A stretch of 49,978 bases of DNA. Source: Welwitschia mirabilis (taxonomy: Eukaryota). The translations under genes and the position numbers were made by a program. Shown in pieces: positions 1 through 49,978 of the stretch. The notes beneath the pieces are model-generated. The model worked only from the letters and a program-made list of their open reading frames with translations, made no database searches and was not told the DNA's origin. The stretch spans positions 5,293,456-5,343,433 of the forward strand of contig JBOZIK010000001.1 of the NCBI GenBank assembly GCA_051453625.1, written 5' to 3'. Position 1 is the stretch's first letter, and each line of letters begins with the position of its first letter.

Positions 1-514
1 TCCCTAAGCTGGATCCTTCCTTTGTTCATTGTTTCTTCTTTGGAGGGAGTGAAGGACCAACTTCTTCTGAAAGGATGTTCATCTTTTTGAGAGAATTTAA
101 CCCAAAAGGTTTGGAATCTTAAGAAGCTCTTCATCCTTTCGAATAGCAAAATCATGATTTTCTAAGATAGCTGTAATCAATCGCCCAAGGCAAGCTACTA
201 TGTCCAGCAGGTATAAACTGACTCATATAGGACATAATAAATTTACACAAGTTTATACGAACACCTGTGCCAAGACAAAGCAAAATGTATGCACATATTG
301 GAGACACCTCATCCTTGTGACCAAGCTTAGGTACAAGATTATGAGTAGAAATTTGAAATAGCACTCTGTAGAAAGAAGTCAGTCTGTTTGTGGGCAAATT
401 CGCATGCCAAGGAAAAGAAGTCACACAAAGTTCTGATGTTAAGACATCCAAAGAAACTGCTTCCTTTGAAGAGCTGTGCCTGCTTCCTGTGGTTTTTCCC
501 AAAAGGGTTTCCAT
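1..514 (-). pseudogene. Fragment of Sirevirus env-like (ORF after pol) gene
   Basis: ORF 152-514 (STHNLVPKLGHKDEVSPICAYILLCLGTGVRINLCKFIMSYMSQF...SSLPW) is clearly homologous to the post-pol ORF at 14991-15300 (HNIVPKLGHKDEVSLACAYIMYCIGQGVRFNLCKFILTYMSQF...ASLPF). Confidence 0.85.
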
Positions 515-755
515 GTAAATCTATGTGTGTTATTCTCGTGCTTGCTGTTTCAGTTTTTTTAGTATTGTTTTACAATAAAGATTCGTAACATTTACTGGCA
601 TTGTTTCCCTTGATTGTGACATGATTTATTATCTTCACACCCTTTAAAAGCTTAAGGAGATCAGTAAAGGATGAGTTGCATTATCTAGGATTTTGAAAAT
701 ACTGTGATTGATTTTCAGTTGAGATGATTTTCTGACAGAATTTGACAACTTTCAG

Positions 756-839
756 GTGATAATTTGAAGCAGCCTCTGCAGAGACCTAAAAGTAAAGCTT
801 CAAGCGAGGATCCAGCAGGCGTTGAGGAGGGTCATTATG
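756..839 (+). CDS. Repeated exon 1 of MEB-like gene (84 nt, phase 1-1): (G)DNLKQPLQRPKSKASSEDPAGVEEGHY
   Basis: ttcAG acceptor at 754-755, GTaggt donor at 840, length a multiple of 3, no stop, ctgac branch-point-like motif at 732-736. Confidence 0.8.
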
Positions 840-1240
840 GTAGGTCAGAATTGTTTGTTCTCTAGGGAAATAGCTACGGCTTGTAGGTGCCTGAAACACA
901 GAAATCCACAAAAAAGGAAGCGATTTTCAAAATGAGTTCTGGGATATGAAATGTTTTTACATAACGTGTTGAAAATGGGCAATGAACATAGAGGGCTATG
1001 TTGCTTTCAAAATTTTCACTCTCAGTGTTGATGTCTACTTCAATTATTTTTACATTGTCATTCTTCTAATATTTGTAATGGCATTGTTTTATTGTATTGT
1101 AACATGATTATATTTCTTCATGTCCCCTTTAAAAGTTGTAAGGAGATTAGTAAAAGATGAGCTGCATCATATGTAATTCTGAAAACAGTGTCATTGATTT
1201 TCAGGTGACATGATTACTGACAGATTTTGACAACTGTCAG

Positions 1241-1330
1241 GTGATAATTTGAAGCAACCTCATCTGGGACCTAAAGCTGAAGCTTCAGGAAAGGATCCAA
1301 CAGAAGATGACTTTGTGGGTCATAATTATG
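1241..1330 (+). CDS. Repeated exon 2 (90 nt, phase 1-1): (G)DNLKQPHLGPKAEASGKDPTEDDFVGHNY
   Basis: gtcAG acceptor at 1239-1240, GTaagc donor at 1331, open frame. Confidence 0.8.
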
Positions 1331-1736
1331 GTAAGCATGCATTCTTTGTTCTCAAGGGATATAGCTATAGACCACAAGTTTCTGAAGCACAGAAAATCTT
1401 CAGACTAAGGAAATGATTTTCCAAACAAGTTTTGGGATGTGAAGTGATGTAACAAAACATGCTGAAAATGTACAATAAACATGCAAAACTATATTGCTTT
1501 CAAGATTTCTGCCACTAAAGTGTTGATTCTTGCACCAGTTAATTTTATCTTGTCATTTTTTAAATATTTGTAATGATACTGTTTGAATAGATGGTGGTGT
1601 GATTTTATATCTTCATCTACCCTTGAAAAGCTTAAGGAGATCAGTAAAGGATGAGTTGCATCATGTGTGATTTTGAAAACAACATGATTGATTTTTGGGT
1701 GATATCATTTACTGAAAGATGTTTGACAACTTTCAG

Positions 1737-1826
1737 GTTATAATTTGAAGCGACGTCTGCAGGGACCTAAAACTGAAGCTTCAGTAGAGGATCCAACAGG
1801 AAGTGATTTTGAGGGTTATTCTCAAG
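1737..1826 (+). CDS. Repeated exon 3 (90 nt, phase 1-1): (G)YNLKRRLQGPKTEASVEDPTGSDFEGYSQ
   Basis: ttcAG acceptor at 1735-1736, GTaggt donor at 1827, open frame. Confidence 0.8.
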
Positions 1827-2219
1827 GTAGGTCAGAATGGTTAGTTCTTTAAGGAAATAGCTACAGACCACAAGTTCCTGAGACACAGAATCTACAAGCA
1901 AGGAAATTATTCTCCAAATGAGTTTTGGGAAGTGTTTCTATGAAATATGCTTAAAATGTGCAAGGAACAGAAAATGCTGTGTTGCTTTCAAAATTTTCAC
2001 TTTTAGAGAATTGATTTTTATGTCAATTATTGTTATCTTATCATTGTTTAATATATGTAGTGGCAATATTGTAATGTATTGTGGCACGATATTATATCTT
2101 CATGTATCCTTTACATGCTTAAGTAGATCATTAAAGGATGAGTTGCATCATCTGTAATTTCGAAAACTGTCATTCATTTTCAGATGATATGATTACTAAC
2201 AGATTTTGACAACTTTTAG

Positions 2220-2309
2220 GTGATAACTTGAGGCGACCCATGCTGGAATCTAGTACTGAAGCTTCAGGAGGGGACCTAACAAGAGATGATATTGTGGTTC
2301 ATGCTCATG
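2220..2309 (+). CDS. Repeated exon 4 (90 nt, phase 1-1): (G)DNLRRPMLESSTEASGGDLTRDDIVVHAH
   Basis: tttAG acceptor at 2218-2219, GTacgt donor at 2310, open frame. Confidence 0.8.
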
Positions 2310-2704
2310 GTACGTCAGAATTGTTAGTTCTCAAGCAAAATAGCTACACTGCAATTTTGTGAAAAATAGAAATCTTTGAAGGAAATGGTTTTCCAAACAA
2401 GCTTTTGGAGGTGAACTGTTTTTATGAAACATGCTGAAAATGTCTGATAAACATACAAAACTATATGCTTTCCAAATTTCCACTGTTAAAGTTTTGATTC
2501 TTATACCAATTATTTTTATTTTGTGATCTTCTTTATATTTATAATGGCATTGTTTTAACATATTGTGGCATGATGTTACATCTTCATGTACCCTTTAAAA
2601 ACTTAAGGAGCACAATAAAAGATGAGTTGCGTTATGTGTGATTTTGGAAAGAGTTATTGATTTTCAGGTGATATAATTTACTCATAGATTTTGTCAATTT
2701 TCAG

Positions 2705-2794
2705 TTGATAATTTGAAGCGACCTCTGCTGGGATCCAAAACTGAAGCTTCAGATGGGGATCCAAAAGGAGATGATTTCGAGGGTCATGGTTATG
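2705..2794 (+). CDS. Repeated exon 5 (90 nt, phase 1-1): (V)DNLKRPLLGSKTEASDGDPKGDDFEGHGY
   Basis: ttcAG acceptor at 2703-2704, GTaggt donor at 2795, open frame. Confidence 0.8.
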
Positions 2795-3386
2795 GTAGGT
2801 CAGAATTGCTAGACGTATAGGAAAATAGCTACAGTGCAAGTTTTCTAAAACACATAAATATATAAACAAAGAGATGATTTCCTAATGTGTTTTGCAATGC
2901 AGACGTTTTTACGAAAATGTTGAAAATGTGCAACAAACATACAAAACCTCTGTTTTCGAAATTTTCTCTATTATAATGTTAATTTTTATTTTTTTGTCTT
3001 GTCATTCTGTTAATGTTATTAATTGTATTGTCACATTCTTTAAATGTTAAGTTGTTTTCTTAGAATTTTGGGTTTATGAGGCAAGTTGTGGTTTCAAATA
3101 CTCAAAAGGCATGATTCTTTTTGCTAGGAAACAAGTCTGTCTTAAATGAATGTGGTGAATTACTATAATTAGAAAGCTCCATTTTATCCAAAGAACTTTT
3201 ACATATAATATTAAATTTTACAATAATAAATGAAATGCTTTAACTATGCTACTTCAATATAGTCAAATGGGACTTACATCTTTCTTTTCTTTGACTTCAT
3301 TTATATACTTTAGAAATATTTAGAATCCATTTTATTTGGATTTTGAGCAACCACCATTAATTTTGTATCATATTTGTTCTTAACAG

Positions 3387-3602
3387 AGAAAAGTCATAAT
3401 TATGTTGACAGAGGACAAGTAACTGATTTTCAACCAGTTAGTAACCTCAACACTGTTGCAAGTTATACAACTGTTGTGGGAAAAAGTCCAGAAGCAAAAA
3501 TAGAATGGAACATTCTAAAGAGCATTGTGTATGGGGGTCTGTCTATAACAATAGCTAATCTTGGGGTTGTGTCTTCGGCAGCAGGTGCAGATGCAAAAGC
3601 TA
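3387..3602 (+). CDS. MEBL: Exon of membrane protein of ER body-like protein (VIT1/CCC1 family metal transporter), start of the VIT domain
   Basis: aacAG acceptor at 3385-3386, GTgagt donor at 3603, 216 nt, phase 1-1 and so in frame with the repeated exons. Encodes EWNILKSIVYGGLSITIANLGVVSSAAGADAKA, matching the (L/W)xILKSIVYGGL...LGVVSSAA signature of plant MEB1/MEB2/MEBL proteins. Confidence 0.85.
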
Positions 3603-3984
3603 GTGAGTTCTTCTAAGGCTATAATGTTAATATTCTATTCTATTCTATTCTATTTTTGCACTATGAATGTAAAGCTTTGCTACACAATATTTCACTGCAA
3701 TTTGAATGTAGGAGTTACTGTAATGAACCGCTTTTAGAAGCAAACATTTTCTTAGGGAATTAACTTAGATAATATATATCAATGATTACTTCAAATTTTT
3801 AACAAATCGCATATTAGTTTTCACATGCTCGAAAGTACTGATTCACCTATTTGCTAAGGTGAAAAAAAATATATTTCTAGTTTTTGTACAAAACAGACAT
3901 TGCTTCAGTGATTAATGGTACTTTTGTGAAAACTCAATGTGCGATAGTCTTTGATGTTTTTGCAGACCACATCTGGAAGATCTA

Positions 3985-4619
3985 GGAGAAAATACAAAAC
4001 CACCTATACTTCACATGTGTGACAATCCAAGTGCTATAAGGCTAATCAGAAATCAATTATTNNNNNNNNNNCCCAATACATAAAGGATTCCTGGAACCAA
4101 AATACATGGATTTGGAAGAACAGACTGCGGATGGACTAACCAAAACACTTTCAAAAGAAACATTCCTTAAGCTCATAAACACAGTTCAACTTGTACCAAA
4201 ACACTTGACCTGTGATGGAACTATAAGAAAAAAAGAAGATGAAGTTGTTCTATTGAGAGAGTGTTTTAGGCAAAACTACTGCAGCAAGATTTGAATGAAA
4301 CCAGAAGAGGAAGTCCCACCTATGGATCGTGTATAAGACAAGCACTGTTTTCACATGCAATACATACAATTAGGAACCAGCTATAATAGTAAATCTTGTA
4401 GTTAAATAACTAAGCTATTTATCAAGAGTCACATCTTTAATAATTGTGATCCTTTATGTTAGGTAATGGGGTAAAATAATTTCGTTTTGTATTTATTCAT
4501 TCACTCATTAATTTATCATTTTAGTATTGTATTAAAATATTTTACATCCTTTAGAATTATTACCCTTTTCTATTTTGTAGTTTCCATTTCTTCTTCAAAT
4601 TGTCGTAGCTGTCCTATCA
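3985..4619 (+). mobile_element. Copia 3' fragment: RNase H end plus possible short LTR (~4262-4619)
   Basis: Translates to ...CDNPSAIRLIRN (4017-4056) and EEQTADGLTKTLSKETF (4115-4165), which are Copia RNase H motifs. A purine run followed by TG occurs near 4255-4263. LTR limits are tentative. Confidence 0.55.
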
Positions 4620-4639
4620 AGAACTGAAACCAAAGAGAT

Positions 4640-7450
4640 CCTTTGAAAAACTAAAATCAACACTGATATGCATAGCTTACCCCTTCTAAAAGTAATCCCT
4701 CTTGTACATGATAATGCTCATGGATTTTACAGAAGTCCTAGGGTTGTTTGGTCCCCTCCCAATCTCATTGAAATTCTAGCCTTCAGCATATAAGAAACAC
4801 AGTGCTCGAAACCATTAGTCTCACTGAGAGTCCTCATGTAGAATCTGCTGCATGGTGCATTGACTACTTGATTCATTGGTTGCTGTCTTCTTATGCATGC
4901 TAACAAAGTTATACTCCTGTAATTTCTCTTCTATTTGGCATTCAATTATCTTGCTGATTTAAATGTTGTAGGGCCTTGTGACCAGCAAATAAAATGAATT
5001 CCTTATTTATTAACTGGTGTCTCCATCGTTTTAACGTCTGCAAAAATTGCAAAGAGTTTGTTCTCATAAGTGGATTGCTTGCATTTGGCTTCATTAAACT
5101 TTCCACTAAAGAAGGAAATTGGGTTTCCTTCTTGACTATGTACTCATATGGCATCTCCACATGGATCACACTCAAAGTTGAAATGAAAGATCAAAGCTAG
5201 GCAAATCTAACACTAGTCTTCTTTCTATTTTCTCTTTTAGTAATCTAAAACTCTAATCAGCTTGCTTTTTTCATACAAATACCTTGTCATTCTTGAGTAA
5301 ATCGAACATGTGAGCAACAATCTTTGAGAAATCCTTGATGAACCTTTTGTAGAGTGATTCAAATCCATGGAGCATTCTAACCTACCCAGCGTTTTGAGTT
5401 GTGGGCCAATTGATTAGTACTTCTTCCACTTTGTTAGCATCCATTTTTGCTCCTTCCTTGAACACACCCATTCCCAAAAAACACTAGTTCACTTTTTCCA
5501 AAGTTGCATTTCCTTTTATTTGCACACATTTTTTCCCTTAATTTCTTCAATGTCTGTCTTAAATGCTCTAGGTATGCTACCTAAGATTTGCTGATTACAA
5601 GAGTGTCATTAAAATAAACTACAACAAACTTACCAGCTACTCTCTTAGTATTTCATTCATCATTCTCATGCAACTGTTGGGTACATTTGTTAAACCAAAG
5701 GGCATCACCCTCCATTCATAGAGACCTTTTGGCATTTTGAATGTTGTCTTCCACTCATCTCCCCTTAATCTGATTTAATAGGACGTAGATTTTAAGTAAA
5801 TTTTTTTACTGAAAATGAATGAACCACTAAGGCTATTTAATATGTTGTCCATTTGGGCATATGGCATTGGTATCTAATATGTATCTTATAATGGTTCTAG
5901 CATCCACACATATCCTTAACTTGGGGTTGTCTATCTCTGGGGCAAGAATAATTGGAATGGACCAAAGTATGAGGCTCGACTAAATTACATCATTCTCTTG
6001 GATTTGTCTTGCTATCTTTGCTCTCTTTGGTCCCTATATGATAAGGTAGTTTGTTTGGTAATAAAGCTCCGGGAATAAGAACAATCTGATGGGAAATGGC
6101 TTTTTGAGGATGAAGCCCTAAATGTAATGTTATCATCAAGATAATACTAAAACTATCAACCAAAGAAGTTACTTAGCTCGAACATTCTTCTTTCTTTATT
6201 CCTCACTTGTACTAGGCTACATAAGAACTGTCTTAACAAGTAATAAGTTTTGACCTTTTCTGTGGCTAGTATGTCCTACACTGATAGCAATTTGAAAGTT
6301 TTAGTTTTATGGGAAATGAGGCACATATTATTCTTCCTATTCTGTTGGCAATTTGTGTCTTAAGTCTTCCCAACAAAGCATTACAAGCATCCATTCTTTA
6401 AAATGTCAGATAAAATAACATCTTTATTGCCATGCATTTTAAGTTTCACAAGGCATTATTCATTCACGTTAGGATGAGCTTGTTCATTGATCCATGACAC
6501 TATGTATGGATTTGGATTAGGGTTGGTCTTCAACATTAATATTCGATGGTACTAGAAACAACGTTTTCATTGTTACCATTCTAAATTACTACATTGAAGA
6601 CCTTGTTGAGGTCATCTAAACTCTTTATGATGTTTCTAACTATATGGTTCTCTAATGTTGGATCTTCTTATATGGGTCATTAATGAGTACCTCCTTCAAA
6701 AGAAACTTTGCTGGTCCTTTTCATTCAACATTTGCCCTCATTGGTGATTGGGTTTCCATCAACTCCTCTTTGGTGTGAGGTTTCATCCTGACCATAATAC
6801 ATGGTCTTTCTATTTTAAAAACAATCAAACATTTCATGATTCCAACCTCAACATTGATAACATTTGACGTCTTTGTGCCCTCTATCTTCCTCTCTTCCTC
6901 CATAGGCCCTCAACATTTGTCACATTTCAAAGTTTGTAATTGATCACCTTCTGAAGGGAAACCTTTCGTTGCATATCCCTTGCGAAAAAGCTTTTTTCTC
7001 CTCAATATGCTCTTCTATCCTTAAGGCAAATTGTAAGTCTTATCCAAGCTTTTTGGTAATGTTAGTCCCAATTTGTGTTGTATGTTCGTTCTTAAGCCAC
7101 GCAAGAAATTTGCAAATTTTTCATTTGGGGTCCTCAAGAGTTAGCTTTCACAACACATTAAGGAATTCTTTGATGTAATCCTCGACACTTATCTTCTTGT
7201 CTCAAAGAAACGTCGAATGACCCTTAACCACTCTCTGAATTTGCCTCATTCAAATTCTCCTTCAGAAAAGGACACCATCACCATAGGTTGCATGAGAGCA
7301 TTCCTAATTCTTTTTATACAATTCTTTTTATACAAATCAACTATGTACATATTTCCTCTTTAACACCATACTGTGTAGTGTTGTGAAATATAGGCTCTTC
7401 CTCATCCTATTCTTACACATCTAAACAATTTGGAATTTGCAATTTCTATT
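4640..7450 (-). mobile_element. Degenerate Ty3/Gypsy gag-pol, CRM (centromeric chromovirus)-like
   Basis: Minus-strand remnants: [28 protein letters not shown] (RT, ~5685-5765), PNPYIVSWI...DACNALLGR (protease region, ~6305-6520), EFILFAGHKALQHL (RNase H), SVEDYIKEF (gag). Many stops and frameshifts. Confidence 0.8.
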
Positions 7451-9758
7451 TTGTGGTCACTTTTTTCTTTAGGTTGGCCATAGTACTCTTTTTTATGAGG
7501 CATTATCTTTTCCTAAATTTGGCTCTGTTATTAAGTAATTTAAGCAACAACAACTTTTGTTGTAATTGGTATCATTGTGAACCCTTAGTTTTGTTCTTCC
7601 ACTGCTCTTGGTCTTTTTTCCCGAAATTAGGAAAATGAAAACATCTATTCATCTATATGAAAAATTTATGTTTATTTGATGAAGAGGAGTTTGAAAAAAG
7701 CTTCACCAATGATTTAAACTAATAACAGTGATAGTTTGACGAATTTGGAAAAGCTGAAAGCCAAGAATCATTCACCAAGAATCTATCAATTTTTCAAAAA
7801 TTAAATTCTCTATAGTAAAGTTTTTCCAAGGAATCTCCATCAACTCACAACAATCTAAACCTTTTTTGAAAATTGTTATTTTTGTTGAAGACCAAAAATT
7901 CCCAGTAATTTTTCATATTCATGAAGAACAGCATTAAAACCACCACTAATCAAAAGGGAGTTTGAAAATCTTGAAATTTTTTAATGTAAGAAGTCTAAAA
8001 ATCTTTCATTTTACCAAGAGGTGAAGAACAATAGACAGTAACCAAAATTAATGAAACATTTTCTACATGAAATCTGGAAGCAATACTAAACTAATTATAC
8101 CAAACAGTGTTACTATGTTCATAGTGAGTTCGCTGGAAGTCACTAGGTTTTATGTTAGAGGGCCTTTGCAAGTCTAAAGGCACAAACTTGCCAACATGAG
8201 TCCAAGGGTTGCAAATGCCTGTCCAGAAAACAAAAAAACACATCATTAAAATTAAAAAAAAAAAGAAAAAACAGTGGACCAAAATCATAAATGAAAAATC
8301 CAATCGTTTAGTCTTTGCTTGTACACATAAAAGCATCAAACCGTGTTTAGCACTGAGCTGTGACTCCATTTTCACAATAGGAAAGGTTTAAAAAAGAGGC
8401 AATAGTGAAATTATATCTGTTGGCTAAGCAAGTTGCTATTTCTGTCTAGTTTTATTGTAATTTGGTTAATTTTTCAATGAAACTAGCTTTGATTTTTCCT
8501 ACATTGAAATGAGATAAAATTTAATACCTATGATCATCATTTTATAGTAAAATATTGATTTATTGATATTTTGTTAACATTTTTGCTGAGAAACAGTTGC
8601 CTTTTTTTCTTTTTTAGTGTGGAGATGATCTTAACACTTGGCAATAAAGTGATAGCAGTAAAGTGATAAATCATCATTTTATTCTTTTATTCCCTTTCCA
8701 TTAGGTGTTCTCAATAGGAAAGACATTTCAATTAGTATAAAATAGGAAAAATAGTTGACTGATTCAAGAAATGTCATTTCCCAATATCTCCTTTTATTCA
8801 TGTTAGACTTAGTTTTTGTTTTTTCACAGTCATATAGTGAAACTTTGCAAACTTGATCTTCCAACAGGTAGAGTAGCAATACTTTAAGAACTCAAGTTCT
8901 CAAAGTAATGCCACCAACAAGAAAAACTGCAAAAGCCTCAAAGTGAAGGGAAACAATCTATTCAAGTTCAAGGATTAAAAGGAAAACTTAATCAATGAGA
9001 ATAAGGTATCTGAATACATTTGTTAATTCATAAGAAGACGATTTGAGGAGATATGCAAAATTCAAATAATGCACCATTGAATCAAAAGGTCACTCTATGT
9101 ATTTCTCTTTTGTGGTGGTCATATGCATCGAGGTATTTATAGGTTTAACTTTCATCTTGTATGGGTCACTTAAAGAGAGATGATCCCTTGCCGCCATGTC
9201 CTTAACAGAGTCGGACAACCAACATAATTTTAATTAGAAGAATTTTATAGGAAAAAGAAGAAAAAAGAGGGACAATTTGACACAAGTAGAGGGCAAGGCA
9301 TGTGGTAATACCTTTGCTTGTGAGTTGGCATAGGAGGTTAAGGACTTGACACAAACCAAGAAGTAGCAGGAAAGCCAAGCTATGATTTTTCCTCATGAAT
9401 AGAAAGGTAACTTTCTATGATTTCATTCAACATTTCAACATATTTTAAGCCTATATCTTGGATTGGTAAGTGACTTGTAATTCTCAAGTTCTCATCTTCT
9501 TTTACATTATAGAAATTTAGTTCCTTTAGTAAAATTTTCAATCTCAATTTGTCGCAGGTCATGGAGCCCAACAAGGTAGTGAGGGGATGAGATGAATTTG
9601 TGATTAAGCAGACCAAAAGGTAGCAAATGCCTTCTATCAATGCGACATCCATTTCAACGTGACAATAACTCTACATTGTAAGGTCATGATGCAAGTTATT
9701 TCTACCACAAAAGGTAACTATAACGGTCCTACATATTAGAAACTTCATGGCAAGTTAG

Positions 9759-10766
9759 TGTTGCAAAGATGTCAGAGATAGGTAAGTTTCAATGATGAAC
9801 ACCTAGTAGCCCTTACAAATACTAAAACCAAGGAGCAATTTATATTGGGACGTCTGACCATTCCTAGTAGGATGTCTGGGCCAGTCTACAAAATAAGCAG
9901 AATGTAGATTTCAAAGTGGGATGTTCGACAGATTAGTCTGGGACGTTCAGTGTACACACTTGTAATTTCTCACGGCCAAAATACGGGACATCCAAATTTT
10001 TTTATCTGGAACATCCGAGTGTTTTTCACGTCAAAAAAGTGGGATGTCCGACCTTCATCTTGGGACATCTGGGTGGTTCCTACGTCAAAAATGTGGGACA
10101 TCTAGCCTTATGTGGGACGTCCGACCAGATGAACGTTATAGCAGAACTAAAGATCCGTTGACCTGCCTAGCACGTTTTTCTAATGCAAAAATGGATCTCT
10201 GTTGGTCTGCAATTTCCTTTCCTATGATCTCACCTTGCAAGATAGATTACAACAGCTATATTGAAGAAAGAAGCTTAAGTAGAAGACTCTAGTACAGATC
10301 TAAGTTACTGGTTCTAACATTGTATAATCTTGTGTTCAAAAAGAATCATTTTGAGCTAAATTGGCTATAATGTTTCTTGTGTACTCCTTGTTGTTGATGT
10401 ATTGTGCACTGTTAAGGCACCTTCCCATTAGATTTACTCTCTCTCAAAAGCTTCCACTCTGATTGCTCACTGGGTTGAGCTCTATTGTATTATCTTGCCT
10501 TTTTTCTTGAAGTGAAGAAGAAAAAGGAGGAGGTTGTGAAGATCTATTGTGCTAATAGAACCAGGAGGTTGATAACAGTTGCTGCACTCTGAGAGTGGAG
10601 TAGGCGAGTTGCCGAACTATTATAAATAGTGGTGTCTCTTTATCTCACATTTCAGTCTGATGATATTTTATTATTGATTACTTGCTAAGAAGGATTTTTA
10701 GGCTATATGCGACTAAATTTTTAAACTCTATTCACCCTCCATCTAGAGCTTATTTCGCTCCTAACA
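9759..10766 (+). repeat. 5' LTR of Sirevirus copy 1
   Basis: TGTTGCAAA...CCTAACA. Direct repeat of 15982-17021, with clustered GGACGTCC-derived palindromes and a C-rich end (ctattcaccctccatctagag). Confidence 0.95.
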
Positions 10767-10768
10767 AT

Positions 10769-10780
10769 TGGTATCAGAGC
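10769..10780 (+). other. Primer binding site (initiator tRNA-Met)
   Basis: TGGTATCAGAGC, 2 nt after the LTR end. Confidence 0.95.
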
Positions 10781-10837
10781 CTGGTTGCTCTAGATTAGTT
10801 TCCTTTTCTTTTTGGTGTTTGTTTCAGATTTACAAGG

Positions 10838-13800
10838 ATGGCATCATCAAATGTCACCGAAGGCTAATCAATCTCTAGACCTCCATTCTTCTTAGGAAAC
10901 AACTATGCGCATTGGAAGTCATAGATGACGATAATTCTTACATCTTTGGATGTGGACATTTGGGAGATGATTATAAAGAAACACCAACCTCCACTATGGT
11001 AGATGCAAATGGAGCTATCTTACTCAAGCCTCGAGCCAACTGGGATTCAGATGACAAGAAGCAAGCTAGGTTGAATGCTTAGGCCATGAACGCTATAATA
11101 TGTGCTCTCGCTCCGGAAGACTACAACCATGTTGTCCAATGCACTATGGCACGAGAAATGTGGGAGACTCTAAAAATAGATCATGAAGGGACAAACATAG
11201 TCAAGAACACCAAGCTGTAATTACTGACCACCAAATTCGAGAATATCAAGATGGAAGAGTCAGAAACAGTTGCTTAATACACTACCAAGATCACCAACAT
11301 TACAGATACCATATGGGGACTTGGTGAGAAGATTCCAGAAAATAGAATAGTGCACAAAATCTTGAGGAGCCTAACAGAGAAGTTTAGGCCAAAGGTGACA
11401 GCCATTGAGGAGAGAAAAGACATTGACACAATAAAAGTAGAAGAACTGAAAGGATCGCTTATGGCCTATGAAGCCACCCTCTTGCTTGAAAATGAAGCTC
11501 CCAAGCAAAGAAGCATAGCTCTTAAGGCCAACGAAGAAATCAAAAAGGACTCATCATCCGAGGAAGCTAAAGATGAGGATCTACTTTACTCACTCAAAAC
11601 TTGAAAAAATTTCTAAGGAGAAAGAAAGAAGGAAGACCACCTAAGAGATCTTCAAACTGCAGAAATGAAAAAGGTACGCAATTTTCTAATTCAATTTAGT
11701 GTTTTGAATGTAAAGCGTTTGGTCATGTAGCTTCAGAATACGCCAATAAACAAAAGGAGAGAATCTCAAAAGGAAAGGAGAAAAAGGCTCTAAAAGCAAC
11801 ATGGGATGATTCTGATAGTGAGAAGGACAACTTCAGTGATGACGAAGAGGTATTAAACTTTGGACTTTAATCTATCATTGAGAATGATGATTCAAACTTT
11901 GGATTCATAGCTTCCGAAGAAGATCACAAAAATGATTCGGTATGTTTAGAAAATGATTACAAAGAATGTTTTGATTTGGAATATGATGAACTAATTGATG
12001 CTTATGAAAATCTATACAATGTTAGTATTAGCTTAGGAAAGAAAAATATTCTCTTAAAGCAACAATCCAATGAACTCGAAAGTAAATTGATTGAAGCTAA
12101 TAGTGGAATAGAAGAATTTTCCAAAGCTTTGTAGGATGCAAAAAGGATTGTTGAACGTTTAGTGCAAGAAAAGGAAATCCTGAACAAGCTCTTGGGAAGT
12201 GGAAGATCCCCCTTTGATAGATCTGGAATTGGAAGCTCACCAGGTATGTCTACTTGTTTTCAGAATTTCCATTCCAGCATAAAATTTCAATCCCTTGGAA
12301 AAGCTAGCCTAAGATGTTTTTCCTGTATTAAAATTGGTCATGTTCAATTCTTTTGTCCTTATAGAAAGTCCCTTTATTTTGGTTTCAATTGCGATTTTCA
12401 CTTTGAGAACAAGTCTTGTTTGACTAGTCAGTCTAGGGAAAAGAAAAACAAGATGAGATGGGTTAAGAAAAATACTATTACCACCTTCTTTGTTCACGAG
12501 CATTTAAGGTTCAAGACAAAACTAAGTGCTATCTGGATAGTGGTTGCTCTCGCCACATGGCTGGAAACAAGAGCTTGTTAAGTTCTTTCCAAGNNNNNNN
12601 NNNNNNNNNNNNNNNNNNNNNNNNNNNNNNNNNNNNNNNNNNNNNNNNNNNNNNNNNNNNNNNNNNNNNNNNNNNNNNNNNNNNNNNNNNNNNTATCAAA
12701 TGAATGTTAAAAGCGCTTTCTTGAATGGATATATTAATGAAGAAGTCTATGTTACTTAACCTCCCAGTTTTACAAATCCAAAATTTCCAAACCATGTATA
12801 CAAGCTTAACAAAGATCTCTATGGACTCAAACAAGCTCTCAGGGCATGGTTTGACAGACTAAATGTGTTTCTTATTTCAAAAGGATTTTCTAAAGAAAAT
12901 GCAAATCCAACTCTTTTTATTAAACGTGACAAGGAGGACATTTTGATAGTTCAAATTTATGTAGATGACATTGTTTTTGGTGCTACAAAATCAAGTCTTG
13001 CAGACAACTTCTCTGAAATGATGCATAAAGAATTTGAAATGAGTCTAGTAGGAGAACTAAACTTCTTTTTGGGTCTTCAGATCAAGCAAACCAAATCTGG
13101 AATTTTCATAAGCCGATCCAAATATGCTAGAGACATGTTAATGAAATATGGTATGATGGATTCCAAGGATATTAAGACTCCCTCTTCCACAAATGTGAAA
13201 ATATCAAAAGATAAAGGAGGAAAAGGAGTTAATCAAAAGCTGTATAGAGGTATGATTGGAAGTCTTTTATGCATGACAACAAGTAGGCCTGATGTAGCTT
13301 ATAGTGTAGGGGTGTGTGCCAGGTATCAATCAGATTCCAGAGAATCTCACCTGATTTGTGTTAAGAGAATTTTCCAATACATTAAACACACAGAAAATCA
13401 TGGTTTACTATACTCTTAAGATACTTCTCTTAATCTGGTAGGATACCATGATGTTGATTGGGCTGGTTGCATAGATGACAGGAAGAGCACGAGTGGAGCA
13501 TGTTTCTATCGTGGAAATTTTTTCGTTTCCTGGTTAAGTAAGAAATAGAGTACAACTTCTTTATCAACCACCGAAGCCAAGTATATCATAGCATGTGCCT
13601 GTTGTGCCCAATTACTTTGGATGAAACAAATGTTGATAGATTTTGGTTTAAAGAATGAAAGTAAAGAATGTTTTGTTACAACACCTGTGCCACAAATATA
13701 ACAAAAAACCCCGTTCAACACTCTCGTACCAAACACATAGATATAAGACATCACTTTGTATGAGATTAAGTTCAAAATCATTTGCAGATATTATGATGAA

Positions 13801-13872
13801 GGCTCTCGATGTGCAAAGATTCAAAGATCTAAGACAAAATCTAGGCATTGGGGTAAATCCCCATGAGGCATG
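10838..13872 (+). pseudogene. Sirevirus gag-pol pseudogene
   Basis: MASSNVTEG*SISRPPFF; zinc knuckle CFECKAFGHVASE (~11700); protease CYLDSGCSRHM (~12528); RT YQMNVKSAFLNGY, QIYVDDIVFG and GELNFFLGLQIKQ; RNase H ADIMMKALD. Multiple in-frame stops. Confidence 0.9.
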
Positions 13873-14495
13873 ATTTCAAGCTTTAATTATAAAAGTTCTT
13901 TTTGTACCATATATAGGTAATGTGAATTCTGGTTGTTTGTAAATACTCTTGTTGCATCATTCTGTGCATGTCAGNNNNNNNNNNNNNNNNNNNNNNNNNN
14001 NNNNNNNNNNNNNNNNNNNNNNNNNNNNNNNNNNNNNNNNNNNNNNNNNNNNNNNNNNNNNNNNNNNNNNNNNNTTTGTACCATATATAGGTAATGTGAA
14101 TTCTGGTTGTTTGTAAATACTCTTGTTGCATCATTCTGTGCATGTCAGTTCTGTAAATTTCGATTATTTATTTCTGAGAATCGAGTTAACCCTTGGACAT
14201 CCCATCTATTATTTTTAGAAATCCGACTTTCTTAGCCATATGTTTTTACTGAGTATTTGCTCGAGCGTCCCTCCTTTTATCCAAGATGTCCGACGTTTAA
14301 GGCGATGTGGGACANNNNNNNNNNNNNNNNNNNNNNNNNNNNNNNNNNNNNNNNNNNNNNNNNNNNNNNNNNNNNNNNNNNNNNNNNNNNNNNNNNNNNN
14401 NNNNNNNNNNNNNNNNNNNNNNNNNNNNNNNNNNNNNNNNNNNNNNNNNNNNNNNNNNNNNNNNNNNNNNNNNNNNNNNNNNNNNNNNNNNNNNN

Positions 14496-15525
14496 AGAAA
14501 AGGGAAAGAACCAGCAGGCTCCTCTTTAGAAAATTGGTTCCTTAGTGAAGAGCACAAGAAGTTCTGGCTCACCTATTTCTCGAAAAGGCCCATTGCTTCA
14601 GAAAGACGTATGGATTTCGAATCTTTCAAACATCAGCTCCCAATTCTTCCCAAGTTTGAAGCTCTAGATTGGCAATATGCATTGGATCTGGACACCAGAG
14701 CATCTGTTAAAATGCTAGGACTATTCTATTGTAATGGCCATCCACACAGATACAATGATAAAATTACTTCTAGAGTTTTCGGCAAGAATATAGAAATCAC
14801 ATTAGACATGATATTAGATGTTACTGGTTTTCCAAATGCCAGTTGCTTTTATAATACTACATTAGTACAAACTCTAGAAGAAGCCATTTCAAAGGAGAAT
14901 TTAACTCATGAGCTATGTGGTAAACATGTAGAATGGAAAGTTAATCTTCCTACCAATCAGTTAGAACCATTCTACAGAGTTATTTATTAGATTTGCCCTC
15001 ATAACATTGTTCCCAAACTTGGCCACAAGGATGAGGTGTCACTAGCATGTGCTTATATCATGTATTGTATTGGGCAAGGTGTCAGATTTAACTTGTGTAA
15101 ATTTATTTTAACATATATGAGCCAGTTTTTTATTGCTACCAATGCTAGTCTTCCATTTGGTGGTTTAGTGATTGCTCTTTTGATGAATCTAGAGTTTACC
15201 ATTGATAAGGATGAAGAGTTTGTAAAGGTTCCAAAACCATTGGATGCCTCTTTGTTAAAGGAGATGAATATTTTTATAGAAACCATTAGTCTAGCTCCTT
15301 AGCCTCCTCTGCCAAAAAGAAAAAGAGCTAGTGAGACTTCATCTGCATCAGAGATATCCAATGAAGTTCTCCTTGAGACAATACAGAAACTTGACAAAAA
15401 ACTAGATAGGATCTTGTTTGGTCTTTAAACCTATGGTTTTGATATTCCTCTTGGCTCAGATGAAGAGGAAGAGTAGGCTCCACCAGAACTAGCAGAGGGT
15501 CCTTCTTATGCAGGGTCTCCTGATT
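14496..15525 (+). pseudogene. Sirevirus env-like ORF (5' end lost in N gap, internal stops)
   Basis: One frame from RKGKEP...WF...KRPIASER...LFYCN through HNIVPKLGHKDE to PKRKR and an acidic tail. Lies between RNase H and the 3' LTR. Confidence 0.85.
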
Positions 15526-15599
15526 AATTTCATATCCTCTTTTTGTTCCCTTTTTTTTTGTACACTCTTGCTCTTACTCTTACACTTCTCAATGGTGAC

Positions 15600-15981
15600 A
15601 AAGGGGGAAAAGCTATCACTATATATTTTGTAAACTTTATCCTCACTCATTTCATTTTGTAATGTAATAAAAAATCAGCTTAATAGAAATCAAAACGTTT
15701 GCTTGTTCTAAAATGTGTCTCCAAAATTTTTCTCCTCTACTCTCAAGCAAAGTCTATTTGAAATTTGATTATCATAAGTTAATACCTATCCTTTGTTTTA
15801 ACAAATACAAGTGCAAATAAATTGATGTTTTAAGCTAACTATGATGCTTGCAAGTCTTTGAACTCCACAGTTTTTTAAATAGGCATAAAATTCAAGGGGA
15901 GTACAACAAATTGTTATCAACCTTTTGTTTAAAACTTTTGACATGATTTTAGCATGTTGTTATCATTGAAAAGGGGGAGAT
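15600..15981 (+). promoter_or_regulatory. Multiple polypurine tracts (Sirevirus signature)
   Basis: AAAGGGGGAAA (15600-15610), AAGGGGAG (15894-15901) and terminal PPT AAAAGGGGGAGA (15969-15980) before the 3' LTR. Confidence 0.85.
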
Positions 15982-17021
15982 TGTTGCAAAAATGTTAGAG
16001 ATGGGTAAGTCTCAATGATGAACACCTAGCAGCTCTTAAAACAGATGAAGAGTGAAGAGATATCATGGGTACAAACGCTAAAACCAAGGACCAATTTATA
16101 TTGGGATGTCTGACCATTTGCACCGGGATGTTCAGGTCAGTCTACCAAATAAGCAGAATGCAGATTTCAAAGTGGGACGTCCGATAGCTTTGTCTAGGAC
16201 ATTCGGGGTACAAACTTGTAATTTCTCACGACCAAAATACGAGACATCCAAATTCTTGTCTGGGACGTTCGAGTGTTTTTCATGTCAAAAAGGGGGACGT
16301 CTGACCTTCATCTTAGGATGTCTAGGTGGTTCCTATGTTAAAAATGTGGGACGTCTGGCCTAATGTGGGATGTTTGACTAGATGAATGTTGTAGTGGAAC
16401 TAAAGATTTGTTTGCCTGCCCAGGGTGTTTTTCCAATGCAAAAACGGATCTCTATTGGTCTGCAATGTTCTTTCCTATGCATCTCACCTTCCAAGAGTCT
16501 ACAACAACTATATAGAAGAAAGAAGCTTAAATAGAAGACTCTAGTACAGATCGAGGTTACTGGTTTTAACATTTTATAATCTTTTGCTCAAAGAGAACCA
16601 TTCTGAGCTAAATTGGCTATAATTTTTCTTATGTACTCCTTATTGCTGATGTACTGTGCACTATTAAGGGACCTTCCCATTAGATTTACTCTCTCTCAGA
16701 AGCTTCCACTTTGATTGCTCACAGGGTTGAGCTTTGTTGTATTATCTTGCCTTTTATTCTTGAAGTGAAGAAGAAAAAGGAGGAGGTTGTGAAGATTTAT
16801 TGTGCTAATAGAACCAGGAGGCTGATAGCAGTTGCTTTCCCCTGAGAGTGGAGTAGGTCGGTTACCAAACCACTAGAAATACTGGTGTCTCTTTATCTTG
16901 CATTTCGCTCTGATGATTTTTTATTATTGATTACTTGCTAAGAAGGATTTTTAGGTTATATGTGACTAAATTTTTAAATACTCTATTCAACCCCCCTCAA
17001 GAGCTTATTTTGATCCTAACA
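15982..17021 (+). repeat. 3' LTR of Sirevirus copy 1
   Basis: TGTTGCAAA...CCTAACA followed by TSD GTTAG. Carries an ~30-bp segment near 16038-16070 that is absent from the 5' LTR. Confidence 0.95.
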
Positions 17022-17244
17022 GTTAGTAGACAACCAAATTGAGGTATCCTCATTTATTTTATTGAATTCTTGTAAAGTCATCTCAATCCTTTATACTTTA
17101 GTGGTTTTATTTTCAATTGTTTTACTATGAAAGCATGAATTAACTAAATTCTTTATTTCTTTTATTTAGGAAATGAATTCATTAATGTTTTGGTTACTAG
17201 TAGGAAGCACATGATTTTCCTAGGGACTATTGATATCACACACT

Positions 17245-18115
17245 TGAGTATGAATTAGAACCCTAAAGGAGGTAAAGAGAGCCTTAAACCTAATATAAAA
17301 ATAAGAACAAGCAAACTATTAAACCAATTAAGTAAACTACACTAAATCAAAACAAAATAAAATGCAAGAAATAAAGTTAGAAATGGCACACCAAATTTAT
17401 AGTGGTTTAGTTACACATCTCTAGTCTTGGGGGGAGCACCAAAGCTCCTCAAGCTCCCTCTTTCCATTGATCCTTTTTTAAAATCAATATGGTTTTAGGC
17501 TCACCAAAGACCTTACAGCAAAACATCAAACCCTTCTCAGATTCCACAACAAAGAAGAGAGATCTAAAAACAAGGATAGAATGTGGCTTCAAGCATAGAT
17601 ATCCTATAGTACAGCTTTAGCAAGCCTAACTTAAGCACAAGAAGGAAGAGCATACGAAAATTTGAGAGCCAAAAAAAGGGTTTTAGAAAAAGAGAGTTTC
17701 ATTTTATAGAAATCTAGAAGGGAAATGGCTACTAGAGAAGAGAGAATAGATTTATAATGCATGGGTGAGAAAATTGGAATTAGTAGTTTGAACTAGACCT
17801 AAAAAATGGAAGTAGAGCGTTCAAATCCTTGCCATGCAACTCCAACAGCTATCCACCAATTAGAAACTCAATTGATTGCCTTTTAATGTGAAATTCAAAA
17901 ACTATAGACTCCCCATTGATCGACTGCCAAAAAGCCTGATTGACCGCCCTCCACTTGGCCTTGAATTCTTAATAGCCAGTCAATTGAGGATTGTGCTAGT
18001 TGATCTCCTTGCTGTCAGCTGAGATTTCTATATGGTTGGTCAACCTACCAAAAGGTCTGGTCAATCCTTTGCATGATCTAGGCTTTAATTTGGCATTCGT
18101 TGGAAAGTTCTAACA
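17245..18115 (-). repeat. Probable degenerate Sirevirus-type solo LTR
   Basis: gaaccctaaaggaggtaaag and gcacaccaaatttatagtggtt resemble the reversed LTR at 35032-35240; internal tcgac/gaccg motif cluster. Ends are uncertain. Confidence 0.45.
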
Positions 18116-18129
18116 ACACTTGCCATGAG

Positions 18130-20760
18130 TGATGGATGCAAAAGGAGGACTTTGAAAGGCATCAATGGTGGAAATCTTAAGTGTGATTATAAGGTTACAT
18201 GCCCACTAAGGAGCATGGAAGAGGAAGCACAAAGTAAATGCAACCACGTGAGAAAATCAAGTGAATTTGTCAAAGTCAAAACAATTGCTGCTTCTTGTCA
18301 TTTAGTGACAGGTAGTGATTCTTTGATTTGTTCAAGATTGAACTTGTTGCCGCTTGCCTTTGCCTAATGACTGTCTACTGATGCTGCTTTCTATAAATGT
18401 TTCCATTGCCTTTTGCCCAGTGATAAAGTAGCGACCATGCATTTTCCCAAGGTTGTTGCCACTTGGAGTTGCCCAACGATGATATCCAGTAATGCCTTTT
18501 ACTTGTAATGTACTAAACCCATAGCAACCTGCTATCATCTGGTGATTTAAGAAGTGATGATATAGTTACGCACCCTTTGATTAAACTTCTTTTCTTGCTT
18601 CCTTAGAAAGTCTAAGCTGTTTAAACAAGAGGTTTGTTACTCCAAAACACCTTCTTGATTGCTTGGATGACATAACAGAAGTATCAAGTGCTGAAGAGAC
18701 CATTTGGAGAGCCTTGGAACCAAGTCCCTTGCCTCATTTAGTCAGTTGCTATGAGACCTTTTTTTTACAAGCCCTCAATGTAAGTCATTTAACACATAGT
18801 AAGATTTCATTTCTTGTTTCTGAAGTTGTGAATTATGTTGCATACTATTTTAATGTTGTTTGGATTCCTGTGTTTATATGATTCATGGCTTAAGACTAAT
18901 TGGGTGACATCCAATGAGAATTATTAGTTTAGATGCACAGTTGTTTTTATAACCTACTCTAATAACTTTTGTAAGAGCTAAGTGCATTCATACTCTCCCA
19001 AATTTTCTTCTCCTTTTGAACCCCTTTTTTTCATTGGTCATGATCCTTGGATGGTTGATGTGAAATGCATATATAAGGAGATCCACAATAGACTTATTAC
19101 ATTTTTGCTGCTATTACTAGAGAAGCCAAGTGGGTTTTCTAGTGAAAACAAGATCCTCAACCAGGGCCACAAGCACGATTAGGTTTTCCATGCCTTCTTC
19201 TGAAATCTTGGTAATATTAGTAGATGAATAAGGAAGTGATTAGTCTAGAAGCCTTGGGTTTAACCACTCTACCTTTCCATAGTTTTTGTCCTTTTTTTGA
19301 TTTTATTTAATATAAACAATTTAGTATGATCTTGATGATTAAGGCTTGATGCACTATTGCACTCCTACACCTTAGGTTTGGTGGAATAATATTTTTGATT
19401 TTGTTTTAATTAATTGCATTAGACGCCATTACATGTCATCATATGCTTGAGGTTTAAATAGTAATCAAGGACTTATTAGCGAATAATTAGAAACGACTTG
19501 CTTGATTATGTGCAACTTTAAGTTGTGAGTCCAAATTCTTATAGGGTAAACTTATATCATGAACTCTCTCCTGATACTGAATTATGAGAATTTCATCCTT
19601 TAAGCCATGTTACCCCTATTGTCTCATTAAGATAGAAGTAGAGAATGAGGAATTCAAAGAAGCTCCTTTTAGTGGTCAACTTCTTGCTTTGTCTAATTCC
19701 TCAATGCCTCTCAGTCATAGATCTCTTTCTCTAACCAGACCTTGTCGTGTCGTGGTAAGTTCCCCACATCCTAAAATGAGTTTTTAAAGATTTATTCAAT
19801 AAGAATAGAACTAATAATCCATTCATTTTGCCAACTTGTGAGGATGTAGAGATTAGGAGCTTGTCTATGTATGTGACCTTCCATGTTTGGACAATAAAGA
19901 TCTCTACAACCATATAACTAAGATGGAACAAATTGCTAAAGTAGTAGGGAATGACATAACCAATATAACCTTTTTAAAGGTTTTTCCACTTTCCCCCAAA
20001 GATAAGGGAAGAATGTGGTTCAACTCTTTACCTAACTTCACTATTAGCACCTACTATGTAAGGTGCTCCAGCTTTATTAAATGTTACATGACCAGCTAAA
20101 AACCTCAAGAATTGAAAAAGCTAGTAAGTGGCTTTAAAGAAGAAGATGAAGAGGATTATTGGATAGATTTCGAGAGATTTGTTGGCCATGTTACACAAAA
20201 ACCCAAGCAACAAATTTCAGTCATATCAAATTATAGGGTTTTTCTTCTTAGGACTTAACCCTTGCTCTAGGCAAATGGTCAAGTTTGCAAGCAAATCAAA
20301 CATCTTGGATAAAGATGCTACAACGAGTTGGGAGAAATTAGTGCAAATTCAAGAAATGAATGAGACTTGGTCAACAACTCAAACAAAAAGTCAACCTAAA
20401 TCCATGAGGGAGTTGATGAAGGAAGTTAAATATGTTGAGCATCCTCAAGCCTTCATTCCCCATTTAGAAGCTACATACTTAATAGAATCTTGACTTAACC
20501 ATCAAGGAAGTCTCTTCTAGTCTAAGGGATTTAAAAGTTCTAATGGAAAGTGAAAAGCCTACAATTTCAAGATCAATTGTGGTTTCGTGTTGCTTTTTGA
20601 AGATGGCGACTATAAAACTAAGCAATGTCCAACTTTTGCTACTTGCAACAATTCATTTTTGAAGATGTTTGTGCTGTTAATTCACACTCTAATCTACAAT
20701 CTATGGGAGACTTTATGAGAATGTTCAATTCCTAGTTTAGATCCTTAGGGAATAATCTCC
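18130..20760 (+). mobile_element. Athila-like Gypsy 5' remnant (LTR starting TGATGGATGC plus gag)
   Basis: Gag remnants LKVFPLSPKDKGRMWFNSLP (19975-20035) and IIGFFFLGLNP. Segment 18130-18525 is repeated at 39632-40003. Confidence 0.6.
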
Positions 20761-20800
20761 CTAGATTACTTCACGGTTCGTGGTTCAATTTAGCGACACT

Positions 20801-23800
20801 TGTATCATTGTGAATATTTTGAGTTTATGCAAGACCGCATTAGGGATACCAATCTTGCAAAGCCAAATCCAACATTTACCAAAATGTATATACTAGGACT
20901 TTCATTTGAAGTATAACCCTAGTGTCATTCTTCCAAGGGAGAAATGTGGTAGACAAAGCAGTAAGACATGCACATAATCTATTTTCATAATCATAGAGAG
21001 ATTTAGTAGTGTAAAGGAGCGTTGTTGATGAATAAATTAAAGCTAGGAATGGGGCATGGGTTTAAGCATCTAGCATGATTATAACAACAATGNNNNNNNN
21101 NNNNNNNNNNNNNNNNNNNNNNNNNNNNNNNNNNNNNNNNNNNNNNNNNNNNNNNNNNNNNNNNNNNNNNNNNNNNNNNNNNNNNNNNNNNNNNNNNNNN
21201 NNNNNNNNNNNNNNNNNNNNNNNNNNNNNNNNNNNNNNNNNNNNNNNNNNNNNNNNNNNNNNNNNNNNNNNNNNNNNNNNNNNNNNNNNNNNNNNNNNNN
21301 NNNNNNNNNNNNNNNNNNNNNNNNNNNNNNNNNNNNNNNNNNNNNNNNNNNNNNNNNNNNNNNNNNNNNNNNNNNNNNNNNNNNNNNNNNNNNNNNNNNN
21401 NNNNNNNNNNNNNNNNNNNNNNNNNNNNNNNNNNNNNNNNNNNNNNNNNNNNNNNNNNNNNNNNNNNNNNNNNNNNNNNNNNNNNNNNNNNNNNNNNNNN
21501 NNNNNNNNNNNNNNNNNNNNNNNNNNNNNNNNNNNNNNNNNNNNNNNNNNNNNNNNNNNNNNNNNNNNNNNNNNNNNNNNNNNNNNNNNNNNNNNNNNNN
21601 NNNNNNNNNNNNNNNNNNNNNNNNNNNNNNNNNNNNNNNNNNNNNNNNNNNNNNNNNNNNNNNNNNNNNNNNNNNNNNNNNNNNNNNNNNNNNNNNNNNN
21701 NNNNNNNNNNNNNNNNNNNNNNNNNNNNNNNNNNNNNNNNNNNNNNNAAAGACCATCAAATGAAGAATCACTTAGAAGTTCATAAAAGCTTAACATGCTT
21801 CAATCTAAATCAAGCATTACAAGTACGAACAAACATTCACAACCTAAAATCAATAAAATAAATTAAAGTAGCTATAGCACTTTATTGCAATAATAAAAGA
21901 AAATCTACATAACAGTGAAAGACTCAAGCCAAAGCTTGAAATATCATGATGGCTTTAACGACTAGCTCATTCTTAAAGAAAAAGAACTTAGAAAGTTGAC
22001 ATATCTGGAGCTGCTTTCAAGTTCAAAAGAGAGCAGATGATAAGATGTTCCAAAAATGAGGTCCAAGTGCCCTTTTATAGCCCAAAAACTAGGGTTAGGG
22101 TTAGGGTTTTCGAACTTGCGCAATTTTTGGTAACTTTAGATGAGTTCACCAATTGCCTCAATGATCTTGGAATCTACCATAGCTCCCAAAATATAAAACT
22201 AGAGTGAAGAAGTGAAAGACGACCAATGCTGCCGTTAGATCCTACTAACACCCTCGGGATTTTGAGGAGTTTTCACCTGTGCTCCTGGTTCATGCTTAAG
22301 CATCTTATGAAAGACCTGAAAAGTTCAACGGTAAAGACAAAATGCTAGTTTTTTGTGACTTTAACAACATAGATAAAGATAAATTGATAAAACCATGAGA
22401 TTTAGAACTTGATTATACTAAATTGGCCTTAATTATTGAAATAAATCTCAATTTTTGCATATCATCACATCCCCCAATCAACCTTTTGTCAGGCTCTTAG
22501 CAAAAATGTGTCAAAGTTGCATAATATGGAAAAATTGCAAGTTGAAAACATTTAAGTGTTGAACAAAAGTGATGAAAAAGTTGGAAAAATTTGGCCAATT
22601 CTGAGGCTAATTTCACTTAAATGAGATGGATAAAACTTGGAAGACAAAAAGTCTAAGTGAAATTCCCACTTTTGAAGTTCTCTTACAATCCAAGCTTCAT
22701 TCTTACACCTCGACTTGGGTAAACTTTTTAGGAGTAATGTTTTCTATGTATGTCCTATCCCAATCATCACATCTAGGGTTGGACAGAGAGCCTGGCGAAG
22801 TAGATCTGAAACTAGATATGGGAGAGATAAATTGCTCTTATTTCGTAAATGGATGGCAATGGTCTTAAAAAGGCATTTGACCATGTCAAAATGTTTACTG
22901 TTTTGGATGATTCTAATCATGTCCTAGAGTGATAATAAAAGAAATGCCATGAACATAAGAATGAATTACCTAAGAGTCCTCCTCATCCATGGTTGCATGC
23001 TTGTAGAATTCAAGGACTTCTCTATGGTAATCTTATGTGCCTTCTTCCTTCAAGAGAGTGCCGATTTGGGGACTCTATCTTGGCCAAGTAATATGGTGCA
23101 TAGAGGGAGAGAAAAAAGATGAGAAGATGCCTTATTCAATGAAAGCTCCTTGTCTCTGACTCATGATTTCCTACAAATTACAAAAATGAAGAAATTAAGA
23201 AATGGAAAGGTTGAGAAAGATAAGAAAGGAACGAGGAAGATGAAGTTGGTGTCAACATGGAGTGGAAAATGAAGAGAAACAAAATGATACTCAATTTCTA
23301 AAACAAAAACTGACTTACTAAAGGTTTGAGAAGGCAAAAAAGACTGAATAAAAGTTGTGAGAAGAAGTGCAAAGGAAACTCGTAAAGAGGGACGGTGACA
23401 CCAGTGAGCTTAGGTGACAACGCTAGTTGTTCTTGATAGATTGACTCGAGCTTGCAGAAGGTGAAAAAGGAAATCAGAAAGAGTGCAGAAATGCTAATGA
23501 CAAGGTGTATTGGTGAGCTTGAGGCTTTGTTCATATAAAAACAATGTAGAATTCTCGCCATTTGATTGCTCACTGATAGTTAGGATTAATTTGGCATGCA
23601 TTAAGACATCGATAAAGAGGTCATATCACAAAAAACACAAATGTGCTTTCTCATGGAGGGAATTGTTAAATGTTATGACTTGAAATGGTCACTGTGAAGG
23701 GGAAATGGAGTGGATAAAGATGGAAATTATGGATGTACCATGCATCCTATGAATAAAAAGAGACTTATGAAACTTAAGCTAATAGCCTAATTTTTATTTT

Positions 23801-25303
23801 TATTTTGTTTTGATGGATCTATTGCTAGGACGAAGCAAAGTATCAATAAGTAAATTTGCAACATTCAAGAGTTGTAGAAAGAGTTTCTAGTTACACTTTG
23901 TTAGAAAAGTACGTTAAATGATCTCTCCAATCCCACCTTAATTTCTTTCCAATTCCCCTCTACATTCATGAGTGACTGCTTTAAGCATTTGAAACAATTT
24001 AGTGCTACATTGTTAGCAAGCATATATAGCTTTGATGTAGTTGAATATGCCACAAATAAATCGTTAGAGTTGCATAGCCAATAGGTGTTTATAGCTCCGA
24101 CGCAATTAACGAAACCCAATACCAATAATTCAAAAACAATGTGCTTAAGACTTCTAGAATTTTTGCAACAATTTTTCATAAGCACAAAAGAGTCATTGGC
24201 TTAGTAGCCTAATTAACAAGCAATCTCATCCCATTGAAATGCATAAACCAAGGGCAAAGCATGAAGGTAGAAAAACCACCTTTTTGCCTTAAGATTTACC
24301 ATATTAGAGGGCTCAAATGGCTGCAAACTTTAATAGAGAACTCAGAAGTAAAGATAACTTTCTCTTGAAAGCAAGCATTTACAAAATCTCTACCAAAACT
24401 TTGAAATGATGAAGACCACTTTATTATTGATTTCTTGAAAAAGGCCATTAGGATCATTGAGTCCTATAAATGCATAAGAAGATGTAAGGGGTGGATGGAA
24501 AGGCTTAAGGTGATGACCGTTGAACTGGTGATGATTCTTTGGATTTTTTGTGAGAAAGACATTGTTTGACAGCTCTTGTTTTACTGTGTATTAACTTAAC
24601 CATTTTGAAACTAATTTCCCAGTAGATAAATGCAATCTCATGATGTACAATAAAACCAAATCTCCTTATGAAAGGTCTTCCGATGGATGTGTTGGTCATG
24701 AAATGTTTTCATTTTCTCCTTGTTGAGTTGCATGTTCTCATTAAGCATCATTTCTAAGCTCATCTAATTCATTGAGTTGGATTTCTCTATGTTTTCCTTC
24801 CATATTAAGGTCTAGATTCATGTATTTGATGGCCCAAGAAGCTTTATGTTCAAGCTCTAGCGATAGCTGACAAGCTTTACCATAAACCAACTTAAATGGT
24901 GACATTCCTAATGGAGTTTTGTATGCAATCTTGGAAACACATAAAACATCATTTAATTTGTAGGACAAATCTTTCCTAATTGAACTTACCACTTTTTACA
25001 AAATGTTCTTGATCTCCCTATTGGTAACCACAACTTGTCTGCTAGTTTGGGCATGGTAAGTTGTAGCAACTTTGTGAGTGGCTCCATGTTTGGCAAGAAG
25101 CTTGTTGAAAATTCTATTACAAAAGTGAGAGCCATCAGCATTGCTCAAGACTCTTAGACAACCAAATCTAGATAGAATGTGTTCCTTAAAGAATTTCACT
25201 ATGGTTTGGGCATCATTGTCTTCATAAACATAGGCTTCGATCCATTTAGTGACATAGTCAACACAAACTAGGATGTATCAGTGTCCATTCAAAGGAGGGC
25301 AAG
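20801..25303 (-). mobile_element. Athila-like Gypsy 3' half: integrase, long 3' UTR, PPT and 3' LTR (~20801-22467)
   Basis: Integrase YILVCVDYVTKWIEA, ILSRFG...DGSHFCN, HKVATTYHAQTS and AYKTPLGMSPFKLVYGKACQL. Minus-strand PPT TTGGGGGA followed by TGATGATATGC at 22467. Left end is approximate and spans an N gap. Confidence 0.8.
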
Positions 25304-25664
25304 TTCCTTCATTTGGATAGCCAATCACTAGTTAAACTGGCTCTAATTTTATTTCTACTAGTCTGCGAAGCACAATTTTCTATTCATCTGGATTGAAAAT
25401 AGCATTATAATCAAATAAATGTACCATTCTAGCTAAAGCTTTGTTGTCTGGGTTCACGTCATAAAACCATCCTTGTTCTTGAAATTTAGAAACAATCTTT
25501 ATTTTATGTCTATAGGATTCATAATCTATCTTTCATTCTAGAGCAGTGGGCCTCTTCAAAAAACAACTCAATCAGGTTTTTCTTCATTCTAGAGACAAGA
25601 ACCAATCTTCTTCTGAGGTAGTCTCTTTTCCTATTCCGGAGGTAATAAGCTTGCTTCTGACCAT
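25304..25664 (-). pseudogene. Env-like ORF N-terminal fragment of Sirevirus copy 2
   Basis: MVRSKLITSGIGKETTSEEDWFLS...KIDYESYRHKIKIVSKFQEQGW...YNAIFNP is homologous to ORF 48371-48799. Confidence 0.85.
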
Positions 25665-27691
25665 GGTGGTTGATAGAAGATGGCATAGGAAGTGGAAGAT
25701 AGAAAGTTAGTGGGGTACAATGAAAAATACTGGTGAATGGTTGAAAATTAGAGATTGAGATGTTTAAAACACCATAGAGAAGGCATCCATGGACATTTGC
25801 ATTTGCGTGATAGAGCAAACATCAGGGTTTGAGATAGTGGATGGCCAAGTTGTAAAACCCAGACTTTTGCAAAAAGAGGAATAATAGACTTCTGGGTTTT
25901 AAATACGGGACATCTGGGATCAAGATTATGCAAAGTTTAGCTTAGAAAAAGGCAAAATTCTAGTACAAGCTAATCTAGACGAGAGAATTTGACATGACTA
26001 GGNNNNNNNNNNNNNNNNNNNNNNNNNNNNNNNNNNNNNNNNNNNNNNNNNNNNNNNNNNNNNNNNNNNNNNNNNNNNNNNNNNNNNNNNNNNNNNNNNN
26101 NNNNNNNNNNNNNNNNNNNNNNNNNNNNNNNNNNNNNNNNNNNNNNNNNNNNNNNNNNNNNNNNNNNNNNNNNNNNNNNNNNNNNNNNNNNNNNNNNNNN
26201 NNNNNNNNNNNNNNNNNNNNNNNNNNNNNNNNNNNNNNNNNNNNNNNNNNNNNNNNNNNNNNNNNNNNNNNNNNNNNNNNNNNNNNNNNNNNNNNNNNNN
26301 NNNNNNNNNNNNNNNNNNNNNNNNNNNNNNNNNNNNNNNNNNNNNNNNNNNNNNNNNNNNNNNNNNNNNNNNNNNNNNNNNNNNNNNNNNNNNNNNNNNN
26401 NNNNNNNNNNNNNNNNNNNNNNNNNNNNNNNNNNNNNNNNNNNNNNNNNNNNNNNNNNNNNNNNNNNNNNNNNNNNNNNNNNNNNNNNNNNNNNNNNNNN
26501 NNNNNNNNNNNNNNNNNNNNNNNNNNNNNNNNNNNNNNNNNNNNNNNNNNNNNNNNNNNNNNNNNNNNNNNNNNNNNNNNNNNNNNNNNNNNNNNNNNNN
26601 NNNNNNNNNNNNNNNNNNNNNNNNNNNNNNNNNNNNNNNNNNNNNNNNNNNNNNNNNNNNNNNNNNNNNNNNNNNNNNNNNNNNNNNNNNNNNNNNNNNN
26701 NNNNNNNNNNNNNNNNNNNNNNNNNNNNNNNNNNNNNNNNNNNNNNNNNNNNNNNNNNNNNNNNNNNNNNNNNNNNNNNNNNNNNNNNNNNNNNNNNNNN
26801 NNNNNNNNNNNNNNNNNNNNNNNNNNNNNNNNNNNNNNNNNNNNNNNNNNNNNNNNNNNNNNNGTCAAGTATTCAAGTTGTTTAGGATTCTTGACTTATG
26901 AGATCAATTTCGATAGTGACAGAGGTAGGTTCAATTAAAAAAAATTGAAATTTTTTAAGCTATATGGGGACAGCCCCTATGCCTAGATTCTTTTTATGAA
27001 AGACAAATCTCTCTTTGCTTAACTATTTGTCATGATGTTAGTGATTTGATCATTCATTGAAATATACTCTAATCAAATCACTTGACACTGAAGTTGTTCA
27101 CACATAAAATGATGTCTAATGTCAATATGTTTAGTTTTGGAGTGTTGGACTAGATTTTTGGTGATGTTAAGAGCACTAGCGTTATCACAATAGAGTTTGA
27201 TTGTGCCCATTTTAGCATCAAAATCTACCATCATTTGTTTCATCCATAACAGTTGTGAACAACAAGAACTTACAACAGCATACTCAGGTTCAACTATAGA
27301 CAAGGATGTGGTTCTATGCTTCTTGCATAGCCAAGAAACTAGGCAATTACCCATATAAAAGCAAGCTTCACTAGTACTCTTTTTGTCATCTACACATCTA
27401 GCACAATCTATCTCACTATAACTCACAAGATCAAGCATGGTGTCATTAGAACACCACAACCCATAGTTCTACATATGCTTAAGATATTGTAGAATTCTCT
27501 TAACACATACCAAATGCAATTCTCTAGGATTTGATTGATATCTTGCACAAATCCCGATAGTAAGGATGATTGCAATTACATATAACTGACTACCGATTAG
27601 ACCTTTATATACTTTTTGATCTACCTTTTTGCCTAACTCATCTTTACTGATTTTAGGATTGGTTAAAGAAGTCTTGGAATCCTTGGAATTA

Positions 27692-28985
27692 TCCATTTAA
27701 TACTTATTCAATACTTCTTGGGATGTATTTGGATTGATTAATGAGTATTCCATCATCAAGTTGTTTAATTTGAAGTCCTAAAAAGAAATTTAGCTCACCA
27801 ACTCAACTCATTTTGAATTCCTTTTGCATAAGTTCGACAACATTCTGAGCAAGAAAATTCTTTGTTGATCCAAATAGTATGTTATCTACGTTAATTTGAA
27901 CAATTAGAATATCTTTGTTTTCATGTCTCATAAACAAGGTTATATCTATATTTCCCTTAGAAAATCCATTTGAAACTAAAAATGAATTTAATCTATCAAA
28001 CCAAACTCTTGGATCTTGTCTTAGTCCAGACAAAGCTTGTTCAATTTGTAAACATGATCAAAAAATTTGGGATCAACAAAATCATGGTGTTGAGCAACAT
28101 ATACTTCTTCATTGACATAGCCATTAAGAATACCATTTTTAATATCCATCTGATATAATCTAATATGTTCCTTCTTGCTGACTCTAATCTTGAGCTACCA
28201 ATCTAGCCTTGTTCTAAATTATATTGTGATTTTTGTCCTTCTTATTGTTAAAGGTCCATTTTGTTCCTGTGACATATTTCCCTTCAAGAACTGAAACTAA
28301 ATTCCAAACTTTGTTGTATTTAAGTTAATTCATACTTGGCATTAGCCATTTAATACTTAGTCAACACTTCTTGGATGTAATTGGATTGATTAATGAATAT
28401 TCCATCTTCAAGTTGTTTAATCTAAAGTCCTAAAAAGAAATTTAGCTCACCAACTCAACTCATTTTAAATTCCTTTTGCATAAGTTTGCAACATTCTGAG
28501 TAAGAGAATTCCATGTTGATCCAAATAGTATGTCATCTACATTAATTTGAACAATTAGAATATCTTGATTTTCAAGTCTTATAAACAAGGTTAGATCTAC
28601 ATTTCCCTTAGAAAATCCATTTGAAACTAAAAATGAATTTAATCTTTCAAACCAAACCCTTGGAGCTTGTTTTAGACCATAAAAATCTTGTTCAATTTGT
28701 AAACATGATAAAAAAATTTGGGATCAACAAAACCATGGTGTTGAACAATGTATACTTCTTCATTGACATAGCCATTAAGAATAGCACTCTTAATATCCAT
28801 CTGATATAATCTAATCTGTTTCTTCTTGCTGACTCACCTTGAACTACCAATCTAGCCTTGTTCTAAATCACATTGTGATTTTTGTCCTCCTTATTGTTAA
28901 ACATCCATTTTGTTCCTATGACATATTTCCCTTCAGGAACTGGAACTAAATTCCAAACTTTGTTGCATTTAAATTAATTCAGTTC
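27692..28985 (-). repeat. ~650-bp tandem duplication within reverse transcriptase
   Basis: 27692-28345 and 28346-28985 both begin ccatttaatactta and align throughout; compare the ORFs at 27970 and 28621 (MKLKMNLI...). Confidence 0.9.
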
Positions 28986-31900
28986 TTGTTGCACAGCAAA
29001 CAACGAAGCTTCATCATATTTGGCTTCTTGAAATCTCTTGAGTTCTAGAGAAAATAGGAAACATAAAAAATTGTGGCTCTGTGTGTTTTTCACTTCTCGT
29101 AGTTGTCCCTTGTTTTGGATTACTAAAGATTTTTTTGAGGGTGATATCTCTTTGTCCTAAAGAGAAGAGATGAGCTTTTTTTTGTGTTATCTACTCATTT
29201 GATTTTGATATTGATGGTTCATCATGAATTTTGGAAGTAGAGATTTCAACAATGTTATCAGTATTTCTATTTATGGGCAAACCATCTTGTTTTGAGCCTT
29301 CTACTTTAACATGGACAGATCCTTCTACTCTGCATGTTGTTTTATTGTAAGCTCTATATAATTTGCTGGTTCTTGAGTAGCCCCAAAATATCCCATCATC
29401 TGTGTTGGATTCAAACTTGCCTGTTGGTCCTTTATTTTCAAGGATTAAACACTTACCAAAAAAAACTTTGAAATAACTTACAATAGGTTTCTTCCCATTC
29501 CATAATTCATATGAAGTTTTACTGGTCCTTAGTTGTAGAAAGACTCTGTTTCTTATGTAAAAAGCAGTATTTACAGTTTTAGCCTAAAAATGTTGTCGTA
29601 TTGCTTGTTCATCGAGCAATGTTCTTGTCATTTCAATGAGGACCTTATTTTTTCGTTCAGCTACACCATTTTGTTGAGGTGTTCTTGGAGCAAAGAATTG
29701 ATGAAAAATTCCATTTGAATCACAATATTGCTAAATTTGTCATTCATATTCTTCTCTCTATCAGATCGAATCATTTTACTGGTGTACCCCTTTTCATTTT
29801 GGATTCTTTTGCAGATTTTGACAAACACCTCAAAGGCTTCATCCTTATTTGAAAGAAATGAAACGGTATTGGGAAAAGTCATCAACCATAATTAGGAAAT
29901 ACTTTTACGCCAATGCTTCTAGTTTATGTTGGTCCCACCAAATCCAGGTGAATTAAATCCAACGATCCAATAGAAGTTGTAACCCATGTGAATTAAATGT
30001 AACGGTCTAACAAAAGATGTATCCTCCTTACATTTAAAGGTTGAATAGGGAAGCTTCCCTTTGAGACATGAATCACATACTTTAGCTTGAGACACATTGA
30101 GCTTGAGAACTCTCCTCTCTGGTAGAGATATTTTTTAAGCATNNNNNNNNNNNNNNNNNNNNNNNNNNNNNNNNNNNNNNNNNNNNNNNNNNNNNNNNNN
30201 NNNNNNNNNNNNNNNNNNNNNNNNNNNNNNNNNNNNNNNNNNNNNNNNNNNNNNNNNNNNNNNNNNNNNNNNNNNNNNNNNNNNNNNNNNNNNNNNNNNN
30301 NNNNNNNNNNNNNNNNNNNNNNNNNNNNNNNNNNNNNNNNNNNNNNNNNNNNNNNNNNNNNNNNNNNNNNNNNNNNNNNNNNNNNNNNNNNNNNNNNNNN
30401 NNNNNNNNNNNNNNNNNNNNNNNNNNNNNNNNNNNNNNNNNNNNNNNNNNNNNNNNNNNNNNNNNNNNNNNNNNNNNNNNNNNNNNNNNNNNNNNNNNNN
30501 NNNNNNNNNNNNNNNNNNNNNNNNNNNNNNNNNNNNNNNNNNNNNNNNNNNNNNNNNNNNNNNNNNNNNNNNNNNNNNNNNNNNNNNNNNNNNNNNNNNN
30601 NNNNNNNNNNNNNNNNNNNNNNNNNNNNNNNNNNCTTACCTTTGAGACATGAATCACATACTTTAGCTTGAGACACATTGAATTTGGGAACTTTCTTACT
30701 TACTCTTTGGTAGAAATATTTTTTAAGTCTTTGAGATTCTTGTAGCCTACTCTTCTACGTCAGAGTTTGACGTCTTCTTCATTAGCCATGAAGCATTTTT
30801 CTCCTAGTCGTTTATCACTTCTTAGCACATACATACACTTAGATCTACAACTAGCAAGAATAATAGTATCGGTGGCAGTGCTTCAAACAACACACTTATC
30901 TTGGTGAAAAGATACCATATTTCCTTTATTACAAATTTGCGATATACTAAGTAGGTTATGCGTCAGCCCATCCACAAGGTAAACATAATTTATGGTTGGA
31001 TTGTGTTTGGTGGCTATAGTGGACCTTTTACCAATTATATGCCCTTTACTGTTATCACCAATCATTACTTTGCCACTATCATATTCTTGAAATGAGGTGA
31101 GTAAATTTGTATCTGTAGTCATGTGTCTAGAACAACCACTATCAAGATAGCACTTTGTTCTCTCTTGAGCCATAAAAGCAGCATATGCAAATAAGTATAT
31201 AGTAGTTTTCTTCCTAACCCATTGAAAGTTGCCTTTTTTATTGTGTTAATTGAAGGGCTTTCTAATAAATCTCACATCATCATTGAATCCGAAATAAAAT
31301 GACTTTTTGTGGGGACAAGAAAATTGAATGTGATCATACTTGTTGCAATAGTGCCATCTTAAGCTCACTTTACCAGATGAGCGATATTAAATACTAGGAG
31401 CAAATTTTTGAAGAGGTGGTGCCATACTATTAGAGCTACCTATTCTAGATTCATCATAAGGATTTCGTCCTATACCCAATAGTTCATTCAAATTATCTCT
31501 TCCCTAAGTTAAACAATTTGCAATAAATTTTGCGTCTCGAAGTTCTCTTGTTAAAGAATCTATTTTGTTGTTTGCTTCTCTTAATATGCTTTCTAAGTAA
31601 TCTACAAATTTCTTGGACATAACATTTTTCTTGCCTAGATCTATGCTAAGCATATACAATTTTTCATAAGTGTCCAATAATTCATTGTATTTAAAAATTA
31701 AAATCTAAATCATCACAATCTTCAAAACTGTTTTCAGAAGATATATGTTGATTTTCGAAGGAAGGACTACTAGCGGTAAAACAACATTGAGTTGGGGTAC
31801 TTATCTCATTTGCTACAACAAGAAGCTCAAAGCTCAGGAATCCTTCATCATCACTTGAGCTAGCATTGCCTACTTTTAAGTCATTGTCCTAAGTTGGTTT

Positions 31901-32120
31901 CAACACCATTTTTTCCCTTTTCCTTTTGCTCTTTCATCCTTCTTCTTATTTGTGCATTTTGAAGCTACATGCCCAATGATTAAAATGTCCCGACATGTTG
32001 CCAAAAAAGGGCGCCATGTANNNNNNNNNNNNNNNNNNNNNNNNNNNNNNNNNNNNNNNNNNNNNNNNNNNNNNNNNNNNNNNNNNNNNNNNNNNNNNNN
32101 NNNNNNNNNNNNNNNNNNNN

Positions 32121-32825
32121 TATCTTCTTTGGTATTGAAAATAAAATGCAACAATCCATCTCTAAGAGGAATTACCTTACAAGTTGTAGGAAATTTCTAG
32201 TTAGACTATAAACACAATTTTTCTTTGAACGGGAGGCCTTCTGAAGATTGAAATTTACCAATAAGACTGTTTTTGAATTGAGCCTCCAAATGCTTAGAGT
32301 AGTTCATAGGCATCTTTGCATGGAAGGTGTCGCCTTCATGCTTGAAGCCAAAGTCCAAGTTGGGGAAACTTTGAGGATTGCTTCCCCTTACCGATGTCAC
32401 ATAAGATCTCATACCAGAGGATTCTATTGCCATTGAAGAGCCAAAAGGGCCTCTACTACCTTGGACACCTTTGATCCACTTTAGCCTGCCCTTTTGGGTT
32501 TTTGAGGTTTGTGAGTCATCAATTTAGAAACATCCCCTCAGGGGTAGGAAAATTGACGTGAGGTCTAACCATATTTTACTGCGCCCTTTTGAGTTTTTAC
32601 AGTAGAAAGCGTCACCAAGGAGTTAACATTCAACGCGCCGCACCAAAAAAAAACTCGACATCGCCTTCAGAAGATCTCCGACTAAAGAACACTTGTGCAA
32701 GATACCTGCAAAAGAGACGAACATACCAGCGCATTGAAGACGCACTAGTTTTACCCAAGAAAACACCCCTCACATTTCCATAGTGCTCCCTGCAGTGAAA
32801 CCCTAGCTTAACTATTATGCTTTGC
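32121..32825 (-). mobile_element. L1 LINE 5' fragment (5' UTR plus ORF1 N-terminus, DUF4283-like)
   Basis: Minus-strand RSYVTSV...EAQFKNSLIGKF and KVIPLRDGLLHFIFNTKED resemble plant L1 ORF1 motifs (KNSLIGKF, GFFLFRF..EED). Confidence 0.6.
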
Positions 32826-33842
32826 TCTGCTCTACTTGAGATAAGCTAAAAGATCCTTTCTGCTTTAACTTTAAAGTGTTTAAACATTTCAAAGACTTTG
32901 TCTTTCAAAGGGATAAAAAATAGCCATATCTTGCGATTAAAATCATTGATAAAATTGACAAAATAAAAAGCACCTCTTAATGACTTAACATGCATGGGTC
33001 CAACAACATTAGAATAGATCATGCCAAGTTTATGACTACTATTGCTATCAGAAATAGATTTCTTAAAGTTCACATCTTTTTACTTAGCTATTGCATAATC
33101 TTCATAGAAACCTAATGAAACATAATTAAACTTTGGTCACAAGTTTTTAGATATGCTAGTAAGATATGTCTTGATCATTAATCACAACCACCATGCCTCC
33201 CACTGCATCTCCATCAATGAATATAAAGTTTCTTCTTTCTATTCCTTTGCCAAAACCAAGACTTCTTTTGTGATCTTCTAGCTTTTAGCTCTAAAGTATA
33301 TAGAACAACCACTAGCGTCAAGTTGACTTACTGGAATTAGATCCTTTGTGAGCTGAGGTACATGGCAAACATCTTTTAGCAATAGCTTTCTGCCATCGAA
33401 TCCTTGCAGCATGATAGATCCAACTCTTTTGATCTCACATCGTCGATTATCACTAAGATAAACATATTAATTTGAAGCGTTTAGGCATGTGGAAAGTAGG
33501 GAAGCATCTAGGCAAATGCGAAATGATTCACCAAATCCAAAATCTAGATGTTGGGAGCAAAATACCATGAAATGTTCACTTCATTGTTGCTAACAATTAA
33601 CACAACATCCACATCCCCATCTGAAATTTCACATTGACCACTTTCTTGGCCTTGCTAATGATGTCCTTTACCATCACTACTGGCCTTATCTTTTTTGTTT
33701 TTATTTATTCTTTAATTTGTAGCAGTCACGGAACACATGGCCTTTTTTCTTACGATACCAACATTTAGGGTACCAACATTTAGGGTCCTTATTTGTAGCC
33801 CTTCCTCTACTTTAACTGTGACCCCACCATCTACCTCTTGAT
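32826..33842 (-). mobile_element. LTR-less Copia (Tork/Tnt1-like) gag-protease-integrase fragment
   Basis: Zinc knuckle KCWYRKKKGHVFRDCYK (with a 15-bp tandem duplication at ~33756-33788), ILDFGESFRIC protease remnant and integrase YSNVVGPMHVKSLRGAFYFVNFINDFNRKIW. Confidence 0.8.
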
Positions 33843-34287
33843 CACTGAGTAAAATGTCGCGACATGTCGCCAATTTGAAAATGTCTTCAAGTCGGCTGAC
33901 ATTTTCAGCCGACATTTTGAAAAAGTCGCCGACATTTACTACATTTCCGACTTTTTGCCGACATATTGCCGACTTTTTCAAAATGTCTCAGACAGGTACT
34001 GTTGAAACTGTTTTCTGGCCAAAAAAAACCATTTTCTGCACAACAAACCAGTGAATAATGAGAAAAATTGAAGGGAAAAATCACAAGTTTTCCATGAAAA
34101 ATACATTTCCGCCACTAGAGCATTGATTAGTTGCACATCTCATAAAATTAATAAGCTTTGCATTTTTTTGAGAAAAACAATTGCCGAGATTTTGCTTCGA
34201 CATATTGCCGACACAATGGCGACATGTCTCCCCGACACGACTTTTTGAGTCTGCCGACATTTTAATTTGCTGACATTTTACTCATTG
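33843..34287. mobile_element. hAT-type MITE (445 bp)
   Basis: TIRs CACTGAGTAAAATGTC / GACATTTTACTCATTG; many subterminal GCCGACA/TGTCG repeats; no coding capacity. Confidence 0.85.
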
Positions 34288-35017
34288 TACATGCCTAAAA
34301 CATTTACATTCATAAGATTGAATAAATGAAGAAGAACTCTTACTTTTAATTCCTTCACTCTCCTATGCTCAATATTCTTGCTCTCCTCAATAGATGTAGT
34401 CTCTAGTCTGAATTTGGGAGTTAGGTGTCTGAGGATTTTCTGAACAACTCTGTTCTCGGGAACTCTCTCTCCAAGTCCCCACATACTATTAATTATGTTG
34501 CTGACTTTGGTTGTATACTCTGCCACTCATTTGGATTCTTCCATTTTGATGTTCTTGAACTTGGTGGTAAGCAATTGCAACTTTGTATTCTTGACCACGT
34601 TTGTGCCTTCATGCACAATCTTGGGGGTTCCCCACATATCTTTTGCCATTGTGCATTGTAGCACTTGATCATATTCTTTGTTCGATAATGCAGAAATGAT
34701 TGCATTCATTGCTCATGCATTGAGTTGAGCCTTCCCCTTGTCATCTAGATCCCAACTACTACTTGGCTTCAAAGAGATGGTACCATCATTGCTTATTGCA
34801 GTTGGAAGTTAGTAACGTCTTAGGACCATTTCCCAAATATCTGGATCAAGGAAAGTCATGAAGATTGTCATTTTTGACTTCCAATGCATATAATTTATAC
34901 CAGTGAAAAATGGGGGTCTCGTAACCGTCAGTGCTTTTGGATACTCTAGGTAGCTCGAGGATGCCATTATCTTTTAGACCTATAACACTAAAATGCGAGT
35001 AGATCTAAAGCAATCAG

Positions 35018-35029
35018 GCTCCGATACCA
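35018..35029 (-). other. Primer binding site (tRNA-iMet) of Sirevirus copy 2
   Basis: Reverse complement TGGTATCGGAGC adjacent to the LTR end at 35032. Confidence 0.9.
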
Positions 35030-35031
35030 AT

Positions 35032-36137
35032 TGTTAAGATTCTATTGGCAACCCAGAGGGGGTGTGAATATGGTATAGTGAAAATTATGACTTTTTATAA
35101 GTTATAATTGACGAGATATAGAATAATACTTAAGCAAACAACAACTATATGAATCAAACCAAATGGAAAAATAAAACCAAGCAAAAGAATGCACCCAATT
35201 TTATGATGGTTCTGCACTATGCCTACTCCATTCTCATGGGGCAGCAACAACTCTCAGTCTCCTCGTTCCTTTAGGCCTTCCAAATAATCATACAACACCT
35301 GTCTCAAGGGTTACAAACTCTTATAGGGCTCTTCTCACAAGGGACTTTACAACATTGCTCATTCGAGAGCATACAACAAATCAACAAAGGTATATTGTGA
35401 TGATATATGTGCCTTATCATGCACTAGCGATATTTTACAACAACTGAGCAAGGAAAAAAAAAAGTCTCAGTGAGGTACAACAGAACAATAGCTTTTTTAG
35501 AATAGTTTGAAACAATACAAAATTATCATCAGGTGCAAATTGCTATCATAATGACTCACACACATTTATAGAGGCCCTTGAAATATAGTTGTTAGAAACT
35601 CATATAGCATGCCTTAGACTTTCATTGGTGTGCCCATAGAATCGTTTGACCGTTTGTGCTTTGATTTGCTCAACCCAACGTCCATGAAGATCATATTTCT
35701 ACTTCAACCTTTGCCTATCCGGATGTTCCATTCTAAAAGACTAGATGTCCCAGTTTTAATATAGAGTTTTTGTCAATGTTGGGAATGGTCCCGGACGTCT
35801 TGGTCTCATAGGGTCAATGTCCCCATATCTGTAGACTGAACTCAAGCCAGACATTCTAGTTTCACAAGGTAGATGTTTCAATATGTGTAGATCGAAGGTT
35901 TCACAGTGCGAATGTCCCAATATGTGCAAACCGAAGGTTTCACAAGGCAAATGTCCCTAGTATGTTGCCCATTAGATTTCTTAGTTTGTTTAGTTTCGGT
36001 TGCTCTGCTTAGCTTCAACTGCCTCCTCCAGTCTGTAGGTAGCTTCCTAGTAATGTTCCATGTCTATATTACTTGGCAGGAGTTCTAGATTGATCTCTTT
36101 GGATGAACAATCATCATTGAAACCCATTTCTCCAACA
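35032..36137 (-). repeat. 5' LTR of Sirevirus copy 2
   Basis: Minus strand reads TGTTGGAGAAATGGGTTTCAATGATG...CTTAACA, with a C-rich end motif and GGACGTC/GATGTCC palindromes. Confidence 0.9.
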
Positions 36138-38149
36138 ATATCATGAATTCATAAGTAATTACATCAACTAATTTATCGATTTCTACTTATTTATTAGAAA
36201 TTCTTTGTAGCATGGTTTTCAAGGTGATTGTTAACCTTATTAAATAGAAAATATGTATTCTTCAAAAATTTTCATATGCAAGTGTCTCAATGAATCCTAC
36301 AAATTAATGTTTCATAATTCATATACACGAATTTACTTTGACAAGATGGACAATGAAAGACCATTATATTGTTTTGTGTTTTTGACATTGTACTATGTAT
36401 GGGTCTAGAGTCGTAGCTTTTACCATGCTACCCACCCCCAACCCCTCCCTACCACCAATTTTTCTGAGTTCATAATTCACATGCTACATTTGTTATTGCT
36501 AAGCATTTAATGCACTAGAGAATTGTCTATTTTCTCTTAATGTGACTGCTTAAGAAACTATTTTTTAAGTCTAATTTGTATGTTTTAGTGGGGTGTCAAA
36601 TACTCAAATCTAGTTATTACTATTAATGTTATTATTATCTGAGAAAATACTCTTTTACTTGTCTCTTGTTTCTATTATAGTTCTTTCACGATTCTGCAAT
36701 GTTCCAACAATGACCATACAAAAGCATTTCATATTTTTTAATCATATTATTCTTGTGCTATATGTATTCTAGTGACGTTTATAAGTATTAAAGTTTTCAT
36801 AGTTAGAAAATTTCCTTTCTACTTTTATTTCAATGCCAACGTTCTGCCAATAGTCTCCAAGTCATCGATGAGACTTTTGTTTTTGATGTTGTCAACTTTT
36901 TAAATGTTGGACAAAAACTCATTGAGTTGATAGTGTTGTGATCAGATTTTAGTTCATATCCTTTACAGATGTGGATTGTAGTATTGATTGTCATCTTAAG
37001 ATAGTCTTTCATTTTTTGAGGTTTTCACCATTATTTTTGCATCATAATTATTAGGTCATACTTCATGATATTATCAGTTAGTTACTTCTCTAATTTGTTG
37101 TATTCTCTTCCAAGGAAACCTTCTACGTAAATAAAACTTTTTGTTAGTTCCCTTAAATCTACATTTTATTTTGCTCTTTGGAGGAATGCAATCAAGTACA
37201 TCATAATTAGGATCTACTTGATTCAAGTCTTTCACTACTTCTTGTTGTTGAGCTACATAAGTAGTAATGATACTATAGCAACATCTTCGCTACACGATAT
37301 CACTTAGCAAAGAATGTTGCAATGGTAGCTTGAAGAGGTCATTGTCGCTACTCGCTACTTATTGTCACTGGTTGATCGTTTGGAGACGAAGGCATTGCTA
37401 CTTGTCATCTTCTAATGAGGATTGAGCAATGTCTCACGAAAATTATAGAAACAAACTTCTATTTCATTCTTCATTCAACCTAATAGCAATGATTTTGAGT
37501 GATCAACATCTTTTCTTACAACTCTAGAATAAGTCTTCAAGTAAGCCTCTCTCCTATCTCAAAATTTTTCTTTCATTATGCAATAGTTTTCTTGGTAGCT
37601 CCTAATTTCATAAAAAATGGGGGACATTTTTTAACTTTCTCTGTGGAGGTTAGAAATATACTTATTTTCATACCTGTCTGTTTGCATTTGGAATGCACTA
37701 GTTTCCTTGTATAGTTTTTCATCTTCTCAGTAACTCATAGGTTTGGTAGAGAATCTCTTTCTTGTAGTAGTTTCACACCTAATATTTGAGAAACAGAACT
37801 ATAATACACATTCTTAGGTTTCTCTCTTTTAGTAGTTTCATATATGAGAAATAAGACTATAATACAAATTCTTAGCTCTGATTTTCTTTGCATGTAAAAA
37901 GGCATAACGATACATACATTTAAAGCCCAACTTTGCATTACTTCATTAGATCTAGAATTTGACCTACATAAATTACTAGTTTACTCATTATAGTTCATTT
38001 AATGCTTTAAGGCTATTGTTTGAGGTGCCAACTTAGGAGTAATGTTTGTTCTTTCTAATAGTGGCTTCTTCTACTAGGTCTTTGAGAAGCCTAAGAAAAA
38101 TTTTAGACTCATCAACTCTAATGGTTTATGATCTAGATCTTGACTATGT

Positions 38150-40015
38150 CTGAGAAGGGTAATAGTAGAAGGTCAAAGAGGTTGATGAGATTGACAAAGG
38201 AAGAAAAGTTTCTTTTAGAAAGGCTCAATTTCTAGTGGAATAATCGTTTGGGTTGGTTTTGAAGGAAACTGACAATCTTATGATAGAGAAAATCAACAAA
38301 ATGTAATGGAAATGGAGAGTCTCAATAGAAGGGAAATTTTTATGATACGGAAAGTAGAGATGTTTTCCTAAACATGGGTAGAAGCAGAGATAAGCATAAC
38401 GAATTTTTAATTCCCCTAATCTTTGGAATTCAAATAAAAATTGGAGTTCACACAATGGCTTGAGAATTTGTAGTGTCTAGAAAAAGCAGGAACTTCCTCT
38501 CATTGTTACCTTTGTGGAAAGAAAGGAGGCCATGAGGATACTCTATCAAATTATGATGTAGTCTTAACCCCAAAGGGGTCAAATGAGGATTTTGATAGAA
38601 GGGCAGTAAGTGGTGGCCAAAGCTATTCAAGCCAACACCATTTGTTTTTCCCATTATAGCCATTTGATGGTCCTTGCTTTGATGATATTAGTTCCCATCA
38701 AAGGCACTAATTACAATTTGCCTACCTTCATTTAGACTAGAATCATAGAGTTTATCAAGGAGGGCAAACTAGCTTATTTGCCTTATCCTTGTTTGGTTAA
38801 TAAACTCATTTAGTAATTCATCCCTTCTCTTTTGGACGTGGGCTTCTTAGCTTCATGTGTTGTCACCCTCAGGACAATTAGAAAGATGGGCATTGAAAAG
38901 GAAACGATGGTCGAACCTAAGCTGCCTTTTCCCTCTACTTCTACTCCTGCTTCTTCTTTTGCCCTTATTCTAGCCACATGCATGGCTCGAATTTCTGTGG
39001 AGGATTTCCAAATATTGTTAGCTATAGTCAATGGGTTGAAGTAGGATATGCATAATATGAGGAAGTCTTTTAATCTTAAATGAGTAATTTAGAAACTAAA
39101 ATTGTGGAAGCTAGGACAAATTCTACTACATGCATGAAGGATGTATGGGAGGATTGGCTCAATTAGGCCATACCCTTTATAAGCAATAGAAGATACAAAT
39201 GGTACTAATCACGGGTGGAGTCAACGAAACCCTAGCAAAAATAATAGAAAGATTAAATAGTTTAGCCCTTGGAGTTGATGATGTGAAAAAGGACAAGCTA
39301 AAGGGGCCTTTCATGATGAGGAGAAAGAATTTCCTTCATTTTTCTCTCCCTTCTAAGAGCAACCTCCTTTTGATATCCCTCTTCTTTCATTCCTTCCTCC
39401 TCTGGACAAGAACGATGCATAATGTAAGAGGTGGCCTATATGTGAATAAGATTTTGTATTTTGTAATTGTTTGTAATCATGTCTTACGCTAAAAGTGAGC
39501 TTAGTAGAACATGTATTTTTCAAAAATGTCTTTCTTAACATGAATTTTTCAAAAACATATGTCATGTGCCCCACTCAAATGAGTAAACAACCTATCTTGG
39601 CAAGGTTTGACAGGGGCTTGGTAGGGGGCTATGATGGATGCAAAACAAGGCCTTTAAAAGACACTAATGGTAAAAATCTTAAGTGTGATTTTAAGGTTGT
39701 AAGTCCACTGATAGGCACCCAACATGAAGCACAGAGTGGATGCAACAATGTGATGAGAAGCAAGTAAATTTGTCAAAGCCAACAGTTTCGCCTTTTCCTA
39801 TCACCTAGCAACGTAAGTAGCAACTCCTGCCACTTACCGTTGCCTAGTGACTATCCAATGATGCCTTCTTCTATAACCATTGCCACTTCTCATTGCTCAA
39901 TAACGAAGTAGCAACCACACATTTTCCCGAGATTGTTGCTACTTGGAGTTCCCCATGATACTATCTAGTGACACCTTCTACCTCTAATTTACTAGACCCA
40001 TTACTGTTTGCTTGT
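38150..40015 (+). mobile_element. Athila-like 3' remnant: degenerate extra ORF, PPT and start of 3' LTR (39632-40015)
   Basis: NYNLPTFI*TRIIEFIKEGKLAYLPYPCLVNKLI (~38709-38810) resembles the LPYPxLI motif of plant retroelement extra ORFs. AGGGGG (39623-39628) precedes TGATGGATGC, the same start as 18130. Confidence 0.45.
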
Positions 40016-43000
40016 TGTACCTTTTTGTGACAATTTTATCACTTCACACCATTTCCACCATTTGCCATGCAAGCAACACATGCACTTATATCTTATCCAT
40101 CAAAAACCTCACTTTTCTTTGCCAAGCTTGTTATCCAAACATATATTTATGATGCTTAAAGTACAAGGAAAATATCTATGAAATCAGATTTTCTATATGA
40201 CAAATATTCTATAAGGTTCTTCAGTTAAGTCTTAACTAATGCTTAATTAACTGCCTCCTTAATTAATGGTCAAATCAACATGATTTTTGCATGATTTGAA
40301 TCGCCTTGAAGAGAGCATCAGATTAATGTTTTTACATCATCATAATGAGGTAGTTGCATGCTAAAATCATCACATTCTTTCCATAACTACCTATATAAAT
40401 AACTTGATTTTGCAGGCACAAATGAGATTGAAATATGATGAAAATAATACCATAGGATGAGGGAATTGTCAAGTTCATCCATTTGTAATCAGTAGTTCAA
40501 AATTTCAAGTAGATCTGTTAATCAAGTGAACTAACTCTTAACTAACTAACTGCCCAGAATTAAATAATCAAGGTCTCATTTGAAAGGGCATGAAAAGTTG
40601 TTGTTTTATACTCAGAAATTAGTGCAAATTTAAAGAACGAATTTTGGGGGGAAAAAAAGAAAAAGAAAAAGAGGCCCCTTAAAACTAAATTAAAAGTTGC
40701 CTCTTCAAATTAAGAGATGTGTCTCTTGAGAAGACACCCTTTGAAGCATTTAAATATGGCAAGAAATCTTTCTTTCCAAATCATCCAAAAAAAAAGGTGA
40801 GAGAGAGAAGAAGTAAAAGAGGAGGAGGAGAACCAATAGTAAGAGGAGCATCCCCTATTCTAAGAGCCTGTGCGGTTAAGTGCCTTAGTGGCTAAACTAG
40901 AGCCTGTGTGCGTAAAAAGAAGTTGCCTATGTGGCTGTTTACTGTTATAAAATCAGAGTTCTTTCATTAATTAAAAAGTTTATTTGCTATTAAATCTAAT
41001 TTAATTATCTCCTATTATTTGTGTTAGTTTTCCTTGTAAATTTTCATTTACTATGGTATTTTGGCCTGCTACATACTACATTGTGGTATCAGAGCCAAAA
41101 TACAAGGAAAATTAGTTTTACAATAGCAAAATAAATCAGATTTGAAGGAAGAAAGAGTTATTAAAAGTGGTAAAGTTTGACAAAACCTATTCAAGAAGAT
41201 CCAACAATAAGAGTTATTAAAAGTGGTAAAGTTTGACAAAACCTATTCAAGAAGATCCAAGAATAAAAACTTTGAAGAAATATTGAAGTTTGAGAAACAA
41301 CCATTGATGAAATCATCAAAAAATTAGAAGAGGATTTTGAAAAGGAAGTTGATCCCAAAAATCAAACAAGAAGAAAACCTAAGAAAGAAGGCACTAATTT
41401 AGAAGACTTTGTGTCAAAAGAGGAAGAAGAAGCAACCATGAGCCATACTAGCAATGTTCCTATGTTCAACAAGGATCATATATGGAAAATGAAGATGTCA
41501 GTGCATCTCAAGTCTCTTGGATTGTGGACTTACTCCCAGAATGATATTGACAATCTTGTGCCTACAACTAATCAAGTAAAAAGGCTGAACAAGAAGGACA
41601 TAAAATAAATGATGCAAAATTTTTCAGCAATATGTGCTGCCTTCAATGAAGAAGAAACGAGGCATATTACATCCTAGACAAGGGGGAAGAAGTTGTGGGA
41701 AGGCTTGGATGAGGTCTACCTTGGACATCAAAGGTTCAAGAGATAAAACTCCAAACTTTGAGGGCTGAATATGAGAACATAAGAATGAAAGAAGATGAAA
41801 GTGTAGCAAAATATGTCATGAGAATAGGAGATGTCATAAGGAAGTTGCATGCCGTTGGCCATAATGTCTCTTCTAATGATGTTGCCTTGAAGGTGTTGAG
41901 ATCCCTCACCCCAAAATTCATGAATACATCCATTGTATTAACACAGTTGATTTACATAGTGTGTCATTGGAAGAATTGACTGGAAGGCTCATTCAATCTA
42001 AATTCACCTTGAAATTCCATGAGATATCAATTAACACCCTCTTAATGTTGTTCATCAACAAGAAAACCAAGAAAAATGAGGTTGCTTAAGTAGGAGGAAA
42101 TGGAAGAAGCTTGGAAAAGGAAGAGGCTATGGAAGAGGAAGAGGAAATGGTGGTAGGGATGGTAAAGCCAACACCCAAAGTACATTTCAAGACAATGAAT
42201 CAAACAATGTTGGAAGAGGAGGAGGCAACAATAACAAAGCCAATTACATGTTATTATTGTAGAAAAACTTGTCACGTTGCCATGAATTACAGGCAAAGAA
42301 TTCATGATAAAGTGAATTACAAAGCATGTCAGTGAAGAAAATTCACAGGGTGAACAATACAAGAAAAATGACATGAACTTTGTGGCTATAGAATGCCCAA
42401 TGGACGAATTAAAATTTACATGCCATAAGAAAGATTCTTATGAAAATAAAAGTGATGTGAAAATGGAAAATAATGAACAAGTTTGTCTTCTCGCAAATAA
42501 TGAAGAAGGGATTCTTGATAGTGGATGTATGAGACATATGATGGATCAAAAGGATATATTTGTGTCATATTCAAAAGTGATTAATGGGGAAGTTGGATTT
42601 GGTAGAGGATATAGCTTTAAAAAATTGGAGATATTAAGCTAAGCACATCAAATAACAAAGTATTTATTATAAATGAAGTGCTACATGTTCCTAGTCTTCG
42701 ATATAATTTAATAAGTTTGGGACAATTAGAGAAGGAGTTTGTTGTCATGTTAAAAGATGGATTTTGTCAGATCATAAATGATGGAAACATGCTTAAATAT
42801 CAAGGACAACTAATAATTTATACAAACGTGTGGGGGGTGAGGGGCTGGTGCACAATGCCCAATATCACAAAAAGATGAGTTTTGGATTTGGCATAAAAGA
42901 TTGGGTCATCCTTCAACTCAGTACATGAAGCAAATACTTGACATTTCAATCAAGGGGTAGAATACTTGATGAAAATCTAATCAAACTTATGATGTGTGGC

Positions 43001-43446
43001 ACCACTACACACTTAAAAATCATGGTGGTTGATTCCACTCCACCTTTAAAATATAGGTTTCTATTTTTCATTCGCCATTTCATCAATTCAACATTCCATC
43101 ATTCATCACTTCATTAATTTCTTTTTATCATTTGTGACTAACATGTCAAGGGGAGGAACTCTTGTACCTCTTGTGACAATTTAGTCACTTCACACCATTT
43201 CCACCATTTGCCATGTAAGCAACACATGCACTTATATTTTCTCCATCAAAAACCTCACTTCTCATTGTCAAACTTGTTATCCAAATGCATATTCATGATG
43301 CTTAAAGTATAAGGAAAATATCTATGAAATCAGATTTTCTATATGACCAATATTTCATGAAGGCCATTAGTTAAGCCATAACTAATGTTTAACTAAGTAC
43401 CTTCTTAATTAATGGTCAACTCAACATGATTTTTGCATCATTTGAA
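40016..43446 (+). mobile_element. Non-autonomous Copia-derived gag/protease-only LTR element (TR-GAG-like); 3' LTR truncated
   Basis: 5' LTR 40016-41080 (TGTACC...CTACA), PBS TGGTATCAGAGCC at 41084-41096, gag with CYYCRKTCH knuckle, ILDSGCMRHM, LHVPSLRYNLISLGQL and WHKRLGHPS. PPT AAGGGGAGG at 43148-43156, then 3' LTR from 43163 matching 40016-40300. No integrase core, RT or RNase H. Confidence 0.85.
41153..41264 (+). repeat. 56-bp tandem duplication in element 5' UTR
   Basis: aagagttattaaaagtggtaaagtttgacaaaacctattcaagaagatccaa(c/g)aat occurs twice. Confidence 0.95.
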
Positions 43447-43449
43447 ACA

Positions 43450-46050
43450 TCGTTGCAAGACTGTGTGGGTCTCGACAAGTACTCATGGAGTCCCAAGTTT
43501 TTTCGAACTCGCAATTTGAGTGGGCAGAGACTCGTTTAACAGCAATAAGAAAATGGTGGAGAAATGGCACTGATGAGGTAAAGACCCCATGCTTGGAAGG
43601 GCTAAGAAACATGGAAAGAGTGGAAGGATGAAGTAGCAGCACAAATGAGGTTACCATTAAATTGACACTAGTGGCAATATATCACATGTCCAGTGTAATC
43701 TGCTTCCATTTTTGGCCAAAAGAAAACTTGACAAAGGGGTCTTTTGGCTATGGCATAAGCACGGGGTGCTCGCCATATGCAGCATTATGTAATGCCTTAA
43801 AAGCGTGTGACACCTCGTCTTCATCAAGACATCTGAGAAGCAAACCATCAAATGCTTTCTTATCTCAAACACCATTTTGTATCTGATGGAGAGGTTGCGA
43901 CAGCATTAACCATCCTACTAGGATTACGTAAAGTGGCTACGTTAGTTGCTGGTGGTGAGGTATGTATAGATGTCATGGTACCAAGGCAATGTGGAAGCTG
44001 TAGAGATTTGGTTTTGTTCAATGACTGAGGTGTGGGGTGTTTAATGAAATCATAAAAAAGAGGATATGTAGGCAATATGTAGGTGGAGGACAAGATTGGC
44101 AGTGACGTCGGCAATGTGATTCTCCATGCAAGGTGTGTGATGGAATAGAATGGGGGTTTGTCATGTTATCTAGAGACCTCGAACTAGGCCTTCACACTCA
44201 ATAATGTGGTGTGTGGTACATGGGGAGTCAAGAAGGAAAGCACATGGAATGACTTAAGTGCCACTATGGATGAAAATAGTAGCAATAGTGGCACTTTGCT
44301 TAGATTTGGTGCTGCTAAAGTGCATTCTGATGCGGAATTTCGAGGTAGAGGGTTCTAGGTCATGGATGGCAACAACGATATTGAGGCAACCCTTAGACGA
44401 AGAGGCATCAACTGGTTAATTGCTAGAAAGAGGTGTTATTGCTAGCTGATCTGCGATGAACTATCCTTTGACTAACTATTGTGCTTGAAAGTGGAGATCA
44501 AATTCAACTATAATTGCATGCCAATAGCTAATCTAGATTAGTCGTAGTCAGTGGCATTGAGTACACAAAGTACGTTATCTCAGTAAATGATGTAAACTTT
44601 CTAATAGAAAAGATTATATATGACAATTTCTTGAGAGTAAAACGAGGCATAGGAAACGCTATTCGTCTTTAAAGTATCTAGATTCGTAGTTGATGAGAGT
44701 TCTGTTGATGTAATATATTGGTAAATCTATGCGGGTGTCATTACGGTGGCAAAGAAAGGCACAAAGGGAACTTTCTGTATTTGTTAACTAGACGTAGAAT
44801 AGCTTATTTTCGTCCCAAGGTTGTAGTAGCAGTGGCATGATAAGGTAAGCTTTAATATCATCTATGGCTTTTTGACAATTATAGTCCCATTGGAATTCTA
44901 TATTTTAGCATAATACATGTGTGAACGATTTACATCTAGCTAAAAGATTGGAGATAAAGTGTTGAAAGGATTTTAATTGGCCTTGAAGTCCTCTAAGTTA
45001 GAGACTCTAGTGCTAGCATTTTTATGCTTGCTCTAACCTTGTCTGGATCTACACAAATATCGCCTTTGGAAATGATGAACCCAAGTGTTTTTCCATAGTA
45101 ACTCCAAAGATGGATTCATTAGGGTTTAGATGAAGATCATACGAGAGATAGCATTGCAGAACTATTTCTAGATGTTTTGGATGGTCCATAGCTAGCTTTA
45201 ATCTAGTCGTGACGTCATCTACATAGTTGTCGACAAAAGAGTTAGAGAAGGTTGCCAAAGATGCAATTCAGTGCATGCTGACATGTTGCCCTAGCATTCT
45301 TAAGACCAAAAGGCATCATAGGATCCTAGAATGTGTTGTAGGTTATCATGAAAGTGGTTTTTAGTTGATCTCCTCTGTCGATTTGCATCTAGTTATAGCT
45401 TGAGAAATCGTCCATAAATGACATGAGTTCATGTCTTACCATGGAGTTCACTAGTTGATCAATATTTGGCAAGGGAAAGTCATCTTTAATGTGACTCATT
45501 TGAGATGTCTAAAGTTGATACAAATTTGATAGCCCTGTTTCTTTACGACAATGACTATGTTGCTAATCCATAATCCATTGATCTGGTAAAGCCGACAGTA
45601 AGAAATTTATCCAATTCTTAATTTATAGCAAGGTAGACTTTGGGATGCATTTTATAGTCCTTCTACTTGACTAGTTTAATTACAAGATCCAAGATAATGT
45701 TATGCTAGACAATGGTGTGACTGAGGCCTGGAATATCTAAATAGGACCACTTAAAAGCTTCAAAATATGAACTCAGTGTGAATAGTGGGTGATAACAAGT
45801 TTCCATACTTAAGGACCTTGGGTCATTAGTAGTTTCAAGGTTAATCTCGACAAGTGTATCAGTTGTGAGACCTTCGACCTCATGTTCAAGATGATTAAGT
45901 ATAGTAAGCCAAGTTACAAGTAAGGCATCCTCTTTAGTAACCTCAGCAAGGAAGACACTAAAATTATTAGTGTTGTCAAGGTTGACAAATTACCATTGGA
46001 AGGGTCAATCAATGTTGAATTGAGGGATGCAAAAAGAGATGTTGGAGGAG
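43450..46050 (-). mobile_element. Degenerate Tat/Ogre-clade Gypsy pol
   Basis: RT KDDFPLPNIDQLV (45450-45487), FMDDFSSYN, MMPFGLKNA, YVDD and LHLNPNESIFGV; RNase H and integrase remnants downstream. Confidence 0.8.
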
Positions 46051-47884
46051 TAATAATAGAAGAATCCATCCTATAGGAAAAAGTGAAAAGTGAGGGAATT
46101 ATGTAAGGTACAAGAAAAAAAGATGAAAAAGTGGTGATGTATAGATATCATGCCTAGGAATAATACCTTCAAGTGTGGCCAATATCACACCTATAAGTTA
46201 TATCATTAGAATGGAGGAGAATGTGGATATCACACCTAGGAGTGATATCTCATTTTGGTAGTTCCAATAACATCTAGGCAAGACTTTGGAGATTGGTGCT
46301 TGATGTCACCCCACCATGTAATATTGTAAGAAGTGAGCGATATCATGTCCATATCATTGAATGAAAGGAGGACGTGAATAACACGCCATGGTGTGATATT
46401 TCACATTGCTATGGAAATGATGCTCTTGCATGATTTTGAAGATTGGTGATGGTGGAGATGAGCACAAGATAGCAGGGGCATTAATGTCATGACATGAGAT
46501 TTAGTCTTGAAGGTGTGGGTTTGAAGCTGGCCATGCTAGTGGTGATTATAATGCCTAGGTGTGATAAGTAAGTGAAGATTGATACCACGTTTGGGCCTGA
46601 TATTGAAAGGTGATGGATTTTATGCTTTAGTGTGATATTAAAATGGTGGGTAATATCATGCATTGGCATGATATTGAATGGGTAGTGTATCATGCATAGA
46701 AGTGATACGTAAACTTTGGCTAATACCACACCTTGCGTGATATCAAAACAGCAGCTAATATCACACCTTTATGGCATGCCATCAAGGTAGGTAGAGCAGG
46801 TAGAAAGGGTTTAAAATGAGGGTAAGTAGCAAAGATGTTATTTTACTTATTAGGGTGGTTGTAATTTAGAGAATTCTCTAGTGATGTACAACATTTCCTA
46901 GCAGTTTTCGAGCTACTTGCTAGGAAGTCTTAGAGGATTCGTGTAGTGGATGTCTTGTAGCAATAATACTGTGATGTAGAGAGGTAAGAATTTTTTAGCT
47001 CTCACATGCTTTTGTGATATTTTTCCTTTTTACTTTTGACTAGTCTTTGCACATTGTTTCATTCCTTGGTTGAGTCATGTGACATTGACAAAGGCAAGAA
47101 AATAGTGTTTGGTTTCTATAGAGGTGTCCATCATTTCTATAAGACAATTGTTTCTACATGTTTATCATATGATGTGAAGGCTAAGGGTCAGGTGTCAGTA
47201 AGTACCACAGTTTTGTTTTCAGTACTTTGTAGTGTATCGTGGTTTCATTTAGCCATGGGACACGGGTTAGGGCTATGTGCTTCTTCTCTCAGTTGTGTGG
47301 AATAAACTTGGTAACCATAGACAAGAACCCCATGTTTATGCCTATCGAATGGCACATACCGATGAGATGGTGCAAAGTAATTTTAAGCAAAATTTTCTTG
47401 TTTGAAATGTGAGTTCGTTTTCATAAATTACTCGGCACTAATAAAAACATCAATGTTGCTTTGGAACAATGTCTTGCTAAAGAATTTATGCCCTGTAATG
47501 AATTCATGCTATTTTCTTTTAGGCTAAGTTGAAAGTTTGTTTTGAAACAATTCCCTTGCTATTTCACGCCCATGTGTTGCATGAGTGAAAAATACACACC
47601 CACCTTTTTAGGAGTAGGCTGTGATTCTGAATCAAGTTTGCATTGGGAAATCCTGACACCAAGAGGAATCAATGACAAAGGAGAATACGACGCCTACTTT
47701 GAAATCTTTACTCCTTAAGATTTAACGCCTATAGACTCATGTGTATCAAATTAGCGTCGATGAAATTGATAGTTAGAGCAAATTNNNNNNNNNNNNNNNN
47801 NNNNNNNNNNNNNNNNNNNNNNNNNNNNNNNNNNNNNNNNNNNNNNNNNNNNNNNNNNNNNNNNNNNNNNNNNNNNNNNNNNNN

Positions 47885-49914
47885 GAGGAAGAGGCAATAA
47901 TAACGGGCTCAACAAGGAAAGATTTGCCTATCTAAGGAAGAACTTAGGTATAAGGGCTTACCCCTCCTCACAATAATTTTTAAAATAATTCAAATTGCTC
48001 TTAACTGTGTTATTCTTCGATCTAAGTGGCTTGCGAAATTTCTGGATAGTATCTGAACTATGCATTTTTATCTCACTCGGATGTCCCGGTTAATTATCCA
48101 GATGTCCTTAAGGTTTTTACAACCTGGATGTTTGCATCATGTCTACCGGACGTCCTCTCTTTAATCTGAAAGTGATTTTTCTGGGTTTCACAACCCAGAT
48201 GTTCCGTCAATTTTTTCTGGACATCCACTCTTTAATGTGGACGTAACCCTAGATGAACAACCTCTACCTGTCTCTCTCTCTATATATATTCACCCAATGT
48301 TCTTTTTTTTGTTATTTTTCAAATCTTCAGTCCTCTGGCGCACACACTCTCTCTTTCTTCCTCAATCATCATGGGTAGAAGTAAGTTGGCTGCTTCAAGA
48401 AAAGGCAAGGAACCTGAATCAGAAGAAGAATGGTTTATTACTCCAGAACATAAAAAATCTTGGTTTGGAGGCTTTTCTAAGAGGCCAATTGCTCCAAAGA
48501 TAGACTTCGAGTCTTTTAGACATGAAGTCAGAATTGTCCATAAGTTTGAAGAACAAGGGCAGTTGTATGCTTTAGATGCAGATATTCATGCTTCAACAAG
48601 AATGATACGTTTATTTTACTACAATGCCATTTTTAACCCTTTAGATTGGATTTTTACAATAAAAGTATATAGTAGAAGGGTAGTTGTGGATTTTGAAGCC
48701 ATCTCTTTAGTCACTAGTTATCCAAATGAGGGCTTCTTCAAACAAATTACTTCAGTTAGTTCATTACAAGAAGTTGTCTCCAAAGATATTTTGACTTAAA
48801 AACTTTGTGGCTCTCTATCAATTATAGTGATGGTCTCTATCAATTTTGAAATATCGAAATCTCTTGTCTTTCCTTAAAGCATATTGTCAAAATCTTTTAC
48901 TCTAAAAAGTCTGCAAAGGCCCTTTTTTGTTAAGCTAAACGTGGAAGTACCAAGTAATCTTAGTAGCACAAATTCAGGGGTAGTAACCAGCTCTCCCATC
49001 TTCGAAGTCCCAAAAAAGGTTGTCATCATTGAAAAGGGGGAGATTGTTGAAGGTTTATGTTTCAATGATGATCAATACATTCTATAGNNNNNNNNNNNNN
49101 NNNNNNNNNNNNNNNNNNNNNNNNNNNNNNNNNNNNNNNNNNNNNNNNNNNNNNNNNNNNNNNNNNNNNNNNNNNNNNNNNNNNNNNNNNNNNNNNNNNN
49201 NNNNNNNNNNNNNNNNNNNNNNNNNNNNNNNNNNNNNNNNNNNNNNNNNNNNNNNNNNNNNNNNNNNNNNNNNNNNNNNNNNNNNNNNNNNNNNNNNNNN
49301 NNNNNNNNNNNNNNNNNNNNNNNNNNNNNNNNNNNNNNNNNNNNNNNNNNNNNNNNNNNNNNNNNNNNNNNNNNNNNNNNNNNNNNNNNNNNNNNNNNNN
49401 NNNNNNNNNNNNNNNNNNNNNNNNNNNNNNNNNNNNNNNNNNNNNNNNNNNNNNNNNNNNNNNNNNNNNNNNNNNNAAAAAAGGTTGTAATCATTGAAAA
49501 GGGGGAGATTGTTGAAGGTTTATGTTTCAATGATGATCAATACATTCTATAGCAAATTTAGAAAGTGACGTAGACTAAATTGCATCATCAAAGTAAGCCA
49601 AAAAAGGAGATATCTAGAGTTTGTGCTAACCAGGACGTCTGGATATAAAACTGGGACTTCTGCCCTTGTATGCGGCTTATTGTACAAGAACGTCTGGATT
49701 CGAAACTGTGACATCCGACCCTACAAGGCCTTCGTCTAGAGCATATCAGAAAGTGGGATTTGTATTTTTTGCATGCTGAACCTTCATATCACATCCCTTT
49801 GGTGTTTAGATTCAACACACAGAGACCAAATGAAGTTGAATGGCAAGCGACAGTCAGTGAGGTCACCAAGGACTTGGAAAAGCATATCCACAGAGTCACA
49901 ATGAAAGATAGAGC
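47885..49914 (+). mobile_element. Sirevirus copy 3, 3' part (RNase H end, truncated env-like ORF, PPT, partial 3' LTR)
   Basis: KERFAYLRKNLGI (~47913-47952), GGATGTCC motif cluster and ORF 48371-48799. PPT AAAAGGGGGAGA followed by TGTTGAAGG at 49045 (repeated at 49510 across the gap). Confidence 0.85.
48371..48799 (+). pseudogene. Env-like ORF N-terminal half of Sirevirus copy 3
   Basis: MGRSKLAASRKGKEPESEEEWF...FSKRPIAP...LFYYN is homologous to 14496-14990. Confidence 0.85.
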
Positions 49915-49978
49915 TGTTAGGATCTTAATAGGCACCCTAGAGGGGGGTGAATAGGGTATCAAAATATTTAGCAGAATT
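49915..49978 (-). repeat. End of another Sirevirus LTR in reverse orientation, nested in copy 3 LTR
   Basis: TGTTAGGATC...CTAGAGGGGGGTGAATAGG is the reverse complement of the Sirevirus LTR terminal C-rich motif; continues past the window end. Confidence 0.8.

Follow-up and report, generated by a model that had tools for sequence, protein, structure and literature searches.

The window analysed here, a stretch of DNA of 49,978 nt, carries five tandem, frame-neutral repeat exons in a plant gene that, judged from its sequence, is MEB-like and belongs to the VIT family. The exons lie in a plus-strand tandem array of five diverged units of ~485 bp (590-3020). Constraint on this array is limited to the reading frame and the splice signals, and none is detectable at the residue level. 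Very probably, the array grew by serial tandem duplication of a symmetric exon whose copies are spliced in, are under selection for frame only, and give rise to a flexible tail. It is a tidy example of repeat growth through exon duplication, though not an unusual one. The features are as follows, splice joints being given as the last base of one exon and the first base of the next:

590-3020, plus strand: array of five units, each with one exon flanked by portions of the preceding and following introns (repeat search, MAFFT)
756-839, plus strand: repeat exon 1, 84 nt, phase 1-1, DNLKQPLQRPKSKASSEDPAGVEEGHY (open frame, AG/GT borders, joint 839/1241)
1205-1240, plus strand: 36-nt extension before exon 2, from an alternative acceptor (joint 839/1205)
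1241-1330, plus strand: repeat exon 2, 90 nt, phase 1-1 (open frame, joints 839/1241 and 1330/2220)
1737-1826, plus strand: repeat exon 3, 90 nt, phase 1-1 (retained in some transcripts with joint 1826/2220, skipped in one contig)
2220-2309, plus strand: repeat exon 4, 90 nt, phase 1-1 (open frame, joints 1826/2220 and 2309/2705)
2705-2794, plus strand: repeat exon 5, 90 nt, phase 1-1 (open frame, joints 2309/2705 and 2794/3387)
3387-3602, plus strand: exon 6, 216 nt, phase 1-1, putative start of the VIT/MEB membrane domain, EWNILKSIVYGGL...GVVSSAAGADAKA (tblastn, blastp)
3603-49,978, plus strand: at least 46 kb without the next exon, either an intron or a break in the assembly, containing N runs and Ty1/copia fragments (domain hits: RVT_2, copia gag, Pol_BBD, SH3_retrovirus)

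The repeat array and its gene

A repeat search recovered five copies with start-to-start spacings of 485, 496, 483 and 485 nt. Aligned with MAFFT, the five units have a mean column identity of 80%, and they diverge from one another by 20-30% (JC distances 0.26-0.34). Tandem Repeats Finder, run with default settings on positions 1-8000, did not report the array and called only a 14-nt repeat. Homology between the units spans the exon plus the flanking intron on both sides, a feature of tandem exon duplication arrays. Moreover, units 1 and 3 (support 0.83) and units 2 and 4 (support 0.88) pair in a FastTree phylogeny, which suggests the duplication of a two-unit block. An assembly artefact was rejected because the units are 26-34% apart and RNA contigs match each distinct exon separately, with zero or one differing letter. 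A transposon-derived array was also rejected, because no TE domain is present within 590-3020.

All five repeat exons lie between an AG and a GT, are symmetric (phase 1-1), and have a length divisible by three. Each has a single open frame, which leaves two bases over at the exon start and one at its end, while the other frames contain stops in all five copies. This common frame runs on into the exon at 3387-3602 that encodes KSIVYGGL, with 148 + 71 codons open across the repeat exons and exon 6. The only exon indel is a 6-nt gap in copy 1. Within the flanking intron parts we counted 18 distinct internal indels, and no indel among them has a length divisible by three. The repeat search and the frame check therefore bear out the sequence-only reading, which had described five ~485-bp units with AG/GT borders and open phase 1-1 exons of 84 or 90 nt, in frame with the KSIVYGGL exon, a single exon length change of 6 nt, and non-triplet indels in the introns.

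Joined together, the five exons encode 148 aa without a stop, with 29 D+E versus 18 K+R, six His and no Cys. The units of ~30 residues are net acidic and rich in Gly, Asp, Ser, Glu, Lys and Pro, and 69% of the residues in the segment belong to our own list of disorder-favouring ones. The repeat segment ends ~40 residues before the first membrane helix, and the soluble part upstream of this helix comprises at least 148 + ~40 residues in the window, plus an upstream exon beyond it. An hmmsearch with a profile of the repeat found it in none of 120 MEB-like homologues (best E 2.3). The same profile gave five hits at E <=1e-3 among 1.84 billion representatives, none of them credible: these are unrelated repeat-rich proteins aligned over 13-19 profile positions, with no VIT-family protein among them by inspection. 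The repeat had been proposed to be lineage-specific, and its absence from all these proteins agrees with that proposal.

Concerning the identity of the gene, the evidence comes from exon 6 and from the transcripts that extend beyond it. A tblastn search with the nearest relative, a PF01988-bearing protein (P0001), matched exon 6 with 68% identity over 37 aa (E 1.2e-9), and blastp of exon 6 against MEB-like proteins reached 75-81% over 31-32 aa. Exon 6 alone has no Pfam match, and P0001 itself scores 28.1 bits against PF01988, a value equal to the cut-off; hhalign of the repeat profile against P0001 gave a probability of 0.1. Exon 6 contains the ILKSIVYGGL and GVVSSAAGADA parts of the first-helix motif of the family (W.ILK.IVYGGL.ESITSLG.VSSAAG). 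Past position 3602, reads continue as TTVIVLGLAN, matching the ...LGLAN of P0001 that forms the next VIT segment. Together, the spliced joints described below and the similarity of exon 6 to P0001 uphold the earlier claim that the exons belong to a transcribed VIT/MEB-like gene.

The remainder of this gene lies outside the window. A tblastn search of P0001 across the window gave no further VIT exon, and the membrane domain is represented here by its first ~35 residues. The 30 letters onto which reads continue after 3602 have no match in the window at up to three mismatches, and the 30-mer that flanks the array upstream in the reads has none within the window either. A 777-nt contig extends 531 nt beyond exon 6, and a loose transcript end before position 754 points to a further upstream exon outside the window. 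The window contains ten N runs. A Transposase_32-like fragment lies upstream of the array on the minus strand (155-520). Among the 126-2000-residue proteins of the collection searched, none contains exon 6 of this gene. For annotation, all six exons, the five short ones and the one of 216 nt, are real and belong in the gene model.

Splicing of the repeat exons

Transcript data came from four runs carrying the same species label, as contigs of X1 and X2 and as raw RNA-seq reads of X4 and X7. The RNA status of X1 and X2 was guessed, and they are argued to be RNA because their contigs show GT..AG joints. Four of the five joints predicted from the sequence were seen with GT..AG borders: 839/1241 in X1, X2, X4 (three reads) and X7 (one read); 1826/2220 in X1, X4 (one read) and X7 (three reads); 2309/2705 in X1, X2 and X4 (three reads); and 2794/3387 in X1, X2 and X4 (two reads). 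The fifth, 1330/1737, is not among the joints listed for X1, X2, X4 and X7, although exon 3 is covered in X1, X4 and X7. Contigs or reads cover every one of the five repeat exons at least once, and none of those from the four runs bridges all five.

A contig of X1 (record 5) carries exons 3, 4 and 5 side by side, and a contig of X2 (record 7) carries exons 1, 2, 4, 5 and 6. With three or four neighbouring copies in one contig, the exons are not used in a mutually exclusive way, which had been one of the possibilities envisaged from the sequence. An alternative acceptor is used in one 81-nt contig of X1 (joint 839/1205); this splice form is unproductive, as it brings in an in-frame TGA and stops after 8 residues. 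A 'ttttcag' acceptor look-alike is kept 36-37 nt upstream of the exon in four of the five units.

Selection on the array and alternative readings

Mean pairwise identity among the copies is 0.748 in the exon, compared with 0.794 in the upstream intron part (165 nt) and 0.718 in the downstream one (225 nt). The exon-minus-intron difference of +0.036 is not significant (permutation p 0.30). Pooled pN is 0.273 and pS 0.185, giving a dN/dS of ~1.6 over 29 codons of paralogous copies only. On the other hand, no frameshifting exon indel was observed against 4.15 expected (P ~0.016), and all 10 splice dinucleotide pairs are retained despite the divergence of 26-34% between units. The absence of stops from the repeat exons has a probability of ~0.10 under neutral substitution, which is weak evidence by itself. 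The sequence-only reading had placed the exons under coding constraint and had proposed exon-versus-intron divergence and dN/dS as checks. Constraint is borne out for the frame and the splice sites but not for the residues, since the exons show no more conservation than the introns and dN/dS is ~1.6. For the study of evolution, the interest of the case is that selection on an exon array can be separated into two layers, the frame and splice sites being held and the residues being free.

To account for these observations, we favour the following scenario. A segment of ~485 bp, consisting of a 90-nt phase 1-1 exon and intron halves, would have been duplicated in tandem within the MEB-like gene by unequal crossing-over or slippage until five copies were present, a two-unit block duplication probably being part of this growth. 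Because each copy retained AG, GT and a length divisible by three, the spliceosome would include the copies in succession, and the mRNA would gain 148 residues in the form of five ~30-residue acidic units ahead of the membrane domain. Selection would then act on the array mainly via the downstream VIT domain: stops, frameshifts and lost splice sites would be removed because in normally included exons they would destroy this domain, and residues would drift. The product would most likely be a flexible, disordered spacer or tail, of which the length and charge, and not the exact sequence, may be what the plant tolerates or uses.

Alternatively, the gene might be a decaying but still transcribed paralogue in which the repeats drift together with the VIT domain, the open frame being a remnant that selection does not maintain. 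The dN/dS of ~1.6 and the lack of any better conservation of exons over introns would fit such a reading. So would the first helix, where exon 6 reads SITIANLG and lacks a Glu found in 98 and a Ser found in all of the 99 homologues that fit the motif pattern (out of 120, 21 being left out). The loss of these two near-invariant residues indicates that the gene as a whole may be under relaxed selection. Expression is also low: from two RNA runs, of which about one quarter was used, 26 and 10 reads were placed. The next exon is missing from 46 kb of retrotransposon-filled sequence, and no close orthologue was found among the proteins searched, the best match being 55% over 58 aa. However, a leftover frame sits poorly with the absence of frameshifting indels, the full retention of splice dinucleotides at this level of divergence, the 148 + 71 open codons, and correctly spliced transcripts that read in frame into the next VIT segment, and we regard decay as unlikely.

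A regulated cassette system, in which the number of included units would vary by tissue or condition and so adjust how long or how multivalent the N-terminal tail is, is conceivable because every repeat exon is symmetric. One 508-nt contig of X2 indeed skips exon 3 (joint 1330/2220), which X1, X4 and X7 include, and predicted isoforms of MEB-like proteins in Vitis, Actinidia eriantha and Macadamia differ by whole repeat units. However, this sole skipping contig has a depth of ~4 and comes from one run, the raw reads of X4 and X7 yield no skipping joint that reaches the listing threshold, even with min_share set to 3, and skipping of symmetric exons at a low level is expected as splicing noise. 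The isoforms in other plants are model predictions, and we consider a regulated system quite improbable.

Least probable of all is a metal- or calcium-binding module that would feed or gate the transporter through the D/E/H-rich end DDF(E/V)GH.Y: this acidic/His end recurs in four of the five units, the 29 acidic residues and six His would suit it (as composition only), and the available parts of two papers report transport of Fe, Zn and Mn in yeast by members of the VIT/MEB family (PMC11922923, PMC3947992), but conservation across the exon is lowest at the putative binding end (0.61-0.68 identity over alignment columns 226-270 versus 0.74-0.80 at the exon start), dN/dS is ~1.6, and the motif is found in none of the 120 homologues.

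Comparison with other MEB-like proteins and known systems

Serial duplication of a frame-neutral exon, the reading we prefer, can be set beside the N-termini of other MEB-like proteins. By BLAST of 50-residue segments within each protein, we found internal N-terminal repeats of other sequence and period in 62 of 120 of them, compared with none of 120 after shuffling. Repeat length differs by lineage, being 46 aa in Escallonia, 38 aa in Acer, 59 aa in Vitis, 12 aa in Malvaceae and about 50 aa in Actinidia. According to model predictions taken from source names, isoform X5 of Vitis LOC100852895 is short by 59 aa, which equals the repeat period, isoforms of Actinidia eriantha are short by 61-63 aa where one of the two copies of the repeat lies, and those of Macadamia are short by 99-100 aa over a 47-aa repeat. 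Like the array described here, these repeats are tandem, diverged and different between lineages, they are located between the N-terminus and the VIT domain, and isoforms differing by one unit are annotated. In contrast, their sequences and periods are unrelated to those of the array, and the Vitis unit contains a copy of the first-helix motif, which the array unit does not. No description of repeats in MEB N-termini was found in the literature searched.

The frequency of such repeats and the isoforms differing by whole units suggest that the variable MEB N-terminus may be a repeat-prone module. With about half of the MEB-like proteins examined carrying repeats there, the length of this region may matter more than its sequence. 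A bolder reading, which we find possible but doubtful, is that the MEB-like tail acts as a hot spot in flowering plants generally: duplicated-exon arrays that are frame-neutral would arise there repeatedly and independently, ahead of the VIT domain, and unit-by-unit skipping would set how long or how multivalent the acidic cytosolic tail is. If this were true, the tail could for example dock partners or capture metal, and the array here would represent one more independent origin rather than an isolated accident.

The N-terminal region of MEB proteins is presented, in the part of the source available, as an uncharacterised stretch of considerable length that varies more than the membrane domain (PMC11922923). 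The gene studied here resembles Arabidopsis MEB1, MEB2 and MEB3 in having a long, variable soluble N-terminus before a DUF125/VIT membrane domain, and exon 6 matches the family in the motif ILKSIVYGGL...VVSSAAG. It differs from the family in the replacement of the first-helix Glu and Ser and in its repeat, which is absent from the 120 homologues compared, a set that excludes the Arabidopsis proteins. The EFE repeats of NAI2/TSA1 are likewise tandem and acidic, each spanning a few tens of residues around an acidic-Phe-acidic core. MEB1 and MEB2 are partners of NAI2 in a complex, as stated in the available part of the source (PMC3947992). Both kinds of acidic tandem repeat would share a cell-biological setting, the resemblance being one of composition only; the term EFE is absent from the review text searched.

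Arthropod Dscam and ATE1 (PMC7797038) are said to be examples of mutually exclusive exon clusters. They share with the present array an origin by tandem exon duplication and the arrangement as arrays of similar exons, but here the copies are additive, neighbours being present together in single contigs.

The closest parallel is tandem exon duplication as such, of which the classic surveys are reportedly those of Letunic and of Kondrashov and Koonin. That this process yields internal protein repeats is described as a general phenomenon in the available parts of two papers (PMC9013439, PMC3632108), and in the literature searched we did not find it in print for the MEB gene family. The array shares with such cases a unit made of exon and intron, phase 1-1, a length divisible by three, serial splicing, and, as the product, a peptide repeated in tandem within a region that is probably disordered. 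It differs from the known cases in being located in a plant transporter gene and in showing no detectable residue-level constraint among its copies.

Structure and product of the exon array

The five head-to-tail units lie at about 590-3020 on the plus strand, with start-to-start spacings of 485, 496, 483 and 485 nt, and show a mean column identity of 80% in a full-length alignment, although Tandem Repeats Finder at default settings did not report a five-unit array. Each unit carries one small exon:

756-839, plus strand, repeat exon 1 (84 nt)
1241-1330, plus strand, repeat exon 2 (90 nt)
1737-1826, plus strand, repeat exon 3 (90 nt)
2220-2309, plus strand, repeat exon 4 (90 nt)
2705-2794, plus strand, repeat exon 5 (90 nt)

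In every unit a pyrimidine-rich tract and AG stand just before the exon and GT(A/C)(A/G)G just after it, and each exon is open in a single frame, with stops in both other frames in every copy. This frame is phase 1-1 (one base from the preceding exon, one given to the next) and runs into exon 6 (3387-3602), encoding ...EWNILKSIVYGGLSITIANLGVVSSAAGADAKA. The repeat peptides align at about 30 residues, with the consensus DNLKRPLLGPKTEAS..DPTGDDFEGH.YG and five invariant positions. Unit spacing, open frame and splice borders, all re-derived here, agree with the coordinates and description of the array in the sequence-only reading.

A whole-unit tree pairs units 1 and 3 (support 0.83) and units 2 and 4 (0.88), and local repeat families concur (e.g. 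639-739 versus 1619-1719 at 84%), which suggests from sequence comparison that a two-unit block was duplicated. By our reading of the read end before 754, the upstream exon ends in a different peptide, and the array therefore has five copies in this assembly.

Joined, the repeat exons encode 148 residues with no stop (29 Asp+Glu against 18 Lys+Arg, 6 His, 11 Pro, 19 Gly, no Cys). As 69% of these are disorder-favouring types by our own list, the composition suggests a disordered segment. Among 1.84 billion representative proteins, a five-unit profile had five matches at E up to 1e-3, all partial and in unrelated repeat-rich proteins. Moreover, the repeat found no relative among 120 MEB-like proteins (best E 2.3), and profile comparison with P0001, the nearest homologue of exon 6, gave a probability of 0.1. 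The repeat is lineage-specific, as had been proposed, and its sequence is unique as far as the searched libraries reach, from which close relatives of Welwitschia seem to be absent.

Transcripts and constraint on the exon copies

Public runs with the same species label were mapped to positions 1-4061: two contig sets, X1 and X2, whose RNA origin is a guess, and the raw RNA-seq runs X4 and X7. The repeat exons are real, and four of the five junctions predicted from sequence were seen as GT..AG joints: 839/1241 (X1, X2, three X4 reads, one X7 read), 1826/2220 (X1, one X4 read, three X7 reads), 2309/2705 (X1, X2, three X4 reads) and 2794/3387 (X1, X2, two X4 reads). The fifth, 1330/1737, is not among the joints listed for the four sets, though X1, X4 and X7 cover exon 3. 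Depth is low, with 26 X4 and 10 X7 reads mapped from about a quarter of each run, and no single molecule seen here crosses all five repeat exons. Reads differ from the genome at 1752 (G>A, exon 3; three of three X7 reads) and 2247 (A>G, exon 4; X2 and three of three X7 reads), probably through allelic or strain variation.

One 508-nt X2 contig skips exon 3 in frame (joint 1330/2220, exons 1-2-4-5-6), so that cassette use of the repeat exons, as seen in this one contig, is possible. Mutually exclusive use, the other splicing system envisaged earlier, is contradicted by the presence of exons 1-2-4-5-6 in that contig and of exons 3-4-5 together in one X1 contig.

In four of the five units, an acceptor and exon-start look-alike ('ttttcag' followed by g/a/t-tga.at) precedes the true acceptor by 36-37 nt; it is lost in unit 3. 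Unit comparison places it within:

708-755, plus strand, acceptor look-alike region
1193-1240, plus strand, acceptor look-alike region
2172-2219, plus strand, acceptor look-alike region
2657-2704, plus strand, acceptor look-alike region

At exon 2, at least one contig makes use of it, which gives a premature stop: this X1 contig, 81 nt long, has an acceptor 36 nt upstream of the exon (joint 839/1205), with TGA after eight codons.

The coding constraint proposed in the sequence-only reading holds only for frame and splicing. Mean pairwise identity among copies is 0.794 in the 165 nt upstream of the exon, 0.748 in the exon and 0.718 in the 225 nt downstream; with gaps counted as mismatches, exon minus intron identity is +0.036 (permutation p 0.30). 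Pooling ten pairs by the Nei-Gojobori method gave pN 0.273, pS 0.185 and a dN/dS of about 1.6, hence no detectable purifying selection on residues among copies; against the majority consensus the ratio is 1.77. On the other hand, the 390 aligned columns of the flanking intron parts contain 18 distinct internal indels, not one of a length divisible by three, while the exons have a single indel, of 6 nt, in 90 columns. Given 4.15 frameshifting exon indels expected and none found (P(none) 0.016), the reading frame of the repeat exons is constrained. The stop-free state has a probability of about 0.10 under neutral substitution, and AG and GT are both kept in five of five copies despite JC distances of 0.26-0.34 between units. 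Constraint on frame and splicing only is the pattern expected if the copies are normally included: a break of either in an included copy would destroy the downstream VIT domain, whatever the repeat itself does.

Metal binding by the repeat through its acidic/His end is a putative function read from the peptides, against which stands the drift of that very end, the least conserved portion of the exon. Decay of the locus as a paralogue is disfavoured both by the indel test and by transcripts that are correctly spliced and in frame.

In the intron, some 80-110 nt before each exon, lies a stretch, TAAGGAGATCAGTAAAGGATGAGTTGCATCAT in the unit consensus (650-690 and equivalent places in the other units; alignment columns 61-105), with an identity among units of 0.82 versus 0.61-0.80 in the exon. 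Its conservation may reflect a splicing element or be due to chance.

Gene identity and surroundings

A search of a large protein collection with exon 6 returned one protein, P0001 (680 aa, with PF01988), whose score against Pfam VIT1 exactly equals the gathering score; exon 6 alone has no Pfam match. In tblastn of P0001 against the window, exon 6 alone matched (68% over 37 aa, E 1.2e-9). Our comparisons use 120 of the 252 relatives of P0001, from many flowering plants and mostly called 'membrane protein of ER body-like protein' by their sources. Exon 6 shares 75-81% with them over 31-32 conserved residues and up to 56% over 55-58 residues, and thus has no close orthologue among the 120.

At both ends the reads continue into further exons, one upstream of 754 and one downstream of 3602, and 30-mers from both extensions have no match anywhere in the window. 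The letters behind 3602, TTVIVLGLAN, match the next segment of P0001 (...TLNIFILGLAN), and a 777-nt contig continues 531 nt beyond exon 6. From one helix and these read-through letters, the gene is best called MEB-like.

Its first membrane helix (3540-3575, plus strand) reads GGL-SITIANLG, and the RNA contigs agree with the genome there. After GGL, the second position is Glu in 98 and the sixth Ser in all of the 99 homologues that fit the search pattern (21 of the 120 were left out as not fitting it); the window gene has neither, which may be a sign that the transporter is altered or relaxed. In PMC11922923, Asp43 and Glu72 of EgVIT1 are given as not conserved in MEBs, and the long N-terminal region of this subfamily as uncharacterised and more varied than the membrane domain.

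Ty1/copia fragments (copia gag, RVT_2, Pol beta-barrel, integrase SH3-like) and ten N runs occupy the 46 kb after exon 6:

4072-4330, plus strand, Ty1/copia fragment, by eye resembling a copia polyprotein C-terminus
11278-13416, plus strand, Ty1/copia fragments
27076-31245, minus strand, Ty1/copia fragments

Since only retrotransposon fragments and N runs follow 3602, either the scaffold breaks at that point or the next intron spans 46 kb or more. No Pfam family matches the 180-codon open stretch at 48257-48796 (plus strand). Left of 590 lies a Transposase_32-like fragment ('putative plant transposon protein'; 155-520, minus strand; 33 bits, below cut-off). Within it, 35 nt (467-501) match, with one mismatch, a 1545-nt contig of depth 27 as well as reads from each of the four runs; the flanks are similar but not identical, which indicates a well-expressed paralogous copy elsewhere.

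Repeats in the N-terminal region of MEB-like proteins

A by-product of this analysis, and of greater interest than the array itself, is the family-wide tendency of MEB proteins to acquire N-terminal repeats. When the 120 homologues, which are not independent because one species may contribute several isoforms and paralogues, were cut into 50-residue segments and each was searched against its parent protein, internal repeats were found in 62 of 120 at E 1e-3 and 51 of 120 at E 1e-6, versus 0 of 120 shuffled controls at either threshold. By source names, the 62 represent about 30 genera. The unit varies with lineage, from 12 aa in Malvaceae through 38 aa in Acer, 46 aa in Escallonia and about 50 aa in Actinidia to 59 aa in Vitis. 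Model isoforms, as named by the sources, differ by whole units: a Vitis isoform is short of 59 aa inside its 59-aa repeat, Actinidia isoforms of 61-63 aa at one copy out of two, and Macadamia isoforms of 99-100 aa over a 47-aa repeat. In P0022, a MEB-like protein of Vitis riparia, copies of the first-helix motif form part of the 59-residue repeat (residues 426-660; KKWGILKGIVNVGLTKSITS recurs ahead of the true KKWEILKSIVYGGLIESITS), indicating that in Vitis the duplication took in the beginning of the VIT domain.

Tandem duplication of symmetric exons, the subject of older surveys, is a well-described way for proteins to gain internal repeats, often in disordered regions. PMC9013439 and PMC3632108 deal with the general phenomenon. 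Our literature search, which covered passages of main article texts, found no published account of repeats of this kind in the MEB proteins. The Welwitschia array is a further case of an already known route, in which tandem duplication of symmetric exons gives rise to internal protein repeats.
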